NCBI GenBank assembly: GCA_002328025.1
Contig: DCVE01000003.1
Coordinates: 17,222-81,221 of the forward strand
Length of the DNA: 64,000 bases
Reading direction: 5' to 3'
DNA from: Patescibacteria group bacterium UBA2196
GTDB lineage: Bacteria; Patescibacteriota; Patescibacteriia; UBA2196
Part shown: positions 1 through 64,000 of the stretch, one piece after another
Position numbering within the stretch: the stretch's first letter is position 1
Layout: each line of letters starts with the position of its first letter
Made by a program: the position numbers and the translations under genes
The notes under the pieces: model-generated
Seen by the model: the letters and a program-made list of their open reading frames with translations, nothing else
Told to the model about the DNA's origin: nothing
Databases searched by the model: none

Positions 1-78
1 TACACGGCTATACATAAAACATGAATTACAATTAACCCCTGTCTTAATACAGCATTATCAATAAATAAAAAACTGGCA

Positions 79-327
79 TTGACAGCCATCGTCAACATAA
101 AATATGTCAACCAAAAACGAAGCGTGACTTTAAAACCCAAATTTTTTATGGCTAAAAAACCAACAAAAAACAAATTAAAAAATATCAATACACCAGCCAA
201 CACAAAAAATAAAGATGGCCACTTTAAAATAGCTTCCAAAAACGCCAAATTTAATACGGCAACTAAAAAAGGTGACAATCTTTTTAATAAAAACATATGT
301 GTTACTCCGTCTTCAGCCAAGTGTTAG
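79..327 (+). CDS. hypothetical small Lys-rich protein (possibly spurious)
   Basis: 82-aa low-complexity basic ORF from the track, opposite orientation to its neighbours; no recognisable domain. Confidence 0.2.
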   Translation: MTAIVNIKYVNQKRSVTLKPKFFMAKKPTKNKLKNINTPANTKNKDGHFKIASKNAKFNTATKKGDNLFNKNICVTPSSAKC

Positions 328-847
328 CTTGCATAATTTCATCCATTTTTTCTGCTGATTGTTGTAATAATTTTTGTCCCTCTGCTTTTTTACCAACCAC
401 ATAAGCTTCATAGCCTCTTTGAGCACCATCCAAAGCTAACACTAAATTTAAGTGTACATCTTTATAGATACCAGTTAAAGTTAATCCCATTATTGCATCC
501 ACAGCCTCTTTAACATTTATAATTTTAGCAGCATAATCATCCGCAACTAAATTAGCATCTTGAATTAAATATTTTTTTACTATTTCTACTGCTCTCTGAC
601 GATAGTTGCTGTCTAATGCAACTGTGTCTATTTTTAATTCCTGATTTTTATTATAATCCGTCAAAAATAACTTACCCATTATTTTGTTCTGATTATTATT
701 TTGCACCACACAAGAAACAGAAAATAAAGAAATTAATAATAAAAAAATTCCAACTAAAACAAAAATTAAAACCAATATCATTTTAGCCTGTATTGTCATT
801 TTATTTTTTTTTGGCATATATTTAATTTTTTTGACTATATTTTTCAA
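302..847 (-). CDS. hypothetical membrane-anchored protein
   Basis: N-terminal hydrophobic segment MILVLIFVLVGIFLLLISLF; overlaps the upstream SPFH gene by 26 nt, so the true start may be an internal Met near 799. Confidence 0.45.
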   Translation of the reverse strand: MKNIVKKIKYMPKKNKMTIQAKMILVLIFVLVGIFLLLISLFSVSCVVQNNNQNKIMGKLFLTDYNKNQELKIDTVALDSNYRQRAVEIVKKYLIQDANLVADDYAAKIINVKEAVDAIMGLTLTGIYKDVHLNLVLALDGAQRGYEAYVVGKKAEGQKLLQQSAEKMDEIMQANTWLKTE

Positions 848-1571
848 AAGCCCGCAAAACCTCTAAAGGAATCATAAATATCATGGTATTTGATTGGTCC
901 GAAGAAACATCGTTAATGGTCTGCAAAGTGCGTAAATGCAAAGCGCCTTGTGAGCCAGCCAAAATAGTCGCTGCTTTAGCCATATTATCCGCGGCAATGA
1001 CTTCGCCTTCGGCCTTAATAATCACCGCTCTTCTTTCTCTTTCTGCTTCTGCCTGCTTGGCAATCACCCGCTTCATATCTTCTGGCAAATTAATATCTTT
1101 CAATTCCACTGAATCAACTTTAACCCCCCACGGATCAGTGGCTGAATCTACCACTTGCTGGATTCTTTTGGAAACATCGTCACGATTAGACAATAATTGA
1201 TCCAAATCCACTTCGCCCACCGCGTTTCTCATGGTGGTTTGCGCCAATTGCGAAACCGCATAATAAAAATTTTCCACTTCAATTACTGCTTTGGCCGCGT
1301 CAGATACTTTGTAATAAATTACCGCGTTGACTTTAACGGAAATATTATCTTTGGTAATCGCTTCCTGGTCTGGCACATCCACGGCTTTAACGCGAATGTC
1401 CACTTTTTTCATAGATTGGAAAACCGGCCAGACAATTCTCCAGCCCGGATTTTTCATCCCCACATAACGACCCATAGTAAACATTACTCCGCGCTCGTAT
1501 TGATTAACTTGGCGCAGTGATGCTAAAACTAAAACCAACACCACAAATATAATCCAAAATAAAGTAATCAT
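822..1571 (-). CDS. SPFH/band-7 family protein (stomatin/prohibitin-like)
   Basis: N-terminal TM, then typical band-7 core (QYERGVMFTMGRY...AVDVPDQEAITKDNISVKVNAVIYYKV...AEAERERRAVIIKAEGE). Confidence 0.85.
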   Translation of the reverse strand: MITLFWIIFVVLVLVLASLRQVNQYERGVMFTMGRYVGMKNPGWRIVWPVFQSMKKVDIRVKAVDVPDQEAITKDNISVKVNAVIYYKVSDAAKAVIEVENFYYAVSQLAQTTMRNAVGEVDLDQLLSNRDDVSKRIQQVVDSATDPWGVKVDSVELKDINLPEDMKRVIAKQAEAERERRAVIIKAEGEVIAADNMAKAATILAGSQGALHLRTLQTINDVSSDQSNTMIFMIPLEVLRAFEKYSQKN

Positions 1572-1633
1572 ATGTTTTTCCTTTTATAATCCAAAAAAAT
1601 GGATTTAAATTATTATTAAAATATTATTTTAAA

Positions 1634-2968
1634 TTATTCTACTGTCAACTTACCAGGCCCTAATGGATTATATCCATTTTGTACTTCTTCACCATCCAGA
1701 TATCCATCATTATCAGAATCTGGATAATTAGGATCAGTTCCCCAAATTTTTTCTTCCACATCAGTCAAACCATCGCCATCAGAATCCAAATTTAAATTTT
1801 CATTTTCAAGTTGTGTATTCTCTTCATCAGTAAAACTGGTGTCAAAATTTAATTCTTCATCTAATTGAAGTTGATTATTATCTGTTTCAACCTGATCTTG
1901 AACTTGGTTTAAACTCGAAACTATTTTGTTATTAGGAAAAAATTTCATTAAATAATCTAACGAATCCATACTTAATGTCTCTGATTTAATTAAGAAAAAA
2001 GGTAAAATTCCAACCAATAAAATAGTTGGGATTAAAAATATTAACATCAGCGTCCATATTTTTTGCCACACTGTATATTTTTCTTCGCTCTCTATTTTAT
2101 TTTCTTTATTTAATAAAAGATTCTGATAAATATCACTATCATATATCGCACCAAATGATCTAAAAAGTAAAGAAATAAACATATTGGCCAAAGAAAGGCC
2201 AAGATATAACACAAAAGAAACTATGGTAAAGGCAGTGCCCAATCCGCCAAACAAATTAACCAAAAAGAACGCCAAAGCAAAAACAATTTGCACCAAGGGT
2301 TGAAAACCACTAAATAATATAACGCGTTTAAAAATTGCCCATCTATAACCCTTTGATAATTCGGCGCTTCTTTTTAAAGCTTTTCCACCACGCTTGCCTT
2401 CTATCAAAAAAGCATAGGGTGCTAGACCATATTTTATACCCCAGACAATGCCCGGGATTATTAAAAGTAATAAACCACCAAAAACAACTAATGATTTCAA
2501 TATTTCAACCCAAAAAAGTCCCCACACGTTTTTTCTACTCATTCTTAATGTTTCTTTTTTGCTAGCCGATGAATTAAATATAGTATAGACATAACAAGCC
2601 AGTGGCCAATTTAAAATATAAACAACAGCACCAATTAAAGATAAAACTCCAGCAATTCCTAAAATAACATTAATTACATTCAACGCAATCCCATCATTAT
2701 TTCTAAATATAAAATTTAGTATTGCATAAACCAAAAACGTTAATATCAATGGCAAAACGGCTAAAAAAGATGGCACTATGGCAAAAAAGATAAACCTCCA
2801 TTTTCTTGCCCAAGCACGAGCAATAGAATCTTTAAAAAGCTGCAACCAATTTTTAAGTGAAACATTAAAAACATCCGGCATTGGGTTCGTTGATATTTTT
2901 TCTGGTTGAACCGGCGTTGGGTTTGTTGCTGTAGACTGACTGTTTTGATTAAAATTTTGTTCCAACAT
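1634..2968 (-). CDS. polytopic membrane protein with C-terminal thrombospondin-type-3-like Ca-binding repeats
   Basis: multiple hydrophobic helices; C-terminus [34 protein letters not shown] (DxDxDG repeats). Confidence 0.55.
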
Positions 2969-3241
2969 AATTTTTTAACTAATAAAAAAATAAAACTCGC
3001 TTCTTATTTTGTTTAGCACAAATCTAAAAAATAAAATTATTCCATCCATTTTTTATTTTTCTTTAAAACCATACTTAAACCCAAAATTATCACCAAAACC
3101 GGCCAGATAAGCCCCCAAGTTGCCGCACTCAAAATATGCAAATTCTGTAATAAAAAAATTACACCCAACGCCACTAATAAAAGTCCAAAAAACATATATT
3201 TATTTTTTCTGACTTAAAAAATTAAGTCAAAAATTAATAGT

Positions 3242-3616
3242 TTAAACACCTCTTGTTCCTAAAATCAAAATAGCTATAAATAATAAAATTACCAACAAAG
3301 TCACAACTGTCACCAAAAGAGTTAGGACAGCTTCTTTAATTTTTTTCTCTAATAATAAAAAAGTTGGTCTACCAAAAACAAAAGCTGCTGTTAATACTGC
3401 GCTAAAGACAAAAAATAACAAAAATAAAATAAAGCCAAAACTAACCACTCCCAAAGATTGGCGCATTAAATCATTTAATACATTCAAAGAATAGACGGCT
3501 AAAATAATATAAGCGGCTTGTGCTATACCCGCAGCAATGCCCCAACGTGCGACATCATCTTTTATTATGTGATCGTTTTTTTGCTTTTCTTTTGTTTGTG
3601 TTTTTCTCATGGCCAT
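3242..3616 (-). CDS. hypothetical small membrane protein
   Basis: three or four hydrophobic helices; no recognisable motif. Confidence 0.4.
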   Translation of the reverse strand: MAMRKTQTKEKQKNDHIIKDDVARWGIAAGIAQAAYIILAVYSLNVLNDLMRQSLGVVSFGFILFLLFFVFSAVLTAAFVFGRPTFLLLEKKIKEAVLTLLVTVVTLLVILLFIAILILGTRGV

Positions 3617-3639
3617 AAGAATTAATAATAAATTAAAAC

Positions 3640-3975
3640 TTAAAAACTAAAAGTTTTTTCCATCTCCACTTCTTGCCAGTCACTTTTATTTACATCCCAC
3701 AAGTAGGCTTTTAAATAACTGACAAATTCATGCTCATCATAAACTTTATCAACTTTAACAAAAGAGCCTACCCGACCAGAATATAAAGTTTTTTCGCCCC
3801 GTAATTTAGCCTTTTTTGTCCACTCTAATTTTACTTTACCCAAATTTGGCAAGCCAAAAACCACCACTTCACGCATACCGGGCACATTATCAGGTAATTC
3901 TTCCTCTCGTTCTTCCAAAACAGAAAATTTTTGCTTTAAGTTAAAAATTGTGTCCAGCCATTTTTCTTTGGTCAT
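3640..3975 (-). CDS. hypothetical protein
   Basis: 111-aa soluble ORF in an operon-like arrangement; no motif recognised. Confidence 0.4.
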   Translation of the reverse strand: MTKEKWLDTIFNLKQKFSVLEEREEELPDNVPGMREVVVFGLPNLGKVKLEWTKKAKLRGEKTLYSGRVGSFVKVDKVYDEHEFVSYLKAYLWDVNKSDWQEVEMEKTFSF

Positions 3976-4010
3976 AAAAAATTAATAATAATATTATACC
4001 ACATTTACTA

Positions 4011-4568
4011 CTATCTGACAATTTTTAAACCCATGTAATATCCTTGCGGTTTTTGACACAACGGACATTTGCTTGGTGCGCTCTTACCTTTATGAATATA
4101 ACCACAGTTTAAACATTTCCATTCTGTTTCGTCTTCGCTTTGGAAAAGTTTATTCTGTTCCAATTTGTCCGCCAAAAGCGTATATCTTTCCGCATGTTTT
4201 TCCTCTACTTCACTAATTTCTTGAAATAAAATGGCAATTTTATCCTCGCCTTCCTCTTCGGCCACCTTTTTAAATTCTGGATACATGGTGCCAAACTCAT
4301 AGGTTTCACCTGCCGCTGCATTTCTCAAATTTTCCAAAGTTGAACCCAAAGGATGAATGTCATAAGTATTGGTCATTTCTGTTTTTTCAGTCAATTGCTC
4401 AAGTTCTTCTTGCGCATGTGCTCGTTCATTATCCGCGGTTTCTTCAAAAACTTTGGCAATCCACATTAAACCCTCTTTTTGCGCAATTTCAGCAAAATAG
4501 GTGTATTTATTGCGCGCCATTGATTCACCAGCAATGGCTTTTAATAAATTAGCAAATGTCTTTTTCAT
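4011..4568 (-). CDS. rbr: rubrerythrin
   Basis: ferritin-like diiron helices with ExxH motifs, plus a C-terminal rubredoxin-like CxxC...CxxC (KCLNCGYIHKG...SKCPLCQKP). Confidence 0.9.
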   Translation of the reverse strand: MKKTFANLLKAIAGESMARNKYTYFAEIAQKEGLMWIAKVFEETADNERAHAQEELEQLTEKTEMTNTYDIHPLGSTLENLRNAAAGETYEFGTMYPEFKKVAEEEGEDKIAILFQEISEVEEKHAERYTLLADKLEQNKLFQSEDETEWKCLNCGYIHKGKSAPSKCPLCQKPQGYYMGLKIVR

Positions 4569-4700
4569 ATTTTTTTATTTAATAATAATTCTAATAACAC
4601 CTTGGATTTATTATACCATAAAAATAGCTAAAACAAAGCCATATCCCAATTGTATATTTTTACTATCCAAAAAGCACACTTTAATGTATAATCTAAATAT

Positions 4701-5771
4701 ATGCGAATCTTAGATGACATAAAATTAGACTATCAAGATGTTCTACTGCGTCCCAAAAGGAGTACCCTTCAATCTAGAAAAGACGTTATTCTTGAACGTT
4801 CTTTTGTGTTTTATCATTCACCAAAAATCTGGACGGGCATTCCCATTATGTCAGCCAACATGGCCACTTGCGGCACTTTTGAAATAGCTAAAATTTTTTC
4901 CCACTACAAAATGATCACCGCTTTTCATAAATACTACACCATTAAAGATTACCAAAAATTTTTTAAAACTTTTAACAACCCAGACTACGTCTGTTACACC
5001 TTGGGTATACGTGATAAAGATATCAACCAATTAAAATTGATGAAAAAAAACGGTTTACTTAAAAAATTTTCTTTTATCTGTCTGGATGTACCCAACGGCT
5101 ATTTACAGTCTTTTCTTGAAGTTATAAAAAACGCCAGAAAAATGTGTCCGACACATATCATTATCGCCGGTAATGTGGTGACAAATGAAATCACCGAAGA
5201 AATTATCTTGGCTGGAGCAGATATTGTTAAAATCGGTATTGGCCCCGGCTCGGTCTGCACTACCAGAAAAATGACCGGCGTTGGCTATCCACAACTTTCA
5301 GCAGTTATTGAGTGTGCAGATTCAGCTCACGGCATTGCTAATACTAGAGGTGTGGGCAGAATCATTGCCGATGGCGGACAACAATATCCATCAGATGTGG
5401 CTAAGGCTTTTTGTGGCGGTGCGGATTTTAATATGTGTGGCTCATTATTTTCTGGTTTTGAACAAAACGCCGGAGAAACAGTTATTAAAGAAGGTAAAAA
5501 ATTTAAAGAATATTTTGGTTCATCTTCTAATAAAGCCATGCAAGATTTTTATGGCCAAAAAGACGCTCACCGTGCCAGTGAAGGACGTTACACACTTATT
5601 CCGCATAAGGGCGATATACACGAATTTATCCAAGACTTAATGGGTTCGCTTAGAAGTACTGCCACCTACATTGGCGCGCGACAACTTAAAGAATTTCCCA
5701 AGCGTGCCACTTTTTTAAAAGTCAATCGACAATTAACTACATATTTAGAAAAATACGACGAAGAAAAATAA
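4701..5771 (+). CDS. guaC: GMP reductase
   Basis: 356 aa; N-terminus LDYQDVLLRPKRSTLQSRKDV and GIGPGSVCTTR closely match E. coli GuaC (~346 aa); no CBS pair, so not IMPDH. TATAAT lies ~8 nt before the ATG, suggesting a leaderless or short-leader transcript. Confidence 0.9.
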   Translation: MRILDDIKLDYQDVLLRPKRSTLQSRKDVILERSFVFYHSPKIWTGIPIMSANMATCGTFEIAKIFSHYKMITAFHKYYTIKDYQKFFKTFNNPDYVCYTLGIRDKDINQLKLMKKNGLLKKFSFICLDVPNGYLQSFLEVIKNARKMCPTHIIIAGNVVTNEITEEIILAGADIVKIGIGPGSVCTTRKMTGVGYPQLSAVIECADSAHGIANTRGVGRIIADGGQQYPSDVAKAFCGGADFNMCGSLFSGFEQNAGETVIKEGKKFKEYFGSSSNKAMQDFYGQKDAHRASEGRYTLIPHKGDIHEFIQDLMGSLRSTATYIGARQLKEFPKRATFLKVNRQLTTYLEKYDEEK

Positions 5772-5792
5772 TCTTTTAAATTCTCACGAAAC

Positions 5793-5825
5793 AAAATCCC
5801 ATCAGTTGATGGGATTTTGTTTTTA
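5793..5825. terminator. bidirectional rho-independent terminator between convergent guaC and mscL
   Basis: AAAATCCCATC-AGTT-GATGGGATTTT hairpin with T-run on the + strand and A-run upstream. Confidence 0.6.
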
Positions 5826-5841
5826 ACTTTAAACCCTACAT

Positions 5842-6243
5842 TTATAAAATAACTTGAGCGCAATGTGAACAACGTTTAGCATCAATGGGAATTTCACTTA
5901 AACACTCTGGACATTTTTTGGTGGTTGGATCTGTGGGCGCTTCTTTTTTAGAGTGTGCAATGAGCAAATTCATTGGTTTAATCACAAAAAAGAAAACTGC
6001 CGCTGCAACCAAAACAAAAGCCATCAGGGCGTTAATAAAACGTCCAAACATAAACTTACTTCCATTAATTGTAAAAGCAAAACCGGAAAAATCTGGCACT
6101 TTAACAATGGCCGCAATTAATGGAGTTAATAAATCCGCTACAAACGCCGTAACTACTGTTCCAAAAGCAGCCCCAACCACAACACCAACAGCTAAATCAA
6201 CAACATTACCCCGCAATAAAAATTGTTTAAATTCTTTCATCAT
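5842..6243 (-). CDS. mscL: large-conductance mechanosensitive channel with C-terminal CxxC...CxxC zinc-ribbon tail
   Basis: MMKEFKQFLLRGNVVDLAVGVVVGAAFG is canonical MscL TM1. The ORF track extends to 6396 but homology starts at Met codon 6243. C-terminus CPECLSEIPIDAKRCSHCAQ. Confidence 0.8.
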   Translation of the reverse strand: MMKEFKQFLLRGNVVDLAVGVVVGAAFGTVVTAFVADLLTPLIAAIVKVPDFSGFAFTINGSKFMFGRFINALMAFVLVAAAVFFFVIKPMNLLIAHSKKEAPTDPTTKKCPECLSEIPIDAKRCSHCAQVIL

Positions 6244-6275
6244 AAATTTAAAGCCATTAATTATCTTGTTTTTAA

Positions 6276-6671
6276 TTATCTGTTTAAATAAGTTACTGTG
6301 AGTTGTAAAACTGTTGCAAAGCTTACCCACAACAAATATGGAATTTGCATATATGTAATCCAACGAGCATGTGGATAGATAGAAAACATTGCCCAAACCA
6401 ATGTAATCAAGACTAATAAAACATCAACAGCTGCTAAAAAATTATTCTTCAGTCCAAATTGGAGTGGTGTAAAAGCAAAATTAAATATCAAATTAAGCAC
6501 AAATGGCAAAGCGATCAAAAAGCTAATTTGTTTTTGCCATAACATTAAAAATACTTTGCCAAAAGAAATAGCAATTAAAATATAAAGAAACGTCCATACT
6601 GGTCCAAACAGCCACGCTGGTGGCGACCAGGTTGGTTTAATGAGTTGTGAGTACCAATTATAGCTAGTCAT
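6276..6671 (-). CDS. tspO: TspO/MBR tryptophan-rich sensory protein
   Basis: LIKPTWSPPAWLFGPVWTFLYILIAIS hallmark; five TM helices; Trp-rich. Confidence 0.8.
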   Translation of the reverse strand: MTSYNWYSQLIKPTWSPPAWLFGPVWTFLYILIAISFGKVFLMLWQKQISFLIALPFVLNLIFNFAFTPLQFGLKNNFLAAVDVLLVLITLVWAMFSIYPHARWITYMQIPYLLWVSFATVLQLTVTYLNR

Positions 6672-6679
6672 AATTTAGG

Positions 6680-7369
6680 TTATTTATTTTTTTTAAATTT
6701 TGTTTTAATAAACTCAATCACGATTGGAAAAATAGATAAAATAATAATAGCCATAATTACCAAAGAAAAATTCTCCTTAACACTGGGAATATTACCAAAA
6801 AAATAACCCAAACACGTAAATCCAAACACCCACGCAAATCCTCCGCTAATATTATAGTGGACAAATTTTTTATAATCCATTTTTCCAACACCCGCCACAA
6901 ATGGTGCAAATGTTCTAACAATTGGTATAAAGCGTGCCAAAAAAATTGTTTTACCGCCGTGTTTAGCGTAAAATTTATGAGTTTTATCTAAATGAACCTG
7001 ATTAATAGGAACTTTTGGATTATCAATTAACTTCTGACCAAAATAATACCCTATCCAATAATTAACCGTGTCACCCAAAAAAGCAGCGCCCCACAACAAC
7101 AAAGACAAAACAACAATATTAAAAGAACCAATCGCCGCAAAAGCTCCAGCTGCGAAAAGAAGTGAATCTCCGGGTAAAAATGGTACAACAACAAAACCCG
7201 TTTCAACAAATATAATTACAAACAAAATTATATAAGATAGTGTTCCATACTGAGTAATAATTTCGCCCAAATGAACATCGATATGAAATATAAATTCAAA
7301 AATACTTATAAATATTTGCATATATTTAATTTTCTCATATAGCACCAAACTTAGCAAATAATAGCACAC
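6680..7369 (-). CDS. DedA family membrane protein
   Basis: VPFLPGDSLLFAAGAFAA and FIPIVRTFAPFVAGVGKM motifs. Confidence 0.85.
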   Translation of the reverse strand: MCYYLLSLVLYEKIKYMQIFISIFEFIFHIDVHLGEIITQYGTLSYIILFVIIFVETGFVVVPFLPGDSLLFAAGAFAAIGSFNIVVLSLLLWGAAFLGDTVNYWIGYYFGQKLIDNPKVPINQVHLDKTHKFYAKHGGKTIFLARFIPIVRTFAPFVAGVGKMDYKKFVHYNISGGFAWVFGFTCLGYFFGNIPSVKENFSLVIMAIIILSIFPIVIEFIKTKFKKNK

Positions 7370-7447
7370 AAAGCTTTACAGACTTAACAATATACTGTAT
7401 AATATATATATAGACACTAAAATTTTATTTATAAATAAAACAAAACT

Positions 7448-7702
7448 ATGCCAAAAGCAAATTCCGCTTTTATGAAACCTTTGAATCTAAGTCCAGAGCT
7501 TGAAGCCGTAGTTGGCAAAGGTCCTTTGCCAAGATCGGAAGTTGTCAAAAAACTGTGGGACTACATCAAGAAAAACAATTTGCAGGACCCCAGCAACAAA
7601 CGCAACATCAATGCTGATGAAAAACTAAAAGTTGTTTTCGGAGGTAAGGCCGTGGTTAATATGTTTGAAATGACCAAATTGGTTTCTAAACATTTATCAT
7701 AA
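7448..7702 (+). CDS. SWIB/MDM2 domain protein
   Basis: 84 aa; LSPELEAVVGKGPLPRSEVVKKLWDYIKKNNLQDP...KLKVVFGG is the typical SWIB fold signature. Confidence 0.8.
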   Translation: MPKANSAFMKPLNLSPELEAVVGKGPLPRSEVVKKLWDYIKKNNLQDPSNKRNINADEKLKVVFGGKAVVNMFEMTKLVSKHLS

Positions 7703-7753
7703 CCGCAAACAAAAAAGGACCTGTTTTTACAAGTTCTTTTTTGTTTGAAAAAA

Positions 7754-8263
7754 TTATTTTTTACTCGTCTTTTTTACTGCCTTTTTAGCTTTAACAACCG
7801 GAACAGTTTTTATCACGTCTTTAACTTTTTCTTCAACAACCAAGGGTTTGTTTTTTGTCATACCCTCAACCGCCTTAATTAAACGATCCATTTTTACATT
7901 TAACGCTTCTAACTGCTTCTTTATTTCATCGTTGTTGCTCTTGCCAACATCGCCTCTAAAGTCTGGTTTGCTAGAAGCTTGATAATTGTCATAACTTTTA
8001 TGCGCAAATCTATTTCCACCTCTATCGTCGCTGGTTTCTCTTTTGTTTCTGAAACAAGCATTGCAATAGATTGGTTTATCACCAGTTGGTCTAAAAGGCA
8101 CTTCGCAAGGTTTATGGCATTGATCGCAAACCGCTTGATGCATAGTTGTTTGACCACGATCTCTACCACCACTAAAACCACCGCGATTTCCATCGTCTCG
8201 TTTGCCAAATCCGCCTCTCTGGCCACCAAAACGTTTTCCGCCGCCTCTTCTTGAATCTTCCAT
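7754..8263 (-). CDS. RGG/Gly-Arg-rich protein with CxxC...CxxC zinc ribbon
   Basis: GGGKRFGGQRGGFG low-complexity N-terminus; CDQCHKPCEVPF...YCNACF. Confidence 0.5.
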   Translation of the reverse strand: MEDSRRGGGKRFGGQRGGFGKRDDGNRGGFSGGRDRGQTTMHQAVCDQCHKPCEVPFRPTGDKPIYCNACFRNKRETSDDRGGNRFAHKSYDNYQASSKPDFRGDVGKSNNDEIKKQLEALNVKMDRLIKAVEGMTKNKPLVVEEKVKDVIKTVPVVKAKKAVKKTSKK

Positions 8264-8349
8264 AATTTTATATGTTATTTATTAAAGTAAATAGAGTATA
8301 CACTATTTACTTAAAAAAAACAAGGACGAAGTAAATTTAGAATTCAAAA

Positions 8350-8383
8350 ATAAAAAAACACGTTGTCTTAAAATGACAACGTG
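8350..8383 (-). terminator. rho-independent terminator after the P-loop kinase gene
   Basis: CACGTTGTC-TTAAAAT-GACAACGTG hairpin followed on the minus strand by a T-run. Confidence 0.45.
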
Positions 8384-8387
8384 AGGT

Positions 8388-8957
8388 TTATATCATCTCC
8401 ACTCCTGGCAATGTTAACTGAAGCGGATTAATTCGACGGATTATATCAAACTGCGCATCATAACAATACACGGTGTTATCTATGAAATAAAATTCGTCAT
8501 CGGGATAATTAATATCCACAGCCTCCCGATGATAAAGATTATAATCCCAGGCCATACCATCCTGAGAAATATCACCGTATCCGGGTTTTTGTCTTGCCCA
8601 TTTTAGGCTTTGGGGTAGCGGAGTAATAAAATACCAACACACAATTACTTCCACCCCCAGATCCCTGAGCAATTGGACATAATTTTGACGTGTTTTTTCA
8701 TATCCATTCCAGACGTCAAAAATTATTTTCGCATTTTCCCCAGCAGAGCCAACAACTTCTCTTATCTGCTGGTTAAAAAAATCGTGGGCTACATCGCCCA
8801 TGCCAGAATACGGGTCAAAACCGACAGTACCGTATTCTTTTAAAAATATTTCATCCCTGTCAAGCACCAAAACTTCTGGATTGGTGCTTTTAACTAACTC
8901 CACGTAGGTAGACTTTCCTGAACCTCGTGGACCGGATGTCAAATACACTATCTTCAT
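8388..8957 (-). CDS. P-loop NTPase, predicted kinase (AAA_33/Pnk-like)
   Basis: Walker A TSGPRGSGKST near the N-terminus, then LVLDRDE. Confidence 0.55.
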   Translation of the reverse strand: MKIVYLTSGPRGSGKSTYVELVKSTNPEVLVLDRDEIFLKEYGTVGFDPYSGMGDVAHDFFNQQIREVVGSAGENAKIIFDVWNGYEKTRQNYVQLLRDLGVEVIVCWYFITPLPQSLKWARQKPGYGDISQDGMAWDYNLYHREAVDINYPDDEFYFIDNTVYCYDAQFDIIRRINPLQLTLPGVEMI

Positions 8958-9245
8958 TATCTATCCCCCCTTTTTTTACTGTTTTTATAAAATAAAAAAT
9001 AATTTATCTATTTCACTATCATATACTTTTATCACAATTTTTTAAATAAAGCAAGTTATCAAACCAATTCAAATATCTACAAATTTTAATATAATCCAAA
9101 ACAAAAACTCCCCTAAAATTAGAGGAATTTTTGTTGGCTCCGAGGATAATATTTAAACTGCGGTCGGGTCTCTCAAAAGACGCTCATTCCCCGTCTTGGT
9201 TCTAATTCCTTTTTCGTAGACTTACAAAGATTGAGCAAGATTAGA

Positions 9246-9911
9246 TTATTGACCTTCTTTTGCTATTTTAAATTTTAAAACCCTAGTTTCATCTGAATAA
9301 AAAACCAGCCTTGATCCAATGTCTTCAAGTTTTAATGTTATACCTATCTCATCTTTGTTAATAATTTCTCCAACCAGCCGAGCTATACTACCCATATTAT
9401 CTAATCTATTATGGCCGACCGTTCCTCTTCGAACCGTCATTTGCTCACGCATTTTTGCCCTTTCTTCATCATTCATATTTTGCATCTTTTCAAAGCCGCC
9501 ACGCTGACCTTCAAAACCTGCGGGCAATTGCCTATCTGTATTATTTTTCATACCATCCGGATTAATTTCTTCCCTCTCCCTAAATGGAAAATTCCTGTCC
9601 ATTTCTCCAAAATCTATTTTTTTATCACCAATCACAATCTGATTGGCACTAATACTTCCGTCGCCGTTTTCAGTCCCCACTACTAAAACCTGTTGGCCTA
9701 TTTCTAAATTATCTAAGCTGACTTCATCAAAATTTTCATTCCATCTAGGTATTTGATTTTCTTGAGTTTGCTGTTCTTGATTTTGATTTTTTTGCTCATT
9801 ATTATTTTGTTCGTATTTTTTTGAGCAACCAGTAACTAAAAGCAAGACAATTAAAAATGTTGGCAGAATAAAATAATATCTTTTCATATAATTATTAGTT
9901 AATTTATTCAT
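9246..9911 (-). CDS. hypothetical lipoprotein
   Basis: signal peptide with lipobox LLLVTGC; Gln/Asn/Glu-rich mature part; last gene of the ABC efflux operon. Confidence 0.5.
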   Translation of the reverse strand: MNKLTNNYMKRYYFILPTFLIVLLLVTGCSKKYEQNNNEQKNQNQEQQTQENQIPRWNENFDEVSLDNLEIGQQVLVVGTENGDGSISANQIVIGDKKIDFGEMDRNFPFREREEINPDGMKNNTDRQLPAGFEGQRGGFEKMQNMNDEERAKMREQMTVRRGTVGHNRLDNMGSIARLVGEIINKDEIGITLKLEDIGSRLVFYSDETRVLKFKIAKEGQ

Positions 9912-11130
9912 ATCTCAAAGCGTCAATCGGATTCAATTTGGCGGCGCGCCGAGCCGGGTAATAACCGAAAATAATGCCAATGGCCGCTGATACGCCGAAG
10001 GCGAGCATAATTGAAAAGCCCGTAACTGAAGTAGTGGTGCCGCCAAATTTCGTAATTAAAAAAGATGCCAGCCAGCCGAAAATAATACCAATGGTGCCAC
10101 CAATAAAAGTTAGAGCTATTGATTCGCCTAAAAATTGGCTACTAATATCCTTGGCTTTGGCGCCCAAAGATTTGCGCAAACCGATTTCGCGAGTTCTTTC
10201 GGTAACAGTGGTCAGCATCATGTTCATAATGCCGATTCCGCCGACTAAAAGCGAAATGCCAGCAATGGCTCCTAAAAGCAAGGTCATTGTGTTGGTAACA
10301 GATGTCATCGCACTGATGGTATCTGCTTGGTTCATAATGCTAAAATCAGCGCTTAGCGGGTCGGCAATTTTGTGTCTGGCCAGCAATAAATTCGTAATTT
10401 GCTCTTGGGCTACTGCCATTAATTTTTCCTCCTTAACCTGAATATTGATATTGCTAACTGAATCACTGCCCGTCAAATATCTTTGCGCCGTGGAAATAGG
10501 AATGTAAATTAAGTCATCACTTGAGCTAAAACCAGTCCCTCCCTTAGCCGCAGTTATGCCAATAACCGTAAATTCCAAATTTTCAATACGAATTTTTTGC
10601 CCAACTGGATCAATGCCTTCACCAAAAAGATCATCGCGAGTTACCGGGCCGAGTACGGCCACTTTAGATGTTTTTGTCACCTGAATATCATTTATATTAC
10701 TGCCTATCTCAACCCCAATACTTTTTATTCGCGCGTAAGATTCCGTAACGCCATAAATACTGGTATTCGTATTGGTGCCTTTGGTTGTTTTAACTTGTTT
10801 TCGGGATGAAACGGTTGGCGCCACTTCTTCAGTATATTCAATTTGCTCGGCAATGGCCTTAGAATCCCCTAAGGTTAAAGTAGTCGCCGAGCCTATTCCG
10901 CCACGCACCATTTGTCCCGCACCTTGTCGCGAACCAGGCATCACCACCAATAAATTCGAGCCCAGAGACTCGATATTGGCTACAATATCGCTAGCGGCGC
11001 CTTGGCCGATAGAAATCATGGCAATTACTGAACCAATCCCAATCACAATACCAAGTGTGGTTAAAACTGACCGTGACTTATTGGCGGACAGGGCAAAATA
11101 TGTTTCTTGCAATAAATCTGAAAATAGCAT
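9904..11130 (-). CDS. ABC transporter permease, MacB/FtsX-like
   Basis: N-terminal TM, large periplasmic domain, C-terminal four-helix FtsX region ending ...NPIDALRYE. Confidence 0.85.
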   Translation of the reverse strand: MLFSDLLQETYFALSANKSRSVLTTLGIVIGIGSVIAMISIGQGAASDIVANIESLGSNLLVVMPGSRQGAGQMVRGGIGSATTLTLGDSKAIAEQIEYTEEVAPTVSSRKQVKTTKGTNTNTSIYGVTESYARIKSIGVEIGSNINDIQVTKTSKVAVLGPVTRDDLFGEGIDPVGQKIRIENLEFTVIGITAAKGGTGFSSSDDLIYIPISTAQRYLTGSDSVSNINIQVKEEKLMAVAQEQITNLLLARHKIADPLSADFSIMNQADTISAMTSVTNTMTLLLGAIAGISLLVGGIGIMNMMLTTVTERTREIGLRKSLGAKAKDISSQFLGESIALTFIGGTIGIIFGWLASFLITKFGGTTTSVTGFSIMLAFGVSAAIGIIFGYYPARRAAKLNPIDALRYE

Positions 11131-11134
11131 AAAT

Positions 11135-11842
11135 TTACTTGATTTTTAAACCGTCGTGATTAGAATTTTTATCTGAAATAATCCGGCCATCCTTTATTTC
11201 AATAATCTTGTTAGCATGATCTGCTACATATCTTTCATGAGTAATTAAAATAATGGTGTGTCCTTTTTCTTGGTTTAATTTTTTGAAAGTTTCCAAGACA
11301 ATGTCACCGGTTTTTGAATCAAGGTTTCCAGTTGGCTCATCGGCTAAAATTAAATCTGGTTCATTAACTAATGCCCGAGCAATGGCCACTCTCTGCATTT
11401 GTCCACCAGATAATTGATTTGATAGATGATGCCACCTTTCTTTTTCCAAACCAACTGCATTTAAAGAATTTTCAGCTCGCTCAATCCGTTCGCCCTTATT
11501 CACTTTACTGCCATATAAAAGCGGCATAATTACATTACGCAACACAGTAGCTCGTGATAACAAATTGAAGGATTGAAAAACAAAACCGATTTTCTGCGAA
11601 CGAATTTCTGCCAACTCATCATCAGATAATTCAGAAACATCTTGATTATTAAGAAAATATTTTCCACTGCTTGGTTTATCAAGCGCCCCCAGAATATGCA
11701 TTAAGGTTGATTTACCAGAACCGGAAGGACCAATAATTGCCACAAACTCACCTTTCTTAATTTCAAAACAAACGTCTTTTAATACGGTTAGAGAGGTTTC
11801 GCCGGTTTGATAAGTTTTACTTATATTTTCGCACTTAATCAT
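11135..11842 (-). CDS. ABC transporter ATP-binding protein (MacB/LolD-type)
   Basis: Walker A GPSGSGKST, signature LSGGQMQRVAIARAL, Walker B ILADEPTGNLD. Confidence 0.9.
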   Translation of the reverse strand: MIKCENISKTYQTGETSLTVLKDVCFEIKKGEFVAIIGPSGSGKSTLMHILGALDKPSSGKYFLNNQDVSELSDDELAEIRSQKIGFVFQSFNLLSRATVLRNVIMPLLYGSKVNKGERIERAENSLNAVGLEKERWHHLSNQLSGGQMQRVAIARALVNEPDLILADEPTGNLDSKTGDIVLETFKKLNQEKGHTIILITHERYVADHANKIIEIKDGRIISDKNSNHDGLKIK

Positions 11843-11879
11843 AATTTTTATAGCCTATGCAAATCAGTAACGGCTGACA

Positions 11880-13679
11880 CTATCGCATTGTTCTTTGTAT
11901 TTGTCGCATGGGGTCAGATTGCATACCACCCATTGGCACACTACCGCCAGTGCTTGTTTGAATAATACTGTTATTGTTTATGGTCCGGCTTATAACTTTC
12001 TCGCCCTCTTCAAGCCCACTAATGATTTCAATCATAATATCATTACTTGACCCAGTCACCACTGTTTTTCTTTGTGGCTGGCCACTAACTAAAACTTCAA
12101 CATAACTATTCTCTCCGATTCCTTTAACGGCGCTTGATGGAGCAAGTAGAATATTTTGTTTAGATTCAAGTATAATTGAAGTACTAACGGTCATGCCTGG
12201 CTTGATTCGTTCATCGTCAACATCAAAAGCGATCTTGACGCCATAGCTTACTACTCCCTGGTTAATAGTTCCCAAAGTATCAACTTCCACCACCTTGCCG
12301 GTAATTGACAAATTCTCTGCCGCGTCAAACTGCAAAGTGGCTTTTTGATCAACTTTAACCCGGGCTGCGTCAATTTCATTTAAGGTAACTTCCGCTATTT
12401 TTTGCTGAGTGATAATGCTTGCCAAAACAGTGCCCGAAGAAACAGAATCTCCTTTTATAATTTTAGAGTTAACAGCTGTTAGAATGCCGTCAAAGGGCGC
12501 GTAAATAAAATAGTCACTCCATTTTTCCTGCGCGTCCCAAAGCGCTTCTTGTTTTTGGACAACAGTATATTCTTGGGATTTGATATCATTTGGGTCAGTG
12601 CCAATTTTTACTTCTTCTAGCGCCAATTTTTTTTCGGCTAATTTTTCCTCTGCGGCTTGAATAGTGATTTTGGCGTCTTCAATTTTTTTCGGCGTCTCTT
12701 GCACTGTATCATCGATTGTTTCTATAATTCTTTGCAGAGAACTTACATTGGAGTAAGCGGCTGAGACATTGCTTTCAATTTTAGGTTGCATCTTGTCAAT
12801 ATGAGAAACTATATAAAGAGAACTACTATAACTCCTAACTTTAATCGCATCATACATATGACGCGCGCTTTCTAATGTTTGCGTAATGGACTTAGTTGTT
12901 TCAAGGGTTTCTTCAATAAGTTTGTAAATCACATCACGTTCCGCGTTGCTATATATTCCTCTAAAAAAAATAAAATTTTTGTTATATTTATCAAGAGCAT
13001 TATAATAGTCAGCTAAAAGTTTCTCAGTAAATATTGAGTTTTTTCCTAATATTAATTCATAAGCAGAAATATGCGCGTCTGACGCCGTTTCTGTGCCTAA
13101 TACATCTTTTAAATCTGCCATATAATCAGACAATTTAAAAAAAATATCTGAAACAGAACTATAGCCGTCTTCATATGCCTTAACTAAAGTTCTTTCGGTA
13201 TCTATTTCAATTACTTCATAATTTTCTTTTGCCTTGGTTAAATCGCGTTCGGCCTGAGCCACGGCATTTTCAGCTGTAAGCAAAGATTTCGCGTCTGGTC
13301 GGGATAGCAAATCTTCTAATTTTGTTTTAGCTAAATCTAAGGCAATCTGAGCATCGCGAATTGACTTACTGGCGTCACGACTGTCTATTTTGGCCAACAA
13401 ATCGCCCCTTTTAACTTCTTGGTCATTTTTTATATTAAAATAAATCAGATCGCCAGACACTCTGGGTTTAATATCAATTTGATTTTCAGCCGACACTTGG
13501 CCTGTGCCTGAAATTGAAGAAATTAACATTCCTTTCACAATTCCTTCAGTTACGTAACTAACTCCATTCTCTTTAGCATTAATTTTTTGATAACCAAAAT
13601 ATCCACCACTAATTATGATAGCTAAAATAATCAGAGAAATGATTTTATGTACCCGAATCAGGGTAATTATTTTTTTCAT
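11880..13679 (-). CDS. periplasmic adaptor/membrane-fusion protein (HlyD/MacA-like)
   Basis: N-terminal TM anchor, long coiled-coil hairpin, C-terminal beta domains; directly upstream of the ATPase-permease pair. Confidence 0.7.
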   Translation of the reverse strand: MKKIITLIRVHKIISLIILAIIISGGYFGYQKINAKENGVSYVTEGIVKGMLISSISGTGQVSAENQIDIKPRVSGDLIYFNIKNDQEVKRGDLLAKIDSRDASKSIRDAQIALDLAKTKLEDLLSRPDAKSLLTAENAVAQAERDLTKAKENYEVIEIDTERTLVKAYEDGYSSVSDIFFKLSDYMADLKDVLGTETASDAHISAYELILGKNSIFTEKLLADYYNALDKYNKNFIFFRGIYSNAERDVIYKLIEETLETTKSITQTLESARHMYDAIKVRSYSSSLYIVSHIDKMQPKIESNVSAAYSNVSSLQRIIETIDDTVQETPKKIEDAKITIQAAEEKLAEKKLALEEVKIGTDPNDIKSQEYTVVQKQEALWDAQEKWSDYFIYAPFDGILTAVNSKIIKGDSVSSGTVLASIITQQKIAEVTLNEIDAARVKVDQKATLQFDAAENLSITGKVVEVDTLGTINQGVVSYGVKIAFDVDDERIKPGMTVSTSIILESKQNILLAPSSAVKGIGENSYVEVLVSGQPQRKTVVTGSSNDIMIEIISGLEEGEKVISRTINNNSIIQTSTGGSVPMGGMQSDPMRQIQRTMR

Positions 13680-13773
13680 AACTTTTTACTTGAAAAATTT
13701 TACAAAATTTAAAACCTTCGTTCTGTTGCTCACCAACGAAACAAAGCGCTTCAAACTTCGCTCGCAAAAAATT

Positions 13774-14322
13774 TTATTCTCCAGAATCATGTGACATTTT
13801 AACTGCGGCTTCTTGAATTTTTTGCACAATTTCTGGATTGTCAGAAGTAATTGTCATTTGCACTCCATTTTCTAAATTAACAACCCTACGATTAACTTCA
13901 TCAGAAAAACCCATCAAACCCATGGGACCGAAAGAACATTCTATTTTACCCTTTCGTTGTCCATTTTTTTTAAATTCTTCCATTCTAGCTTTCATCTCTT
14001 CGGTTAGTTCAGGCCTATTAACTCTCATTTCTCCCATTTTAGCTTGTCTTTCTTCTTCGCTCATAATCTTCCACTCTTCCCTTTGAACTCCTCTTTCAGC
14101 TTTGCATTCTTCAATTTTTACCCGCCATTCTTCTGAACCTTTTTCAAGTCCTGTTAAGTCACATTGTTCACCGCCTCTAAAAAAACCGAACATACGCCCT
14201 CCACCAAAAGCATTTGCTTGGAGTGTATTAAAGGCAATTCCGCCAACAATAAATGACGCAACAATTAAGGTGCCTATGACTATTTTTGTTTTAGTAATCA
14301 TATTTTTTAAAAAGTTTTTCAA
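13774..14322 (-). CDS. hypothetical secreted/periplasmic helical protein
   Basis: signal peptide; Glu/Lys/Met-rich helical repeats (EEWK..EEMKARMEEFKK). Confidence 0.45.
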   Translation of the reverse strand: MKNFLKNMITKTKIVIGTLIVASFIVGGIAFNTLQANAFGGGRMFGFFRGGEQCDLTGLEKGSEEWRVKIEECKAERGVQREEWKIMSEEERQAKMGEMRVNRPELTEEMKARMEEFKKNGQRKGKIECSFGPMGLMGFSDEVNRRVVNLENGVQMTITSDNPEIVQKIQEAAVKMSHDSGE

Positions 14323-14339
14323 CTTTAGTTAATTTTTAA

Positions 14340-14530
14340 TATTAAACTGTTGGTCGACCTTTAAGCGACCAATCGAGCTGATCCGAGAGGATAAATCCGC
14401 TTAATATTGGCCTTTATCATTAATACAACCCTAACTCCAAATTTATTTCATTTTTATCCCAAAAGGTCAAATAAAGGGCCCGATTAAAAGCCCATAATCC
14501 TCTCGTTCGGCTCATTTTATCCAACCCTTA
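14340..14530. ncRNA. candidate structured RNA or palindromic-element cluster (uncertain)
   Basis: 290-bp non-coding gap with long-range complementarity (GATCCGAGAGGAT at ~14375 pairs with ATCCTCTCGTTCGG at ~14497) and short GC-rich hairpins (TTGGTCGAC-CTTTAAG-CGACCAA; GGGC-CCGATTAAAA-GCCC). Confidence 0.2.
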
Positions 14531-14628
14531 TAAATATTAATACCGGACTATCACCCCTTTTATTTCATTTTAAAAATTTAAAAACTACTCCATTTTTATG
14601 GAATAGTTTTTTGCAAATTTAACAAACA

Positions 14629-15549
14629 TTATTCAATACATTTATCAAAACACTCTCTGGGATGAATTCTATTCTTAAAACATTCTTTAATACATTCATT
14701 GGTTTGCTCATCAAAATTTAATAAATGCGATGGTAATGGTGGTGTAATAGTTGAATAATTTCTGGAAAAAGAAACAAACTGACGATGTATGCCTCGTCTA
14801 ATCATCGGTGGAAATCCTTTTTCACCTACAACGTGTATTTTTTCTGCCACAAAAACACTATCTTCTTTTTTACCAACAGCAATAATAAATTGGTCTATCG
14901 TAAATGGGTCTTGACAACCAGCTTCACTGAATCTATGCGAGTCAGAATTATCACAATCTAATTCTAATAAACTTACTTTTTCAAAACCACGCGGTGTTTC
15001 TAAAATTAAATAGTTATCATTTATTTCATAAATTTTGCCCGCTATGCCCCTACCTCTCGATTCTATCCCTCTGCCAATAAGTGGTTTGAGAAACATGCCA
15101 GGTACGCGATTTTTAAAAGCCTGTTCCTCTATGCTTTCCGTAACACCGCTGTAAGCTGCTGCACTGCCAACAATTAAAACCAAAGTCAATATACCCAAAG
15201 CAAAATACTTAAACGGTTTTTTATATGACCACTCAGTCTTTGTTATTAAATATCCAGTTGCAAATAAAAGTAAAATCAAGCTAACAACTAACAGATACGG
15301 AAATGATTCTAAAAAAGCCAAAATGCCTGCTTTGCCAAAACTTAAGTATTCTAAGCTGTCAGTAGTTCTCATATAGAATAAAACCAGACTAAAAAACAGG
15401 ATAGACAAAATAACCGTTAAAATAATGCCGCTATTCAATCCTAACTTTTTAGCTAAAAATACATATTTTGAACGCAACTTAACTCTGCCAGATTTAATCT
15501 CTGACATTATTTTGTCTTCTAATCCTTTAGATTTGTTATTATTTTTCAT
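14629..15549 (-). CDS. putative anti-sigma factor (membrane protein with Cys-rich C-terminus)
   Basis: start overlaps the stop of the upstream ECF sigma by 11 nt; multiple TM helices; C-terminal NECIKECFKNRIHPRECFDKC. Confidence 0.5.
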   Translation of the reverse strand: MKNNNKSKGLEDKIMSEIKSGRVKLRSKYVFLAKKLGLNSGIILTVILSILFFSLVLFYMRTTDSLEYLSFGKAGILAFLESFPYLLVVSLILLLFATGYLITKTEWSYKKPFKYFALGILTLVLIVGSAAAYSGVTESIEEQAFKNRVPGMFLKPLIGRGIESRGRGIAGKIYEINDNYLILETPRGFEKVSLLELDCDNSDSHRFSEAGCQDPFTIDQFIIAVGKKEDSVFVAEKIHVVGEKGFPPMIRRGIHRQFVSFSRNYSTITPPLPSHLLNFDEQTNECIKECFKNRIHPRECFDKCIE

Positions 15550-16105
15550 AATCTTTTTGTTGACTTATTTTTTCCTTTAGTATTTGTTTAGCTCTAGAAA
15601 TCAAGGTGCCAACTGTATTTTTAGGAATATGCAAAATATCACTAATTTCTTGATAAGACTTTTGTTCAAAATAAAATAGGATTAAAGGTTCACTATACTT
15701 TAAGTTAATATTAGTTAAAAGTTTGTCTACTTTTTCTTTTAATAAATTACCATCAATTTGACAATGCAAATTATTTTTTTCATCAACTATCTTATATTCT
15801 ACCTCTTCTAAAGAAATTTGTCCTCTGGAATTTTTTTTTAAATGATTAACAGCTTCATTATGAGCTATGCGATAAATCCATGATGAAAATTTTTTATTGA
15901 TATTGAAACCATATAAATTTCTATATGATTTAATAAAAACCACCTGAAGCACATCTTCAAGTTTGTCGGGATCATAAATAAATTTTCGCAGATAATGTAA
16001 CAACTTGGTTTGATAACGTTTAATTATTTCACTATACAATTCTTGATCTTTTTCCCTAATTATTTTAACAAGTTGTTCATCGGTCAATTGAGAGGAGGAT
16101 TGCAT
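15539..16105 (-). CDS. RNA polymerase sigma factor, ECF (sigma-70 region 2/4) family
   Basis: region 2 (VFIKSYRNLYGF...FSSWIYRIAHNEAVNHLKK) and region 4 HTH (SYQEISDILHIPKNTVGTLISRAKQ). Confidence 0.85.
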   Translation of the reverse strand: MQSSSQLTDEQLVKIIREKDQELYSEIIKRYQTKLLHYLRKFIYDPDKLEDVLQVVFIKSYRNLYGFNINKKFSSWIYRIAHNEAVNHLKKNSRGQISLEEVEYKIVDEKNNLHCQIDGNLLKEKVDKLLTNINLKYSEPLILFYFEQKSYQEISDILHIPKNTVGTLISRAKQILKEKISQQKDYEK

Positions 16106-16161
16106 ATATTATCAGTTTACCCCTAATATTAATACAATTCAATAAAGAAAAAAATTCAAAC

Positions 16162-16193
16162 AAAAAATACCTCAAAAATTGAGGTATTTTTTG
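16162..16193. terminator. bidirectional rho-independent terminator (downstream of tRNA-Asn)
   Basis: TACCTCAA-AAA-TTGAGGTA hairpin flanked by an A-run and a T-run. Confidence 0.6.
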
Positions 16194-16310
16194 TAATCTA
16201 CCGCGCATTCCAGTTCAATTCCATTTTCTAGGGAGGAAATAAAAAATCGAACCACCAATCAAATTTGGTTAATATTAGACGCATATTGACCTCTCGAAAC
16301 GCGCACTAGG

Positions 16311-16385
16311 TTGGCTCGGGGAGTGGGGCTCGAACCCACGACCAATTGATTAACAGTCAATTGCTCTACCACTGAGCTATCCCCG
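16311..16385 (-). tRNA. tRNA-Asn (GTT)
   Basis: reverse complement TCGGGGATAGCTCAGTGGTAGAGCAATTGACTGTTAATCAATTGGTCGTGGGTTCGAGCCCCACTCCCCGAGCCA; cloverleaf with anticodon loop CTGTTAA; CCA encoded. Confidence 0.9.
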
Positions 16386-16488
16386 AATAAATTTTCAAAA
16401 AAAGTATAGCAATTTTTATAATATCATGCAAATTTTAAAATTTAGACTAAATTATTATAACCTAACTATCAATTTAAAAAAATGACTT

Positions 16489-17049
16489 CTATTGGGTTGC
16501 AGTTTTATCAATTGAAATTAATTCAACTTCAAAAACTAAAGCACTGTTGGGGGGAATTACGTTTCCAGCCCCTTGTGCACCATAAGCTAAATCTGCCGGA
16601 ATGAACAATTTCCTTTTTTCACCAACCTGCATACCAATAATTCCTTTGTCCCAGCCCTGTATAACTTGACCCACACCAATAACAACCTGAAATGGTTGGC
16701 CACGATCCAAACTTGAATCAAATTTTGTACCATTGGTTAAATTGCCAACATAGTGCACGGTAATGGTATCGCCGGCTTGAACTTTTTGTTCGCCAGTACC
16801 TGGACTAATTATTTGCGCCTGCAGTTCATTGATTTCCTGCGCCGATGAATTGGAAACACTGGCCGGTTTGTTTTGATCGTCATTCATAGGAAGATTATTA
16901 TTTATTGATTCTTTTTTTGTCTCATCTTTTTGTTGCGTGATTAAAACTTTATCCTCAGATCCAATCTTTAAACTAGCTAAATTAAAAATCACATAACCCA
17001 GTAAAAAAAATACAACTATCAATAAAATAATGATAAAAAATGTCTTCAT
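16489..17049 (-). CDS. FKBP-type peptidyl-prolyl cis-trans isomerase, membrane-anchored
   Basis: N-terminal TM; canonical FKBP core GDTITVHYVGNLTNGTKFDSS...VIQGWDKGIIGMQVGEKRKLFIPADLAYG. Confidence 0.9.
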   Translation of the reverse strand: MKTFFIIILLIVVFFLLGYVIFNLASLKIGSEDKVLITQQKDETKKESINNNLPMNDDQNKPASVSNSSAQEINELQAQIISPGTGEQKVQAGDTITVHYVGNLTNGTKFDSSLDRGQPFQVVIGVGQVIQGWDKGIIGMQVGEKRKLFIPADLAYGAQGAGNVIPPNSALVFEVELISIDKTATQ

Positions 17050-17053
17050 AAAT

Positions 17054-18382
17054 TTAATAATCCAATAATTTTCTCATGCCCTCGCTTTCTTCAATTCTTT
17101 CCAAGGCTTTAGCTTCAATCTGACGAATACGTTCTCTGGTCACGCCAAATTCCAAACCCACTTCTTCCAGTGTATGTGCCACGCCATCTTCCAAACCAAA
17201 ACGCATTTTTAAAATCTTTTGTTCGCGCGGTGTTAGATCGGCAATAATTTCTTGAATATGATCGCGTAAAAGTTCTAGGGATGCGGCTTTGGATGGAGTA
17301 ATGGTTTTTAAATCTTCTAAAAAATCGCCCAGCTTAGAGTCATCATTATCATCGTTGCCCACCGAAGTTTCTAAAGAAACGGTCTCCTGAGAAATTTTAA
17401 TTATATGGCGAATTTTATCAACTTCCTCGCCCATTTCCGCGGCAATTTCTTCAGGTAGTGGTTCACGCCCCAAATCTTGAATCAAGCGCCGTTCAGCCTG
17501 TTGAAATTTATTAATTGTTTCCACCATATGCACTGGAATACGAATGGTGCGTGATTGATCGGCCAAAGCGCGAGTAATAGCCTGCCGAATCCACCAGGTG
17601 GCGTAGGTGGAAAATTTATACCCCTTACGATAATCAAACTTTTCTACCGCCCTAAACAAACCAATATTCCCTTCTTGAATTAAATCTAATAGAGTTAGAC
17701 CGCTACGACCGGCAAATTTTTTGGCAATCGAAACCACCAAACGCAAATTTGACTCGACCAATTTCCGAACTGCCTCTTTATCACCCTTTTCCTTACGTTT
17801 TGCTAGAACCGTTTCTTCGTCGCTTTTTAATAAAGGCACCTTACCAATTTCCCGCAAATACATCTGAATTGAGTCGGCTGAAATATCCGATAAATCCATT
17901 CGCCGTTGATCACTACCACCCAAGCCCATTTGTTGCAAAACATCTTTGCGTTCTTCTTTTTTACCTAAAACACTCAACTCTCTTTCAACAACTTGCACGC
18001 CTTGCCGTTCAAATTTTACTAGCAATGCTTCATAACGATCAACATACTCCTCCAAATCAGGTAAAGTATACAAAACTTCATCTTCAGTCACAAAACCACG
18101 CGAACGACCTTTTTTTAACAAAAGTTTAATTTTTTCCTCGTCGGCCACTGATTTAACCAAGGATTGACTCTTTTCAAGCTTCTTTTTTTTTATAACACTT
18201 TTTTTGGATTTTTTTTTCTTAGAAAAAACTTTCTTCTTAAATTTAAAGCTTGGGGATTTTTTTTTAAAAACCTTCTTCTTGACAATACTTTTTTTTGCAA
18301 CATTTCTTTTGTTTTTCTTAAAAATTTTTTTTGGCGTCACAAGACGTCGTTTAGCTAAATTTTTAATTCTTTTTTTTATCAT
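17054..18382 (-). CDS. rpoD: RNA polymerase primary sigma factor
   Basis: regions 1.2 to 4: [39 protein letters not shown], the [10 protein letters not shown] box and a C-terminal HTH; Lys-rich N-terminus. Confidence 0.9.
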
Positions 18383-18405
18383 AATAAAACTACCCTAAAA
18401 AAATA

Positions 18406-20184
18406 TTAATTAATTTTAGCAAATTCTATCAACAATTTATTTGCTAATTCCATATTATTATTTTGTTCAGCTACCTTAATCTGTTGCTGCAGGATTGTTC
18501 GTCGCCGCGACAAATCTTGATTTTTTAGATAAAAAGCGGCTGCATCAAATTCATGTGCCACCTCTCGTGGAGTCATTTCAGTAAATTCGGTTTCCGCCAA
18601 CAACACCAGTCCTTCAAAAAAGCTTTCTAGCACCTCATTTTTATTCATTTTCAAATCCGTACGTAAAAATTCCAGAGACACACATCTCTCTTTAGTATAG
18701 TAAATTATCAGCTTTTTGTAAAACTCACGTGCCAAGCCCTCAAAATAATTTTCTGATATCTGCGCAATAGCTTGCTCCAAAAGTCGCACATCAAAAAGCA
18801 TCAAAGCCAAAATTCTTTCCATAACCGACAGTTGGCGTGATTGTAAATTTTTTCCAACCGTAACCGCAGTGGTTGGATATTTTAATTTTTGGTTACTATT
18901 TTTTCCAACTTTAAGTTTAGTAATAGCCTGACGTAAAGCCCCTTCATCAACCGTCAATTTTTCAGCTAACTGCTTTAAATAATAATTTTCAGTCAAAGGA
19001 TCAGTTAATCTGGCAATCCACGGCAATAATGCTTTAGCCACTTTTCTTTTTTCTTCCAAAATTGTCACATCCCGATTGCTTAATTCTTTAATAAAAAAAT
19101 ACTCCATAATATCACGCGCACCATCAACGGCTGATAACCAAGCTGATAAATTTTGATGGATCAATTCATCTGGATCTTTAATGCCGGTCGGCAAAATAAT
19201 TACCTTAACATTCAGTTCTTCCTGCCACAATAAACTAATCCCCCGCATACCAGCGATTGCGCCAGCTGCATCAGCATCAAAACAAATGGCCACTGTATCG
19301 CAATAACGTTTGATTGTTTTTATCTGCTCCACGGTTAACGAAGTACCCGAAACAGCCACCACATTTTTTACACCAGCTTCAAAACAAGAGATGGCATCCA
19401 TGTTCCCCTCCACCAAAATCAAAAGATTATTTTTTTTGGTCATTTCTTTGGCCTTATCCAAAGCATATAAAACTTGCGACTTGTTATAGATTAAAGTTTG
19501 CGAACTATTAATGTATTTAGCGCTCTCGGTGGCGCTTATTGCCCGAGCCGTAAAACCAACTATGTTGCCATGATAATCACTAATGGGGAAAATGAGACGG
19601 GCACGAAAACGATCATAATAATTTGGACTGCCACCTGTTTTTTCTACCACCAAACCCGACTGCTTTAATTCATAATCATTAAAACCACGGCTTTTTAAAT
19701 ATTGACTAGTAGCTTGCCAACTGTCTGGAGCATAACCCAGTTTAAACTCTTGAATAGTTTCCATTTTCAATTTCCTTTTCTCCACTAAATATTTTAAAGC
19801 TGTGTTTCCAACTGGCTGACGCAGCTGCTCCATAAAAAATTCAGTTACAATTTTATGCAAATCCAAAAGCCTGGTTTTCAAATTGGTAATTCGCGGATCC
19901 TGCCTGACAATTTCTACCCCAGCTTTGGCGGCTAAAATTTTAAGCGCTTCGGGAAATTCAATATTTTCAATTTTTTCCAAAAAAGAAAACATATCACCAG
20001 ACTCACCGCAGCCAAAACATTTAAAAAACTGCTTTTCGCGTGAGACCATAAAAGACGGTGTTTTTTCATTATGAAATGGACACAAACCCTTAAAATTGGC
20101 CCCAGACTGTCTTAGGGGTACAAATTCACTAATGACATCCACAATGTCAAGCTTGGTTTTTATTTCTTCAGTTTGAGACATCAT
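18406..20184 (-). CDS. dnaG: DNA primase
   Basis: CHC2 zinc finger CPFHNEKTPSFMVS...FKCFGCGESGD; Toprim domain (ILVEGNMD...DAD); directly upstream of rpoD (conserved dnaG-rpoD operon). Confidence 0.9.
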   Translation of the reverse strand: MMSQTEEIKTKLDIVDVISEFVPLRQSGANFKGLCPFHNEKTPSFMVSREKQFFKCFGCGESGDMFSFLEKIENIEFPEALKILAAKAGVEIVRQDPRITNLKTRLLDLHKIVTEFFMEQLRQPVGNTALKYLVEKRKLKMETIQEFKLGYAPDSWQATSQYLKSRGFNDYELKQSGLVVEKTGGSPNYYDRFRARLIFPISDYHGNIVGFTARAISATESAKYINSSQTLIYNKSQVLYALDKAKEMTKKNNLLILVEGNMDAISCFEAGVKNVVAVSGTSLTVEQIKTIKRYCDTVAICFDADAAGAIAGMRGISLLWQEELNVKVIILPTGIKDPDELIHQNLSAWLSAVDGARDIMEYFFIKELSNRDVTILEEKRKVAKALLPWIARLTDPLTENYYLKQLAEKLTVDEGALRQAITKLKVGKNSNQKLKYPTTAVTVGKNLQSRQLSVMERILALMLFDVRLLEQAIAQISENYFEGLAREFYKKLIIYYTKERCVSLEFLRTDLKMNKNEVLESFFEGLVLLAETEFTEMTPREVAHEFDAAAFYLKNQDLSRRRTILQQQIKVAEQNNNMELANKLLIEFAKIN

Positions 20185-20261
20185 ATAGCATTACTTTAGC
20201 ACTCAAAACTTAAATTGACAACCAATTATTTTTTCAGTATAGTTAATGAATAATGCCAGAT

Positions 20262-20348
20262 GGAAGGGTGGCAGAGTGGTCTAACGCGACAGTCTTGAAA
20301 ACTGTTAGGGATGAAAGTCCCTCGTGAGTTCGAATCTCACCCCTTCCG
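20262..20348 (+). tRNA. tRNA-Ser (TGA)
   Basis: GGAAGGGTGGCAGAGTGGTCTAACGCGACAGTCTTGAAAACTGT... with long variable arm and T-arm GAGTTCGAATCTCAC; no CCA encoded. Confidence 0.85.
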
Positions 20349-20381
20349 TATTTAAAAAAAATAGAATTTAATAATGTTTAT

Positions 20382-20472
20382 GGAGAGATGGCCGAGTGGC
20401 TTAAGGCGGCAGGTTGCTAACCTGTTGTATGTCTTTTTGGGCATACCCAGGGTTCAAATCCCTGTCTCTCCG
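20382..20472 (+). tRNA. tRNA-Ser (GCT)
   Basis: GGAGAGATGGCCGAGTGGCTTAAGGCGGCAGGTTGCTAACCTGT... long variable arm, T-arm CAGGGTTCAAATCCCTG. Confidence 0.85.
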
Positions 20473-20555
20473 TTTCTAAAATCAACGCATAAAATATATC
20501 TTGCATTAATCATTTTTTTCAGTTAGAATAATTGTAATTAAAAATTGTATTCTAT

Positions 20556-20630
20556 GGCGCCATCGTCTAATGGTCAGGACACCAGGTTTTCATCCTGGTA
20601 ATCGGGGTTCGATTCCCCGTGGCGCTACCA
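20556..20630 (+). tRNA. tRNA-Glu (TTC)
   Basis: GGCGCCATCGTCTAATGGTCAGGACACCAGGTTTTCATCCTGGTAATCGGGGTTCGATTCCCCGTGGCGCTACCA; anticodon loop TTTTCAT; CCA encoded. Confidence 0.85.
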
Positions 20631-20655
20631 AAACAATAAGAATTATTATATTTAA

Positions 20656-20771
20656 TCTAACAGGTTTTTCCGCCTAAGGCGGACCCGCCTCTAGCGGGCA
20701 TCCTGGTAATCAGGGTTCTCCACCTAAGGTGGATCCGCCTCTAGCGGAAATTTCCACCCGTGGCGCTACCA
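20656..20771 (+). pseudogene. tRNA-Glu-derived pseudo-copy carrying two 30-nt GC-rich double-hairpin insertions
   Basis: 25 bp downstream of tRNA-Glu, the sequence TCTAA-CAGGTTTT[ins1]CATCCTGGTAATCAGGGTTC[ins2]AATTTCCACCCGTGGCGCTACCAAAAA reproduces the tRNA from the D-loop remnant to the CCA end. ins1 is TCCGCCTAAGGCGGACCCGCCTCTAGCGGG (20669-20698) and ins2 is TCCACCTAAGGTGGATCCGCCTCTAGCGGA (20719-20748). The acceptor 5' half and D-stem are missing. Confidence 0.5.
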
Positions 20772-20826
20772 AAAATATCCCTAACTAAATCAGGGGTATT
20801 TTTGTTTTATAAATATCTTTTATGTT

Positions 20827-21555
20827 TTATCCGCGCGCCAAAACCAAACCCCAGACTTCCTTTGTGCCAGCTGCTTTTAAGACTTTGGCCACCTCCAAAA
20901 TAGTCGCGCCGGTGGTGTATACATCATCAATTAATAAAATTTTTTTATTTTTTAATGAATCAATAAATTTCAAATCACACAAAAATGCTCCGCTAATATT
21001 TTTTTGACGTTGGTGTTGTTTTTGCCCCACTTGAGGCTTGGTATTTTTTATTCTCTTAACCGCCTCTGCCCAGACTGGAATTCTTAAATATTGCGTGGTT
21101 TGTTCAGCTAAAAGCTGGGCCTGGTTAAAACCACGCCACAACAGACGTTTTTGTGCCAATGGTATCGGAATTAATCCATCAAAAAATCCGCTATCCAAAG
21201 CTGGTGTAAAAAAATGATTTGCTTGCTGAATTTTTTTAATCAAAATTTTTCCCAAAGGAATTTTTAAATCTTGAACAAAATTATATTTTAATTTATGAAT
21301 TAATTGCCGTAAATTTTTATTTTTCCACTGACTTGCAATTAACAAACCATCTAGATAAAAATCACGTTGACAGTGAGCATGTGTCTCACCGCGCAAACTC
21401 TTTTGTTGACAAACCGCACAATAAAAAAATTCCTCCAGCGGAATTTTTTCCAAACATTCGTTGCACAACCACACATCTTCTTTGCCGCACCCCAAACAAG
21501 CCAGTGGAAATAAAATATCCAAAACTATTTTTTTTAATTTCAAAAAAAGTTTCAT
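20827..21555 (-). CDS. comFC: ComF-family protein (double zinc ribbon plus type-I phosphoribosyltransferase domain)
   Basis: N-terminal CLGCG...CNEC...CAVC zinc ribbons; C-terminal PRTase motif ILLIDDVYTTGATI. Confidence 0.8.
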   Translation of the reverse strand: MKLFLKLKKIVLDILFPLACLGCGKEDVWLCNECLEKIPLEEFFYCAVCQQKSLRGETHAHCQRDFYLDGLLIASQWKNKNLRQLIHKLKYNFVQDLKIPLGKILIKKIQQANHFFTPALDSGFFDGLIPIPLAQKRLLWRGFNQAQLLAEQTTQYLRIPVWAEAVKRIKNTKPQVGQKQHQRQKNISGAFLCDLKFIDSLKNKKILLIDDVYTTGATILEVAKVLKAAGTKEVWGLVLARG

Positions 21556-24123
21556 CTAATCACTAATTTTAAACACGAGGCTATTTTTATATAAATCAAT
21601 TTTTACACCCATGCCGCTTTTAATTTCACCCAATAAAATTTTATCAGTCAATGGATTTTCAACTTCTTTTTCCACCACGCGCCGCACTTCCCTGGCTCCA
21701 CCTTCTTCAACCAAACTTTGTTTAGCCAGCCAAGAAATTATTTTTGGGCTGCTGGAAAAATTAATTTTTTTGGATTTCAAACGCTCAGCTAATTGTTCTA
21801 AATAACTCTTAGTAATAGTTTCTAAAACTTCCAACCCCAATGGTTGGAAAAAAACCACTTTATCCACCCGACTCAAAAGCTCTGGTCTAAATTCACGCTT
21901 TAAAGCTTCGGTGGCCCTGTCTTTAAAAGTGACAAAATTTTTATTTGTTTCATCTTGGTTTGAAAAATTTGAATCAAAACCAAAATTTTTTGCACCCAAA
22001 TTCTGCAGACCTAAATTGGCCGTCATAACAATTAAAGCATTTTTAAAACTAACCTTCTTACCAGCCGCGTCAGTTAAAACACCGTCTTCCAAAATCTGTA
22101 ATAATATATTAAACACCTGCGGATGTGCTTTTTCCATCTCATCAAATAAAACTACTGAGTAAGGCTGGCGTCTAATGCTTTCTGTTAATTTGCCTCCTTC
22201 TTTAAAACCAATATAGCCGGGCGGTGAACCAATTAGACGCGAAACATTAAAACTTTCAGCAAATTCTGACATATCAATACGTATCAATTTATCAGTCGCA
22301 CCAAAAACCTCGCGCGCTAAAACTTTGGCAGTTTCTGTCTTCCCCACACCCGACGGACCTAAAAAAACAAATGAACCCAATGGTCTAAAACTAGAATTAA
22401 GCCCGGCTCTGGCGCGTTTGACAAAAAAAGCAATCTCAGACATGGCTACATTTTGACCAAAAATAAAATTATTTAATTTTTTCTCCAAATCTACTAAATT
22501 TTTTCCCTCAGCTAAAGACAGTTCTTCTAGTGGAATTTTTTTGATTTCACTTATTACCTGTACAATATCTTTTTCTGTAATCTCACCCAACCATTTTTCT
22601 TGTCTGTTTTCAACCAAATTTTTAGCAACAGCGATTTTATTTAATAATTTTTCTTCCTCTTTTTTAAAATCTAAAGCCAAAGGATAATTTTCATCTGTAA
22701 TGGCCTGTAATTTTTTTTCTTCTAAACTTGCCATTTTTTCTTCCAAAAATATAACTTCATTTAAAAATGGCGAACTGGGCTGGCGCACTTTAACCCGCGC
22801 CGCCGCCTCATCAATTAAATCAATGGCTTTATCTGGCAAAAACCGTTCGGTAACATGACGCGCTGATAAACGCGCAGCAGCTTCAATGGCTGAGAGAGAA
22901 ATTTTTACTAAATGATGTTGCTCATAATTTTTTTTAACACCTTTTAGAATTTCAATCGTTTCTTCCACACTGGGTTCATCAACCGACACGGGTTGAAAAC
23001 GTCGTTCTAAAGCTGGGTCTTCTTCAATGTATTTTTTGTAGTCTTCGTATGTTGTGGCGCCAATGCAACGAATTTCGCCACGCGCCAAAGCTGGTTTTAA
23101 AACATTTGCGGCATCCATAGCCCCGGTCACCGCTCCCGCACCCACAATGGTGTGAATTTCATCAATAAATAAAATTATATTTGGATCCTGACGCACCTCA
23201 TCCAAAACTTGTTTTAAACGACCTTCAAATTCACCACGCATCATGGCGCCAGCTAACAACATGTTCATATCCAAAGCATAAATTTTTTTATTTAATAAAA
23301 TATCCGGCACATCACTTTCGGTTATTTTTTTAGCCAATCCATCCACAATTGCTGTTTTACCAACTCCCGCATCACCCAAAAGCACTGGGTTATTTTTAGT
23401 TCGTCGCGCCAAAATTTGAATAATACGATTAATCTCATTTTCGCGACCAATAACCGGGTCAATGTTTTGCTGCACTTTTTTATCAGTCAAGTTGCGCGCA
23501 AAAAAATCCAAAAAACTGCGTTGATTCTTTTTATTTTCAACTATTCGCGCATCCAAACGACCGATTGGTTGTTTTTTTATCAACGTTTCATTATCAAAAA
23601 AATTATCGTCCGTGTTGTTTTCCATTTTATTCATTGCTCCCAAAAGCATCTTTTCCCAATCAAATTGATTGTTCTCCAAAAAAACAGTAATATCTGAAAA
23701 GGTTTTTCCAGTTCTTAACACAACTTCCAAATGTTCAATTAATTTGGTGGTTTTAATTTTATTATTAACTAAAAAATCCTGCACCTTTTTACTGGGGTTA
23801 GAAATTAAAGCGTATAAAACATGTTCTGTTCCTACATATTTACTTTGGCTGGCCATAGCATAGACAACACTTTTTTCTAAAATTTTTTTAGTTTCCAAAT
23901 CCCAAACCAAATTTTTATTATTTTTTTTGGTTTCCTTCTTAACTTCCAATTTCTCAAATTTTAAACCAGCTTTTATAAGCACTTCGCGCGCCAAAGCGCC
24001 TTTTTCCTGCAATAGCGAAAAAAGCACATCTTCTGGTTCGATGTGTTTTTTAAATTTAAGCCCAGCTAATTGTTCAGCGCGTTCCAAAACATTTTGTAAA
24101 TGCGCGGTAAACTTTGTGTACAT
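21556..24123 (-). CDS. clpC: ATP-dependent Clp protease ATP-binding subunit (ClpC-like class I AAA+)
   Basis: Clp_N repeats; NBD1 Walker [14 protein letters not shown]; short UVR-like middle region; NBD2 Walker [18 protein letters not shown] with sensor RIDMSEF. Confidence 0.85.
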
Positions 24124-24127
24124 AAAA

Positions 24128-24856
24128 TTATCTTATTTCACTCACCGCTTGTTCTAATTCAGTAAAACTATCCTTTTCCAGCCTTTTAGAACCGACAAAA
24201 ACATATGGCAAGCCGTCAATATATAGCTTTTGAGCGTCTTCCATGTCATAGCCGATTGATTCTAACATTTTACCAGAACTTAGACAAGTTTCGAAATTTT
24301 CTTTATTTAAACCCAATTCAGATGCCCATTGAAATATATTTTTTTCATTAATTTTTTCTTGATTATTAAACAACAAGTCACCATATTGCCAAAACTTACC
24401 CTGCTCTTTGGCACACAGCACCGCCTCGGCCGCCAATCTTGAATTAATGTTAGTTGACACTAAAAAATTCTTCCAAGCTAAAACCAACTTATCGTTCAAC
24501 AATTCTGGCTGATCAGATCGTATTTTGGCCAGAACCGACCACACCTGTTGGCAAGCTGGCAATGTAAAATCACAAAAAACTATCACCGGTGTTTCGCCTT
24601 GACCTAAATAGGCGTTATGCTGACGAATATATCTTTTATAAAAATCACTTGCCTTTTCTATTAAAGGATCACCCGCTGTGCTGGTTAAAGCCGAACTATT
24701 GTTTATAGTTGAATTATTATTGTTATTTTTATTAACTAAAAAATTTAACAAACTATATTTAAAATTTAAAAAAATAACCGCAAACAAAATCAACGCCATT
24801 AATGAAATGGCAATAAAAAAATAACGACCAACTTTTTTTTGCTTTTTATCTAACAT
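24128..24856 (-). CDS. membrane-anchored thioredoxin-fold/DsbA-like protein (putative)
   Basis: N-terminal TM; Cys pair VFCDFTLPACQQVW in a DsbA-like context; last gene of the T4SS-like operon, which fits disulfide formation in Cys-rich secreted partners. Confidence 0.4.
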   Translation of the reverse strand: MLDKKQKKVGRYFFIAISLMALILFAVIFLNFKYSLLNFLVNKNNNNNSTINNSSALTSTAGDPLIEKASDFYKRYIRQHNAYLGQGETPVIVFCDFTLPACQQVWSVLAKIRSDQPELLNDKLVLAWKNFLVSTNINSRLAAEAVLCAKEQGKFWQYGDLLFNNQEKINEKNIFQWASELGLNKENFETCLSSGKMLESIGYDMEDAQKLYIDGLPYVFVGSKRLEKDSFTELEQAVSEIR

Positions 24857-24859
24857 AAT

Positions 24860-26143
24860 TTATTTTAATTTTAAACTATAAATCTGTTCATTGTTTTCAT
24901 TCCAGAAAAAAAGACTTCGTCCATCACCCGCCAAAGATAAGTGGCTAATTTTAAAATTGTCATTACCATTTTGTTCCACGGGTAAAGCCAATAAGCGAGT
25001 TTGCCCCGTGCCCAAATCCACACGATAAATATCATCACCACCCTCATATGAAAGCTCTGGATATAACCCACTGCCTTGCGGTAAATTTTTTGGTACTGCA
25101 CAATAAATTTCATTAGTGCTGGCAAAAACGCATTTATCCACCCAAGTGTTTAGTTTTAAAGCTATATTATTATTGCCAATATTATCGCCACGCGCATCAG
25201 TTAGCCATAAAGCGGGGTTATAATTGGTGTCTTGCGAAACAATTTGATAAATTATTTTTTCACCACTTGGCGCCCACAAAGCTTTAAAACGCGTGCCTTG
25301 AATTTTTAATGATTTATAATTTTCACTCTCTTGGCCAATAAAAAAAACTTCTGACGAATTTAAACCTGAGGGTTTGGCATAAAACGCCACCACTTCTTCT
25401 TTGGGTGAAAAAACTGTTTGCACCTTATTTCCCTCTTCACCCAAATCCTCAATGTATTTGACTTTATTACCATCCGGATTGGCAATGGCCACAAAATTAT
25501 TTTCTGCATTAGCGCCTTCGTATTTAAAAGCAATTTCCGAACCAGACAAATTAAAAACTGGTTCTTTTACTTCTTTGGGTAAGGTGGTCTTTTTCTTGGT
25601 GGCAAAATTATAATAAACTTTTATACCATCTGGAAAAGTCATAATGGCCTGAGTGGAATCCGCTGACCAAACCACGTTTTCAACTGCAAAAAATTTTTCA
25701 TCCGACAATAATAATTTTTCCTTACCATCAGCCGAAAGCCGATAAAATTGACTGGAATTTTTATCATAATAAACCACACCCTGTTTATTGGGGCTCAAAG
25801 CCACGCCAACTGTCTTGTCGGCCGATAGTGGTAAAACATAAGTCGTGTTTCCTCTGGCAAAACTATCAGGTTGTTGAGCAACCGCCTGTCCACCAGTATT
25901 TGTTGCTGGCAAATTACCCGTTTGTGGTAGTTGTCCACCAGTCCCCAGCTGACCAGCGTTAAATCCACTTCCTGCTTCTGGTAACTGACCGGTAATTCCA
26001 GGTGGTAAATATCCCGGCTCTCCCGGCTGTGGTGCTGCGGTTCTAAAAAACATCCAGTAGATTAAAAATAGCAAAGCCAAACACACCACCACAAAACCCA
26101 TGACTAAAAATATTTTTTTATAATTAAATTTTTCTAAATACAT
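24860..26143 (-). CDS. secreted beta-propeller protein (TolB/PD40-like repeats)
   Basis: TM anchor, Gly/Pro/Gln-rich linker, then repeated WSADS.., SPKEEVVAF, WAPSGEKIIY, LSLAGDGRSLFF blades. Confidence 0.5.
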   Translation of the reverse strand: MYLEKFNYKKIFLVMGFVVVCLALLFLIYWMFFRTAAPQPGEPGYLPPGITGQLPEAGSGFNAGQLGTGGQLPQTGNLPATNTGGQAVAQQPDSFARGNTTYVLPLSADKTVGVALSPNKQGVVYYDKNSSQFYRLSADGKEKLLLSDEKFFAVENVVWSADSTQAIMTFPDGIKVYYNFATKKKTTLPKEVKEPVFNLSGSEIAFKYEGANAENNFVAIANPDGNKVKYIEDLGEEGNKVQTVFSPKEEVVAFYAKPSGLNSSEVFFIGQESENYKSLKIQGTRFKALWAPSGEKIIYQIVSQDTNYNPALWLTDARGDNIGNNNIALKLNTWVDKCVFASTNEIYCAVPKNLPQGSGLYPELSYEGGDDIYRVDLGTGQTRLLALPVEQNGNDNFKISHLSLAGDGRSLFFWNENNEQIYSLKLK

Positions 26144-26159
26144 ATTCTCATTTTTTTAA

Positions 26160-27533
26160 TTATGGACACACATGACATGGATCGTTTTGATAGGCGTCTT
26201 GTGAATTATACTGATCAGTTCCCGCACCCACTTCACATTTAGTTATGTTTTCACAATTTGGTTTATAAGCATTATTACCATCATATACACGATAGGTGTC
26301 ATCCGTACTAACACAACATATCAAGTTAGCCTCTTCATTGGCATAATTATCATCTATACAATATGTTAACTGATCTCCTGTTTCTCTGTGTTCGAAAGCT
26401 TTTCTTTTTCCACCGTCATCTGTCCAACAACCAACCGTACCATTTCCATCATTTTTAGGACCAGTCAGACAAGAAACCCTAGTCGTCGCAGCTGGACAGA
26501 ATATTCTTTTGGCCCACGCACATTCATCTGGATTTAAAAAACTATAGTCATTTCTAAACATACAAGAATATCCTAAAATTTTTTCGTCTTTATTATTATT
26601 TAAAGTTAAAGTTTGATCCATCATTTCATTAGCTTGGGTGCATCTCGTTTTATAACTATCCTTACACATTTTTGCCGGATCAGAACAATAAGAATAACCA
26701 CCATCAGTAAAACACGCTTCTTCGTGGGATTGGCAATAATTGCCCAAACAATAACTACCCATACTTAATTCTTTCTTGTTTGCGATATTTAATTCGTCTT
26801 CATAACCATATGAATATTTTTTACCACAAAGAAAAGCAATATTTGTACCACTAATTCCCTGTCCAACGGTTCCAAAAGGAATCTCAGCTGGATAATAAAC
26901 ATATCTTAATGTATGGCCAGTCGCCGGATCTGTACCATATGTACGAGGAAAATCATTGCACCAAATACTTGTTGGTTGTTCAATCTTTTCAATTCTAGTT
27001 ACGCCCGGCAAACTCAAATTCACTAAACGCGGGTTGATATTATATAAAATTACATACGAAGTTAAAGCTAAAACCAGTCCGGTAATCGCTGCATAGATTG
27101 TGGATTTGGCTTCACTCACACTACCCATATTACCAGCTGCAAAAATCCAACGCAGTCCGCCAATCATAATCATGAGCACGGCAATAATAGCAATAATACC
27201 AATTGAAAAATTATAAAATTTTTGCACATAAAACGGCAACGAATCAACCCAATAACATGTTTTTTCCACAACTTTAGTTGTGCCATTGACTATTACCACG
27301 TCATTACTATCAGTATATTTACACGCATCACTAATTCCCGGAATCGGGACTTGCACTCTAATTTTACCCACTGGCGGACAAATTGGATTTTTAGTAGCTG
27401 TGTCTATGTCGCACGCCTTGACACCACTTTGTGCCTTAACCACATTAGTCAACACAAAAAGCGCCACAATTAAATTCAATACAAATAACACCATTACAAC
27501 CATTAAAAATATTCTATTAATTTTTTTAATCAT
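26160..27533 (-). CDS. Cys-rich membrane/surface protein (T4SS-operon member)
   Basis: signal/TM, a central pair of hydrophobic helices (GIIAIIAVLMIMIGG...ITGLVLALTSYVILY), and a long C-terminal region with more than 30 Cys. Confidence 0.45.
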   Translation of the reverse strand: MIKKINRIFLMVVMVLFVLNLIVALFVLTNVVKAQSGVKACDIDTATKNPICPPVGKIRVQVPIPGISDACKYTDSNDVVIVNGTTKVVEKTCYWVDSLPFYVQKFYNFSIGIIAIIAVLMIMIGGLRWIFAAGNMGSVSEAKSTIYAAITGLVLALTSYVILYNINPRLVNLSLPGVTRIEKIEQPTSIWCNDFPRTYGTDPATGHTLRYVYYPAEIPFGTVGQGISGTNIAFLCGKKYSYGYEDELNIANKKELSMGSYCLGNYCQSHEEACFTDGGYSYCSDPAKMCKDSYKTRCTQANEMMDQTLTLNNNKDEKILGYSCMFRNDYSFLNPDECAWAKRIFCPAATTRVSCLTGPKNDGNGTVGCWTDDGGKRKAFEHRETGDQLTYCIDDNYANEEANLICCVSTDDTYRVYDGNNAYKPNCENITKCEVGAGTDQYNSQDAYQNDPCHVCP

Positions 27534-27541
27534 AAATTATA

Positions 27542-28072
27542 TTATGTTGAACATTCAAAACCAAAATATTGTGCCAAAGGGTTTAAAGCGGCCGGCGCCA
27601 AACTAACAATATCACAACTATAAGCATAAATTGCCGCAACTATAAAAATCATAATTAATAAAATCAGCCAAAACCACCAAGTCGCCACAAAAAAAGTACC
27701 CACGGCTTCCAAAACTGGCAAAATAACACTTTTGAAAAACATTTTTTTTGCCTTTTTTTCAACTGTTTTTTCTATTTCTGTCTTTGCTTGTTGTCTAGCC
27801 AGCTCTTGTATCTGCTGAAATTGACTGCGCGCAGTTTGCTCTTCCTCTTCACCGGCCAAGATATCGTTTTCCTCTTCTAATTGCTCTTGTTGGTCATCAT
27901 ATTCTTCCTCTTCGTCTTCATCATCATCATTTTGCACACCATCTCCCTGTTCTTCTTTAAAACGCGTGGCAACTAATTCTTGTTGTCTTTCGCGTTCCAA
28001 CTTAGCTCTTTCATAAGACGAAAGTGTATTGGTTTCATTTTTTTCATTTGGATTTTGAGTTTGATTTGTCAT
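27542..28072 (-). CDS. hypothetical membrane protein with highly acidic N-terminus
   Basis: DDDEDEEEEYDDQQEQLEEEND followed by C-terminal TM helices. Confidence 0.4.
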   Translation of the reverse strand: MTNQTQNPNEKNETNTLSSYERAKLERERQQELVATRFKEEQGDGVQNDDDEDEEEEYDDQQEQLEEENDILAGEEEEQTARSQFQQIQELARQQAKTEIEKTVEKKAKKMFFKSVILPVLEAVGTFFVATWWFWLILLIMIFIVAAIYAYSCDIVSLAPAALNPLAQYFGFECST

Positions 28073-28101
28073 TTAAAATTTGAATTTTGATATTTACGCT
28101 T

Positions 28102-28707
28102 CTACTGCCAACGTGCTTCGTCAATCTGCCACACTCCGCTGTCTTTAAGAAATACAATCTGTAAATCTTGATAATAAACACGCGAATTAGCTTCCGCACC
28201 AACCGATTCCTGTCGCTGCGTTGAAACAATTACTTGCGCATTTTTACTTTCTAAAATTTTTAGATTGGTGTTCAATGCGCGCGTGGTAATCCCATAATAG
28301 ACTGTTGGTAAAGGCCCCTGTTTTTTACTGACAACCAAAGAATCAATCCAGGTCTGCATCTTTAGGGTCATTAAAATCTTAACATCCAAAAGATTTTCAT
28401 AATTTGACTGATTTGAATAAGAGCCAAATCTTTCCGCAAAAGCCGCCGCTGTTTTGATTAAAAAACTTCTTTCTTTTTCTTCTGCCGTCAACTCTTTAAC
28501 CACTGGCGCGACTACCTTTACATTATTAATATCCGGCTGAGTGGTAGGTAACTTTTGTGTCACCTGGTTTTCATCAACTGGTGGTAAAACAATTGGTTCG
28601 GTTGATTCATTTTTACGTGCGCCAAAAATTGAAATTAATGCTAAAACAAGCACGGCAATCAACAGTATAATAACCACTATGGTAATAACAAGTCTGGTAC
28701 GGGACAT
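28102..28707 (-). CDS. bitopic membrane protein with NTF2-like C-terminal domain (VirB8/TcpC-like candidate)
   Basis: single N-terminal TM; C-terminus QDLQIVFLKDSGVWQIDEARW resembles NTF2-like folds; sits immediately downstream of VirB4. Confidence 0.35.
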   Translation of the reverse strand: MSRTRLVITIVVIILLIAVLVLALISIFGARKNESTEPIVLPPVDENQVTQKLPTTQPDINNVKVVAPVVKELTAEEKERSFLIKTAAAFAERFGSYSNQSNYENLLDVKILMTLKMQTWIDSLVVSKKQGPLPTVYYGITTRALNTNLKILESKNAQVIVSTQRQESVGAEANSRVYYQDLQIVFLKDSGVWQIDEARWQ

Positions 28708-28716
28708 AGAATAATA

Positions 28717-28839
28717 AATTTCTAATTTTCAATTTCTAATTTTCAAACAATTTTCAATAACTTAATTTCTAATGATTGAAACATTGAAAATTATAACATT
28801 AGAAATTGTCTAGAAATTGAAAACTAGAAATTAGAAATT
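28717..28839. repeat. large imperfect palindrome built from the AATTTCT/GAAATT motif
   Basis: left arm AATTTCTAATTTTCAATTTCTAATTTTCAA (28717-28746) and right arm TAGAAATTGAAAACTAGAAATTAGAAATT (28811-28839) are reverse complements; lies between the VirB4 stop and the next gene start. Confidence 0.5.
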
Positions 28840-28859
28840 AAATTAATATCTGTCACTTC

Positions 28860-30746
28860 TCACTTCTGCTCTTCTCCCAGCGAAGCATCAAATTCTTTTT
28901 TGGCTTCTTCAATTTCCAAAATCTGTCGCGGATCAGAGGTTATAATTTGGTCTTCAGTATAAGAAGCCACAATTTTTATGGCCGCATGTTTGGCACCGGC
29001 AAAAAATATACCTTCACCCACGCCCGATTCCAATAATAAATATTTTTCCCCTTGTGTCAAACGAAAAGTATTAGACACCACATCAATGGCCGAAGCGGTT
29101 TGTTTCAACAGAAACTGCAAAGCTGAATTATTTAAAATTGCCTGTCCATACGGTGAAGCCAAAAAATCATTTACATCCTGTGTGATGGTAGTGACACCCA
29201 AATAATACTTGCGACATCTTTTGACTAAAGCAAAAATAAATTTAGCCGAATCTTCGTGTTGCATCAACCACCACGCCTCATCAATAACCAAAATTCTTTT
29301 CTTTAAAACCGACCGTACTTTATTCCAAATATAATTTACAATGGTATAAATGGCCATTGGCCTAAGTTCGTCTTCCAAATCCCGCACACTATAAACCACC
29401 AACTGATTATTCACATCCACGTTGGTCGGATAATTTAATAAACCAGCAAAGGTGCCATTGGTATATTTGTCCAATTTTTGCGCTAATAAATCACCGCCTT
29501 CCATGTTGGCCAACACTTCCTGCAAATCCGACATAATAGGAAATTGAACACCTTCAACCAAAAGATTAGTATCGGGCGTAATATCTTTTTTGGCGTAAGT
29601 TTCAAGCAAAGCTCGGTCTAAAACCGAATCTTCAACATGCGACACCTCACCAATCATAATTCGTAATAAACCCTTTAGGGTAATAACGGCCGAACGAATG
29701 ATATCACCTGTACTGGTTTCTTCATCCATTGGTTTGGGTAGGTCAAAAGGATTAATTTTGGAATCAGAATTTAAAGAAATATTAACATATGTACCCCCGA
29801 CCGCCTCGGCCAAATATTGATATTCCCGTTCTGGGTCAATTACAATTACATCCGTACCCAACATTAAACTGCGCAAAACTTCCAATTTTATGGCATAACT
29901 TTTACCCGCTCCCGAAGTGGCAAAAACCACGGAATTGGCATTTTGCAAACTAAAACGATCAAACAAAATTAAAGAATTATTATGCCGGTTTATACCATAT
30001 AAAACTCCCGAATCAGAAGACAATTCGGCTGAGACAAAAGGAAAAGAAGAGGCGCACGGCGAAGACTGCATGTTAAACCCCACACTTAACTGATCTAAAG
30101 CCATGGGCAAAGTAGAATTGAAACCCTGTTCGGCTTGCCAATAAGCACGGCGCGAATACACCATCTTGGAACCAATTAAACTTTCAATTCTTTCCGTTAG
30201 CAAATTTAAATCTTTTTGATTATCAGCATACATGGTAATATACAGACCAAAATGGAAAAAATGTTCCACGCCCTGAGTCAGATCATCGCGCAATTGTTCG
30301 ATATCTCTAAGCGCCGTCTCGGTGTGCGGATCTCGCGGAGCGCCTTTTTCTGCATCGCCAGAAAGTTGCGCTTCTAAAACACCCACCTTGTCACGCAACT
30401 GTTTTAAAATTATTTTTGATTCCATGGGATAAAAATACATGGCAATGTCCAGAGTGGCTGAAAAATCAATAATTGGTTCAAACCAACCTACGTCAATATA
30501 ACGCGGGTAAGTGGTCACAAAAACAGTCCGCGTCCATTTGCCGCCCAGTTGTAAATAATTAGGCGCGACTTTAAATGAGGTTGGTGAAATTAAATCCAAA
30601 ATAGAAGCCGCCCCTTGACGATAGGCTTGTTCTGCCATCAAAAGTTCTTTTTCTGAAACCACCTTTTCAGTTTCGCTAGCCAGCTTCTTTTCCTCAGAAA
30701 CCTGTGGTGTTAAAGTTTGAATTTTGGGTAATTCTTTACCAAACAT
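28860..30746 (-). CDS. type IV secretion ATPase, VirB4/TrbE/PrgJ-like
   Basis: Walker A SGAGKSY, Walker B ILVIDEAWW; N-terminal membrane-proximal VirB4 region (FKVAPNYLQLGGKWTRTVFVTTYP). Confidence 0.85.
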   Translation of the reverse strand: MFGKELPKIQTLTPQVSEEKKLASETEKVVSEKELLMAEQAYRQGAASILDLISPTSFKVAPNYLQLGGKWTRTVFVTTYPRYIDVGWFEPIIDFSATLDIAMYFYPMESKIILKQLRDKVGVLEAQLSGDAEKGAPRDPHTETALRDIEQLRDDLTQGVEHFFHFGLYITMYADNQKDLNLLTERIESLIGSKMVYSRRAYWQAEQGFNSTLPMALDQLSVGFNMQSSPCASSFPFVSAELSSDSGVLYGINRHNNSLILFDRFSLQNANSVVFATSGAGKSYAIKLEVLRSLMLGTDVIVIDPEREYQYLAEAVGGTYVNISLNSDSKINPFDLPKPMDEETSTGDIIRSAVITLKGLLRIMIGEVSHVEDSVLDRALLETYAKKDITPDTNLLVEGVQFPIMSDLQEVLANMEGGDLLAQKLDKYTNGTFAGLLNYPTNVDVNNQLVVYSVRDLEDELRPMAIYTIVNYIWNKVRSVLKKRILVIDEAWWLMQHEDSAKFIFALVKRCRKYYLGVTTITQDVNDFLASPYGQAILNNSALQFLLKQTASAIDVVSNTFRLTQGEKYLLLESGVGEGIFFAGAKHAAIKIVASYTEDQIITSDPRQILEIEEAKKEFDASLGEEQK

Positions 30747-30800
30747 ACAAGATAATTTATAGTGTCTTAATTTTAAAAATTAATTCATTGGAAATTGTTT

Positions 30801-30829
30801 AAAAATTAGAAATTAGAAATTGAAAATTT
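30801..30829 (-). promoter_or_regulatory. AATTTCT direct-repeat motif upstream of the VirB4 gene
   Basis: on the coding strand TTTTCAATTTCTAATTTCTAATTTTT lies ~55-80 nt upstream of the ATG, followed by TATAAAT. Confidence 0.4.
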
Positions 30830-30832
30830 ACT

Positions 30833-31546
30833 CTACTCTTCCACCTGCATTAAATCTGTGGACAACATTTTTTGCTGACTATAGACTTCCAAATTGTAAG
30901 TGTTATAAAACAATTCAATTAAACTTTGAGTATCTAATTGCACAGCCGAAACACCCATGGATGATAAACCAGAAACCACTCGATCAACCCTTTTTTCAAT
31001 CTGTTTTTTATAATCAAATAAAACTTTTTCACTCATTCGAATGGCAGAAACTGGCGACAGAGCATGACCCAAACGCACAAAAAAATTCTCTTTGGTTTCT
31101 CCGCCCGGAATATACGGCACCACAACATAAAACTTTTTTGACATAATATCCCCCAGTTCCACCAATTCTTTTATGTATTGTACATATTCCTTGGTTTGGA
31201 TACGCAGCAATTCGTTGGTTTGGACTTTTTCTTTAACTGCAATATCAGCCAAATATTTATCAATGTTTAATTTTCTGGACTGCACCACAATCTGCAATGG
31301 AAAATCAATAAAATTTAAAAAGTTAACATATTGGCTCACAATGCCTTCCTGCTCCTCCGCTGATTTTAAGGAAAAATTAATTGACGAAGCCAGTAATACT
31401 ACGCGGATAGAACCGTCCTTCATCAACAACATATCGGAACGAATTTCCGCTATTTCCATATATTGTTGGGTGGACGGTAATGTTGATTTTTGTTGAATTT
31501 CTTTGCCAGACATAATAAAAATTAATTTACAATTTATAATTTTCAA
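30833..31546 (-). CDS. stand-alone protein resembling the VirB4/CagE/TrbE N-terminal domain
   Basis: LLMKDGSIRVVLLASSINFSLKSAEEQEGIVSQYVNFLNFIDFPLQIVVQSRK follows the PF03135-like pattern (kDGs...l.g.d...eE.e...n.L..L...q...r); no Walker motifs. Confidence 0.4.
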   Translation of the reverse strand: MKIINCKLIFIMSGKEIQQKSTLPSTQQYMEIAEIRSDMLLMKDGSIRVVLLASSINFSLKSAEEQEGIVSQYVNFLNFIDFPLQIVVQSRKLNIDKYLADIAVKEKVQTNELLRIQTKEYVQYIKELVELGDIMSKKFYVVVPYIPGGETKENFFVRLGHALSPVSAIRMSEKVLFDYKKQIEKRVDRVVSGLSSMGVSAVQLDTQSLIELFYNTYNLEVYSQQKMLSTDLMQVEE

Positions 31547-31617
31547 TTTCTAGATAATGTATTAATTATTTAATTTTCCATGTCTAAATTTTATAATATT
31601 AAAAATTAGAAATTATC
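31530..31617 (-). promoter_or_regulatory. AATTTCT-motif copies upstream of the 237-aa gene
   Basis: AATTTATAATTTTCAATTTCTAGA and AAAAATTAGAAATTA. Confidence 0.35.
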
Positions 31618-32052
31618 TCACTCTCCTTTATACATTCCGCCAGTATCTACGATCAAAGCCAACTCAATTAAACGCGATGAAACTGGTCTAGCCTTAAAAG
31701 CCAGTTTCTCAATTGGCTTTCTTTGAGCGTTTTTTTCTCTTTCCAGTTGAAATTTTATTTCATCCAAAGAAATATTCTTATTCCAGACTCGCAAATTAGG
31801 CCTTTTAAAACTTTGAATTATATTTAACAAAAAAAGATGAAATGGTTGACCATTAATTCTTACAAAAGCCAAAACCAATGCCGGTGCAAAAAAAATGAAA
31901 ATAGACACAATAAAAGCTGAGGTTGAAATTCTAAAAACTATTATTTCCACCACCACCGCAATAATAACAATTAAAAACTGCCTAGTCGTAACAGACAGAA
32001 AAATTTTATTTTCTTCTTCAATAAATTGTGGCACCACAAATCTTGATGGCAT
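31618..32052 (-). CDS. PrgI/VirB3-like small two-TM T4SS protein
   Basis: VPQFIEEENKIFLSVTTRQFLIVIIAVVVEI matches the PrgI-family pattern (p.d..e.ki.g.lt.rQ); two TM helices; positioned before VirB4 as in Gram-positive T4SS. Confidence 0.5.
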   Translation of the reverse strand: MPSRFVVPQFIEEENKIFLSVTTRQFLIVIIAVVVEIIVFRISTSAFIVSIFIFFAPALVLAFVRINGQPFHLFLLNIIQSFKRPNLRVWNKNISLDEIKFQLEREKNAQRKPIEKLAFKARPVSSRLIELALIVDTGGMYKGE

Positions 32053-32059
32053 AAAAAAG

Positions 32060-32140
32060 GTGTGGGGAATTTTGATGCCTTCGGCATATCAAAGTTCCCG
32101 TTTTTGCTACAAAAATCCAAGCAGTTGGATTTTTGCCTAA
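32060..32140 (-). terminator. tandem hairpins (terminator-like) downstream of the 401-aa gene
   Basis: GATGCC-TTCG-GCATATC and ATCCAAGCAGTTGGAT hairpins with T-runs on the minus strand; probable transcription-unit boundary. Confidence 0.4.
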
Positions 32141-32149
32141 CGCAAAAAC

Positions 32150-33355
32150 TTAAAAATTTAACTGTTCGTTTAGATCGGCAATAGCTTCAAACTCTTCAGC
32201 CGAAAGCTGGTGGTGTCTTTGTAAAACCACTGCCACCCTCTCACTAGAAACCAAGGCCTCATTACCCACTGCTACATATTCTTGATAAATTGGCGATCTT
32301 TTCCACGCCATAATACCCTTGACCTTCTCTTCTACAGAATCGTGTTCTAAAATATTTATTTTTTCATAAATTTTATTTACCGCTTCTTTTGGCACGCGAC
32401 CCAAAACTCTAAACTCATTCAAAGAAATATTGGCCAGTTCCTCCAGCGGACCGACTAATTTGCGATCACCTGGCTGACGAACAGCAAAATATGCATCAGC
32501 GACTGGCACTTTAATTTTTGCTTCCGCAGATTTACTTTGTGGCGGAATAATTTCCTGCATTTTATTTGCCGGCTGCTGAAATATGGGTGATCTAACTGGC
32601 ATTGCTGACTTGGGTAAATAAATTTCAGGTTGATTTTCTTTTTCTTCTAATGGTGGTTTTTTAATATTCGTCACCATACTGCTGATAAACATTTTATCCA
32701 AAGCAACAATCTGTTCCTGAATTTTACTAGGATTAAGTTCGCCCAAAACCACGGCTTCTTTTTCAATTAGTTTGACCAACTCTTCTGCTTCGTTTATCAA
32801 AAAATTAAGACCGCCCTTGTCAACTTTTTTTACTAACGCTTCCTTGGTTTCCAACGTACTGCGCACAGCCCTAAGGCGTGAAATAATAATTTTTTTTAAA
32901 CGCAAACGGTCTTCAACAGATAAATTATTAACCGTCCCCTGTTTTAAGGCCAGCTCATTAATTATTTTCTCCGCCAGTAATCCGGCCAACTTATCTAAAT
33001 TATTTTTTAATTCATCTTTTTTATCATTTTGGTACTGTTGGGCCTCTTCCTCATCTTTAACATCAAAATAAAAAGCCGGCGCCGTTGATTTTTTTGTTTC
33101 TTGAGCCATGGGTGGCAAAACCTCTTCTTTTTTAATCACCGCAGCATTAACATTGGTATTTTTCTGCTGTACAAAAGCATTAACCGCCACCTCATCGGCT
33201 TTTTCCATTATAATTTTATTTTCCTGTTCAGCTGATACTTTATTATTTTCTTTAATTTCAAACTGTTTATCATTTAATGTTGAACCACCCGATGCAACCC
33301 CGACTGCCACGTTCTTAAAAGCTCCTGTTTTTGTTTTTATTAAAATGTTATCCAT
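32150..33355 (-). CDS. hypothetical Lys/Glu-rich coiled-coil protein
   Basis: 401 aa, no TM, no known motif. Confidence 0.45.
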   Translation of the reverse strand: MDNILIKTKTGAFKNVAVGVASGGSTLNDKQFEIKENNKVSAEQENKIIMEKADEVAVNAFVQQKNTNVNAAVIKKEEVLPPMAQETKKSTAPAFYFDVKDEEEAQQYQNDKKDELKNNLDKLAGLLAEKIINELALKQGTVNNLSVEDRLRLKKIIISRLRAVRSTLETKEALVKKVDKGGLNFLINEAEELVKLIEKEAVVLGELNPSKIQEQIVALDKMFISSMVTNIKKPPLEEKENQPEIYLPKSAMPVRSPIFQQPANKMQEIIPPQSKSAEAKIKVPVADAYFAVRQPGDRKLVGPLEELANISLNEFRVLGRVPKEAVNKIYEKINILEHDSVEEKVKGIMAWKRSPIYQEYVAVGNEALVSSERVAVVLQRHHQLSAEEFEAIADLNEQLNF

Positions 33356-33419
33356 ATTCTATAATTATATCACACAAAACGCCTTTTTGTGTATTTATCA
33401 CCCGAAACTAATAAAATTA

Positions 33420-34235
33420 TTATTCGCTCCACACAAATTTATTCTGTTCCTCATCCCCATACGCAATTTCCGCGTATTCCAACTCATTGTTTTTAGCAGC
33501 CAAAGCCGCCAAACCAGTTCCTATCATCGCCGAGTCTTGAGAAGCAACCCCCATTTTTTTCTCCGCAATCAAACGGATAAATAAAATAATAAATTTTTTC
33601 TGTGCCGGATTGGTTTTAAATTCTTCCCAGTCTTTTTTATCTGGTCGGTTATTTAAAAAATTTTGCATAAAAGAACCGTAACGTTGATCCGCACTAAAAA
33701 ATTTACGCACACCAGAATTAAATATTTGTCGCGACATACCACAAAAACGAATTTTATCACCACCATTAATGGCTTGGTAAAACAAATCTTTAAATTTAAC
33801 TTCATCACCAGAGGCTTCTTCCGTCACTCTTTTTTCCGCTGCCAAAATATTTTGAAAAAAAGACGAGGCTGTAAAAGCTTGATAAGCTGTTGGTAGATCA
33901 GTAATGGTTTTTAATTCTTCTTTTATTACTTTTTCTTCTACGTTTTTATGTTTAGCCCGATAAAGTTCGTCAATTTCATCATAAATTTCAATTAAAACAT
34001 TTTCAAAAAGTTCGTCATCAACCCTTTCTGCTTTATCCATATCATCATGAGAAATAAATAATAAAAATTTATGCCAATCCCTCACGTCAAACTCTAAGTC
34101 TTTCATTTGTTGCCAAACTTTTAAACAATTTTCTTTTTGGGCAACAGAAAAATTCTCGTCCAAAATGGTAATTACTTTGGCTTCAACCTCATCAGAATTC
34201 AAATAATTTAAAACTTGTTGATATTTTTCTTCCAT
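33420..34235 (-). CDS. hypothetical acidic cytoplasmic protein
   Basis: 271 aa; no TM; follows VirB6-like gene after a 19-nt gap. Confidence 0.45.
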   Translation of the reverse strand: MEEKYQQVLNYLNSDEVEAKVITILDENFSVAQKENCLKVWQQMKDLEFDVRDWHKFLLFISHDDMDKAERVDDELFENVLIEIYDEIDELYRAKHKNVEEKVIKEELKTITDLPTAYQAFTASSFFQNILAAEKRVTEEASGDEVKFKDLFYQAINGGDKIRFCGMSRQIFNSGVRKFFSADQRYGSFMQNFLNNRPDKKDWEEFKTNPAQKKFIILFIRLIAEKKMGVASQDSAMIGTGLAALAAKNNELEYAEIAYGDEEQNKFVWSE

Positions 34236-34254
34236 AAAGCTTGTTCTTATTATT

Positions 34255-37200
34255 TTATGTTAAAGGCTCAAAGCGTCCCAGCACTCGCTTGGCAATGGTT
34301 TCCATGGCTGTACGTGCGGCTGTTCTCTCTAAATCAGTTGATTTTGTTTTGTATTCCTCAAACTGTGCATCAAATTCATTTAAATCATTCAAGTATGTTT
34401 GATCATTAATCAAGCCCGCATAATCACCCAACTGTCGCATTGATTTAGCCAACCGCTTAATTTCTTTGGTTGTAGTGAGTTGAACACTTGTCGGTGCGCC
34501 AACTAGGTTTGGTATCGCAGCCTGATGTTGCGGACCTTTTAAAGCACCCAGATTTGTTTTCACCTTACTTGCAACTTTCATTGTCTTTTGTCTCACTTTT
34601 TGTCGTGCTGCAGGAGTATTTCTGTAACCCTTCTCCTCATTAATCAAAAATTGTTTGAATGTTTTTTTCCAATTGGAAGAATCTTGAATATCCATAATTA
34701 TACTATCTGTAGTGTTTATAACATCAGAACCTTGAGCATACATTAAATCATTAAATGCCTTATACATTTTTGACTTCTCAAACTCTTCTACTAATTCAGT
34801 GCCAGCATATTTTTGTCCGGTATCACTATTAATAAGGTTAATTTTAGAACTTTCTACTTTTTTTTCTATAGAATCAACTAATTCTGAAACTTTATTTTTT
34901 AAAATATCAGTGTTGGCTTGCGTTAAATTTTTAGCAGCTTCTTGTCTTGCTTCATAAATAAGATCTAAGGCTGGTTGTAAATCCATATCAGCAATTATTT
35001 GCTTTTTAACAGCCTCACCAACTTCTGTTTCTTCGTGAATACCCAAAACTCTTTCTTCTTTATCTTTTTGTGCCTCAGCTGTAATTATTTTCTTTCTTTT
35101 ATTCACTAAGTAACCAGGATCTTCTCTTTTTCCAACTCCGTTTGTAACACTAGCATTCAAGAAACCACTACTCCCAGTCCCAGGGGCTACCCTTGCCCTT
35201 CCCATTGTGTCAGACTCAGAAGCAACGTCAGCCCTAATTTCTCTTGTTTGAGGATTATAATTTTTCGCATCTTTCATTGCCACCAGTTCGTTTCTTAGTT
35301 TAACCATCTTTGCTCTTCTGGTGCTATCTTCTTCATTAGTACCAATAATTGTCTGATTATTAGCTTCATCATCAGCTAAAATATTATCTATCTGGTCTAT
35401 TATTTGGTTACGTTCAGTTGTACTCAAATAACCCAAATCTGTTCTATCAGCCGCCATACTGTAAAACTCATGCACAGCCTTATTATTACGCGGCAAAGAA
35501 GCCATGGCTTTAAGTTTACTACCATCAATTAAATCTTGGGTTTTAACATTTTTATATCCTTTTTTAACATTGGCCATTCTATCATCCTCGGTCAACTCCA
35601 CATATTCTCCCGACTTATTTATGCCAAAATTCCTCTTTAAAGGCACTGATTTATCACCAGCTTTTTCCTGTGTGTCCCAAGCTGTACTTAGATAACCCCT
35701 AAGGCGTTCTTTTCCAGCTTCTGTTTTCATTGTGCCCTCAAATTTTTCAAAGAATTTCTTGGTTTCTTCTGCTGTTAATTCCTGGCTTTTTGCCATTTCC
35801 ATCATGGCCGCAACAGCACGTGACAAATCTCCTTTATCGCGCGCTGCACCCAAAGCGTCTTTTCTTGTTTTTGAATTCTTGAAATCACCCGCATCTTCCA
35901 TATCTTTTTTCGCTTTCATTGCTTTTTGCCATTCAAATCTTTCTATCGCACCTTTACGACCACCCAAATATTCTTGCATTCTGGCCTTTTTCTTAGCTTC
36001 CTGCATTTCCGTGTGTTCCTTGTCTAAACCAATGGTACGACCAACCCAAGTTCTAGATCCACGTTGTGCTAATGCTGTTACACCCTGACCAACATAGCTT
36101 GCCTTTGTTTTTTTCCATGCTTTTCTTCCTAACGCCTGTGGTCGTCTTTGAATCCACTTACCCGCCCCTTCCAATTTCCCAAACGCTGTACCAGCAAAAG
36201 ACGCGCCAGCCACGCCCGATTGTGAGGCAATTTTCAAAGTTAAAAGTAACAAACCGCAAGTAACCAAATAGTCCACCAAATTTTGTGTACCCGAAGCCTT
36301 GCTGGCAAACGCCTGCCAAGACGGATCACTGGCTTGCACATTACCTTGGCTAACCGCACTCTTAAATTGTAAAGCCACAATATGTTTTTCTGCTGTCATT
36401 TCTGAAATAACCGCCAACGATAACCACAACATAAAAGCAACAATTGGACCTTGAATAAGATATTTAATAAATGTTGACCACCATTCTTTAACTTTTGATT
36501 CACCTTCACCGGGTAAAACTCCAGCCATAAAAGCTATAGGTGACAACATAACCAAAAACCATAAATACAAAATACGCCACAAAAGCATCATGACTAAAGA
36601 AATCACCACTAAAAAAGCCACCAAAACCATCAGCGCGCCCAAAGCCAATGCCCCCAAAACCGACCAATTATCCACACTACTTTCCAATCCGGCTCCCGCG
36701 CCTACACCACCGCGAGCTGTATTACGCACCGAGATAATGTCATTAATACCAAAACCATAGGTTAAATTGCCAGCCGCGGCCTCACGAAAAGCATTCACAA
36801 AAGTCATCATGAACACCTGCGCCAAATCAATACACAAACCAGCAATGGTTTTGGAAAAATTAATCAAAATTGCGGCCAATAAAAGTTTGGGCAACAGTGT
36901 TTGATATTGGTACGACTTGGCTCTCAGCACTGTATAAAAAGCCATCAATAAAAGCACTATAGTAATGGCAATATTACACACATCACGAATTACCACCCAA
37001 CCCTTATTGACAATTGGTGAATTTATAAAATCAGTATAGCTGGCCACCTGAATTAAAATTTCAATCGCCTTAACCAACAAATTACCCATGATATAGACGA
37101 AACTTTGAAACAACCAACTTAAAAGCGAAACCAAAATTGAACCCAGTGTGTTACTGGTATCGGCAAAAACAGAACGTGGAAACAAAATTAATATAAAGAC

Positions 37201-37257
37201 ACTTACCAAGTAGGGAAAGTATTTTTTATAATTATATTTTTTTAGAGTCAAAAACAT
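34255..37257 (-). CDS. VirB6/TrbL-like polytopic T4SS channel protein with long C-terminal extension
   Basis: signal peptide, about eight TM helices in the first ~400 aa (Trp/Leu-rich TrbL-like region), then ~600 aa of Lys/Glu-rich coiled coil. Size and topology resemble PrgH/ConG/TcpH. Confidence 0.65.
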   Translation of the reverse strand: MFLTLKKYNYKKYFPYLVSVFILILFPRSVFADTSNTLGSILVSLLSWLFQSFVYIMGNLLVKAIEILIQVASYTDFINSPIVNKGWVVIRDVCNIAITIVLLLMAFYTVLRAKSYQYQTLLPKLLLAAILINFSKTIAGLCIDLAQVFMMTFVNAFREAAAGNLTYGFGINDIISVRNTARGGVGAGAGLESSVDNWSVLGALALGALMVLVAFLVVISLVMMLLWRILYLWFLVMLSPIAFMAGVLPGEGESKVKEWWSTFIKYLIQGPIVAFMLWLSLAVISEMTAEKHIVALQFKSAVSQGNVQASDPSWQAFASKASGTQNLVDYLVTCGLLLLTLKIASQSGVAGASFAGTAFGKLEGAGKWIQRRPQALGRKAWKKTKASYVGQGVTALAQRGSRTWVGRTIGLDKEHTEMQEAKKKARMQEYLGGRKGAIERFEWQKAMKAKKDMEDAGDFKNSKTRKDALGAARDKGDLSRAVAAMMEMAKSQELTAEETKKFFEKFEGTMKTEAGKERLRGYLSTAWDTQEKAGDKSVPLKRNFGINKSGEYVELTEDDRMANVKKGYKNVKTQDLIDGSKLKAMASLPRNNKAVHEFYSMAADRTDLGYLSTTERNQIIDQIDNILADDEANNQTIIGTNEEDSTRRAKMVKLRNELVAMKDAKNYNPQTREIRADVASESDTMGRARVAPGTGSSGFLNASVTNGVGKREDPGYLVNKRKKIITAEAQKDKEERVLGIHEETEVGEAVKKQIIADMDLQPALDLIYEARQEAAKNLTQANTDILKNKVSELVDSIEKKVESSKINLINSDTGQKYAGTELVEEFEKSKMYKAFNDLMYAQGSDVINTTDSIIMDIQDSSNWKKTFKQFLINEEKGYRNTPAARQKVRQKTMKVASKVKTNLGALKGPQHQAAIPNLVGAPTSVQLTTTKEIKRLAKSMRQLGDYAGLINDQTYLNDLNEFDAQFEEYKTKSTDLERTAARTAMETIAKRVLGRFEPLT

Positions 37258-37346
37258 TTTTTAAATATCAAATTACAAATTTCCAACGTTAAACTAATGC
37301 TAAATTTCAAATGTAAAAACTTTTCAACCTTTGATATTTAATCATT

Positions 37347-37397
37347 TGAAATTGATTGAAAATTTGGCATTTGGATTTTTAAATTTCTAATTTTTTG
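37347..37397 (-). promoter_or_regulatory. AATTTCT-motif copies upstream of the VirB6-like gene
   Basis: GAAATTGATTGAAAATTT and TTAAATTTCTAATTTTTTG in the 140-nt gap before the start. Confidence 0.35.
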
Positions 37398-37399
37398 TT

Positions 37400-40300
37400 T
37401 TATCTTGGAAAAACCATAACTTCCACTCCGCTATTTTGCCAACTGGCCGGACATATACTACTGTTGGTGCCCCGCACACCATTATTGCACCAGCCCCAAT
37501 TATCTTTAATTTGCACCCGTGGTTCAAACAAACACGACCCATCACGAGCACTCCACCCCACACCGCCCTCTTGGCAAGTATATGTATGTGTCATAATATG
37601 CGGATCATTGAGTGTTGGATTGCTATTATATACATGCGGCGCAATACGCAAATTCACAATGTCATTAATCTTTCCATCACCCCAATCAACCGAAATACCA
37701 GTTAAAGGCAACTGATTAATATTGACATTAGAATTAAATTTGATGGTCACACCAATATTACCAGTCCCCACAACCCGACCTCTGGTTTGATTGTTGACAG
37801 TTAAATGATCAATGCCAGGTGCTGTGCCTTTGGTCGCCCGTGCATCCCAACAAGCATCACGTAAAGCCACACAAGTTGCATAATTTCGATCACTTGGACT
37901 GCCACAATCAACGCCAGAATTATACGAGCAAATTTGCGAATATTTATTATCATCAGCATACCAATACCAAACATTTAAACCGCGCGCAAAAAGATTAGAC
38001 AGTCTTTCTGTACCTTGTTTATAATCCCCAGCAATTTTTTGCTTTTGTCCCTCGCTCAATTTTATACCCATACAGGTGCCGGTTTGACCACTCAAACCAA
38101 AACCACAATCATAATCTTCAGTACAAGCCTTACCTAAACTTTCGCTATCGCCGGCTATACAGGTGGGCTCATAATTAATACCAGATTTGCCAACCACCAC
38201 AGCACACGCTCCTATCTGACTGTTTGTACTACAATCACCACTATTACTACATGGTTGATCCAATTTACCTGAATTAGTACAATATTTTTGCACCTTTTGA
38301 TCAATAGCAAACGGTGAACCAGCCCGCACTTGATACGGCGCCATATAACTGGAAGAAACTGCGGGTGGCTGTACAAATAATGGATCCGTCCATCTATCAG
38401 GAAAATTAGTATCTTTAGCCGGCGGCACTGCCGCGCCATACGGCGCATAATCCTGATTATAATTATAATTTAAAATATTAGAAGCATCATTCCAACCATT
38501 AGCCAAAATTTTATTTGACCACGCATAACCCTGACCATATGGATCAATAACTTGAGCTATAACATTGCAAGGTTCGCGTAGATAATAGGTCACACCATAT
38601 CTAACAAAACCAACATATCCGCCATGATTACACAGCCCTGCTTGCAAACCTCCATATTTACCAGCTTCAAAAACAGCGTGTACACCAAAAAAATCACTCG
38701 AAGTGCTAGTACAATTACCTAATATGCTTCTTATTTTATTCCAATCATCAAGATTGCTTTTTCCACCCAAAGACAGACTTGCAGACCAATTATTTTTTCT
38801 ATCCAAAACAAGATAAGCGTTATCATTATCTTTTTTACTGAAACAATGTCTATCCTTACCACCCTCTTCACATAATGGCGTCAAAACAATTCTTTCAATA
38901 TCAACTAAACGTAAATTAGCTTCTTCTACAGTAGCAATAGTAGTAATTCGACCACTACCACCTGTCCAACCGCAATGTGCTATGTCTGAAGGATTACTAG
39001 AATCACATTGATCATCCCAATTTTTATACATCAAATTCCAGGCTGCCGGTCTACCGGTCCCTAGCTCAGAATCTTTTATACCATCAGATATCGTCCCTGG
39101 ATTTCTGTGTCTTACAAACGGATAATTACCCGCCGCTTCCAAACAATAATACAGTGGTTTACGATCTTTGTAGCCCACCTGTGGATCGTTTCCAAACACA
39201 TCACTTTCGCCCGGAATAATATCCACCGGCCACCAATTTAAACATTGACTGGGTTTACCAGGATCAGGTTCCACACAAAATCCCTGCCAGCCATTATAAA
39301 GTTTACCACCCGACCAATCTGTGTATTGACAAGCCGGCGCACTGGAAGATGGATACAGACGGCACATACGCGCCACGTAACTCCCTTCTGCATTCGTACT
39401 CACAGTATTTTGCACATGCAAAACCGACTGTGCAGAGACATTATCAATATAAAACGCCTTGGAAAAACTGTCAGCCGCTGAATTATCGCTTCTAAGTTGG
39501 TTAAAAATAAGTTCAGTGTAACCAGCTGGCAAACGCACATCAATTTTTTTAACCGTACTAGTCCCCGCTCCACCAATTGAAAAAGCAGTATTATATAAAT
39601 TACGATAACTTACATTTCCAGAACCCACCTCAGTCGTGCGCGCTGCCAGCCGAATAGCTTTTGTTTCACCAGCCGTGCCAGCATTAAAAGCAATAACCAC
39701 ATCATTGGTGGCTTTAATTTCGCCCAACGGCACCATGGCGCCGGCATAAGCGTCACCGGTTCCCGTTAAGGCCGCCAACTGTTCTTTTTCTACTGCCACC
39801 TGTAAAAAATTATTGCCCGCATGCAAAATATCTTTCATTAAACCAATTTCGCCTAAACTGTTATTTTTCCACGGCCAGACATCACTTAATTCAAAATTAC
39901 CATTCGGCACATTAAAATTCTCGCCCATCGTATTCATTAAGGCATAATGTTTATAACCCTCAACCACCTTTATTCCACCCCAATCCATACCAACTTTTGA
40001 ATAGCCAGATAAATTTTTAAACTTTTTTTCGGCCGCCACAGCAGCCTGTTCTTTTTCAGTTGCAACTACGGTGTTTCCATAAACCAAATTTGGACTTGGA
40101 AAGGTCTGATTGGCGCTGGTTATGCCCAGCTGTCCTAAATTGGCCGCTACTTCACAGTCTTTGGTTTTGGGGTTTAAACGATTGCACAGACCTACATCAA
40201 AACACAAACTTTGATTTTGGTTAAGCGCGCTTTTAACTGTCACTGCACTACGACAATACAACCAAGTATCACACACTCGATCGCGTTCCACTTTTAACAC

Positions 40301-42058
40301 CACATTGGTATTCTTAGCTGCCGATAACGGCAAAGTAACGAACGAGGCGCTGGCTACCGCAACCTGATTAGGTGTGCCATTATCGTTTGCTTGGACTGTA
40401 ATTTGATATTTTGTATTTGGAGTTAAACTGCTTAAATTAAATTGATGTAAATTTCTAGGGGTGGCTTCTGGAACAATCCCTCCCGCTCCAGCATCAACAT
40501 TAGTCACAGTATTTATTAAATGTATCACTTGTCCAACTGCTTTGCCTTGCTCTGCGCCACCCGTGGTAATAAAAGACGCCACAGCAACGTTAGATTGCGG
40601 CGTTACCACCAAGTCTTTAATCTCCAGTTTAGTGGTTATTGCCTGGCAATCATAGTAAACATTCGCAGCTGTTGCAGTCCTGACTGGAGTTTGTTGTGAA
40701 TGACTGGTGATGGTATAAGAACCACTGGCTGCCACCCCAGTCGCTGTCAATGAGTGATTCAATTCATACAATGCTTTGGTGGCTGTGACTGCCGGTGATC
40801 CGACAACCGTTCCGACAACTCTTAAATTACTATCTGCAGCAAAATTAGTCAGCCAAGAAACAGTTAAATCATAACTACCAGTTGTGTTGCGCTTACAGTT
40901 AATATTTTTTTCAGTGATAAGTTCTATCTTACTCAATGGTGGTATTTCCCGCACTGTATAGGTACCACCAATTCCACTGGCGTTAGTAATAGTTCCCTGT
41001 CCATCATCTAAAACAAATTGCGAACCCGCCACATTAATAGCCGTCGTCGGACTGGTTAAATTAACACCTGTCACAGTTAAATAAGCAATGATAGTATCCC
41101 CTCTCAAACCACGCGTATCTGTTTGCGGCGTGATGGTGCCATTATTAATATCGCCATCGCCATACGTCCCGCGCACCAAAGTCAACTGCCCAGTTGACCG
41201 ATTGTGCGTTTCGCTGGAGTCGGCCGCCACAGGAAAACTTGGTGCGTCGCTAATTTCAACATTTAAATATTGTGGGTCATATTTAATCTGTGCTCCAACC
41301 GCCACAATATCTTGCGTATTGGTTTTAGCTCTAACTTCTATTTGTGTTTCACCGCCCAAGTTAACCGTACCTGTGACTGGCATTAAATAAACTCCATCTG
41401 TATTTTGCGGGCTGGAAACAATATTATAAGTAGCGTTATCCAAAGCAAAAGACACACCGCTGTTATAAGTGGTGTAGTTTAAATCCACCAGACTTGTAAC
41501 TGAAGCAACAAATTTAAAAGCTAATGTGTTGCCAATAGAACTGGCCGGCGGCGTGAAATTAAGTGAGGCTATGGAATAATGACCAGAGCCACCAGCTGCA
41601 ATTATTTCTGGACCGAGTGGATCTGTTTTTGTAATTCTTATTACTCCAGCAATAGCGTCGACACTACAACTTAAATCATTTACATACAACGGATCAATAG
41701 TACAAGCAATCGAACCCGTGGGAACGCCAGTATACTGAAACTCTATTCGCATATTTGAAACCCCCAACGTCGATGAACTTGAATTATCTAACATTAAATG
41801 AACTGTGTTAGTGCTACCAGCATTTACATCTCCAGAGTCTGGATCAAAATATACACGGAAGATTGGGCTTTGTCCAAAAACAAAATAAATTATCAAACTC
41901 ATCGCCAATAAAACCAAGATCAAACCCAGCACTAAAAAAATCTTCTTTTTGGGTGTCGAAAACGCAAACCACCGTTTAAGCCGTAAAAATAAAGCCTGCC
42001 GGCCCTGCGGGGCGGGTTTAAAATTTTGGTTTTGATTAGTTGCTTCTGGAAAAACCAT
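37400..42058 (-). CDS. giant (1552 aa) membrane-anchored Cys-rich surface protein
   Basis: N-terminal TM anchor; long Thr/Ser/Asn/Gly-rich beta-type extracellular region; C-terminal third with dense Cys spacing (CTNSGKLDQPCSNSGDCSTNSQIGAC...). Confidence 0.6.
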   Translation of the reverse strand: MVFPEATNQNQNFKPAPQGRQALFLRLKRWFAFSTPKKKIFLVLGLILVLLAMSLIIYFVFGQSPIFRVYFDPDSGDVNAGSTNTVHLMLDNSSSSTLGVSNMRIEFQYTGVPTGSIACTIDPLYVNDLSCSVDAIAGVIRITKTDPLGPEIIAAGGSGHYSIASLNFTPPASSIGNTLAFKFVASVTSLVDLNYTTYNSGVSFALDNATYNIVSSPQNTDGVYLMPVTGTVNLGGETQIEVRAKTNTQDIVAVGAQIKYDPQYLNVEISDAPSFPVAADSSETHNRSTGQLTLVRGTYGDGDINNGTITPQTDTRGLRGDTIIAYLTVTGVNLTSPTTAINVAGSQFVLDDGQGTITNASGIGGTYTVREIPPLSKIELITEKNINCKRNTTGSYDLTVSWLTNFAADSNLRVVGTVVGSPAVTATKALYELNHSLTATGVAASGSYTITSHSQQTPVRTATAANVYYDCQAITTKLEIKDLVVTPQSNVAVASFITTGGAEQGKAVGQVIHLINTVTNVDAGAGGIVPEATPRNLHQFNLSSLTPNTKYQITVQANDNGTPNQVAVASASFVTLPLSAAKNTNVVLKVERDRVCDTWLYCRSAVTVKSALNQNQSLCFDVGLCNRLNPKTKDCEVAANLGQLGITSANQTFPSPNLVYGNTVVATEKEQAAVAAEKKFKNLSGYSKVGMDWGGIKVVEGYKHYALMNTMGENFNVPNGNFELSDVWPWKNNSLGEIGLMKDILHAGNNFLQVAVEKEQLAALTGTGDAYAGAMVPLGEIKATNDVVIAFNAGTAGETKAIRLAARTTEVGSGNVSYRNLYNTAFSIGGAGTSTVKKIDVRLPAGYTELIFNQLRSDNSAADSFSKAFYIDNVSAQSVLHVQNTVSTNAEGSYVARMCRLYPSSSAPACQYTDWSGGKLYNGWQGFCVEPDPGKPSQCLNWWPVDIIPGESDVFGNDPQVGYKDRKPLYYCLEAAGNYPFVRHRNPGTISDGIKDSELGTGRPAAWNLMYKNWDDQCDSSNPSDIAHCGWTGGSGRITTIATVEEANLRLVDIERIVLTPLCEEGGKDRHCFSKKDNDNAYLVLDRKNNWSASLSLGGKSNLDDWNKIRSILGNCTSTSSDFFGVHAVFEAGKYGGLQAGLCNHGGYVGFVRYGVTYYLREPCNVIAQVIDPYGQGYAWSNKILANGWNDASNILNYNYNQDYAPYGAAVPPAKDTNFPDRWTDPLFVQPPAVSSSYMAPYQVRAGSPFAIDQKVQKYCTNSGKLDQPCSNSGDCSTNSQIGACAVVVGKSGINYEPTCIAGDSESLGKACTEDYDCGFGLSGQTGTCMGIKLSEGQKQKIAGDYKQGTERLSNLFARGLNVWYWYADDNKYSQICSYNSGVDCGSPSDRNYATCVALRDACWDARATKGTAPGIDHLTVNNQTRGRVVGTGNIGVTIKFNSNVNINQLPLTGISVDWGDGKINDIVNLRIAPHVYNSNPTLNDPHIMTHTYTCQEGGVGWSARDGSCLFEPRVQIKDNWGWCNNGVRGTNSSICPASWQNSGVEVMVFPR

Positions 42059-42064
42059 AAAAAA

Positions 42065-42733
42065 TTATTTGATATTTAAAGTCAGATTATTTAAAGTTAA
42101 TTTCATCTCGGTTGCCAGTCCATTGTCCAAAAACATTTTAGCTTGCTCGGGAATTAATTTCATTTCTACGGTCCCAACCTGTAACGCCTTAAAAGTCAAA
42201 ACTGCTAAAATTCCATTAGTTCCAGTGTAGCCGTCATCACTATCTTGATAATTTGCATCACCCGGCTTACCGCGCGTGACTTCCAAACTATTTTTTTTAA
42301 CTTCATTCACAATACCCATATTTAAAACTGAATTTTTCGTCTCAGCAATGTTATTTTTACCTGCAAAAGACACAAGTTTATCATCAAAGCTTACGACTGC
42401 TTTGGCCAAAACAATATTTGCGCCCTGAGTGTCCAAAACAATATTGACCTTAAATTCATCGCCTAAAGCAACCTCTTTTTTATCGCTTATTAAACTGATT
42501 GTACCCCGCCGTTCGAGTGGTAAAACTTCTTTTTGCACTACCGGTTTGGTATTTAATTGTTGTAAAGCATTTTGAACGTTGTTATTTTGAATTTGTTCTG
42601 TGGGTTTGATAAAAATAAACACCAAAACAATCACTAGCATCAAAACCGCCGCCATAACTGCTGCCAAAAACCACATTTTTTTATGATTTTTATTAATTGG
42701 ATTATTGTTTGTTGGTAAAATGTTTTCGGTCAT
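42065..42733 (-). CDS. membrane-anchored cohesin-like domain protein (putative)
   Basis: N-terminal TM; mature domain ISLISDKKEVALGDEFKVNIVLDTQGANIVLAKAVVSFDDKLVSF...GILAVLTFKALQVGTVEMKL matches the cohesin beta-sandwich pattern. Confidence 0.35.
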   Translation of the reverse strand: MTENILPTNNNPINKNHKKMWFLAAVMAAVLMLVIVLVFIFIKPTEQIQNNNVQNALQQLNTKPVVQKEVLPLERRGTISLISDKKEVALGDEFKVNIVLDTQGANIVLAKAVVSFDDKLVSFAGKNNIAETKNSVLNMGIVNEVKKNSLEVTRGKPGDANYQDSDDGYTGTNGILAVLTFKALQVGTVEMKLIPEQAKMFLDNGLATEMKLTLNNLTLNIK

Positions 42734-42759
42734 AAAATTATTTTTAATTATTTATTATT

Positions 42760-45700
42760 TTATCTTTCTCCGGTTCTTAAAAAGCAATGCTTGGTGGGAT
42801 CAATATTTTCCAAATCGCAAGCTGTGCCGCTTTCGTTACCGACTGACTCAACATTTTTATACCAATAATATTCACAGGCCGGTGTTTGATTGGCGCCATA
42901 AACGTTATAAAGTGAAGAATATTGATAAGGCAACAAAGATGCATCGCACAATTCCGGCACATACGGATCTTGATATTCCTGACAACCACTTTCTGCACCG
43001 TCACATAAAGCGCTCCAGCTGGTACAAATACCACTCTGCGCAAAAGTAATATAATCTATGCAGTCATTATTGCCATTACAAATATTACTATCTGGGTGAG
43101 TTGCAGATCGTCCACCTAAACAGTATTTTTGTTCGCCACTTAATTCTTTGGAACTGACACAAAAATCTCCAGTCCCACAGTTTGCATCGCTAACACAGTT
43201 TTTACTGGTATTATTATAACAATAACCATTTGTAGTCACACAAAAATCACCAGTTCCAGTCACGCAGTTTGTATTGACGGTGCATTTTACACTTGTATTA
43301 TTATAACAATAACCATTGGAACTGGGGCAAGTCTTACCTTCTTCACCAGCAATCCACCAACCAAATTGACCGTTATAGTCTTTAAACTCACACACTCTTT
43401 TGCTTGGATTTTTATACAAAGCCGCACCACCAGTATATTTATAATTCACACAACTTTCATTTTCATTTGTACAGGTTTGGTTTTGTTTAATTACGGTTAA
43501 AGTATCAGTGAAGCTAAATTTAGCGGTGTCGGTTGGATTAAAACGATTACGCGCCAAAAGACCCAGCTTGGCGCAACCGGGAGTTTGACATAGTTTATTA
43601 CGATCATAAACATAATAGACTGGTTGCAAAACTCCGGCTGTATTTTTTTGACCAAAGACCTCACAACCCACTACTTCTTCCAAACACAGCTTAGAAAACT
43701 TTTGTAAATTCCACACCCTGCCAGTATTGTCTTTATATGCTTCACAAGAACTCATACCGATGATGTTGTCACACACAGGCGCGGCAGTCCAGGAATTTTT
43801 AATAAACAAAATATTATCAATTTTTTTCAACACCACATTATCAAGATACAAATCACCCATATTTTCAATTCTTAAAATTGAATCTGTATAATCACCGGCT
43901 GGTAATTCACCAAAATTAACTGCCGCTTGTCCATCAAACAATTGCCATTCGTTTGTAATGGTACCACTCACTGTGCCTGATATAACATTGGTTCCACTAG
44001 CCAAAGAAAAGGCAAAGGTGGCTGATCCTGTACCTTTGGCCAAAAATGATAACACATAGCTACCGCCGGCCACTAAATCACCGTTATTTAATTTGTGTTC
44101 AGTATTATCAGCCAAGTGTAAAGAGTGTCCACCACGCCGCACAGATTCATTACTGATGGTTCCCGCTGTCCAACCTTCTACAGATCCACCTTCAAAATCA
44201 TCACTTAAAATTACTTGATAATTATAACTGGAATTATCACGATATAACCGACAACCAGCATTATTGGCTTGACAACGCGTAGACAACGATGGCATAGCCA
44301 TATAAAGACACTGCCCAGTCGTCCATTTACCATTGGTTGTTTCGCAATCAGTTTGATTAGCGATTGTGCGCCTGTAAGGATGACAATCTTCGGCGGCAAA
44401 AATAACTGTAGCAAAATCTACCGCATAATATTGATTAGTCGTTGAATTATAAACTTCGCGACAATCAATTCCCGCCGCACCAAAATTGCACACTGTACCC
44501 ACCGGCGTATTACCACTGGCTTGCAGTTGCCACTTTTTCAACTGAAAACCAGATGTATCAGAACCTTCCCAGGTATAAAAAGTTTGCACATCTGGATCCG
44601 TCGGGTTAACACACATTCTTAAATAAGAAAAATATTCTCGTCCTTCACCGCCTCTGGCCACTTCATCTAAATTAGTAAATTCATCACAACCAGCTTCAGT
44701 ACACTTTGTGGCTGTGGTGGATAAAAAAGATTCAGCCGCCACTCCAGCTTCAAAATTGGTTTCTTTTTGTGTATAGGTTCTAAAACCAACGCACACGGCC
44801 GGACACTCATCATTCCAATTACCAGTTAACACATCGGCATCAGTGCAAGAATTAGTACCATCAGTACATTTACGTTGATTAATTACTGCAGACACCACTG
44901 GAGATTTAATAGTGACTGGTGTATACAAGCGACACGAAACATCGTCTTCTGCACACGACAAAGCAAAATTAGCACAATATTTATTGCCACTTAAAACGCA
45001 TTGTTTAATATCTTCACGCCAATAGTGACCATCAGCTACACAAGCGGCCTGATTTAAACCAAATTCAATAGTCGTATAGCCAGCACAACCGTTAATTGCT
45101 GGGTTAGCATACTCTGGCGCTAATTTTAAATTAACATCAGTCGCTAAATAACCAGCCGCATTTGGGTTATTAAAACCACCACTTACCAAAGCACTCGCCT
45201 GCTGTTGCGACAATGGTGTCTGATTGGGATTTAAAATTCTAGTTAAAGCCTGGCAACCTTCTTCTCTGGCATCACAAGCCTGTTCACTGGCGTAATATCT
45301 TAAACTTGTTTCTGTTGGGCATGCCCAAGTATCGTCTGTTGGATTTAAATTTTTACAATATGCATTACAACCAGCCGCTCCACAACTTTCCAATGTGTTG
45401 GTTAGATAAGCTGCCTCTTCCAAACCAGTTGAGGTTAGACTTTGGCAAGAATTAAAATATGAAGGACATGAACTACCCTGAATTCTCCAAATTGGTTTTT
45501 CAGCCACGCAATAACCAAATTCATTGCAATCCTTACCATTATCGCTTTCTGCAATACAACTTCGCTCCTTGGCACAATATGTGTTGCGCACAATGTAAGT
45601 GGAAAATTCATCGGGCGGACACTCTATTTTATCATTAAAAGAAGTATCTCGATCACAAACCTCGTTTGTTGACACCACGTCTGGACCCGGACCTTCCAAA

Positions 45701-47196
45701 TCACACACCGTAATTGGAGCTTTTAGTTGCCAATTGGGATCAACTAATCTATAAAAAGGTGACTCTGGATTGTCATAAGCATCCAATAAATCTTGCAAAG
45801 TCATTTTTACACCGGCTCCGGCCGCATCTTTATTAAAATTTTTAATATACTCTGCCGCCAATTCCCACCCGACTGGCACAATCCGATATTTACGTAAAAT
45901 CAAAATTGAACGCATAGGAAATCCGTCTCTAAAACTCGGCTCAGTTTGGCTGGTTGGATTAAAACCAAAAACAGCGTTGGGCTTTTTTTTGGCCAGTTCG
46001 GCCACAGTATTTTTTTGCTCAATCGCGGTGGCAAAAGTCGTATCAATGGTGTTGCAATATTGCGCGCCGCCATATTCAGATGTACCACAACTGGCTGAAA
46101 GTTCATTCACCACATTAATCTCTCCGCCGACGTTATAATCCGGTTTTAAAAGTTCGGCAAACTGATCTGTAGCTGCTGGCCCACTAGAAAGACTGCCAAA
46201 TAAATTTAAAACAATTGTTCTGTTTGTGTCAGCCGCCGGATTCATGCCTTTTGTAAAGGCCCGATTCAAAAGTTTTGAAACCAAAGTGTTGGTAAAAAGA
46301 CCAATTGCATCAGCCGCAGCTTCACCTGTATAAACACCATAGGGTTTTAAAGAATCACTAATCATACCAGCCGCATAGCCACTATAAAAAGCAGCCGGAG
46401 TTTTTATTTTCCCAGTAATGGTACTTTCTAAGTTTTTAAAACCTTGATTAGCCTGTTGGTTAATCTTGGCTGTTTCTTTTTGTAAAATCTGTTTTTGTCT
46501 AGCTTGATCCACCATGGTTAAATAAATTCCAAAATCATTCGCCCCAGGATGAAAAGCTGTGGACACTCCAAACAGATCATTAAATTGTATTTTTTTTAAA
46601 TCACCAACATTTTTTTTGATGTCCACCCAATCACATGGTGGACGTTGCGGTTCAAAAGCCGAGCGAGCATAGATATCAAGTTGAGCTTTTAAAAACGGAC
46701 GATCAATTGGTTGACAAAAATTCACCCCCCAGGTTTTTCCTATTTCAACAAAGGCCACACCCAAAGCTTCATCGCCAACTTTTTGCAAATACTTATCAAA
46801 GGGCAAATCCACATACAAAGGTTGCTGACCTTTGCCGCCTGTAGCCAGCTTAGTGGCATAATCATAAGCCACACGATTAAATAAATATTTAATACCGTTT
46901 GTGTAAGTCAACGCTGCTGCATTTTCTCCATATATTTTAATTGTCTCCCAGACCGTTTTTAAAATTGTCATTAAACGTGCACCAATATCAGCTGTTACCA
47001 AACCCGGGGCTGCTACAGATCTTAGAGTTGGAATCGAATCTAATGACTTAGTTCTTGTGCTATTTAATTGTTGAGAAATCGGTATTGCCTCCTGTGCTTT
47101 CTGTGCTTTAACATTTTCTGGCCACAAAAAAACCACAGCTGTCAAAGAAAACAACATGGAAAAAAGTGTGACTGAGATTAAAAGTTTTTTGAGCAT
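42760..47196 (-). CDS. giant (about 1478 aa) secreted Cys-rich protein
   Basis: the ORF-track start at 47220 is a TTG; the in-frame ATG at 47196 begins a proper signal peptide MLKKLLISVTLFSMLFSLTAVVFLWP. More than 90 Cys; tandem ~84-bp repeats at 43158-43326 encode NGYCYNNTS.KC..NC.TG.GDFCV. Confidence 0.6.
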   Translation of the reverse strand: MLKKLLISVTLFSMLFSLTAVVFLWPENVKAQKAQEAIPISQQLNSTRTKSLDSIPTLRSVAAPGLVTADIGARLMTILKTVWETIKIYGENAAALTYTNGIKYLFNRVAYDYATKLATGGKGQQPLYVDLPFDKYLQKVGDEALGVAFVEIGKTWGVNFCQPIDRPFLKAQLDIYARSAFEPQRPPCDWVDIKKNVGDLKKIQFNDLFGVSTAFHPGANDFGIYLTMVDQARQKQILQKETAKINQQANQGFKNLESTITGKIKTPAAFYSGYAAGMISDSLKPYGVYTGEAAADAIGLFTNTLVSKLLNRAFTKGMNPAADTNRTIVLNLFGSLSSGPAATDQFAELLKPDYNVGGEINVVNELSASCGTSEYGGAQYCNTIDTTFATAIEQKNTVAELAKKKPNAVFGFNPTSQTEPSFRDGFPMRSILILRKYRIVPVGWELAAEYIKNFNKDAAGAGVKMTLQDLLDAYDNPESPFYRLVDPNWQLKAPITVCDLEGPGPDVVSTNEVCDRDTSFNDKIECPPDEFSTYIVRNTYCAKERSCIAESDNGKDCNEFGYCVAEKPIWRIQGSSCPSYFNSCQSLTSTGLEEAAYLTNTLESCGAAGCNAYCKNLNPTDDTWACPTETSLRYYASEQACDAREEGCQALTRILNPNQTPLSQQQASALVSGGFNNPNAAGYLATDVNLKLAPEYANPAINGCAGYTTIEFGLNQAACVADGHYWREDIKQCVLSGNKYCANFALSCAEDDVSCRLYTPVTIKSPVVSAVINQRKCTDGTNSCTDADVLTGNWNDECPAVCVGFRTYTQKETNFEAGVAAESFLSTTATKCTEAGCDEFTNLDEVARGGEGREYFSYLRMCVNPTDPDVQTFYTWEGSDTSGFQLKKWQLQASGNTPVGTVCNFGAAGIDCREVYNSTTNQYYAVDFATVIFAAEDCHPYRRTIANQTDCETTNGKWTTGQCLYMAMPSLSTRCQANNAGCRLYRDNSSYNYQVILSDDFEGGSVEGWTAGTISNESVRRGGHSLHLADNTEHKLNNGDLVAGGSYVLSFLAKGTGSATFAFSLASGTNVISGTVSGTITNEWQLFDGQAAVNFGELPAGDYTDSILRIENMGDLYLDNVVLKKIDNILFIKNSWTAAPVCDNIIGMSSCEAYKDNTGRVWNLQKFSKLCLEEVVGCEVFGQKNTAGVLQPVYYVYDRNKLCQTPGCAKLGLLARNRFNPTDTAKFSFTDTLTVIKQNQTCTNENESCVNYKYTGGAALYKNPSKRVCEFKDYNGQFGWWIAGEEGKTCPSSNGYCYNNTSVKCTVNTNCVTGTGDFCVTTNGYCYNNTSKNCVSDANCGTGDFCVSSKELSGEQKYCLGGRSATHPDSNICNGNNDCIDYITFAQSGICTSWSALCDGAESGCQEYQDPYVPELCDASLLPYQYSSLYNVYGANQTPACEYYWYKNVESVGNESGTACDLENIDPTKHCFLRTGER

Positions 47197-47204
47197 GGGG
47201 AGAT

Positions 47205-47230
47205 AATTTTCAATTTCCAATTTCTAATTT
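47205..47230 (-). promoter_or_regulatory. AATTTCT-motif copy upstream of the 1486-aa gene
   Basis: AATTTTCAATTTCCAATTTCTAATTT immediately 5' of the start region. Confidence 0.4.
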
Positions 47231-47264
47231 AAAAACAATTTACAATTAACCAATAATTTAATTT

Positions 47265-47615
47265 CTAATATGTTTTTCTCAAGGTTGAAGAAATTCTGTT
47301 AAAAATAAGAACTAATTCATGAGCTTCTTTCCACAAAACTCTCAACTTGTCTTTTATTTCTATATTAGTTGTCACTAAAAGCTCAATCCAATATTCTGTT
47401 TCTTGAGCCTCTCGACGACAAATGAAAATTTTACTGGAAAAATCTTTTCTGGATGATGCGCCATTTACTTCTCTATAGTTTGCCCCAATACTGGTTGCTG
47501 AACGCAACAATTGATTGATTATGTTTCTATTTAAATCTGATATTTTTATTTTTGAAATTTCTTCAATCACCGCTTTACCAAATCTCTTTGTCCTTTCTTC
47601 CAAATCATAATTCAT
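47265..47615 (-). CDS. four-helix-bundle protein (TIGR02436, 23S rRNA intervening-sequence protein family)
   Basis: LRSATSIGANYREVNGASSRKDFSSKIFICRREAQETEYWIELL matches the family signature (RAavSi.aNIaEG..r.s.kdf..fl.iArgS..E...wl.l). Confidence 0.8.
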   Translation of the reverse strand: MNYDLEERTKRFGKAVIEEISKIKISDLNRNIINQLLRSATSIGANYREVNGASSRKDFSSKIFICRREAQETEYWIELLVTTNIEIKDKLRVLWKEAHELVLIFNRISSTLRKTY

Positions 47616-47619
47616 AATT

Positions 47620-47668
47620 GAAAAATTAGAAATTGATCATTGTTTAGAAATTAGAAATTGAAAATTTT
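47620..47668 (-). promoter_or_regulatory. AATTTCT-motif copies upstream of the four-helix-bundle gene
   Basis: GAAAAATTAGAAATTGA and TTTAGAAATTAGAAATTGAAAATTTT. Confidence 0.4.
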
Positions 47669-47672
47669 AAAT

Positions 47673-48464
47673 TTACTTGAGTGATTCCTGAAAAACCCGC
47701 ATCAAAGTTGTGTCATCAATTTGATTCAACTGTTCTTCCGTCATCTGTCCGCTGGAAAGTAATAACTCTCTAACTTGCGCCACAGTCAATTGTTTTAATT
47801 GTGCTTTTTCCTCGTCAGTCAAATCAACCGTCGTGGTAACCGCAGACCCTTGATTTAAATTTTCTATATCCAGCGGTGAAGCAATAATGTTTTCTACCGT
47901 CGTTACGGTTGTTGTGTCAATGGCACGACAATTTTCTCCAGTTGGACACAACGGATCATGTTCTGAATCAATTTCCTGTTTGTCGGTATAACCATCCGAA
48001 TCAGTATCGGCTAAATAGGGCGAAGTGCCATAAACAAATTCTTCATCAAAATCACTCAAGCCATCCTGATCTGTATCAATGTTTTTTTTATCCACCAAAG
48101 CCTGTTCGGTTATGGTGCTATTTGTAGTATTAACAACTGTATTTTGCTGTTGCGCCAAAAAAGGGCTGGAGATGCTGTGAAATAAATTTAAAAAAGCATA
48201 CCCAAGCGTCCCAAAACCCAAAATAACCAAAACCAAAAACATAACCTTGTGATTTCTGCTATTTTTAACATTCATTTGGACATTGGCGCCACCATCTTCG
48301 TGCCACTCATCATCATTATTATTTATTTTATCATATATACCGTCATTCATCATATTTTTTTCAGCCAAAGCAAAATTTTGAACGCCGTTTTCATCGCTCT
48401 TCAGTCTTTGGTTTTCCATTTTGTCCAAGACACTATTTTCTTGCTCAAAATCTTGATAAGCCAT
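47673..48464 (-). CDS. bitopic membrane protein with thrombospondin-type-3-like Ca-binding repeats
   Basis: central TM; DTDQDGLSDFDEEFVYGTSPYLADTDSDGYTDKQEID repeats, similar to the C-terminus of the 1634-2968 product. Confidence 0.55.
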   Translation of the reverse strand: MAYQDFEQENSVLDKMENQRLKSDENGVQNFALAEKNMMNDGIYDKINNNDDEWHEDGGANVQMNVKNSRNHKVMFLVLVILGFGTLGYAFLNLFHSISSPFLAQQQNTVVNTTNSTITEQALVDKKNIDTDQDGLSDFDEEFVYGTSPYLADTDSDGYTDKQEIDSEHDPLCPTGENCRAIDTTTVTTVENIIASPLDIENLNQGSAVTTTVDLTDEEKAQLKQLTVAQVRELLLSSGQMTEEQLNQIDDTTLMRVFQESLK

Positions 48465-48537
48465 GAAAATATTTATTCACTTTTACAACTATATTATACC
48501 AGAAAATAAACAAAGCGCCAAAACTTATATCAAAGGC

Positions 48538-49485
48538 TTAAAATATAATTTCCCGCGTCAGATCCACCCAATTTTTAACAGTCAAATTTTGCGCCCGAAC
48601 TTTTTCATCCAAACCAATTTTTTGTAAAATTTCTACCACCTTCTGCATCTCAATTTGCAAACCATTGGCCAAATTATTTTTCAACATTTTTCTCTTGGCG
48701 CTAAAACCAATTTTTACTAATCTCATGAATTCTTTGTTTTCATCCCCTCCTTTATAAGGAGGGGTCTCATGCCCTGCTAAGGGCAGAGGGGGAGGTATTT
48801 TTTTAACTTTGAGTTTTATTATCACACTATCCACTTCTGGCGCTGGCCAAAAACAATTTCTAGAAACCTGAGCCACAATTTCACAATCAGCATAAAACTG
48901 ACACAGCACAGACAAAATACTCATCTGACCAACTTTGGTACAAATTCTTTCACCCACTTCTTTTTGCAACATCAAAACCATCAAATCGGGCCGCACCAGT
49001 CTCCCTCTTGATAAGGGAGAGATACAGAGGGTGTCAGTATGTAAAAATTTCCACAAAACTTGGGTGGAAATTGAATAAGGTAAATTGGCAATAATTTTAT
49101 AATTTTTTTGCGCCACCTTCTCCTCTCTCCCCCTTAATAAAGGAGCGAGCGAGAGGGGGTCAATTTTCAAGGCATCTGCGTTAATAATTTCCAGATTATC
49201 CCTAGTTGTCAGTTGTTTTTTATTTAATGTTAAATATTCTGCCAAACGCTTATCTTTTTCTATAACGACCACCTGACCGGCATGTTTAAGTAATTCTTGA
49301 GTTAAAATTCCCAAACCCGGTCCAATTTCTAAAATCAAATCGTCTTCTTTAATTTCTCCAGCAGTAACCACCTTCTGCAAGACATTTTTATCAATCAAAA
49401 AATTTTGCCCCATTTGTCTGCTGGGCTTAACATTTAACTTTTCACAAACTTTTTTAATCTCCGGAGCTGTAAAATTCATAGACAA
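48538..49485 (-). CDS. rsmA: 16S rRNA (adenine1518/1519-N6)-dimethyltransferase with three short in-frame insertions
   Basis: GQNFLIDKNVL, SAM-binding ILEIGPGLG, NLPYSIST, C-terminal FSAKRK. About 315 aa against ~270 typical; the extra peptides coincide with GC-rich palindromic DNA. Confidence 0.85.
   Translation of the reverse strand: MSMNFTAPEIKKVCEKLNVKPSRQMGQNFLIDKNVLQKVVTAGEIKEDDLILEIGPGLGILTQELLKHAGQVVVIEKDKRLAEYLTLNKKQLTTRDNLEIINADALKIDPLSLAPLLRGREEKVAQKNYKIIANLPYSISTQVLWKFLHTDTLCISPLSRGRLVRPDLMVLMLQKEVGERICTKVGQMSILSVLCQFYADCEIVAQVSRNCFWPAPEVDSVIIKLKVKKIPPPLPLAGHETPPYKGGDENKEFMRLVKIGFSAKRKMLKNNLANGLQIEMQKVVEILQKIGLDEKVRAQNLTVKNWVDLTREIIF
48744..48795. repeat. GC-rich palindromic insertion 1 inside rsmA/ksgA
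   Basis: CCCCTCC-TTTATAA-GGAGGGG and GCCCT-GCTA-AGGGC hairpins; encodes PPPLPLAGHETPPYKGG in frame. Confidence 0.5.
48988..49035. repeat. GC-rich palindromic insertion 2 inside rsmA/ksgA
   Basis: TCTCCCT-CTTGATA-AGGGAGA hairpin; encodes ISPLSRGRLVRPD in frame. Confidence 0.5.
49111..49161. repeat. GC-rich insertion 3 inside rsmA/ksgA
   Basis: CTCCTCTCTCCCCCTTAATAAAGGAGCGAGCGAGAGGGGG; encodes DPLSLAPLLRGREEK in frame. Confidence 0.45.
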
Positions 49486-49547
49486 ATTGCTTATTTTATT
49501 TAAATAAAATATACTATAGATAAAATTAAATATTTAATCATACAAAT

Positions 49548-49886
49548 ATGAATTGGCCAATTATTATTCTCATAATTACTCAATTACTTTTTACAACCAG
49601 TGATCTCTTGGCTAGAAATTATATGCCTAAACAGGGTTTTGCATTAACAACTTTTTTAAGTAGTTGGTTTCTAGCATATTTTTTTATAAGAATTATTGCC
49701 ATGTTCGGCCAACTTTATGTTTTTACCCACATAGAGCTAGGCAAAACCATGGCTCTCTTTGGTGCTGTTTCAATTATTTTGGCTAATCTTTTAGGTTTTT
49801 TATTATTAAAAGAATCTATGTCTGTTGGTGCCTACATAGGTATAATGCTAGCAGTTAGTGCTTTTATTGTTTTGGCATTAAATTAA
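49548..49886 (+). CDS. small four-TM membrane protein (DMT/EamA- or SMR-like)
   Basis: 112 aa, four hydrophobic helices. Confidence 0.45.
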   Translation: MNWPIIILIITQLLFTTSDLLARNYMPKQGFALTTFLSSWFLAYFFIRIIAMFGQLYVFTHIELGKTMALFGAVSIILANLLGFLLLKESMSVGAYIGIMLAVSAFIVLALN

Positions 49887-49890
49887 AAAT

Positions 49891-50565
49891 TTAAAATTTT
49901 ATCTCTATTTCTCCTTGTCTTAAAATCTTTACTTCTTTACCTTCAACCTTTACAATGGTTGAGGGTTTTTTGGTTTTTAATTTGCCAGCATCTAAAATAA
50001 AATCTGGTTTAAATTTTCTGTTTTTAAATTGATTAAACACCGCTCGACCGCTTAGACATTCTTTTTTACCAGACAAATTTGCCGAAGCTGAAGTAATAAG
50101 ACCACCACATTCTTTTGCCAATTCCCGCATTACTTTATTACCAGATACTCTCACTGCCACGCCGTTATCACCTCCCTCTAACGGGGATGAAACATTGTAA
50201 ATATTAGATTGATTACAAACTTTTATTTTTGCCTTTTGACTTTTTTCTTTTATTCTTAACACTATTGTTAAAGCTCCTGGCCAATATTTCTCCGCTAACT
50301 CCCTCTCTTTTTTATTTAACTTAAATTTTTTTTTGACAGTTACATAACTATCAGCGATCAAAAGCAAAAGTTTTTTAAAATTTCTGCCTTTAATTTTATA
50401 AATTTTTTCAACCGCTTTTTGATTACTAGGGTCGCAGGAAAAACCATAAACCGTTTCTGTGGCCACAGCAATTACCGCGCCGACTTTTAATTCATCCGCA
50501 ACTTTTTTAAAATTTAAATTTTTCACCAATAATGTTTTCATAAGTACAGTTTTAGAAATAGACAA
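49891..50565 (-). CDS. tsaC: L-threonylcarbamoyladenylate synthase (YrdC/Sua5 family)
   Basis: AVIAVATETVYGFSCDPSNQKAVEKIYKIKGR matches the YrdC signature. Confidence 0.85.
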   Translation of the reverse strand: MSISKTVLMKTLLVKNLNFKKVADELKVGAVIAVATETVYGFSCDPSNQKAVEKIYKIKGRNFKKLLLLIADSYVTVKKKFKLNKKERELAEKYWPGALTIVLRIKEKSQKAKIKVCNQSNIYNVSSPLEGGDNGVAVRVSGNKVMRELAKECGGLITSASANLSGKKECLSGRAVFNQFKNRKFKPDFILDAGKLKTKKPSTIVKVEGKEVKILRQGEIEIKF

Positions 50566-50619
50566 GCGTACCAGCCTGCCTATTTTTTAAATTAAAAACT
50601 AACAAACCCAACTCTCATA

Positions 50620-53600
50620 TTATGGAGTGGTACCGTAACAGACGGCCTGAGAAACTGAATCTGGCGTGCCCCAACAAGTCAACAAACTCGCCATGTCACC
50701 AGATTCAATTATACTATCACCCGCCGCCACAGGAAAAATATCTAAACTTTTGGTTGCATCACACATAGCGTGCTTATAATTTATAATGCCAGTTGTTTTT
50801 CGCCAAAAAGATAATAAAATACCAAAATCAATTATATCAATCCGACCATCGCAGTTAAAATCCGCTTTCATAACTGGCGGTACCCAACAAATATCAGCCC
50901 CTTCCACACTGACTAGATAGCTATTATAACTCAAATTATTGGCATTATCTTCAAAGACCACATAAATACCTTGATTTCTGGCTGCTGTGGGTATGGGATT
51001 GGTTGACTTCTTACCCTGATTATTATTACTTTCAGTTGGAGTTAAACGGAACGCTGCTTCTCCACTGTAAACACCACTTTGATCCACGGTAAAATAATAG
51101 CCAAAATGACCACAATCTTGCGGACAGTATAGTTTGTTAACTATACCATTTTCAAAATGTTCAAAATCATAGTCACACACATTATCACCACAGTTGGCTG
51201 CGGTATTTGTACCTTCACCTTCCCCAATATTAGGTTTTAGATTAGTACCAGCAAAAGTTACGTAAGAAATATTACGTGCATCAACAACCGTTTCTACATT
51301 TAAATTATCACCATCATCAATCAAGCTAACTTCCGTACCAAAATTATAAGCGCCCAATCTTTCACCACCATTTACACTAGTACCTAAATTTCCATAAAAT
51401 AAATAACCATGGTGTGGATTACTTGGATTATCAACATTTCCTGGCTGTGCCACATACACAATATCATTTGTAGTTTTATTAATATTTAAACTTGTAAAAT
51501 CACTAGTCGCTTGCCAGCCCAATCCTTGAGTCACGCGGTTAACCGCATCAAAAGAATGGCTGGTAAAATTATATTTTCTATAATAAGCACCTTCTGGAAA
51601 ATGAGACCAAGAAAAATGTACACCGCCCTGGCCATCTGCAACAATGCCTCCCTGACGCGTTCCTTTATCGTCACTGTCTGGAACACTGTCAACCTTTATT
51701 AATTGCTGACCACTAAAAACCCGCACATCCTCATCAATACCAAAATAAAGATAAGAAATGTGAGGCAGGTGTTGGAAAGAAACGTGTACTTGTCCAGATG
51801 CGCTAACAGCTATTCTTGGCTTTTCAAGTTCTCTGGTATTGTCTGTATTAATATACAACGGGCGACCATTGGCCCAAGCCACTGTGTTATTAATAATTCT
51901 ATTATACATAATTTGTTGGCCACCACTAACCAACTGTGACCAAACAATGTGTGAATTATTATTTCCATCAACAGCAATTCTTGTGTCAGCTCCGTTACCC
52001 AAAAGAATGGGTGTTCCCAATCCAGCACAAGTATATTTAACATACCAAACCTCACAAGAAACTAATTCTCCGGTGTTATTCTTTATTCTACAATTTTTAT
52101 CATAAGCTATGTGCACATTACCTTGCCTATCGGTTGCGGCCGAAGGGTTGCGCGAACCAGTAGCAATCAAAACAGGGGTGCCCACACTACCAGGACCGCC
52201 GCCGGCACAACCAGTGTCAACGACACATTGAGTTGTTTGACAACCAACCGGACAACCGCTTCTGGTTTGTGCCCTCTGAGTCGCGCTACAACCACTAGTT
52301 CCACAACTGCTCGCAGGTTGCCAGACACCACAAGTGCTGCAATTAACACCAGTTCCGCCACTACAAGTTAATTTAAAATTAGAAAAAGTAATACTCGGCA
52401 CCGTGCCATAATCAGATCTGCCCAGACGCAAATAGGGTAATATTGGATTATACTCTTTTCCACTAGCAGAATAATCATATTGCCCAATTTGGTAATAATT
52501 ACTAGTTGGGCTTGTCCTAAAATAATAAATCATCTGACCATTACCCCAAACTATCCGAAAGCCATAGGTTTGCGATGCATTCCAATTATAAGCCACAGCG
52601 GTTGTTGAATCACCACTGATTGAGTTTGAACTAAAGTCAAAAGTCCCTTCAAAATTATCATGTGTTGCAGTACCAACTATATTACCGTCCACACCATCAA
52701 TAGTATTATTTACTTTCAACCTAGGTCTCATTTTACCAGTATAAGCACCAGCACCTTTTGCATCACCAAAAATCATTAATAAAGACTTTGATCGATTATT
52801 ATAAACCGCATTGTTGGCGACATTATCAGAATCGGCGTTATCCCACATGGTAAAAATATCGTAAGTCTCGCCAGTTAATTTGGCGTCTTCAAGACCACGA
52901 ATTTCAAATTCTAATTGACCACTTTCAAAAGGTTGCGTAAAATGATATTCAATATAATTACTAGCAGCCGTAGTTGTCCAACCATTAGTAGAAAAATTGC
53001 CACCACTCACAACCATCCCACTGCCAGGATTACTGGTTAGAGGGGTGTCAACAGATACACCACCATTACAATTACCCACGCCACTCAACTGATCGGAACC
53101 ACATTGTTGTGCTGCAATACCGATATCTGTCACCAGCTGTCGACCATTAGTACCCAAATTATCTCTCAAATTTTTGCCATTTTTTAAATCTAGACCAGCA
53201 AGATTATGAAAAATCCAACCAGCCGCACCAGCCTCACAAGCACTTCTAACTGCCTGAATAAAATGAGTGGCATTTGAATCATCGGGATACACCTGTTCTT
53301 CCTGCAAATAAATTGGCTTATTGACATTAATACTGTTTAAATAATTTTTTACTAAATTGATGCGATTCGCCGTTGCAGAATACCAATCACTACTTCGATC
53401 AAAATGTGGGGTTAAAAAATCAACCGCAAAGGGCGGCGACACCTCTTCGTTAATTGCTGTTCGATTAAGAGAAGTTAGAGTATTACCATCAACAATATGA
53501 CGACTAGTGCCGGAAACGGTTAACTTACGACTGGAATCAGCATTTCTTACAGCCTCCACAATCGGTAATAACGCAATATGCTGCAAAGGGTAAAAATAGG

Positions 53601-54312
53601 CACTACTGGAACCACCGGTGTTATCATGCTCATTATAAATATCAAAAATAACATTATCATAAGTTGATAAAGCCGCAGCAATACGAGAAGCGGCTAACTC
53701 TAATTCGTGCGGATCGGGGTTTTGTGTCGTACCATTCAAATCACCATAAAACGAAGGATTGGTGTCTAAAATTGTAACATCTACAATCATAGCCCTCTCG
53801 GCTGCTCTTTCAATAATAAATCGCAATTTGTTAATAAAACCGTTCAAAGTGGCATCCAGATTATAGACCGTACTGTTGCGATCGCGTATGGAAGAATAAA
53901 TATTTTCTGCCTTATTCTGGGCACTCCAATCCGCCCAAACACGGATTAAATTATAGTGATTGCTAGCCAAAAAATTCAAATCAGCGATTATGTTTTCTTC
54001 TGTTTCATTAATGGCATCGAACAATGATATTCCCAACAAAAAAGTTGGTGAACCGTTGATAATAAAATCATCCCCAGAAATAGAAAAATTTTCAATGCTA
54101 CTTTGCGCCATTTTGACACTATATTCTCCGGCTACTTCTCCGGTTGGAGGTACATAAAAAATTTTAGACACTTCTTCGGTTATACCACTTTGCGCTGCCA
54201 CAAGATTACCAATAAACACAAAGACAACAATCAATAAAAATGATTTTATCCAAAAGAAATAATTCATTTTTTTTAATCTATTTTTTATTTTTTCACTTAG
54301 TTTCATAATCAT
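50620..54312 (-). CDS. giant (1230 aa) secreted protein with possible clan GH-A TIM-barrel domain and C-terminal dockerin-like module
   Basis: signal peptide; N-terminal ~400 aa with NLIRVWADW...DIYNEHD resembling GH5/GH-A motifs (weak); C-terminus ADFNCDGRIDIIDFGILLSFWRK plus a second D..S.I...D.A.LL.CW repeat (dockerin-like, 50650-50870). Confidence 0.55.
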   Translation of the reverse strand: MIMKLSEKIKNRLKKMNYFFWIKSFLLIVVFVFIGNLVAAQSGITEEVSKIFYVPPTGEVAGEYSVKMAQSSIENFSISGDDFIINGSPTFLLGISLFDAINETEENIIADLNFLASNHYNLIRVWADWSAQNKAENIYSSIRDRNSTVYNLDATLNGFINKLRFIIERAAERAMIVDVTILDTNPSFYGDLNGTTQNPDPHELELAASRIAAALSTYDNVIFDIYNEHDNTGGSSSAYFYPLQHIALLPIVEAVRNADSSRKLTVSGTSRHIVDGNTLTSLNRTAINEEVSPPFAVDFLTPHFDRSSDWYSATANRINLVKNYLNSINVNKPIYLQEEQVYPDDSNATHFIQAVRSACEAGAAGWIFHNLAGLDLKNGKNLRDNLGTNGRQLVTDIGIAAQQCGSDQLSGVGNCNGGVSVDTPLTSNPGSGMVVSGGNFSTNGWTTTAASNYIEYHFTQPFESGQLEFEIRGLEDAKLTGETYDIFTMWDNADSDNVANNAVYNNRSKSLLMIFGDAKGAGAYTGKMRPRLKVNNTIDGVDGNIVGTATHDNFEGTFDFSSNSISGDSTTAVAYNWNASQTYGFRIVWGNGQMIYYFRTSPTSNYYQIGQYDYSASGKEYNPILPYLRLGRSDYGTVPSITFSNFKLTCSGGTGVNCSTCGVWQPASSCGTSGCSATQRAQTRSGCPVGCQTTQCVVDTGCAGGGPGSVGTPVLIATGSRNPSAATDRQGNVHIAYDKNCRIKNNTGELVSCEVWYVKYTCAGLGTPILLGNGADTRIAVDGNNNSHIVWSQLVSGGQQIMYNRIINNTVAWANGRPLYINTDNTRELEKPRIAVSASGQVHVSFQHLPHISYLYFGIDEDVRVFSGQQLIKVDSVPDSDDKGTRQGGIVADGQGGVHFSWSHFPEGAYYRKYNFTSHSFDAVNRVTQGLGWQATSDFTSLNINKTTNDIVYVAQPGNVDNPSNPHHGYLFYGNLGTSVNGGERLGAYNFGTEVSLIDDGDNLNVETVVDARNISYVTFAGTNLKPNIGEGEGTNTAANCGDNVCDYDFEHFENGIVNKLYCPQDCGHFGYYFTVDQSGVYSGEAAFRLTPTESNNNQGKKSTNPIPTAARNQGIYVVFEDNANNLSYNSYLVSVEGADICWVPPVMKADFNCDGRIDIIDFGILLSFWRKTTGIINYKHAMCDATKSLDIFPVAAGDSIIESGDMASLLTCWGTPDSVSQAVCYGTTP

Positions 54313-54325
54313 TAATCATAGCAAA

Positions 54326-57300
54326 TTAAAAACCAAAATCATACAGGTCAGTCCCGCGTTGATTCATAGTGCTTTTAAAAACGATGCGACTGCCTTGCCA
54401 ATTGACAGAAAAATCTGGTTGAGCAATCAACAAAGACCCCATGGCTGGTAAAAATCCACTCCGATTGTGTATTAAACGCCTGACACCACCCGACCCATCC
54501 GTGTTAACCGCAAAAATCTCAAAGGACATCGGATACCATTCCGAAGGATTGATTAAACTTAAATTAGAAAACGAAGACACAAAAATATTTTGATAATGGT
54601 TAGTTTGCCAATTAGGAGCTGAAAATACCACCTTTTCGGAACCGGTTCGGTGTAATAATAAAGTTACTACGCGACTACTTGAATTAAGTGTAATCTTAAT
54701 AATATCAGCCTGATTGGTTATACCGCTCATGGGGTGAATGGATAAATAATAATTACCAGCTGTGGTAAACATAACTTCTGTGCCAGTTGTATCAAGACCA
54801 GTTTCAAAATTAACTGCTTCGCTGTGCATTTGACGAATAAAATTCATATTCTCACTAAATAACTCTACACCATAATTGCGCTCTTCACGATCATTTTTAC
54901 GCCACTGGACAATCACAAAATTACCACCCGCCGAAATGGTATGACCAGCCACACCTTGAGTTGCATCATTAAACTGGCTGACAGTCCACGAACTGGTCGG
55001 GATATAATTTATATCATTTACAAAATCATATACAAAAATAAATATGTTTCCACCCAAAGTACCAGTCAAACTAGCTCGGCTACGACTGTCATTTAAATCG
55101 CCACCAGTTCCCCAACTTACTTCAGTATATGTACCGCTAAAATCTCTGACCAAAGTGCAAACTAAAGTAGTGACATTGCAACGTTGTATTGTTTGACCAT
55201 TTACTTTATAAACAAAATTAGAATCATTGGTCCATCGTATCTGAGCTTCGGGTAAAACTGTCTCCAATAAACCCAAATCTGTCCCGTCACTTCTAAACAA
55301 ACGCGTACCATCGTGTCGCCGCGCATAAAACATTGAACCATCGCTGTTCCAGTGCGCCACCGCGCTATAATTTAATGAAACACCCGTATCACTGCCACCA
55401 GTATCTACACCGGCCGCGCCAGTTAAGCGATTAACCTGTGTTCCAAAAACCGTATCACAATAATTTCCCCCCACCAGTGGTGGTAAGGCCTGTGCATCAA
55501 GCATATTTAAAACACCGCTTGAAAATTGGTTTGCAACATTGGCTGCACAAACACCGGCACTTACTTGACAAGCAGTGGCAGCTGCATTTCTTTCGTAACC
55601 CAAAAAACATTGCCAAGACTGACAATCTGCAGCACACACCGCATTGGCTGGTGTTCCACTAATAATCGCACTGCTATCACATTGTTCTTGATCGGCAGTA
55701 AAAATTCCATCACCACAAGATGTTGCTGTGATCGTAGTATTACTAATCAGACAGCTGCCGCTTGTTGGTGTACCCCAACAATTAAGTAAACGAGCAAAAT
55801 CGCTTTCATTAATAACACCATCGCCCGTTGCGCTGGTTGTATCAAGACCAATCGGTGCAATATCTAAATTTTTATGTTCATCACCACAACCATTATTTAA
55901 ATAATTTTTTATACCATCAGTTGTAACTTTTTTCCAATAAGAAAGCAAAATACCAAAATCTTTTATATCCACTACCCTGTCGCAATTAAAATCTGCCACA
56001 ATGCTTTGGGCTGGAGGTGGGGGTGGCGTAACAGAATTACCAGTAAAAACAAATTTTATAACATCCGCAATTACTGTACCATTGGCACTATTAGCAAAAA
56101 TTTTTACATAACTACGCGTACTGCTTGTACTTCGTGGAAAGTAATAACTAACTGTACCAAGACGATTCCATTGGCCCGCGTTAACACTCTGATTAATAGT
56201 ACCACTTGCCACAACCGAACCACCGCTATTAATCTCATATGGCACGTTGGTAGCTTCAGTAACTGTATTGGCTGTATTACCACGCCAGCCATGCCATTCA
56301 TAAACATCATAATTGCCAGCCACGCCAATTGTGGGCTTAAAAGTCGCTGTTGCACCAGAACTACCGTCTGTATAAAAAGCACCATAACCTTCAAAGCTCG
56401 CTTGTGGGTATCTCCACCCACTGGTATCAGGATCGCCGTAGTCCCACTGGCTCCAATATGGATTACTATCATTCTCCGGCTCTTTATCCCAATTACCAGT
56501 CAACTGAACTGGCTCACTCCCTGGCGAAGTGTCGTTATTAGGATAATTACCAACCATAATATCAGAAACAACATTATAATCTCGGGTGGTAAAAAGTAAT
56601 ATACCATCACCAGTATCATCGTCGTCTCTAGCAGAATTTGTTCCCAGAGTTCCACTCAATGTAACGCTGGTAAAAGTCGAACCATTATTAAAATTTGGAT
56701 CCTGCCCACCCCGAAAACGATAATATGTTGTTCCTGGGGTATAGCCAGACAAAGCAGCAATCTCGCTTTGAGTAATTGTTTGATTAATAAAAGTCGGATT
56801 AACAATAACCAATCCATTATCAAAAAAACGCGCAGTAACACATCGGTGTCCATTGGTTTCAGAACAATGTCCAGTTAATTCTTGTGGGGCACCTTTTGGA
56901 TAACCCAAATTAGTTTCATATTCGTCATACCACAAACCTAATTGAAACCACGAGCCAAAATTCCGACCATAAAAGGCATTGCCCATCAAAGCTGTGGCTA
57001 AACCATATCGCATATCACTAAACCTATCCTTCCAATATCTCCAATAATTTTCGGACATAGCCTCCACTGCTTTTAATGCCCCGTCTTGAGCAACAACATA
57101 TTTATCATCGCGATCCCATAATCGTAATTTACTGTAATAATTTGGCCAACTATATTGACCCAGAATTCCATACTCTAGAAAAAAACCTTGATTCCAAACA
57201 ACAGTTGAATCTCCTGGAAAACTATTGCCGTTGTTTGCTATAACAATTGTTTTGGCTCCCCCTTTTAAAGCAGATAATTTTTGATTTTCATAATTCCACA

Positions 57301-58363
57301 TATACTGTAAACCCTGATGCCACTGATCACTAATCCAATTAAGACCGTGTTCGTCATAATCTCTTTTCCAATTTAAATCAAAATCAACATTATTAGCCAA
57401 ACTAACTTCACCACCTTCACTATTTAACGGCCAATCAGTTCGATAGGTTGCATAATGCGAACCATCATAAGGCGCAAAATTGGTTGCATCAACAACGGCC
57501 AATCTATCGTGATCAATAAAATATCTAGCTGCTTCTTGACCACTATAAGGATTGGCTGGAGTAATGTTTGGTACCCAATCAGCAGCTTTAATTGGTTGAC
57601 GTAAATATGAACCCGCTGGGTGATGACCATCAATGCCGCTAAGTTCAACCAAAACACTATTTGTTTCATCAACAGAACCATAAGAAATACGATCTGGCTT
57701 ATAACTGCCAAGGTCGGGTATGTTTCTATTATTGACAACAAAAAAACTTGAGCCATTGCTGGCATATGGAAAATTATTTGTATCAGGCGGAACCGACCAA
57801 CGTGGAAAACCATCACCAATAGTATTTTTGACCCTAACACTATAACTTGCGGGTGTTAGATCTTCGGCTAATTGTGGATCAAAATAACGAAACGTGTGAT
57901 ATTGAAAATTGCTATTACTAGACATCATATCTTGTAGTGTTGCCAAAAGAATCATGTTAGGATTAGCCCGCTTAATGGCCGGAGCGCATCTTGCATCAGT
58001 ACTAAAATTTAGACCGACCATGTCAAACTTGGAACGAAACTGACTACAACCAGTAGGATGTGCTTCATTCTTTGGCCAAAAAAAAGCCACTCGCGGATAA
58101 GGTGGGTTCCATTTAGGATCTATTGTCTGCGTTATCTGGACTGTAAATTCACCAGCCACCGCGCCGCTATCAAATGCGTAAAATTTATTATACAAAATTT
58201 GACTGACTAAATTAGTAACCTTAAAAAAACTCAGCCAACTTAAACCAAAAAAAATAAAAAGCGCCGTTAAGACAGCGGCACTTAAAAAAAAATTTATACC
58301 AAAAACTTTTGCAGTTTTTTTCTTTCTGCTGGCCTTTTTACTTCTGTTGATAATTCTAATCAT
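54326..58363 (-). CDS. giant (1345 aa) secreted paralog with internal dockerin-like module
   Basis: N-terminus similar to the 1230-aa neighbour; ADFNCDRVVDIKDFGILLSYWKK...ATGDGVINESDFARLLNCW at about 55760-56000; C-terminal ~480 aa beta-rich. Confidence 0.55.
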   Translation of the reverse strand: MIRIINRSKKASRKKKTAKVFGINFFLSAAVLTALFIFFGLSWLSFFKVTNLVSQILYNKFYAFDSGAVAGEFTVQITQTIDPKWNPPYPRVAFFWPKNEAHPTGCSQFRSKFDMVGLNFSTDARCAPAIKRANPNMILLATLQDMMSSNSNFQYHTFRYFDPQLAEDLTPASYSVRVKNTIGDGFPRWSVPPDTNNFPYASNGSSFFVVNNRNIPDLGSYKPDRISYGSVDETNSVLVELSGIDGHHPAGSYLRQPIKAADWVPNITPANPYSGQEAARYFIDHDRLAVVDATNFAPYDGSHYATYRTDWPLNSEGGEVSLANNVDFDLNWKRDYDEHGLNWISDQWHQGLQYMWNYENQKLSALKGGAKTIVIANNGNSFPGDSTVVWNQGFFLEYGILGQYSWPNYYSKLRLWDRDDKYVVAQDGALKAVEAMSENYWRYWKDRFSDMRYGLATALMGNAFYGRNFGSWFQLGLWYDEYETNLGYPKGAPQELTGHCSETNGHRCVTARFFDNGLVIVNPTFINQTITQSEIAALSGYTPGTTYYRFRGGQDPNFNNGSTFTSVTLSGTLGTNSARDDDDTGDGILLFTTRDYNVVSDIMVGNYPNNDTSPGSEPVQLTGNWDKEPENDSNPYWSQWDYGDPDTSGWRYPQASFEGYGAFYTDGSSGATATFKPTIGVAGNYDVYEWHGWRGNTANTVTEATNVPYEINSGGSVVASGTINQSVNAGQWNRLGTVSYYFPRSTSSTRSYVKIFANSANGTVIADVIKFVFTGNSVTPPPPPAQSIVADFNCDRVVDIKDFGILLSYWKKVTTDGIKNYLNNGCGDEHKNLDIAPIGLDTTSATGDGVINESDFARLLNCWGTPTSGSCLISNTTITATSCGDGIFTADQEQCDSSAIISGTPANAVCAADCQSWQCFLGYERNAAATACQVSAGVCAANVANQFSSGVLNMLDAQALPPLVGGNYCDTVFGTQVNRLTGAAGVDTGGSDTGVSLNYSAVAHWNSDGSMFYARRHDGTRLFRSDGTDLGLLETVLPEAQIRWTNDSNFVYKVNGQTIQRCNVTTLVCTLVRDFSGTYTEVSWGTGGDLNDSRSRASLTGTLGGNIFIFVYDFVNDINYIPTSSWTVSQFNDATQGVAGHTISAGGNFVIVQWRKNDREERNYGVELFSENMNFIRQMHSEAVNFETGLDTTGTEVMFTTAGNYYLSIHPMSGITNQADIIKITLNSSSRVVTLLLHRTGSEKVVFSAPNWQTNHYQNIFVSSFSNLSLINPSEWYPMSFEIFAVNTDGSGGVRRLIHNRSGFLPAMGSLLIAQPDFSVNWQGSRIVFKSTMNQRGTDLYDFGF

Positions 58364-58427
58364 ACAGCTTTATTATACAACAAAAAACTTACAACTAAAA
58401 GTCAAGTTATAAATTACGCATGTAAAA

Positions 58428-59021
58428 TTATTTTTTACTCTCCAGATACACGGCCGTGGTCTCTTTAAAATTTAAAAACAAATGCATGTTATTTTTCTGC
58501 CAGTTATAAAAAAGAGGTTTTAAAAACTTAATAACAACAAAAGCATAGAGAGATTTTTTTACTTGCGCCTCCAATTGAGCGACCCGAGGCGCATAAAAAT
58601 TATCCAGCCAATCAGCATCCTGCATAATTTTATGATAAATAGATAAATTACTTTTACCCAAAAAACGCAATTCTTTCATGGTGTGTCTAATGGCATTATC
58701 CGCTACTAAAAATTTTTCACTTTCTTTAACATTGGCAGTTGAAAAAAATTCATTAATTATCTTAGCGCTTCTTCTGCCTTCTAAAAATTTTTGGATAAAT
58801 CCAGGAGCACAACTTGCGTGACTAACATCATGCCAAGCACAACAAAGAATTAGAAGTTTCTCATCAACTTTTTCTTGAATATCAAGTGGCAATTTTTTTA
58901 AAATTTCTTGGGCGTTTTTTATCACTCTTTGAATATGCCCCCAATTATGTACTGGATCCTTGCTGGTGAGCATGATTTCTTTGGCTTTATTAAATAAAAT
59001 ATCAAATTGTTCTTGGGTCAT
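58428..59021 (-). CDS. HD-domain phosphohydrolase
   Basis: NWGHIQRV...CCAWHDVSH (His...HD metal-binding residues). Confidence 0.65.
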   Translation of the reverse strand: MTQEQFDILFNKAKEIMLTSKDPVHNWGHIQRVIKNAQEILKKLPLDIQEKVDEKLLILCCAWHDVSHASCAPGFIQKFLEGRRSAKIINEFFSTANVKESEKFLVADNAIRHTMKELRFLGKSNLSIYHKIMQDADWLDNFYAPRVAQLEAQVKKSLYAFVVIKFLKPLFYNWQKNNMHLFLNFKETTAVYLESKK

Positions 59022-59028
59022 AGAAGAT

Positions 59029-59073
59029 AATTTCTAATTTATAATTTTACAATTTTGAAATAATTTTGAATGA
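59029..59073 (-). promoter_or_regulatory. AATTTCT-motif copy upstream of the HD-domain gene
   Basis: TAATTTCTAATTTATAATTTTACAATTTTGAAATAATTTTGAATG. Confidence 0.35.
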
Positions 59074-59106
59074 TAAAATTTTGAAATAAAAATTAAAAAT
59101 TCAAAA

Positions 59107-62100
59107 TTATAAAACAATACTCACCAATTTTCCTTTTATATAAATAATTTTCTTAGGCTCTTGTCCATTTAGCCATCTCAAAACTTTTTCATTTTCCAAA
59201 ACTAATTTTTTAACTTCTGCTTCACTAATTTCTGTTGGCACTAGAATTTTCTCACGCACCTTACCATTAATTTGAACAACCAATTCAAATTCATCAGCTT
59301 GAATTAATTGCGGATCATATTCTGGCCAGTTTTCAAAAGTAATTGATTTCTCATGCCCCAAAATTTGCCACAATTCTTCAGCGATGTGTGGCGCAAAGGG
59401 CGACAAGAGAATAATGAATAATGAATAATGAATTATGGAAATCTCTTCTTGTTTTTCCAACTCATTTAATAAAATCATTAATTGGCTAACAGCTGTATTA
59501 AATTTCATCTCTTCAATATCTTCGCCAACTTTTTTTATGGTCTGATTTAAAATAATTTCTAAATTTCCATTTTTGTGTTCTGTTGTTTGAGTATTGAATT
59601 TTTCCTGTAAATTCCAAACTCTATTCAAAAACCGATACATTCCATTAACACTTTTATCTTCCCAAGCAATTGGTTGATCAAATGGTCCCATAAACATTTC
59701 ATAAATTCGCAAAGTATCAGCCCCATATTTTTTTACATACTCGTCGGGGTTAATAACATTGCCCTTGGACTTACTCATCTTGACTCCACCTTCGCCCAAA
59801 ATCATGCCGTGCGCTGTGCGCTTAGCATATGGTTCCACTCCACATTCTTTTGGTACTGCGCCAATATCATACAAAAATTTCCACACAAATCTGGAATACA
59901 AAAGATGCAGAGTGGTATGTTCCATCCCACCATTATACCAATCTACTGGCAACCAATATTTGGCACGCTCCGGATCAACCATCTGTTTGTTATTTTTTGG
60001 ATCAGTATAGCGAATAAAATACCAATTTGACCCAGCCCAATTAGGCATGACATCAGTTTCTCTTCTGGCTTCACCACCACAGACCGGACATTTTGTCTTT
60101 ATCCAACTTTCTACTTTAGCCAATGGTGAATCGCCTTCGTCTGTTGGTAGATAATCATCAATGTCTGGCAACACAATTGGCAAATTTTCATCCACATGCC
60201 AACCATAATTTAAAATCTCTCCCATATTTGATTCTTCAATAATTTTATTTAACAATTCAGGAAATTCATTCGTGCCCATATCATCAAAAACAAAGTGTCC
60301 TTTATGAAATTCAATTATTTCACCGCCCAAAGTTTCGTGCACTTTTTTTGCACTATTAATAATGTACTCGTCATCATTGTCTGAATAAAAAACCACCAGA
60401 TCATTAAAATAATTTTTCAATGATGAATCGAATTCAAAGTCTTTCAAATGACTATCAGACTCATATTTACCCGATTTTATTATTGATGGCGCCAACAAAA
60501 TCACCTTACCAACTTTTTTCTTATTTTCGACCAGCCAACGCAAAATAAAAGCAGTGCCAGCACTGTGACCGATTAAAATAGTATTTTCATTTATTTCATT
60601 TTTTTCAAAAACACTCTTCCATGCCTCATAATCGGGCATCCAGTCATTTGGGTAAAGTTCATTCGATGTTTTTATGCCAGTCTTTTCCAAATTCTCTTTA
60701 AGCCACGGTTTCCAATGTCGCAAATTTTCCGCCGGTTCTTCTTTTGCTTCTTCTTCTGACGTATTTGAACCATGCACAATTATACAATTCTTATTTGATT
60801 TTTTAATAGCATTTTCAATTAATTCACTCTCCTCTGCACATTTCTCACAATACACCATCGGGATCGGCTCACCCCAATATCTTTGCCTGGAAAAAATCCA
60901 GTCATGCAGTTTGTATTGAATTTGTTTTTTACCAATGTTTTTTTCTTCCAACCATTTTGTCATTTTAATAATCGCCTCGCTCGGTTTTAATCCATTTAAA
61001 AATTCCGAATTAACCATCACGCTAAAAGCGGTATCCACAAAAGCATAATTTTTTCGCAAAAATCTTTCTATGCCGATGGTGTTATAGGAATGGGTCATCT
61101 GTTTAATGGCCTCGTTCCTGTCCAGCCAAATAACTTCATGTTTTACATCTTCCGCTTCATCAAGCTCTTCTTTATTTTCATCAATTAACTCCAACAATAC
61201 CGGCTGATCAAATCGTTCGCGCCAGACATTTTTATTATCAGCGAAAAAATGCGACTCAACTTCTCCACCTAATCTTTCTAACGCCCTAACTCTGTATCCT
61301 GTTTCTTCAAAAACTTCTCTTTCAGCAGCCTGTTCTGGCGTCTCGTCGCCATCAATACCGCCTATAACTGGGGCAATCCAATTAAATTTTTTCCATTTAA
61401 TCAACAAAAATTTTTCATCTTTTTCATTATAAACAATGGCAGAAATAGTCCTTCGTGATTCCTCGTCATCATGCGGTTCACCAAATACAGGTCGAATTAC
61501 ATCAACGACCGGCAACGAATATTTATGCGCAAATTCAAAATCTCTTTCATCATGTGCCGGCACAGCCATAATGGCGCCTGTGCCATAACTCATCATCACA
61601 TAATCCGCCACAAAAATGGGAATTTCTTTATTATTGACAGGATTAATGGCTTTTATACCTTTCAATTCAACGCCAGTTTTTTCTTTATTCAAATCAGTTC
61701 TTTCTAATTCGTTTTTCTTCTGCGCTTCAATAATATATTCTTCGATTTCCTTACTATTTGTTATTTGCATTTTGAGTTTTGTCAGCAATTCATGTTCTGG
61801 CGCCACCACCATAAATGTCGCTCCAAACAAAGTATCTGGCCGCGTGGTAAATACAACCAGTTTATCGTCATCCCGAGGGAGTGCAACGACCGATGGGATC
61901 CCCCCGCTCTTCTCATTAATATCAGAATTGCCCGGAATAACAGAAAAAACAACTTCTGCTCCAACAGACTTTCCTATCCAATTCACCTGTTGTGTTTTTA
62001 TTCTGTCCAAATAATTTACTGTATCCAAATCTTCAATCAATCTATCCGCGTATTTAGTAATTTTTAAAACCCACTGCTCTTTTATTTTTTTCACCACCTC

Positions 62101-62643
62101 ACCGCCGCATCTTTCACACACACCATTGACCACTTCTTCATTAGCCAAACCAATTTTGCAACTGGTGCACCAATTAATAGTTTCTTTTTTCTTTTCAGCT
62201 AGTCCGTGCTTAAACATCTGCACAAAAATCCACTGTGTCCATTTGTAATACTCTTCATTAGTTGTAGAAAAAGATCGACTCCAATCAAAAGAAAAACCAG
62301 CTTCTTTGAGTTGTTTGGTAAAAGTAGCAATATTTTTGGCTGTGGCTTCTTGTGGTTTTATTTTTTTCTTAATCGCATAATTTTCTGTGGGTAAACCAAA
62401 AGCGTCAAAACCAATAGGGTATAAAACATTATAGCCCCGCATTCTCCTTTTACGACAAATAATATCCATGGCTGTATTGGAACGCAAATGCCCAGTGTGC
62501 AAGCCATCGCCCGATGGATAGGGAAATTCAATCAACCCATAAAACTTTTTTTTATTTATGTCCTCTCTCACTCTAAAAACTCGCTGGTCATCCCAGATTT
62601 TTTGCCATTTAGGCTCTATTTCTTGTGGTTTATATTTTATCAT
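59107..62643 (-). CDS. leuS: leucyl-tRNA synthetase with two inserted accessory domains (Nudix hydrolase; YdeN/RBBP9-type serine hydrolase)
   Basis: class I motifs (HTGHLRS, CP1 editing VPAHDERDFEFA, SRQRYWGEPIP, KMSKSKGN, C-terminal anticodon-binding region). 1178 aa against ~820 typical. Residues ~392-535 contain a perfect Nudix box GGIDGDETPEQAAEREVFEETGY. Residues ~618-815 contain a GHSAG nucleophile elbow in an alpha/beta-hydrolase segment (IIVHG...LIGHSAG...VILLAPS...FYSDNDD...GHF), inserted between CEKC and CPVCGG of the Zn domain. Confidence 0.9.
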   Translation of the reverse strand: MIKYKPQEIEPKWQKIWDDQRVFRVREDINKKKFYGLIEFPYPSGDGLHTGHLRSNTAMDIICRKRRMRGYNVLYPIGFDAFGLPTENYAIKKKIKPQEATAKNIATFTKQLKEAGFSFDWSRSFSTTNEEYYKWTQWIFVQMFKHGLAEKKKETINWCTSCKIGLANEEVVNGVCERCGGEVVKKIKEQWVLKITKYADRLIEDLDTVNYLDRIKTQQVNWIGKSVGAEVVFSVIPGNSDINEKSGGIPSVVALPRDDDKLVVFTTRPDTLFGATFMVVAPEHELLTKLKMQITNSKEIEEYIIEAQKKNELERTDLNKEKTGVELKGIKAINPVNNKEIPIFVADYVMMSYGTGAIMAVPAHDERDFEFAHKYSLPVVDVIRPVFGEPHDDEESRRTISAIVYNEKDEKFLLIKWKKFNWIAPVIGGIDGDETPEQAAEREVFEETGYRVRALERLGGEVESHFFADNKNVWRERFDQPVLLELIDENKEELDEAEDVKHEVIWLDRNEAIKQMTHSYNTIGIERFLRKNYAFVDTAFSVMVNSEFLNGLKPSEAIIKMTKWLEEKNIGKKQIQYKLHDWIFSRQRYWGEPIPMVYCEKCAEESELIENAIKKSNKNCIIVHGSNTSEEEAKEEPAENLRHWKPWLKENLEKTGIKTSNELYPNDWMPDYEAWKSVFEKNEINENTILIGHSAGTAFILRWLVENKKKVGKVILLAPSIIKSGKYESDSHLKDFEFDSSLKNYFNDLVVFYSDNDDEYIINSAKKVHETLGGEIIEFHKGHFVFDDMGTNEFPELLNKIIEESNMGEILNYGWHVDENLPIVLPDIDDYLPTDEGDSPLAKVESWIKTKCPVCGGEARRETDVMPNWAGSNWYFIRYTDPKNNKQMVDPERAKYWLPVDWYNGGMEHTTLHLLYSRFVWKFLYDIGAVPKECGVEPYAKRTAHGMILGEGGVKMSKSKGNVINPDEYVKKYGADTLRIYEMFMGPFDQPIAWEDKSVNGMYRFLNRVWNLQEKFNTQTTEHKNGNLEIILNQTIKKVGEDIEEMKFNTAVSQLMILLNELEKQEEISIIHYSLFIILLSPFAPHIAEELWQILGHEKSITFENWPEYDPQLIQADEFELVVQINGKVREKILVPTEISEAEVKKLVLENEKVLRWLNGQEPKKIIYIKGKLVSIVL

Positions 62644-62972
62644 ATATATGTTCTTATTTTATCTAATTCAAGCTATTTTGGCAAATATTTTCTTCTTGAT
62701 AATTGAAATTTAACCTAAAAAATGATACCATAAAAAAGACAGTTATTGTTATAAACCATATTTCTAATTACCTCAAAAAAATAACCCTCTCCTTCTTTAA
62801 CTCCTTCACCCGGAGTATAATTTTTGTTTTTAAGCTTTCAAAGCCGCTCTTTCATTTTTTTGCAACTCCTTTTAAGCATATCAGCCACTTTTTATTTAAA
62901 ATTACCATCTTGCCGGCTTATAAACTCTATTTAAAAATAAAAAACAAAAAAAAGACTGAAACCAGTTTACGC

Positions 62973-64000
62973 TTGGTGTTTTTAAACCTATTGCTTCACA
63001 AAAATCTCATTCATGTTTTAATCTTTTTTTTGGGTTTAATTGTTCTGATTAATAATATCAACACCCAATCGGTCTTGGCAGGAGATTTAGGTAAGGGTAG
63101 TGTTATTTTCTCTTTAGCGCGGGGTGATGAATTTGCTAACATCACCGACCATGCTATTACCACCACAGAAAATGCTAACAAAAAAAAACCTGCTCCTTTT
63201 AATTCAAACACCCCTCCCCAACCCTCTGTAGTCATAAACAAACTTACCACCTCCACTCCTGGCAGTATTTTTGATTCAGCTATCACCAAAAATACCCAAA
63301 TCATTGGACAAAGCGATTTTTTTGATTCCATGTTGGCACAAAACAATAATATCAACTCTGATGCACTTTCTAAAAAACTATCACCTGACACTATCAACAC
63401 ACCACCCACTCGACATTCGGTGGTTACTTACAGCATTGTTTCGGGTGACACAATTTCTTCCATTGCCCACCAGTTTAATATTTCCGTCAACACTATTTTA
63501 TGGGAAAACAACTTAACCGCCAACAGTATTTTAAAACTTGGTGCAACTTTACGTATTTTACCAACTAGCGGAATTAGTCACAAAGTCGTTAAAAACGAAA
63601 CTCTGGCTAGTATTGCCAAAAAATATTCAGTCAATCAGGAAGACATTATCACTACAAACAAATTATCTGCCACCGATACTTTAAAAATTGGCCAAGCATT
63701 AATTATTCCCGGCGGCCGGGCCATCACTACACCTAAAAAAACCACCAGTTTGGCTTCAGTCTTTAGCAAGAACACGACTGTTGCAGATTCTACAACGCGC
63801 AATACCAGCGGTTTTATCTGGCCAACTGTGTCTAAACACATTACCCAATATTATGGCTGGCGTCATAGCGGTCTAGATGTTGGTTCTAAACAAGGTTTAG
63901 CAATTTATGCCTCCCTGGATGGTAAAGTAATCACCGCCGGATGGACCAACACTGGTTATGGTAATTATGTTGTCATTGATCATGGTAGTGGTATAAAAAC
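62973..64000 (+). CDS. LysM-domain M23 (LytM-type) peptidoglycan endopeptidase, 3' end beyond the window
   Basis: absent from the ORF track (no stop within the window). Frame 0 mod 3 is open from 62703. Hydrophobic signal-anchor HVLIFFLGLIVLI; two LysM repeats (YSIVSGDTISSIAHQF..., HKVVKNETLASIAKKY...); M23 core YYGWRHSGLDVG...YGNYVVIDHG. The first in-frame ATG is far downstream (63330), so the start is probably TTG/GTG (62973/62976/62991) and remains uncertain. Confidence 0.7.
   Translation, partial: MVFLNLLLHKNLIHVLIFFLGLIVLINNINTQSVLAGDLGKGSVIFSLARGDEFANITDHAITTTENANKKKPAPFNSNTPPQPSVVINKLTTSTPGSIFDSAITKNTQIIGQSDFFDSMLAQNNNINSDALSKKLSPDTINTPPTRHSVVTYSIVSGDTISSIAHQFNISVNTILWENNLTANSILKLGATLRILPTSGISHKVVKNETLASIAKKYSVNQEDIITTNKLSATDTLKIGQALIIPGGRAITTPKKTTSLASVFSKNTTVADSTTRNTSGFIWPTVSKHITQYYGWRHSGLDVGSKQGLAIYASLDGKVITAGWTNTGYGNYVVIDHGSGIK

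Follow-up and report, generated by a model that had tools for sequence, protein, structure and literature searches.

What are three GC-rich, hairpin-forming segments doing inside the reading frame of an otherwise AT-rich housekeeping gene? The gene is ksgA (rsmA), located at 48538..49485 on the minus strand of a 64-kb stretch of Patescibacteria (CPR) DNA, the whole of which was analyzed and is called the window here; the product of ksgA is the 16S rRNA A1518/A1519 dimethyltransferase. A first-pass annotation had proposed that the segments are in-frame insertions comparable to the Rickettsia palindromic elements (RPEs). Sequence comparison supports their membership in a dispersed repeat family, and we consider it probable that this family is REP/RPE-like, occurs in many uncultured bacteria, and is tolerated in permissive loops of KsgA.

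Three hairpin segments within ksgA

The reading frame was identified from the ORF list, Pfam (PF00398, E 2e-54), PDB comparison (B. subtilis KsgA, 7v2l, E 4e-35), and an alignment with 29 CPR homologues. It has an RrnaAD methyltransferase domain with SAM-binding and NLPY motifs. The GQNFL, EIGPGLG, NLPY, and RKMLKNNL motifs are all intact in the alignment, and G55/G57/G59, N134-L135-P136-Y137, and R265-L272 are invariant. By these sequence criteria, the ORF is an intact KsgA/RsmA of a Patescibacteria genome. Its true start is likely the ATG at 49479, because the relatives and a 313-amino acid database twin (P0001) start likewise. No transposase was found in a scan of eight ORFs neighboring ksgA.

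The three segments are 53–56 nt in length and lie at 48744-48796 (site 3), 48985-49038 (site 2), and 49109-49164 (site 1), with GC contents of 60, 56, and 57%, respectively, versus 33% for the remainder of ksgA. Of the 54-nt windows that make up the 64 kb, only 1.9% have a GC content of 55% or more. Each segment was recorded without a strand. Site 3 (48744..48796) is a composite that encodes residues 230–248 (IPPPLPLAGHETPPYKGGD) in the inter-domain linker. It is formed by a main hairpin, CCCCTCCTT-TAT-AAGGAGGGG (48744-48764; 9-bp stem, loop of 3), a small hairpin of inverted repeats, TGCCCT-GCTA-AGGGCA (48770-48785), and a tail, GAGGGGGAGGT (48786-48796). Site 2 (48985..49038; residues 150–167, TDTLCISPLSRGRLVRPD) has an inner hairpin, TCTCCCT-CTTGATA-AGGGAGA (49000-49020), and an outer arm, AGAGGGTGT (49026-49034), which reads GACACCCTCT on the sense strand. 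Site 1 (49109..49164; residues 108–126, IDPLSLAPLLRGREEKVAQ) forms an imperfect long stem within 49113-49160, with one intact inner arm (TCTCCCCCTT on the plus strand, 49126-49135), a decayed partner arm (49139-49148), and an outer arm (AGAGGGGGT, 49152-49160).

On the sense strand, sites 3, 2, and 1 fold with energies of -28.9, -18.8, and -23.9 kcal/mol (z -4.1, -2.9, and -2.3 versus dinucleotide shuffles), and site 1 folds with -25.4 kcal/mol on the plus strand. When a 50-nt fold was slid over the whole window (mean -4.9, sd 3.6 kcal/mol), 48741-48790 (-30.2 kcal/mol) and 49111-49160 (-24.2 kcal/mol) were the two most stable of ~12,800 positions. Perfect hairpins with one pyrimidine and one purine arm occur in the window only in ksgA (five overlapping matches at two loci, versus 0.22 ± 0.41 in shuffles). 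Composition and folding thus bear out the GC-rich hairpins that had been reported at these places. No intrinsic terminator (GC-rich hairpin followed by a T-run) was found on either strand between 48300 and 49700, and an Rfam search of 48400-49600 returned nothing better than E 0.99. Mimicry of helix 45 or of the anti-Shine-Dalgarno sequence (CCUCCUUA and AAGGAGG within the site-3 hairpin) was considered and rejected, its one support being the purine-rich composition of the family as a whole.

The reading frame of ksgA is open throughout and all three segments are stop-free, so that preservation of the frame, as first claimed, holds. The first-pass estimate of 8–13 extra residues is approximately right: there are 5, 12, and 12 extra residues relative to B. 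subtilis KsgA, and 14, 12, and 15 relative to the shortest of 120 CPR homologues. An AlphaFold model of the protein has a mean pLDDT of 84, and its only segments below 50 are residues 117–125, 152–161, and 235–247, which match the inserts at sites 1, 2, and 3, respectively. The inserts are hence predicted to be disordered and to occupy permissive loops, in line with surface-loop placement, for which mapping onto a structure had been proposed as a check. All three sites vary widely in length among the 120 CPR KsgA proteins; at site 2 the median length between anchors is the minimal seven residues, and most of these proteins have no inserts. In the sequence alignment, none of the three sites coincides with the catalytic motifs or with loop1, loop12, loop14, or the beta6/7 linker, which contact rRNA.

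A dispersed family of nested palindromes

The family consensus is a nested palindrome of ~47 nt, ACCCCCTCT-N2-3-TCTCCCCCTT-NNN-AAGGGGGAGA-N2-3-AGAGGGGGT, and there is a variant with an additional mini-hairpin. The palindrome is made of four blocks, namely CCCCCTCT together with its mirror image, complement, and reverse complement. An arm consists either of pyrimidines alone or of purines alone, which makes a stop codon impossible in any frame on either strand, and the arms always translate into Pro/Ser/Leu followed by Gly/Arg/Lys/Glu, a flexible and hydrophilic peptide. Loops and spacers are hypervariable (39 different loop triplets) while the arms are fixed, and an asymmetric T.T mismatch recurs in the outer stem. 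CCCTCTCC and CCCCTCC are sister variants of the element. An apparent orientation bias, with Pro before Gly, was set aside as uninformative, since a palindrome of pyrimidine arm, loop, and purine arm reads alike on both strands.

A metagenome scan with TCTCCCCCTTNNNAAGGGGGAGA, the inner hairpin of the window's relatives, matched more than 120 contigs from many habitats, with GC contents of 27–69%. The outer arms are conserved among these copies though they lie outside the search pattern, and to either side of the hairpin conservation extends for ~12 nt before it ends. Several copies on one contig are common, and copies also occur in non-coding DNA. A covariance model of 55 positions (R1), built from metagenomic copies unrelated to the window, matches sites 2 and 1 at full length (E 0.004, the best match, and E 0.008, respectively). 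At site 3 the match is borderline (48739-48769, E 0.9, outer stem only); the layout of this site, a hairpin followed by a small hairpin and GAGGGGGT, recurs in metagenomic copies, for example L101 and L118. The ksgA copies of relatives score E about 2e-6 to 7e-6, and R1 has no other match below E 3 in the 64 kb with filters off. These sequence matches support the assignment of the three ksgA segments to a dispersed repeat family.

Family members are found in frame in genes for Fmt, MiaA, the CCA-adding enzyme, LigA, CysRS, UvrC, YchF, another KsgA, TruB, and YgiQ, and further in genes for CinA, a MiaB-like enzyme, a class Ib tRNA synthetase, HolA, PFOR, a Mur ligase, and PfkB. Compared with solved homologues, CysRS gains 11 residues from the element and MiaA gains nine. 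On AT-rich contigs, 20 of the 40 copies that could be evaluated lie inside open frames of at least 200 amino acids. All three codon phases are used, and the peptides differ by phase across host genes (SPLxRGR, LPLxKGE, and SPPxxGGD). A search for the hairpin cores in other coding sequences had been proposed as a check. Copies of the element occur in many metagenomic genes, but within the window exact and mismatch patterns, hairpin scans, and R1 with filters off detected none outside ksgA. A peptide of the neighboring TsaC, SSPLEGGDNG, resembles the inserts, but was ruled out, having neither a hairpin nor a match to the covariance model.

Direct repeats of 3–5 nt, as expected of target-site duplications, border none or one of 18 full copies, and 2-nt repeats occur at about chance frequency. 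Neither a conserved target motif nor a palindromic extension of the flanks beyond chance was detected among the family copies. An Rfam search of ten loci with canonical copies brought only tRNA and rRNA to gathering scores. A viral origin was rejected, as the hairpin occurs in only nine of 2.9 million viral contigs. The literature that we searched contains no description of the element or of in-frame palindromes in CPR bacteria.

Age, maintenance, and origin of the ksgA copies

The listed matches of the contig scan are distant KsgA loci (at most 45% identity), and the closest genomes were fetched singly. Orthologues with only ~51–62% overall amino acid identity (57–69% outside the insert zones) still have perfect or near-perfect hairpins at sites 2 and 3, and site 2 of the relatives has the perfect form TCTCCCCCTT-ATC-AAGGGGGAGA. 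These two sites are old within the clade and not recent insertions. A neutral old insertion should decay, so that perfect hairpins in distant orthologues call for some maintaining force. As they persist where synonymous sites are nearly saturated, they pose the question of whether mutation or selection is the keeper of the palindrome. The first-pass annotation had opposed mobile insertions to ancient loops in which the same peptides would be spelled in non-palindromic codons. Orthologues do share similar peptides at sites 2 and 3, but the codons are palindromic.

Variation among relatives is of several kinds. The site-1 unit is absent from L004, while in L001 and L005 the units of sites 1 and 2 are identical to each other at 34 of 36 positions; the site-1 copy probably derives from the site-2 copy. 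At site 3 of L001, one arm is lost and 27 nt with a new mini-hairpin are gained. Two further alleles (P0010 and P0014) are 100% identical in DNA except for two synonymous changes just upstream and a swapped site-2 patch, of 96 nt with two hairpins in the one and 39 nt without hairpins in the other. Length differences between alleles are whole codons. Alignment with relatives, which had been proposed as a check, thus yields a relative without site 1, but among the relatives and alleles compared there is no clean pair of filled and empty sites; both polymorphisms are replacements or recombination patches. Given this, and given the lack of target-site duplications, we infer rather than observe mobility of the element.

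According to the reading that we consider probable, copies would have arrived by copy-and-paste at the DNA level, through transposition by a hairpin-recognising enzyme or through ectopic gene conversion. Those landing or arising in permissive surface loops would be translated and tolerated because their stop-free arms give a flexible, hydrophilic peptide. In ksgA they would occupy three length-hypervariable loops and leave the enzyme core untouched. Palindromy would be kept mainly by arm-to-arm template-switch correction, together with exchange between strains, rather than by KsgA function. Counting against this reading are the missing target-site duplications and target motif, the lack of a clean filled and empty pair, the lack of a transposase among eight neighboring ORFs, and the hairpins that persist in distant orthologues. 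In the window's lineage, moreover, ksgA is so far the one gene with family copies (three in the 64 kb here, and none outside ksgA in 21 kb of L001), which is odd for a randomly inserting element.

A bolder version, which we regard as doubtful, is that the widespread nested palindrome is actively maintained at the nucleotide level in essential genes, either as the site of a hairpin-specific enzyme or through a role in mRNA or DNA (as a hairpin or intramolecular triplex). The element would then give rise quite generally to new Pro...Gly surface loops and be a main cause of length variability in CPR housekeeping proteins, with ksgA as a host that is preferred or has a functional link to it.

It is unlikely that the hairpins are selected elements of ksgA mRNA or DNA itself, acting in transcript stability, ribosome pausing in aid of domain folding, or autogenous control, with the peptides as a by-product. 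van Gemen and colleagues reportedly described such autogenous control of E. coli ksgA in 1989, with KsgA binding its own message. Nucleotide conservation indeed exceeds what the protein explains: in L208 the 21-nt hairpins of sites 2 and 3 are identical to those of the window despite a synonymous-site identity of 0.46, and the inserts keep two rare codons, namely CCC (14% of Pro codons) and GGG (9% of Gly codons). Compensating stem changes also occur (92.9 and 94.4% paired cells at sites 2 and 3, with three and two pairs, respectively, changed on both sides). However, arms of C/T or G/A pair in several registers, and a shift of the site-2 partner by +2 leaves the value at 92.9%. Where only one side of a pair has changed, the outcome on the sense strand is mostly U.G (nine U.G versus three C.A cells, from sequences that are not independent). 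In ksgA, the density of pyrimidine-first hairpins is 7.5 times that of the flanks (~0.96 Mb of CPR loci), an enrichment that leans on four related genomes, whereas purine-first hairpins, the control class, are not enriched (0.57-fold). That two of the segments are the most stable local folds of the window also fits a function in ksgA. Against it, the same element occurs in many unrelated genes and in non-coding DNA, and copies are missing without other change (site 1 of L004, the broken arm at site 3 of L001, and site 2 of P0014). The window's own site 1 has a decayed arm, and sequence inspection found no likeness to the GGAA tetraloop of helix 45.

Quite unlikely, too, is an origin with no mobile element, in which replication template switching at quasi-palindromes in loop-coding DNA would make and perfect the palindromes locally, and similar sequences would recur because the process favors hairpins of C-runs and G-runs. 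The missing target-site duplications, the replacement-like polymorphisms, and the hypervariable loops between fixed arms agree with such a process, as do extra mini-hairpins beside the main one (48770-48785, site 3 of L001, and L211) and unrelated hairpin families at the same KsgA sites in other CPR lineages (L026, L055, and L079). It leaves unexplained, however, why the ~47-nt consensus, with its outer arms, fixed spacing, and T.T mismatch, is shared across unrelated genes on contigs of such different GC content, and why a contig carries several near-identical copies.

Very unlikely is that the inserts are adaptive, lineage-specific KsgA loops, for example with basic RGR contacts to CPR-specific features of 16S rRNA, whose palindromy is incidental to Pro/Gly/Arg codons. 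Orthologues share SPLSRGR and related peptides at site 2 and PPYKGG at site 3, and loops of the KsgA family are known to tune substrate recognition (bioRxiv 10.1101/2021.09.15.460497). Yet the element is read in all three phases with different peptides across hosts, and rare codons are used although AT-rich synonyms exist. The predicted disorder, the absence of inserts from most CPR KsgA proteins, and the separation from the rRNA-contact loops in the alignment also argue against adaptive loops. Hardly credible is that the hairpins stay untranslated through RNA removal or through ribosome hopping, as at the byp elements of Magnusiomyces mitochondria or in T4 gene 60: GC-rich hairpins in AT-rich coding DNA are superficially byp-like, but the segments are stop-free with the frame kept, alleles differ by whole codons, flanking peptides align continuously with orthologues, and sequence inspection found no pair of matching take-off and landing codons separated by a stop.

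Relation to known palindromic elements

In-frame MITEs, such as the cyanobacterial Nezha and the Correia elements of Neisseria, are non-autonomous and occasionally embedded in coding sequence. Unlike the ~47-nt element, for which no duplication was found, they have terminal inverted repeats, target-site duplications, and lengths of 100–400 bp. Quasi-palindrome template-switch mutagenesis (the Ripley model) turns imperfect inverted repeats into perfect ones, and would yield compensating changes as at sites 2 and 3 without selection. It is a mechanism and not an element family, and does not account for a consensus common to loci that are otherwise unrelated.

Yeast GC clusters and byps are GC-rich palindromes scattered in AT-rich mitochondrial genomes. 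Together with double-hairpin elements and the repeats of placozoans and sponges, they resemble the ksgA element as short GC-rich palindromes in AT-rich genomes that also occur inside protein genes; placozoan mtDNA, for one, has hairpin repeats (PMC7813641). Their hosts are organellar, whereas the element resides in free bacterial genomes, and there is no sequence relationship. In addition, byps are bypassed in translation, while ordinary read-through suffices for the ksgA element.

REP, BIME, and REPIN sequences (RAYT, Y1) are closer, being multi-copy imperfect palindromes of 20–40 nt whose loops vary and which lack target-site duplications. Adjacent pairs are frequent among them and are also formed by the element, for example in L051, L054, and L118. 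REPs differ in being extragenic by definition and species-specific, versus three copies in a coding sequence here and half of the evaluable family copies in long frames. In most REPs, one end bears a GTAG or CGTC tag (PMC3733652). The consensus of the element, nnnnACCCCCTCTT...AAGAGGGGGTnnnn, begins with ACCCCC and has no such tag.

RPEs are ~100–150 bp in length and restricted to Rickettsia. Like the element, they are small palindromic repeats in both coding and non-coding DNA, and those of their copies that lie in frame within housekeeping genes are both translated and tolerated. Of the 728 RPE copies in R. felis, 85 lie within ORFs (PMC1166351); the in-ORF share of the element is much larger (20 of 40 evaluable copies). 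The likeness in behavior first proposed is upheld by family membership, in-frame copies elsewhere, predicted loop locations in KsgA and insertions relative to solved homologues in CysRS and MiaA, and presence or absence among relatives. By size, however, the element is not an RPE, and by sequence it is probably not one either. It is set apart by its length (23–55 nt; 53–56 nt in ksgA and ~47 nt in the family) and by its Patescibacteria host, and further by being GC-rich in AT-rich genomes, by its one pure pyrimidine and one pure purine arm, and by its occurrence on contigs of 27–69% GC from many habitats. Alignments, phylogenies, and predicted structures of marker proteins suffer from inserts of this kind, and R1 offers a means to mask or census them. 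If the probable reading is correct, the family would explain the odd Pro/Gly-rich loops and length variation of CPR KsgA, tRNA synthetases, MiaA, and LigA, and would provide a concrete mechanism for the de novo birth of protein segments. Its spread through coding DNA would constitute a second, independent, and far more widespread case of the RPE type, in the largest uncultured bacterial radiation.

Hairpin segments in the variable loops of KsgA

The ksgA/rsmA reading frame (48538–49485, minus strand; 315 amino acids) encodes a KsgA/RsmA 16S rRNA dimethyltransferase, as identified by matches to Pfam PF00398 (E = 2e-54) and B. subtilis KsgA (7v2l, E = 4e-35). The ATG at 49479 is the likely start, as the sequences of relatives and a 313-amino acid database twin (P0001) begin likewise. 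Homologues of this KsgA are Patescibacteria/CPR proteins, and its catalytic and SAM-binding motifs are all intact.

Three segments of ksgA each fold into a hairpin: site 1 (49109–49164, 57% GC), site 2 (48985–49038, 56% GC), and site 3 (48744–48796, 60% GC). The remainder of the gene is 32.7% GC, and the window 36.6%. Sliding 50-nt folds over the whole window (about 12,800 windows; mean -4.9, sd 3.6 kcal/mol) were most stable at 48741–48790 (-30.2 kcal/mol) and 49111–49160 (-24.2 kcal/mol), both exceeding the window's tRNA genes and terminator-like hairpins in stability. Hairpins having one pure-pyrimidine and one pure-purine arm occur in ksgA only (five matches versus 0.22 expected in the window). 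The GC contrast, folds, and arm-purity scan confirm the GC-rich palindromic segments that the first-pass annotation had noticed at three places in this AT-rich gene.

Relative to B. subtilis KsgA, sites 1, 2, and 3 have 5, 12, and 12 extra residues, respectively. The corresponding inter-anchor lengths across 120 CPR homologues are 8–54 residues at site 1 (22 in the window), 7–28 at site 2 (median 7; 19 in the window), and 10–54 at site 3 (25 in the window). In an AlphaFold model of the window KsgA (mean pLDDT 84, pTM 0.83), pLDDT falls below 50 in exactly three segments, residues 117–125, 152–161, and 235–247, which are the three inserts; the structural mapping proposed in the first pass thus places all of them in low-confidence loops. 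The rRNA-contacting parts of KsgA are loop1, loop12 (R161, K169), loop14 (R235-K237), and the β6/7 linker (bioRxiv 10.1101/2021.09.15.460497), from which sites 1–3 are distinct by sequence alignment. The three segments are insertions into variable loops.

GC-rich hairpins of unrelated families occur at the same three sites in ksgA of other CPR (loci L026, at 8564–8627 and about 8918–8938, L055, and L079; proteins P0101 and P0045), with peptides such as HPRESGD, IPACAGM, HPELVSGS, CHCEESRPESGRGDEAI, and LRSARNDN. It thus seems that palindromic repeats generally collect in the loops of KsgA. A related hairpin, CCCCCCCTT-AGT-AAGGGGGGA, is located in non-coding DNA directly upstream of ksgA in a cyanobacterial MAG (Synechococcales; L057, 4860–4880), a hint that hairpins of this class extend beyond CPR. 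Between tsaC and ksgA of the window, on the opposite strand, is a 112-amino acid hydrophobic ORF (49548–49886, plus strand) with no match in a Pfam search; it is missing from the relatives L001, L004, and L005, where the gap is 5–6 nt. Two genes downstream of ksgA lies a homologue of the 23S rRNA intervening-sequence protein (47265–47615, minus strand; PF05635, E = 1e-14). A PF05635 gene also follows ksgA at the orthologous locus L208, and none does in L001, L004, or L005.

A dispersed repeat family

The DNA of ksgA from L001, L004, and L005 (73–78% amino acid identity) was aligned with that of the window. A 36-nt unit, GACCCCCTCTnnATCTCCCCCTTATCAAGGGGGAGA, occurs at both site 1 and site 2 in L001 and L005, where the two copies are identical at 34 of 36 positions and share a frame and a perfect 10-bp stem. 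Metagenomes scanned with TCTCCCCCTTNNNAAGGGGGAGA gave matches on at least 120 contigs, of 27–69% GC. Conserved flanks lie outside the search pattern, ACCCCCTCT(T) 5' and (A)AGAGGGGGT 3' of the hairpin, and among the matches listed conservation stops about 12 nt out on either side. By a strict test, both outer arms are present in 18 of the 126 copies among these matches, one in 71, and none in 37. In some copies, a second mini-hairpin separates the inner hairpin from the 3' arm (for example, ...AGAtgccAAAggcaGAGGGGGT in the metagenomic contig L101), and site 3 of the window has this architecture. A covariance model of the ~47-nt nested palindrome (R1; 17 full copies, each in both orientations), run over the 64-kb window with filters off, found the three ksgA sites only, two at full length (E = 0.004 and 0.008) and one through the outer stem only (E = 0.9). 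Sites 1–3 are copies of one repeat family. Rfam holds no such palindrome family, and a literature search found no description of the element.

The family consensus is built of four blocks, CCCCCTCT and its mirror image, complement, and reverse complement. From this symmetry, a single strand could fold into either a hairpin or an intramolecular pyrimidine-purine-pyrimidine triplex. An asymmetric T·T mismatch recurs in the outer stems of many copies (ACCCCCTCT ... AGTGGGGGT).

The element resides in frame in genes of AT-rich contigs (methionyl-tRNA formyltransferase, MiaA, CCA-adding enzyme, NAD-dependent DNA ligase, CysRS, UvrC, YchF, another KsgA at site 3, TruB, and a YgiQ radical-SAM protein) and of mid-GC contigs (CinA, a MiaB-like enzyme, a class Ib tRNA synthetase, HolA, PFOR, a Mur ligase, and PfkB). 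Compared with solved homologues, it adds 11 residues to CysRS and 9 to MiaA. Half of the evaluable copies (20 of 40) lie in open frames of at least 200 amino acids, versus 67% of positions drawn at random from the contigs that carry them. Copies are read in each of the three codon phases, as SPLxRGR, LPLxKGE, or SPPxxGGD. Such residence follows from arm composition: by their sequence, arms made purely of C/T or purely of G/A cannot contain a stop in any of the six reading frames, and they encode Pro/Ser/Leu followed by Gly/Arg/Lys/Glu. Multiple copies on one contig are common, and only nine viral contigs have the element. Tandem arrays occur in contig L204 (3173–3329 and 9640–9896; 51-nt and 101-nt periods), within long open frames or at their ends. 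Contig L161, which also has a 16S rRNA gene, carries three copies in one Lgt-like ORF (327–654).

Variation and maintenance of the palindromes

At site 1, L004 is without the element and has an AT-rich, non-palindromic stretch (SNEKLLMKGGK), and the window copy has one decayed arm. At site 3, L001 has lost its pyrimidine arm and acquired 27 nt with a new mini-hairpin, and L005 has a sister variant, CCTCACCCC-aa-CCCTCTCCT-GGTAA-AGGAGAGGG. The DNA encoding P0010 and P0014, database proteins from sister samples, is 100% identical except for two synonymous changes just upstream of site 2 and the site-2 patch itself, which is 96 nt with two hairpins in one allele and 39 nt with none in the other. 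This difference is a recombinational exchange of a divergent patch and not a clean insertion. No clean empty site was found among the compared relatives and alleles, no target-site duplication or target motif around family copies, and no transposase near the window ksgA.

A pyrimidine-first hairpin occurs at site 2 in all five of the orthologous loci L207–L211 (51–62% overall identity), and at site 3 in most. Their stems differ yet pair (TCTCCCCCTT, CCTCCCCTT, CTCCCCCTT, and CCCTCTCCTT; and CCCCTCCTT, CCCCCCCTT, and CCTCTCCTT). The first-pass annotation had set against mobile insertion the prospect of the same peptides in non-palindromic codons; the orthologue codons are instead palindromic. 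Pairing is 92.9% at site 2, where both partners have changed in three pairs, and 94.4% at site 3, where they have done so in two, although low-complexity arms weaken this test and a +2 slide equals the site-2 value. The L208 hairpins at sites 2 and 3 have 21 nt identical to the window, while the rest of the gene has an identity of 0.46 at synonymous sites. CCC and GGG, both rare codons, are used in the inserts.

The best-supported reading is that the segments are copies of a short dispersed palindromic repeat, located in permissive loops and translated as disordered peptide, which bears out the proposed RPE-like (Rickettsia palindromic element) behavior. Template-switch correction of quasi-palindromes is an established mechanism; together with recombinational exchange, it could maintain perfect stems. 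We favor such mutational self-maintenance for their long persistence because close relatives can dispense with the element and it occurs across many unrelated genes. A live rival is selection acting on the hairpin as RNA or DNA. Consistent with it, sense-strand U·G exceeds C·A in 9 versus 3 cells, from non-independent sequences; such hairpins are 7.5-fold denser in ksgA than in its flanks, with four related genomes supplying much of this; and no further copies occur in 64 kb and 21 kb of the lineage. Less likely are adaptive protein loops, hairpins skipped by translational bypass, or terminators.

Other hairpins in the window and known systems

Just downstream of tRNA-Glu(ttc) (20556–20630) is an uncalled partial duplicate of its 3' half (20631–20772, plus strand), broken by small GC-rich hairpins in two pairs (TCCGCCtaaGGCGGA and CCCGCCtctaGCGGG; TCCACCtaaGGTGGA and TCCGCCtctaGCGGA) of a family other than that in ksgA. 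These look like insertions into tRNA-like DNA. The LeuRS ORF (59107–62643, minus strand; 1178 amino acids) has NUDIX-like and α/β-hydrolase-like inserted segments; LeuRS of L207 matches PF00561 and PF06821. Directly ahead of the VFTTRPDT motif of the window LeuRS, a GC-rich imperfect palindrome (61865–61915) encoding SGGIPSVVALPRDD may represent a hairpin of a different family that is likewise inserted in frame.

One parallel to the element is found in AT-rich mitochondrial genomes, in their mobile GC clusters. In size, variable loops, and lack of target-site duplications, the element resembles REPs, but it lacks their extragenic location and GTAG/CGTC tag. In R. felis, 85 of 728 RPEs are in ORFs (PMC1166351). 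The ksgA element acts as an RPE does, yet it is no RPE, being set apart by its length (about 47 nt rather than 100–150 bp) and its hosts.

Follow-up and report, generated by a model that had tools for sequence, protein, structure and literature searches.

The locus raises the question of why a leucyl-tRNA synthetase (LeuRS) should carry two further enzyme domains within its own chain, and whether these domains have anything to do with leucylation. Within the window, namely the whole 64,000-nucleotide stretch of DNA analyzed here, the gene is a single uninterrupted ORF of 1178 aa plus stop (table 1), which matches the bacterial-type model TIGR00396 (leuS_bact, NCBIfam) with 931.6 bits against a cut-off of 548.4. 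Its LeuRS machinery is complete: the N-terminal core comprises the first half of the Rossmann fold, with the HIGH motif as HTGH (aa 49–52), the ZN1 knuckle (CTSC 159–162 and CERC 176–179), and the CP1 editing domain (Pfam, aa 221–393; motifs TTRPDT 266–271 and AHDERD 363–368); the middle core segment brings CP1 back to the catalytic domain and ends at the first of the two Cys pairs that form the second Zn knuckle, ZN2 (CEKC, aa 599–602); and the C-terminal core contains the second ZN2 pair (CPVC, aa 852–855), KMSKS (aa 955–959), the second half of the Rossmann fold, the anticodon-binding domain (Anticodon_1, PF08264, aa 1032–1140), and the C-terminal tRNA-binding domain. In 60 homologues, the LeuRS residues for catalysis, editing, and Zn binding do not vary, and there is no second leuS within the window; the bacterium, a member of the Patescibacteria (CPR) and probably a relative of the Kuenenbacteria, has this gene as its single housekeeping leuS, an orthologue of those in related genomes.

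Compared with the solved LeuRSs of T. thermophilus (1H3N/2BYT) and E. coli (4AQ7/4ARC), the core is the same enzyme, 42–56% identical block by block, although the alignment to 1H3N also shows that the window protein has no leucine-specific domain (Tt 577–634). This alignment breaks exactly twice, where query residues 392–540 stand in place of Tt 370–380 and residues 604–817 in place of Tt 444–448, so that a Nudix domain and an alpha/beta hydrolase, of unrelated folds, occupy positions where the solved enzymes have 5–11 residues. The two inserts amount to 149 and 214 aa, or 363 aa in total, in agreement with the roughly 360 extra residues of the original prediction, whose DNA coordinates for both domains also fall within a few codons of the boundaries found here. 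In an AF2 model of the full-length protein (pLDDT 86.9, pTM 0.75), both inserts form compact, confidently folded domains, and the additional loop at the start of CP1 has pLDDT < 50 at aa 240–255. The short tandem repeat that had been noticed in the C-terminal region is real (period 7, 4.1 copies), but the peptide stretch that it specifies, EISIIHYSLFIILLS, is also conserved in P0003, the closest homologue, so that the repeat reflects AT-rich codon usage rather than a feature of its own.

Table 1. Features of the leuS locus, in window coordinates.
Feature	Residues	Position	Strand	Basis or remark
leuS ORF	1–1178	59107..62643	-	ORF call; TIGR00396; two inserted enzyme domains; locus syntenic with insert-free orthologues
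LeuRS N-terminal core	1–391	61471..62643	-	Aligns to 1H3N residues 1–369
Short disordered loop, start of CP1 (site 1)	226–255	61879..61968	-	Extra relative to 1H3N and P0003
Nudix hydrolase insert (site 2)	392–540	61024..61470	-	PF00293; Nudix box aa 428–450
LeuRS core segment	541–603	60835..61023	-	1H3N residues 381–443, including Tt C439/C442
YdeN/RBBP9-type alpha/beta serine hydrolase with linkers (site 3, ZN2 loop)	604–817	60193..60834	-	PF06821
LeuRS C-terminal core	818–1178	59110..60192	-	1H3N residues 449–590 and 637–875; PF08264
Tandem repeat (GAATAAT) x 4.1, in anticodon-binding-domain coding sequence		59409..59437	.	TRF score 51; incidental

With a source of metagenome type and a length unusual for LeuRS, such a gene might have been an assembly chimera, or else a pseudogenized or nonfunctional copy. 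This is already refuted, and we attach practically no probability to it: the identical 1178-aa protein is found on four contigs, two of which, from JGI and ENA, show it with the same neighbors, which speaks against a chimera; the ORF is uninterrupted, every LeuRS motif is intact, and more than 100 homologues carry in-frame inserts of the same kinds. The view that the gene is a genuine in-frame fusion flanked by intact LeuRS motifs is hence borne out.

The site-2 insert matches the NUDIX family PF00293 over aa 397–516 (52.8 bits, Pfam cut-off 21.1), and its Nudix box, GGIDGDETPEQAAEREVFEETGY (DNA 61294–61362), fits GX5EX7REUXEEXGU perfectly, as expected of the complete Nudix domain that had been announced. 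Its position needs to be amended, however, since it does not lie just after CP1 but inside the C-terminal part of it, in a loop that precedes the strand leading back to the catalytic core. When 1.84 billion representatives were searched exhaustively, only 219 were retrieved at E <= 1e-10, and the best 150 of these include 106 LeuRSs, together with one ProRS and one M17 peptidase. The 10 closest metagenomic relatives are all embedded in leuS, and free-standing relatives (57–66% identity) are encoded 9 nt downstream of an insert-free leuS on archaeal contigs. Judged from sequence, the window Nudix is a member of a small clade hosted mainly by LeuRS, whose alignment, query included, has 27 invariant columns and whose signatures (ESHFFAxNKNVWRxRxDQP and MTHxxN) appear in the window as ESHFFADNKNVWRERFDQP (aa 463–481) and MTHSYN (aa 516–521). 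These signatures and the physical link to LeuRS set the clade apart from the Nudix enzymes closest to it, such as the Aquifex Ap4A hydrolase 3I7U, T. thermophilus Ndx1, M. tuberculosis Rv2985/MutT1, and E. coli RppH, with which identity is only 17–24%. Its nearest characterized structural neighbors, these four and DIPP, are ApnA, NTP, and cap or RNA-5'-end pyrophosphatases, a fold similarity that does not predict the substrate; the LysRS–Ap4A–NUDT2 axis is likewise among the closest known systems, and NrtR is also among the fold matches. We also note that part of the clade's “LeuRS specificity” could reflect vertical descent from one old insertion.

The site-3 insert lies between the two Cys pairs of ZN2, where a YdeN-type hydrolase with a GHSAG motif had indeed been predicted. 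Its domain core (aa 618–803, DNA 60235–60792) matches Ser_hydrolase, PF06821, over aa 642–797 (50.3 bits, Pfam cut-off 22), and it shares with RBBP9 and YdeN (PF06821, DUF1234) a length of about 190 aa, the Ser-Asp-His order, and the HGW/RHW...W and GHSxG motifs. The motifs of the window domain are the VHGS oxyanion motif (623–626), RHWKPW (642–647), the nucleophile elbow GHSAG (aa 692–696 with Ser694, DNA 60556–60570), an acidic residue within SDNDDE (754–759), His783 in KGHF, and FPELL (794–798). The match to B. subtilis YdeN (1UXO) has E 5e-10 and brings Ser, Asp, and His into register, and a profile of the hydrolase clade gives E 1.3e-17 for YdeN and 1.6e-13 for RBBP9; identity to both is about 20–25%, and the substrate-anchoring residues of RBBP9 are not reliably alignable, its alpha-amine anchor (E108/Y99) mapping to a loop that varies and aligns poorly. 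Neither RBBP9 nor YdeN, both free proteins, is known to be linked to a synthetase, whereas the window hydrolase sits within LeuRS. It is 65–75% identical to complete free-standing genes (72–75% for the best, of ~188 aa, one of which sits directly after leuS), but its identity to the inserts that other LeuRSs carry in ZN2 does not exceed 38%, and the window copy may have arisen when a free-standing gene was captured, recently and independently, by the ZN2 loop. All 23 columns invariant in its free-standing relatives are kept, and across 34 sequences, query included, GHSxG, the HG motif, and the His do not vary, with only D or E found at the acid position.

Free Nudix and YdeN genes thus exist elsewhere, and strikingly often they adjoin leuS. 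Members of the same tight hydrolase clade occupy site 1 (L012) or site 2 (L010) of other LeuRSs, and related copies lie directly downstream (L003, L014, L060) or upstream (L015, L019, L087) of leuS, which, with site 3, makes at least five configurations; the leuS-embedded cases are single ORFs of 1000–1383 aa. Among the best 80 hydrolase loci, 15 are embedded in or adjacent to leuS for about 1 expected (binomial P ~9e-14), and 8 of the 10 relatives with at least 49% identity are linked to it. The other 65 of these 80 loci, in the wider family, lie away from leuS, an observation that runs against a general coupling to LeuRS; around the unlinked genes, Nudix is the commonest neighbor family and no partner is dominant. 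Two-domain proteins joining Nudix and hydrolase, in both orders, also occur outside LeuRS (P0204, P0205, P0239, P0381, L009, L024, L035, L055).

More broadly, several hot spots in the LeuRSs of CPR bacteria and DPANN archaea harbor small enzyme domains, namely Nudix, YdeN-like hydrolases, and others, among them Ham1, ASCH, an ANT(2'')-like nucleotidyltransferase, and unassigned domains; site 1, a short loop in the window protein, holds domains of 120–210 aa in others. Related leuS genes carry such inserts patchily, even among close relatives: the closest, P0003 (86.5% core identity), has a syntenic locus and no inserts, and P0002, also syntenic, has a different Nudix type. By these sequence comparisons, the window LeuRS exemplifies a mosaic phenomenon that is widespread in, and specific to, CPR and DPANN, of which we found no published description in the literature.

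What, then, could these domains do? Both are very probably active enzymes, since none of the residues invariant among their free-standing relatives is lost. We propose that they are coupled to LeuRS and act as clean-up or proofreading hydrolases on LeuRS-related small molecules, a reading to which we would give an even chance. A pool of small CPR/DPANN enzymes would have been linked to leuS repeatedly and independently, either by insertion at one of at least four sites or as genes of their own immediately preceding or following leuS; both domains would be functionally coupled to LeuRS and to each other, and the tethered domains would act on small molecules that LeuRS makes or that bind at it. 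Ap4A is a synthetase product, formed from aminoacyl-AMP and ATP, and this and other adenine (di)nucleoside polyphosphates would be what the Nudix domain cleaves. For the serine hydrolase, the predicted target is the acyl bond in an alpha-aminoacyl ester, thioester, or amide whose alpha-amine is free, candidate substrates being mis-acylated 3' ends of tRNA, adenylate mimics, and aminoacyl-nucleotides or aminoacyl-thiols formed as side products; valacyclovir, for its part, is the L-valyl ester of a nucleoside analogue. RBBP9, the one characterized member of PF06821, is described as forming acyl-enzymes with single hydrophobic amino acids, including Leu/Ile (PMC8866121), and is cited as a valacyclovir-activating enzyme (Shenoy 2020). 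The original suggestion that the inserts act on mischarged or dinucleotide products, Ap4A among them, appears compatible with this chemistry and with the structural neighbors of the Nudix domain, and neither insert reaches an NCBIfam equivalog cut-off.

Several observations pull away from such a coupling. Near relatives do well without the inserts, whose function can therefore be dispensed with; with CP1 editing intact, there is no obvious need for a further deacylase; and the finding of unrelated domain types in the same three or four loops fits a general permissiveness of these loops. The inserts may then be ordinary house-cleaning enzymes with no mechanistic link to leucylation, lodged, in streamlined CPR/DPANN genomes, in permissive surface loops, or in the operon, of a long, essential, and constitutively expressed protein, with guaranteed co-expression and less regulatory sequence as the benefit. 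Nudix and Ham1 enzymes are classic sanitizers of the nucleotide pool, in keeping with this explanation, as are the patchiness noted above and the many free-standing hydrolase genes unlinked to leuS. We nevertheless hold it to be unlikely, if still to be reckoned with: the extreme preference of the Nudix clade for LeuRS and the excess of leuS linkage among hydrolase loci run counter to it, the spread of one tight hydrolase clade over at least five leuS configurations would scarcely be expected unless proximity to LeuRS had been selected for, and adjacency as a separate gene gives co-expression and needs no loop permissiveness. Much less credible is that the inserts are structural or regulatory modules (tRNA- or protein-binding surfaces, nucleotide sensors) rather than enzymes. 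NrtR does exemplify an inactive Nudix domain serving as a ligand sensor, and the canonical Nudix box, intact in most site-2 inserts of homologues, is missing from about a dozen, several of which are other domain types; at least the Nudix of P0002 is detected by Pfam without a canonical box, the site-1 Nudix of P0077 has AE instead of RE, and P0042 and P0068 have no strict GxSxG at site 3. The window protein, in contrast, has all catalytic and family-invariant residues (Nudix box, Ser, acid, His, oxyanion HG), and its hydrolase is close to complete free-standing genes that are presumably active, which makes this very improbable here.

The tethered hydrolases could also confer immunity in cis, shielding LeuRS from natural inhibitors that mimic aminoacyl-adenylates much as MccF and MccE do against processed microcin C: the linkage between aminoacyl group and nucleotide would be cut by the serine hydrolase, and the nucleotide part would be broken down on the spot by the Nudix domain. 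Agrocin-84/TM84 is an inhibitor that targets LeuRS, and GNATs such as MccE and RimL detoxify aminoacyl-nucleotides. RBBP9-type chemistry, as described, depends on a hydrophobic aminoacyl group whose alpha-amine is free and accepts an ester of a nucleoside analogue; the NCBIfam family NF040702 is an IleRS with a built-in GNAT domain; P0417 joins a LeuRS-type Nudix to GNAT domains and an M17 aminopeptidase; and a patchy, fast-changing insert repertoire is typical of conflict systems. We know of no inhibitor of this kind for CPR or DPANN, though, PADLOC defense models were unmatched except for one marginal hit to a Nudix box, Nudix enzymes cut pyrophosphate bonds, which adenylate mimics do not have, and an unsystematic look at the window brought up no linked biosynthetic or transport genes. 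Such immunity is consequently improbable in our view.

With regard to the proposed clean-up or proofreading role, the design has known counterparts. Canonical LeuRS already has a hydrolytic domain, the CP1 editing domain, inserted into its Rossmann fold, which is the same principle as in the window. AlaX, YbaK/ProXp, DTD, the serine peptidase MccF, and the GNAT MccE offer a functional analogy only: these free-standing trans-editing factors and microcin C immunity enzymes are small hydrolases or transferases that act beside a synthetase, taking off wrong aminoacyl groups or disarming mimics of aminoacyl-adenylates, and the inserts have no sequence or fold relation to them, so that we claim no membership. 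Synthetase gene fusions are a recognized theme: in the MetRS fusion of Mycoplasma penetrans (PMC13215547), likewise a small-genome bacterium, an essential class I synthetase is enlarged by an enzyme-like addition, as IleRS-GNAT is by its own. The extra domains of MetRS are described as N-terminal, whereas the window inserts sit in internal loops and belong to other families; unlike in both the IleRS-GNAT and MetRS fusions, insertion in LeuRSs of the window type uses several alternative sites, is distributed as a mosaic, and is paralleled by operon forms. The repeated linking of the same enzymes to LeuRS in tiny bacteria and archaea points to an undescribed accessory function.

The leucyl-tRNA synthetase (LeuRS) encoded by the window has a core of the bacterial type, as indicated by its match to the NCBIfam equivalog TIGR00396 (leuS_bact; 931.6 bits against a cut-off of 548.4), and its top match in the PDB is the T. 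thermophilus LeuRS 1H3N (hereafter Tt; E 4e-194), to which it aligns collinearly apart from two breaks. These breaks map the insertion points, and the two inserts, of 149 and 214 aa relative to 1H3N, account for the extra length that the original prediction had attributed to leuS. In Pfam order, the class I synthetase core and its editing domain are followed by a NUDIX domain, a Ser_hydrolase domain, further core, and the anticodon-binding domain, and the leucine-specific domain (Tt 577-634) is absent in the alignment to 1H3N. The LeuRS motifs said to remain intact around the inserts (HIGH, ZN1, editing, and KMSKS) are indeed all present, and these hallmarks are invariant or nearly so in 60 homologues. 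Since the editing residues are themselves invariant, the inserts do not replace a damaged CP1 editing site, and a role as substitutes for degraded editing could be ruled out. In the AlphaFold2 model of the full chain (mean pLDDT 86.9, pTM 0.75), each insert forms a compact, well-predicted domain.

Features of the window, of its LeuRS, and of related loci
Feature	Sequence	Position	Strand	Remarks
leuS	window	59107-62643	-	single unbroken ORF, 1178 aa
HIGH motif, HTGH	LeuRS	aa 49-52		class I motif
ZN1 cysteines	LeuRS	aa 159/162/176/179		
Editing domain, PF13603	LeuRS	aa 221-393		182 bits
TTRPDT	LeuRS	aa 266-271		CP1 editing motif
AHDERD	LeuRS	aa 363-368		CP1 editing motif
Nudix insert	LeuRS	aa 392-540		149 aa, in place of Tt 370-380
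NUDIX, PF00293	LeuRS	aa 397-516		52.8 bits, cut-off 21.1
Nudix box	LeuRS	aa 428-450		GGIDGDETPEQAAEREVFEETGY
CEKC	LeuRS	aa 599-602		ZN2, Tt C439/C442
Hydrolase insert	LeuRS	aa 604-817		214 aa, in place of Tt 444-448
VHGS	LeuRS	aa 623-626		oxyanion HG
Ser_hydrolase, PF06821	LeuRS	aa 642-797		50.3 bits, cut-off 22
GHSAG	LeuRS	aa 692-696		Ser694
SDNDDE	LeuRS	aa 754-759		acid
KGHF	LeuRS	aa 781-784		His783
CPVC	LeuRS	aa 852-855		ZN2, Tt C484/C487
KMSKS	LeuRS	aa 955-959		class I motif
Anticodon-binding domain	LeuRS	aa 1032-1140		
7-bp tandem repeat	window	59409-59437		encodes conserved hydrophobic helix EISIIHYSLFIILLS, present in P0003 too
HD-domain phosphohydrolase-like gene	window	58428-59021	-	197 aa, PF01966 25.5 bits
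Golvesin_C protein	window	54326-58363	-	1345 aa, 47.6 bits, secreted or anchored, long low-complexity region
tRNA-Asn-GTT	window	16312-16386	-	
tRNA-Ser-TGA, Ser-GCT, Glu-TTC cluster	window	20261-20630	+	
IS-type transposase pair	L001	145-1415		HTH_Tnp_2 and rve integrase
Split leuS	L025	1238-4333		
LeuRS with three inserts	L095	408-4556		1383 aa
Bacterial-type LeuRS with PF13603	L003	3531-6573		DPANN-type archaeal contig
Bacterial-type LeuRS with PF13603	L006	3382-6483		DPANN-type archaeal contig
Bacterial-type LeuRS with PF13603	L008	3328-6483		DPANN-type archaeal contig

The first insert lies close to the place proposed for it, but still inside CP1, in its C-terminal portion, rather than after it. 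Its Nudix box is the perfect match to GX5EX7REUXEEXGU that had been claimed, both Pfam models are above threshold, as foreseen, and the domain also has the alpha/beta/alpha architecture of the Nudix fold. Among the NCBIfam models, no Nudix subfamily cut-off was reached, the best score being that of NudB (35.4 bits against 103), with RppH, MutT1, NudE, and MutT models scoring far below theirs; neither insert reaches the threshold of any curated NCBIfam family. The second insert, the YdeN-type hydrolase with its GHSAG motif, sits where it had been placed, between the two ZN2 cysteine pairs. YdeN (1UXO) is its sole sequence match in the PDB (E 5e-10), and the profile of its clade matches YdeN at 1.3e-17 and RBBP9 at 1.6e-13. 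In alignments with B. subtilis YdeN and with RBBP9, the serine, acid, histidine, and HG motif fall on catalytic residues; serine, histidine, and HG motif are invariant in 34 hydrolase sequences, all of which have D or E at the acid position. The positions of the RBBP9 alpha-amine anchors E108 and Y99, whose presence would point to aminoacyl specificity, fall in a variable, unreliably aligning loop (aa ~718-735), inside which pLDDT is below 50 at aa 728-730. A Pfam scan of the whole protein recovered synthetase, Nudix, and alpha/beta-hydrolase families only, with no Hint/intein splicing domain or homing endonuclease, and an intein or self-splicing element was rejected, the inserts being complete stand-alone enzymes. 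Against the PADLOC defence models, the Nudix box alone produced a hit, marginal at 16.6 bits, and the hydrolase produced none, which lends no support to an anti-phage defence component. As for composition, GC content averages 0.377 in the core and is 0.333 in the hydrolase insert (7% of core windows lie as low), and the Nudix insert is indistinguishable from the core, so that composition carries no usable signal on a recent foreign origin of either.

That the architecture of the window protein is an artefact can be excluded. The identical protein occurs on four contigs, of which two places, from different sources (JGI 3300001580 and ENA ERZ27315072), show the same neighbours, and many homologues have a like architecture; the window LeuRS is therefore not an assembly chimera, and the fusion announced by the original prediction is genuine. 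The gene lies between a divergent M23/LysM peptidase gene and a small HD-domain gene, itself followed by the Golvesin_C gene, in a locus syntenic with the leuS loci of its closest relatives, insert-free orthologues included; the source organism belongs to Patescibacteria (CPR), and the nearest named LeuRSs are those of Candidatus Kuenenbacteria. The 64-kb window contains neither another leuS nor a stand-alone gene for either of the two hydrolases. At the sequence level, this orthology and synteny with insert-free leuS argue that we are dealing with the working housekeeping copy, and a non-housekeeping paralogue was rejected as far as the window shows. A gap of 85 bp separates leuS from the HD-domain gene downstream, which has the same orientation, and a 195-aa ORF occupies the same position in L169, the syntenic locus of the insert-free relative, so that this gene may be co-transcribed with leuS; the Golvesin_C protein is also conserved downstream of leuS in L169. 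On the JGI contig carrying the same leuS (L001), a transposase pair is found beyond the M23/LysM gene, ~1.6 kb from leuS. Besides four tRNA genes, the window contains no rRNA or other Rfam family. The tandem repeat reported in the C-terminal region of leuS is real, and was dismissed as a feature in its own right, as trivial coding sequence.

From a comparative perspective, the 120 best LeuRS homologues, all from Patescibacteria (CPR), range from ~800 to 1441 aa, and their MAFFT alignment reveals recurrent insertion hot spots at the start of CP1 (site 1, query aa ~226-255, where the window protein has just a disordered loop of 20-30 aa), in the C-terminal loop of CP1 (site 2), and in the ZN2 knuckle loop (site 3), plus rarer sites in the C-terminal half. 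In this set, domain type is not bound to one site: the alpha/beta hydrolase is found chiefly at site 3 and also at sites 1 and 2, with two copies in some proteins, and the Nudix domain chiefly at site 2 and also at site 1. Most site-2 inserts have an intact Nudix box and nearly all site-3 inserts an intact GHSxG. Further insert types include Ham1-like (PF01725), ASCH (PF04266), and ANT(2'')-like nucleotidyltransferase (PF10706) domains. Homologues with such other types are P0006, P0029, P0092, P0087, P0023, P0007, P0031, P0054, P0079, P0032, P0093, P0090, and P0106, and several hot-spot inserts of 120-200 aa have no Pfam match, one example being the beta-rich addition that P0032 and P0093 carry at the C-terminus. 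The 961-aa homologue P0076 shows an apparent internal duplication of its HTTLHLLYSRF...KMSKS segment, inserted in the anticodon-binding domain, which could be an assembly oddity or a genuine duplication.

Among close relatives, insert content does not follow core identity, as computed over 775 core columns. Inserts of this kind occur in CPR homologues, a point that the original prediction had wanted checked in orthologous leuS genes, but the closest relative, P0003 (86.5% core identity), has neither, with a clean absence at both sites. The Nudix domain of P0002 (83.8%) is just 33.6% identical to that of the query; P0007 (80.8%) carries at site 2 a putative nucleotidyltransferase-like insert, judged from its similarity to PF10706-positive inserts, and P0006 (79.5%) has Ham1 at site 1. 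The query Nudix is closest (55-68%) to the Nudix inserts of LeuRSs whose cores are just 57-65% identical, and no other hydrolase insert at site 3 exceeds 38% identity to that of the query.

Free-standing relatives of both inserts, which had been thought worth seeking, were found outside the window. Searched alone, the hydrolase insert unexpectedly had as its best matches free-standing proteins of full length, whose identity to it is 65-75% overall and 72-75% in the best complete genes of ~188 aa; the insert spans the whole free protein, from residue 2 through the last residue, and keeps 23 of the 23 columns invariant in 34 sequences. One such gene, P0125 (72% identical), begins 2 bp past the stop of an insert-free bacterial-type leuS, on a DPANN-type archaeal contig whose genes include S17e, tRNA-intron endonuclease, and TFIIE. 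A locus scan with one genome per species yielded 431 hydrolase relatives, and linkage was scored on the best 80 of these, 15 of which have a physical link to leuS. Some are embedded in it, six at site 1 and four at site 2; the others are separate genes immediately next to it, two downstream and three upstream. A seventh site-1 copy, in L087, was counted among the leuS-adjacent loci. For the 80 loci, chance alone would place about 1 within 5 kb of leuS (binomial P ~9e-14, a value that ignores phylogenetic non-independence), and 8 of the 10 relatives at least 49% identical are tied to leuS. Around the leuS-unlinked hydrolase genes no neighbour family is dominant, the commonest being Nudix with 4 of 105 flanking ORFs. 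Each embedded case is one genuine ORF (1000-1383 aa), except L025. There, an N-terminal fragment (LeuRS aa 1-385) plus hydrolase ends at a stop and the rest of LeuRS lies in a separate ORF, which is possibly an intermediate between adjacency and insertion, or a sequencing frameshift. The LeuRS of L095 has a site-1 hydrolase (63% identical to that of the window), a site-2 Nudix, and a second hydrolase in the anticodon-binding region.

Nearest neighbours were determined for 237 hydrolase domains, and among the copies at site 3 there are old clades of vertical descent. The nearest relatives of the query copy, of the site-1 copy L012, and of the site-2 copy L010 are free-standing genes (74-81%), and on this basis one tight hydrolase clade has entered LeuRS at three different sites; among the loci fetched, no other has this clade at ZN2. 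The three DPANN-type archaeal contigs of the table are joined by L014, L015, L019, L060, and L087, contigs of the same type that likewise encode a bacterial-type LeuRS with PF13603, and on all of them leuS is directly adjoined by a separate hydrolase or Nudix gene. Archaeal markers on these contigs are TFIIB/TFIIE, S8e/S17e, and tRNA-intron endonuclease, and the presence of bacterial-type LeuRS beside them implies that leuS has moved between domains of life, that is, between CPR and DPANN.

As regards the Nudix insert, its closest relatives include free proteins of 156-179 aa (55-66% identical), and the two examined, P0241 and P0245, are encoded by genes that each follow an insert-free bacterial-type leuS at a distance of 9 nt, on archaeal contigs with TFIIB and S8e. 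In the metagenome scan, 10 of the 10 closest Nudix relatives, L095 among them, are embedded in leuS at site 2, the weaker matches being generic Nudix proteins with no leuS nearby, except for L129, a locus with LeuRS pieces. When 1.84 billion representative proteins were searched exhaustively with an HMM, just 219 matched at E <= 1e-10; the best 150 of these comprise 106 LeuRSs or LeuRS fragments and 33 short proteins (free-standing or fragmentary), and the exceptions identified, with 10 of the 14 longer non-LeuRS proteins scanned, include a ProRS with an inserted Nudix, an M17-aminopeptidase/GNAT/Nudix protein, tandem-Nudix proteins, and a Ser_hydrolase-Nudix fusion. In the ProRS, P0416, which is archaeal-type, the LeuRS-type Nudix lies between the anticodon-binding and C-terminal domains; in P0417 (1318 aa), the LeuRS-type Nudix is accompanied by GNAT domains and an M17 (cytosol/leucyl) aminopeptidase domain. 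The clade has the signature ESHFFAxNKNVWRxRxDQP downstream of the box, and MTHxxN, and the query keeps 27 of the 27 columns invariant in the alignment with 14 free-standing relatives. The idea that the free genes are escaped inserts with a piece of LeuRS flank (VFGEPH, cf. Tt RPGEPL) was rejected: VFGEPH is absent from insert-free CPR LeuRSs and therefore belongs to the Nudix module.

The two families have links with one another as well, free two-domain proteins occurring in both orders: Nudix-hydrolase in L009, whose hydrolase is 70% identical to that of the query, and hydrolase-Nudix where determined among the others (L024, L035, L055, P0239 [= L037], and P0381; P0204 and P0205 are further two-domain proteins). 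Where the fusion partner of the hydrolase is recognisable, it is Nudix every time.

With regard to function, the reference points for the hydrolase are RBBP9, to our knowledge the only characterised member of PF06821, and valacyclovir, the L-valyl ester of a nucleoside analogue. RBBP9 is described as forming acyl-enzymes with single hydrophobic amino acids (Leu/Ile, Phe, Tyr, Trp) (PMC8866121) and as a valacyclovir-activating enzyme (Shenoy 2020, as cited in PMC7730578). By analogy, deacylation of aminoacyl-adenosine esters, or of related side products bearing an aminoacyl group, would call for chemistry of this RBBP9 type. The predicted structure of the Nudix domain (pLDDT 89.9) has as its best characterised neighbours ApnA, NTP, and cap pyrophosphatases (Rv2985/MutT1, Aquifex Ap4A hydrolase, Ndx1, RppH, and DIPP/DDP1), ADP-ribose pyrophosphatases being a poorer fit to the model. 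Synthetases make Ap4A from aminoacyl-AMP and ATP. In the most economical reading, both domains would clear off-pathway products of LeuRS chemistry, or compounds targeting LeuRS, and proximity to LeuRS would be what selection repeatedly re-creates. We advance, tentatively and with more doubt than confidence, the proposal that CPR and DPANN may have an unrecognised modular system of LeuRS quality control or clean-up, in which a dedicated Nudix pyrophosphatase is paired with a YdeN/RBBP9-type alpha/beta-hydrolase that deacylates aminoacyl esters (of tRNA or small molecules), the two being interchangeably leuS-adjacent genes, hydrolase-Nudix fusions, or domains repeatedly captured in LeuRS loops.

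Hitch-hiking, whereby unrelated house-cleaning enzymes would have lodged in the permissive loops or the operon of an essential gene, is a serious if still doubtful possibility: the variety of insert types, their dispensability in near relatives, and the numerous free copies unlinked to leuS fit it well, but it sits uneasily with the strong preference for LeuRS and with the five different ways by which one hydrolase clade reached leuS. Immunity in cis against aminoacyl-adenylate mimics, which the GNAT parallels (NF040702 and P0417) and the conflict-like turnover of inserts would suit, seems quite improbable, no inhibitor of that kind being known here. Since the catalytic motifs are conserved, it is also unlikely that the inserts are inactive structural modules. 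If a LeuRS clean-up system as proposed does exist, it would represent a new fold class of synthetase editing factor, as well as an unusually dynamic case of an essential protein taking up whole enzymes.

Synthetases with extra domains are already a known kind, and synthetases are among the most conserved enzymes, with fidelity devices (CP1, AlaX, YbaK, DTD) that form a small, well-catalogued set. In the literature covered, which extends to few subscription journals, we found no description of LeuRSs with Nudix or alpha/beta-hydrolase inserts, nor of their recurrence at several sites with parallel DPANN operon forms, and the names of these proteins in public databases are generic ("leucine--tRNA ligase," "class I tRNA ligase family protein," "alpha/beta fold hydrolase"). 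Overall, the comparative data indicate that the window protein is not a one-off, two enzyme families being tied to leuS by multi-site insertion and operon adjacency in two domains of life, and tied mutually too. If this coupling is not functional, the locus still documents the repeated in-frame capture of whole genes in defined loops of an essential enzyme, which is useful for protein engineering, in that it reveals permissive LeuRS sites, and for understanding genome streamlining. If it is functional, new folds (alpha/beta-hydrolase and Nudix) would be added to the proofreading or by-product control associated with synthetases, a physiological context would be gained for YdeN/RBBP9, a family that is still poorly understood, and insight would be obtained into how ultra-small symbionts of minimal metabolism police aminoacylation.
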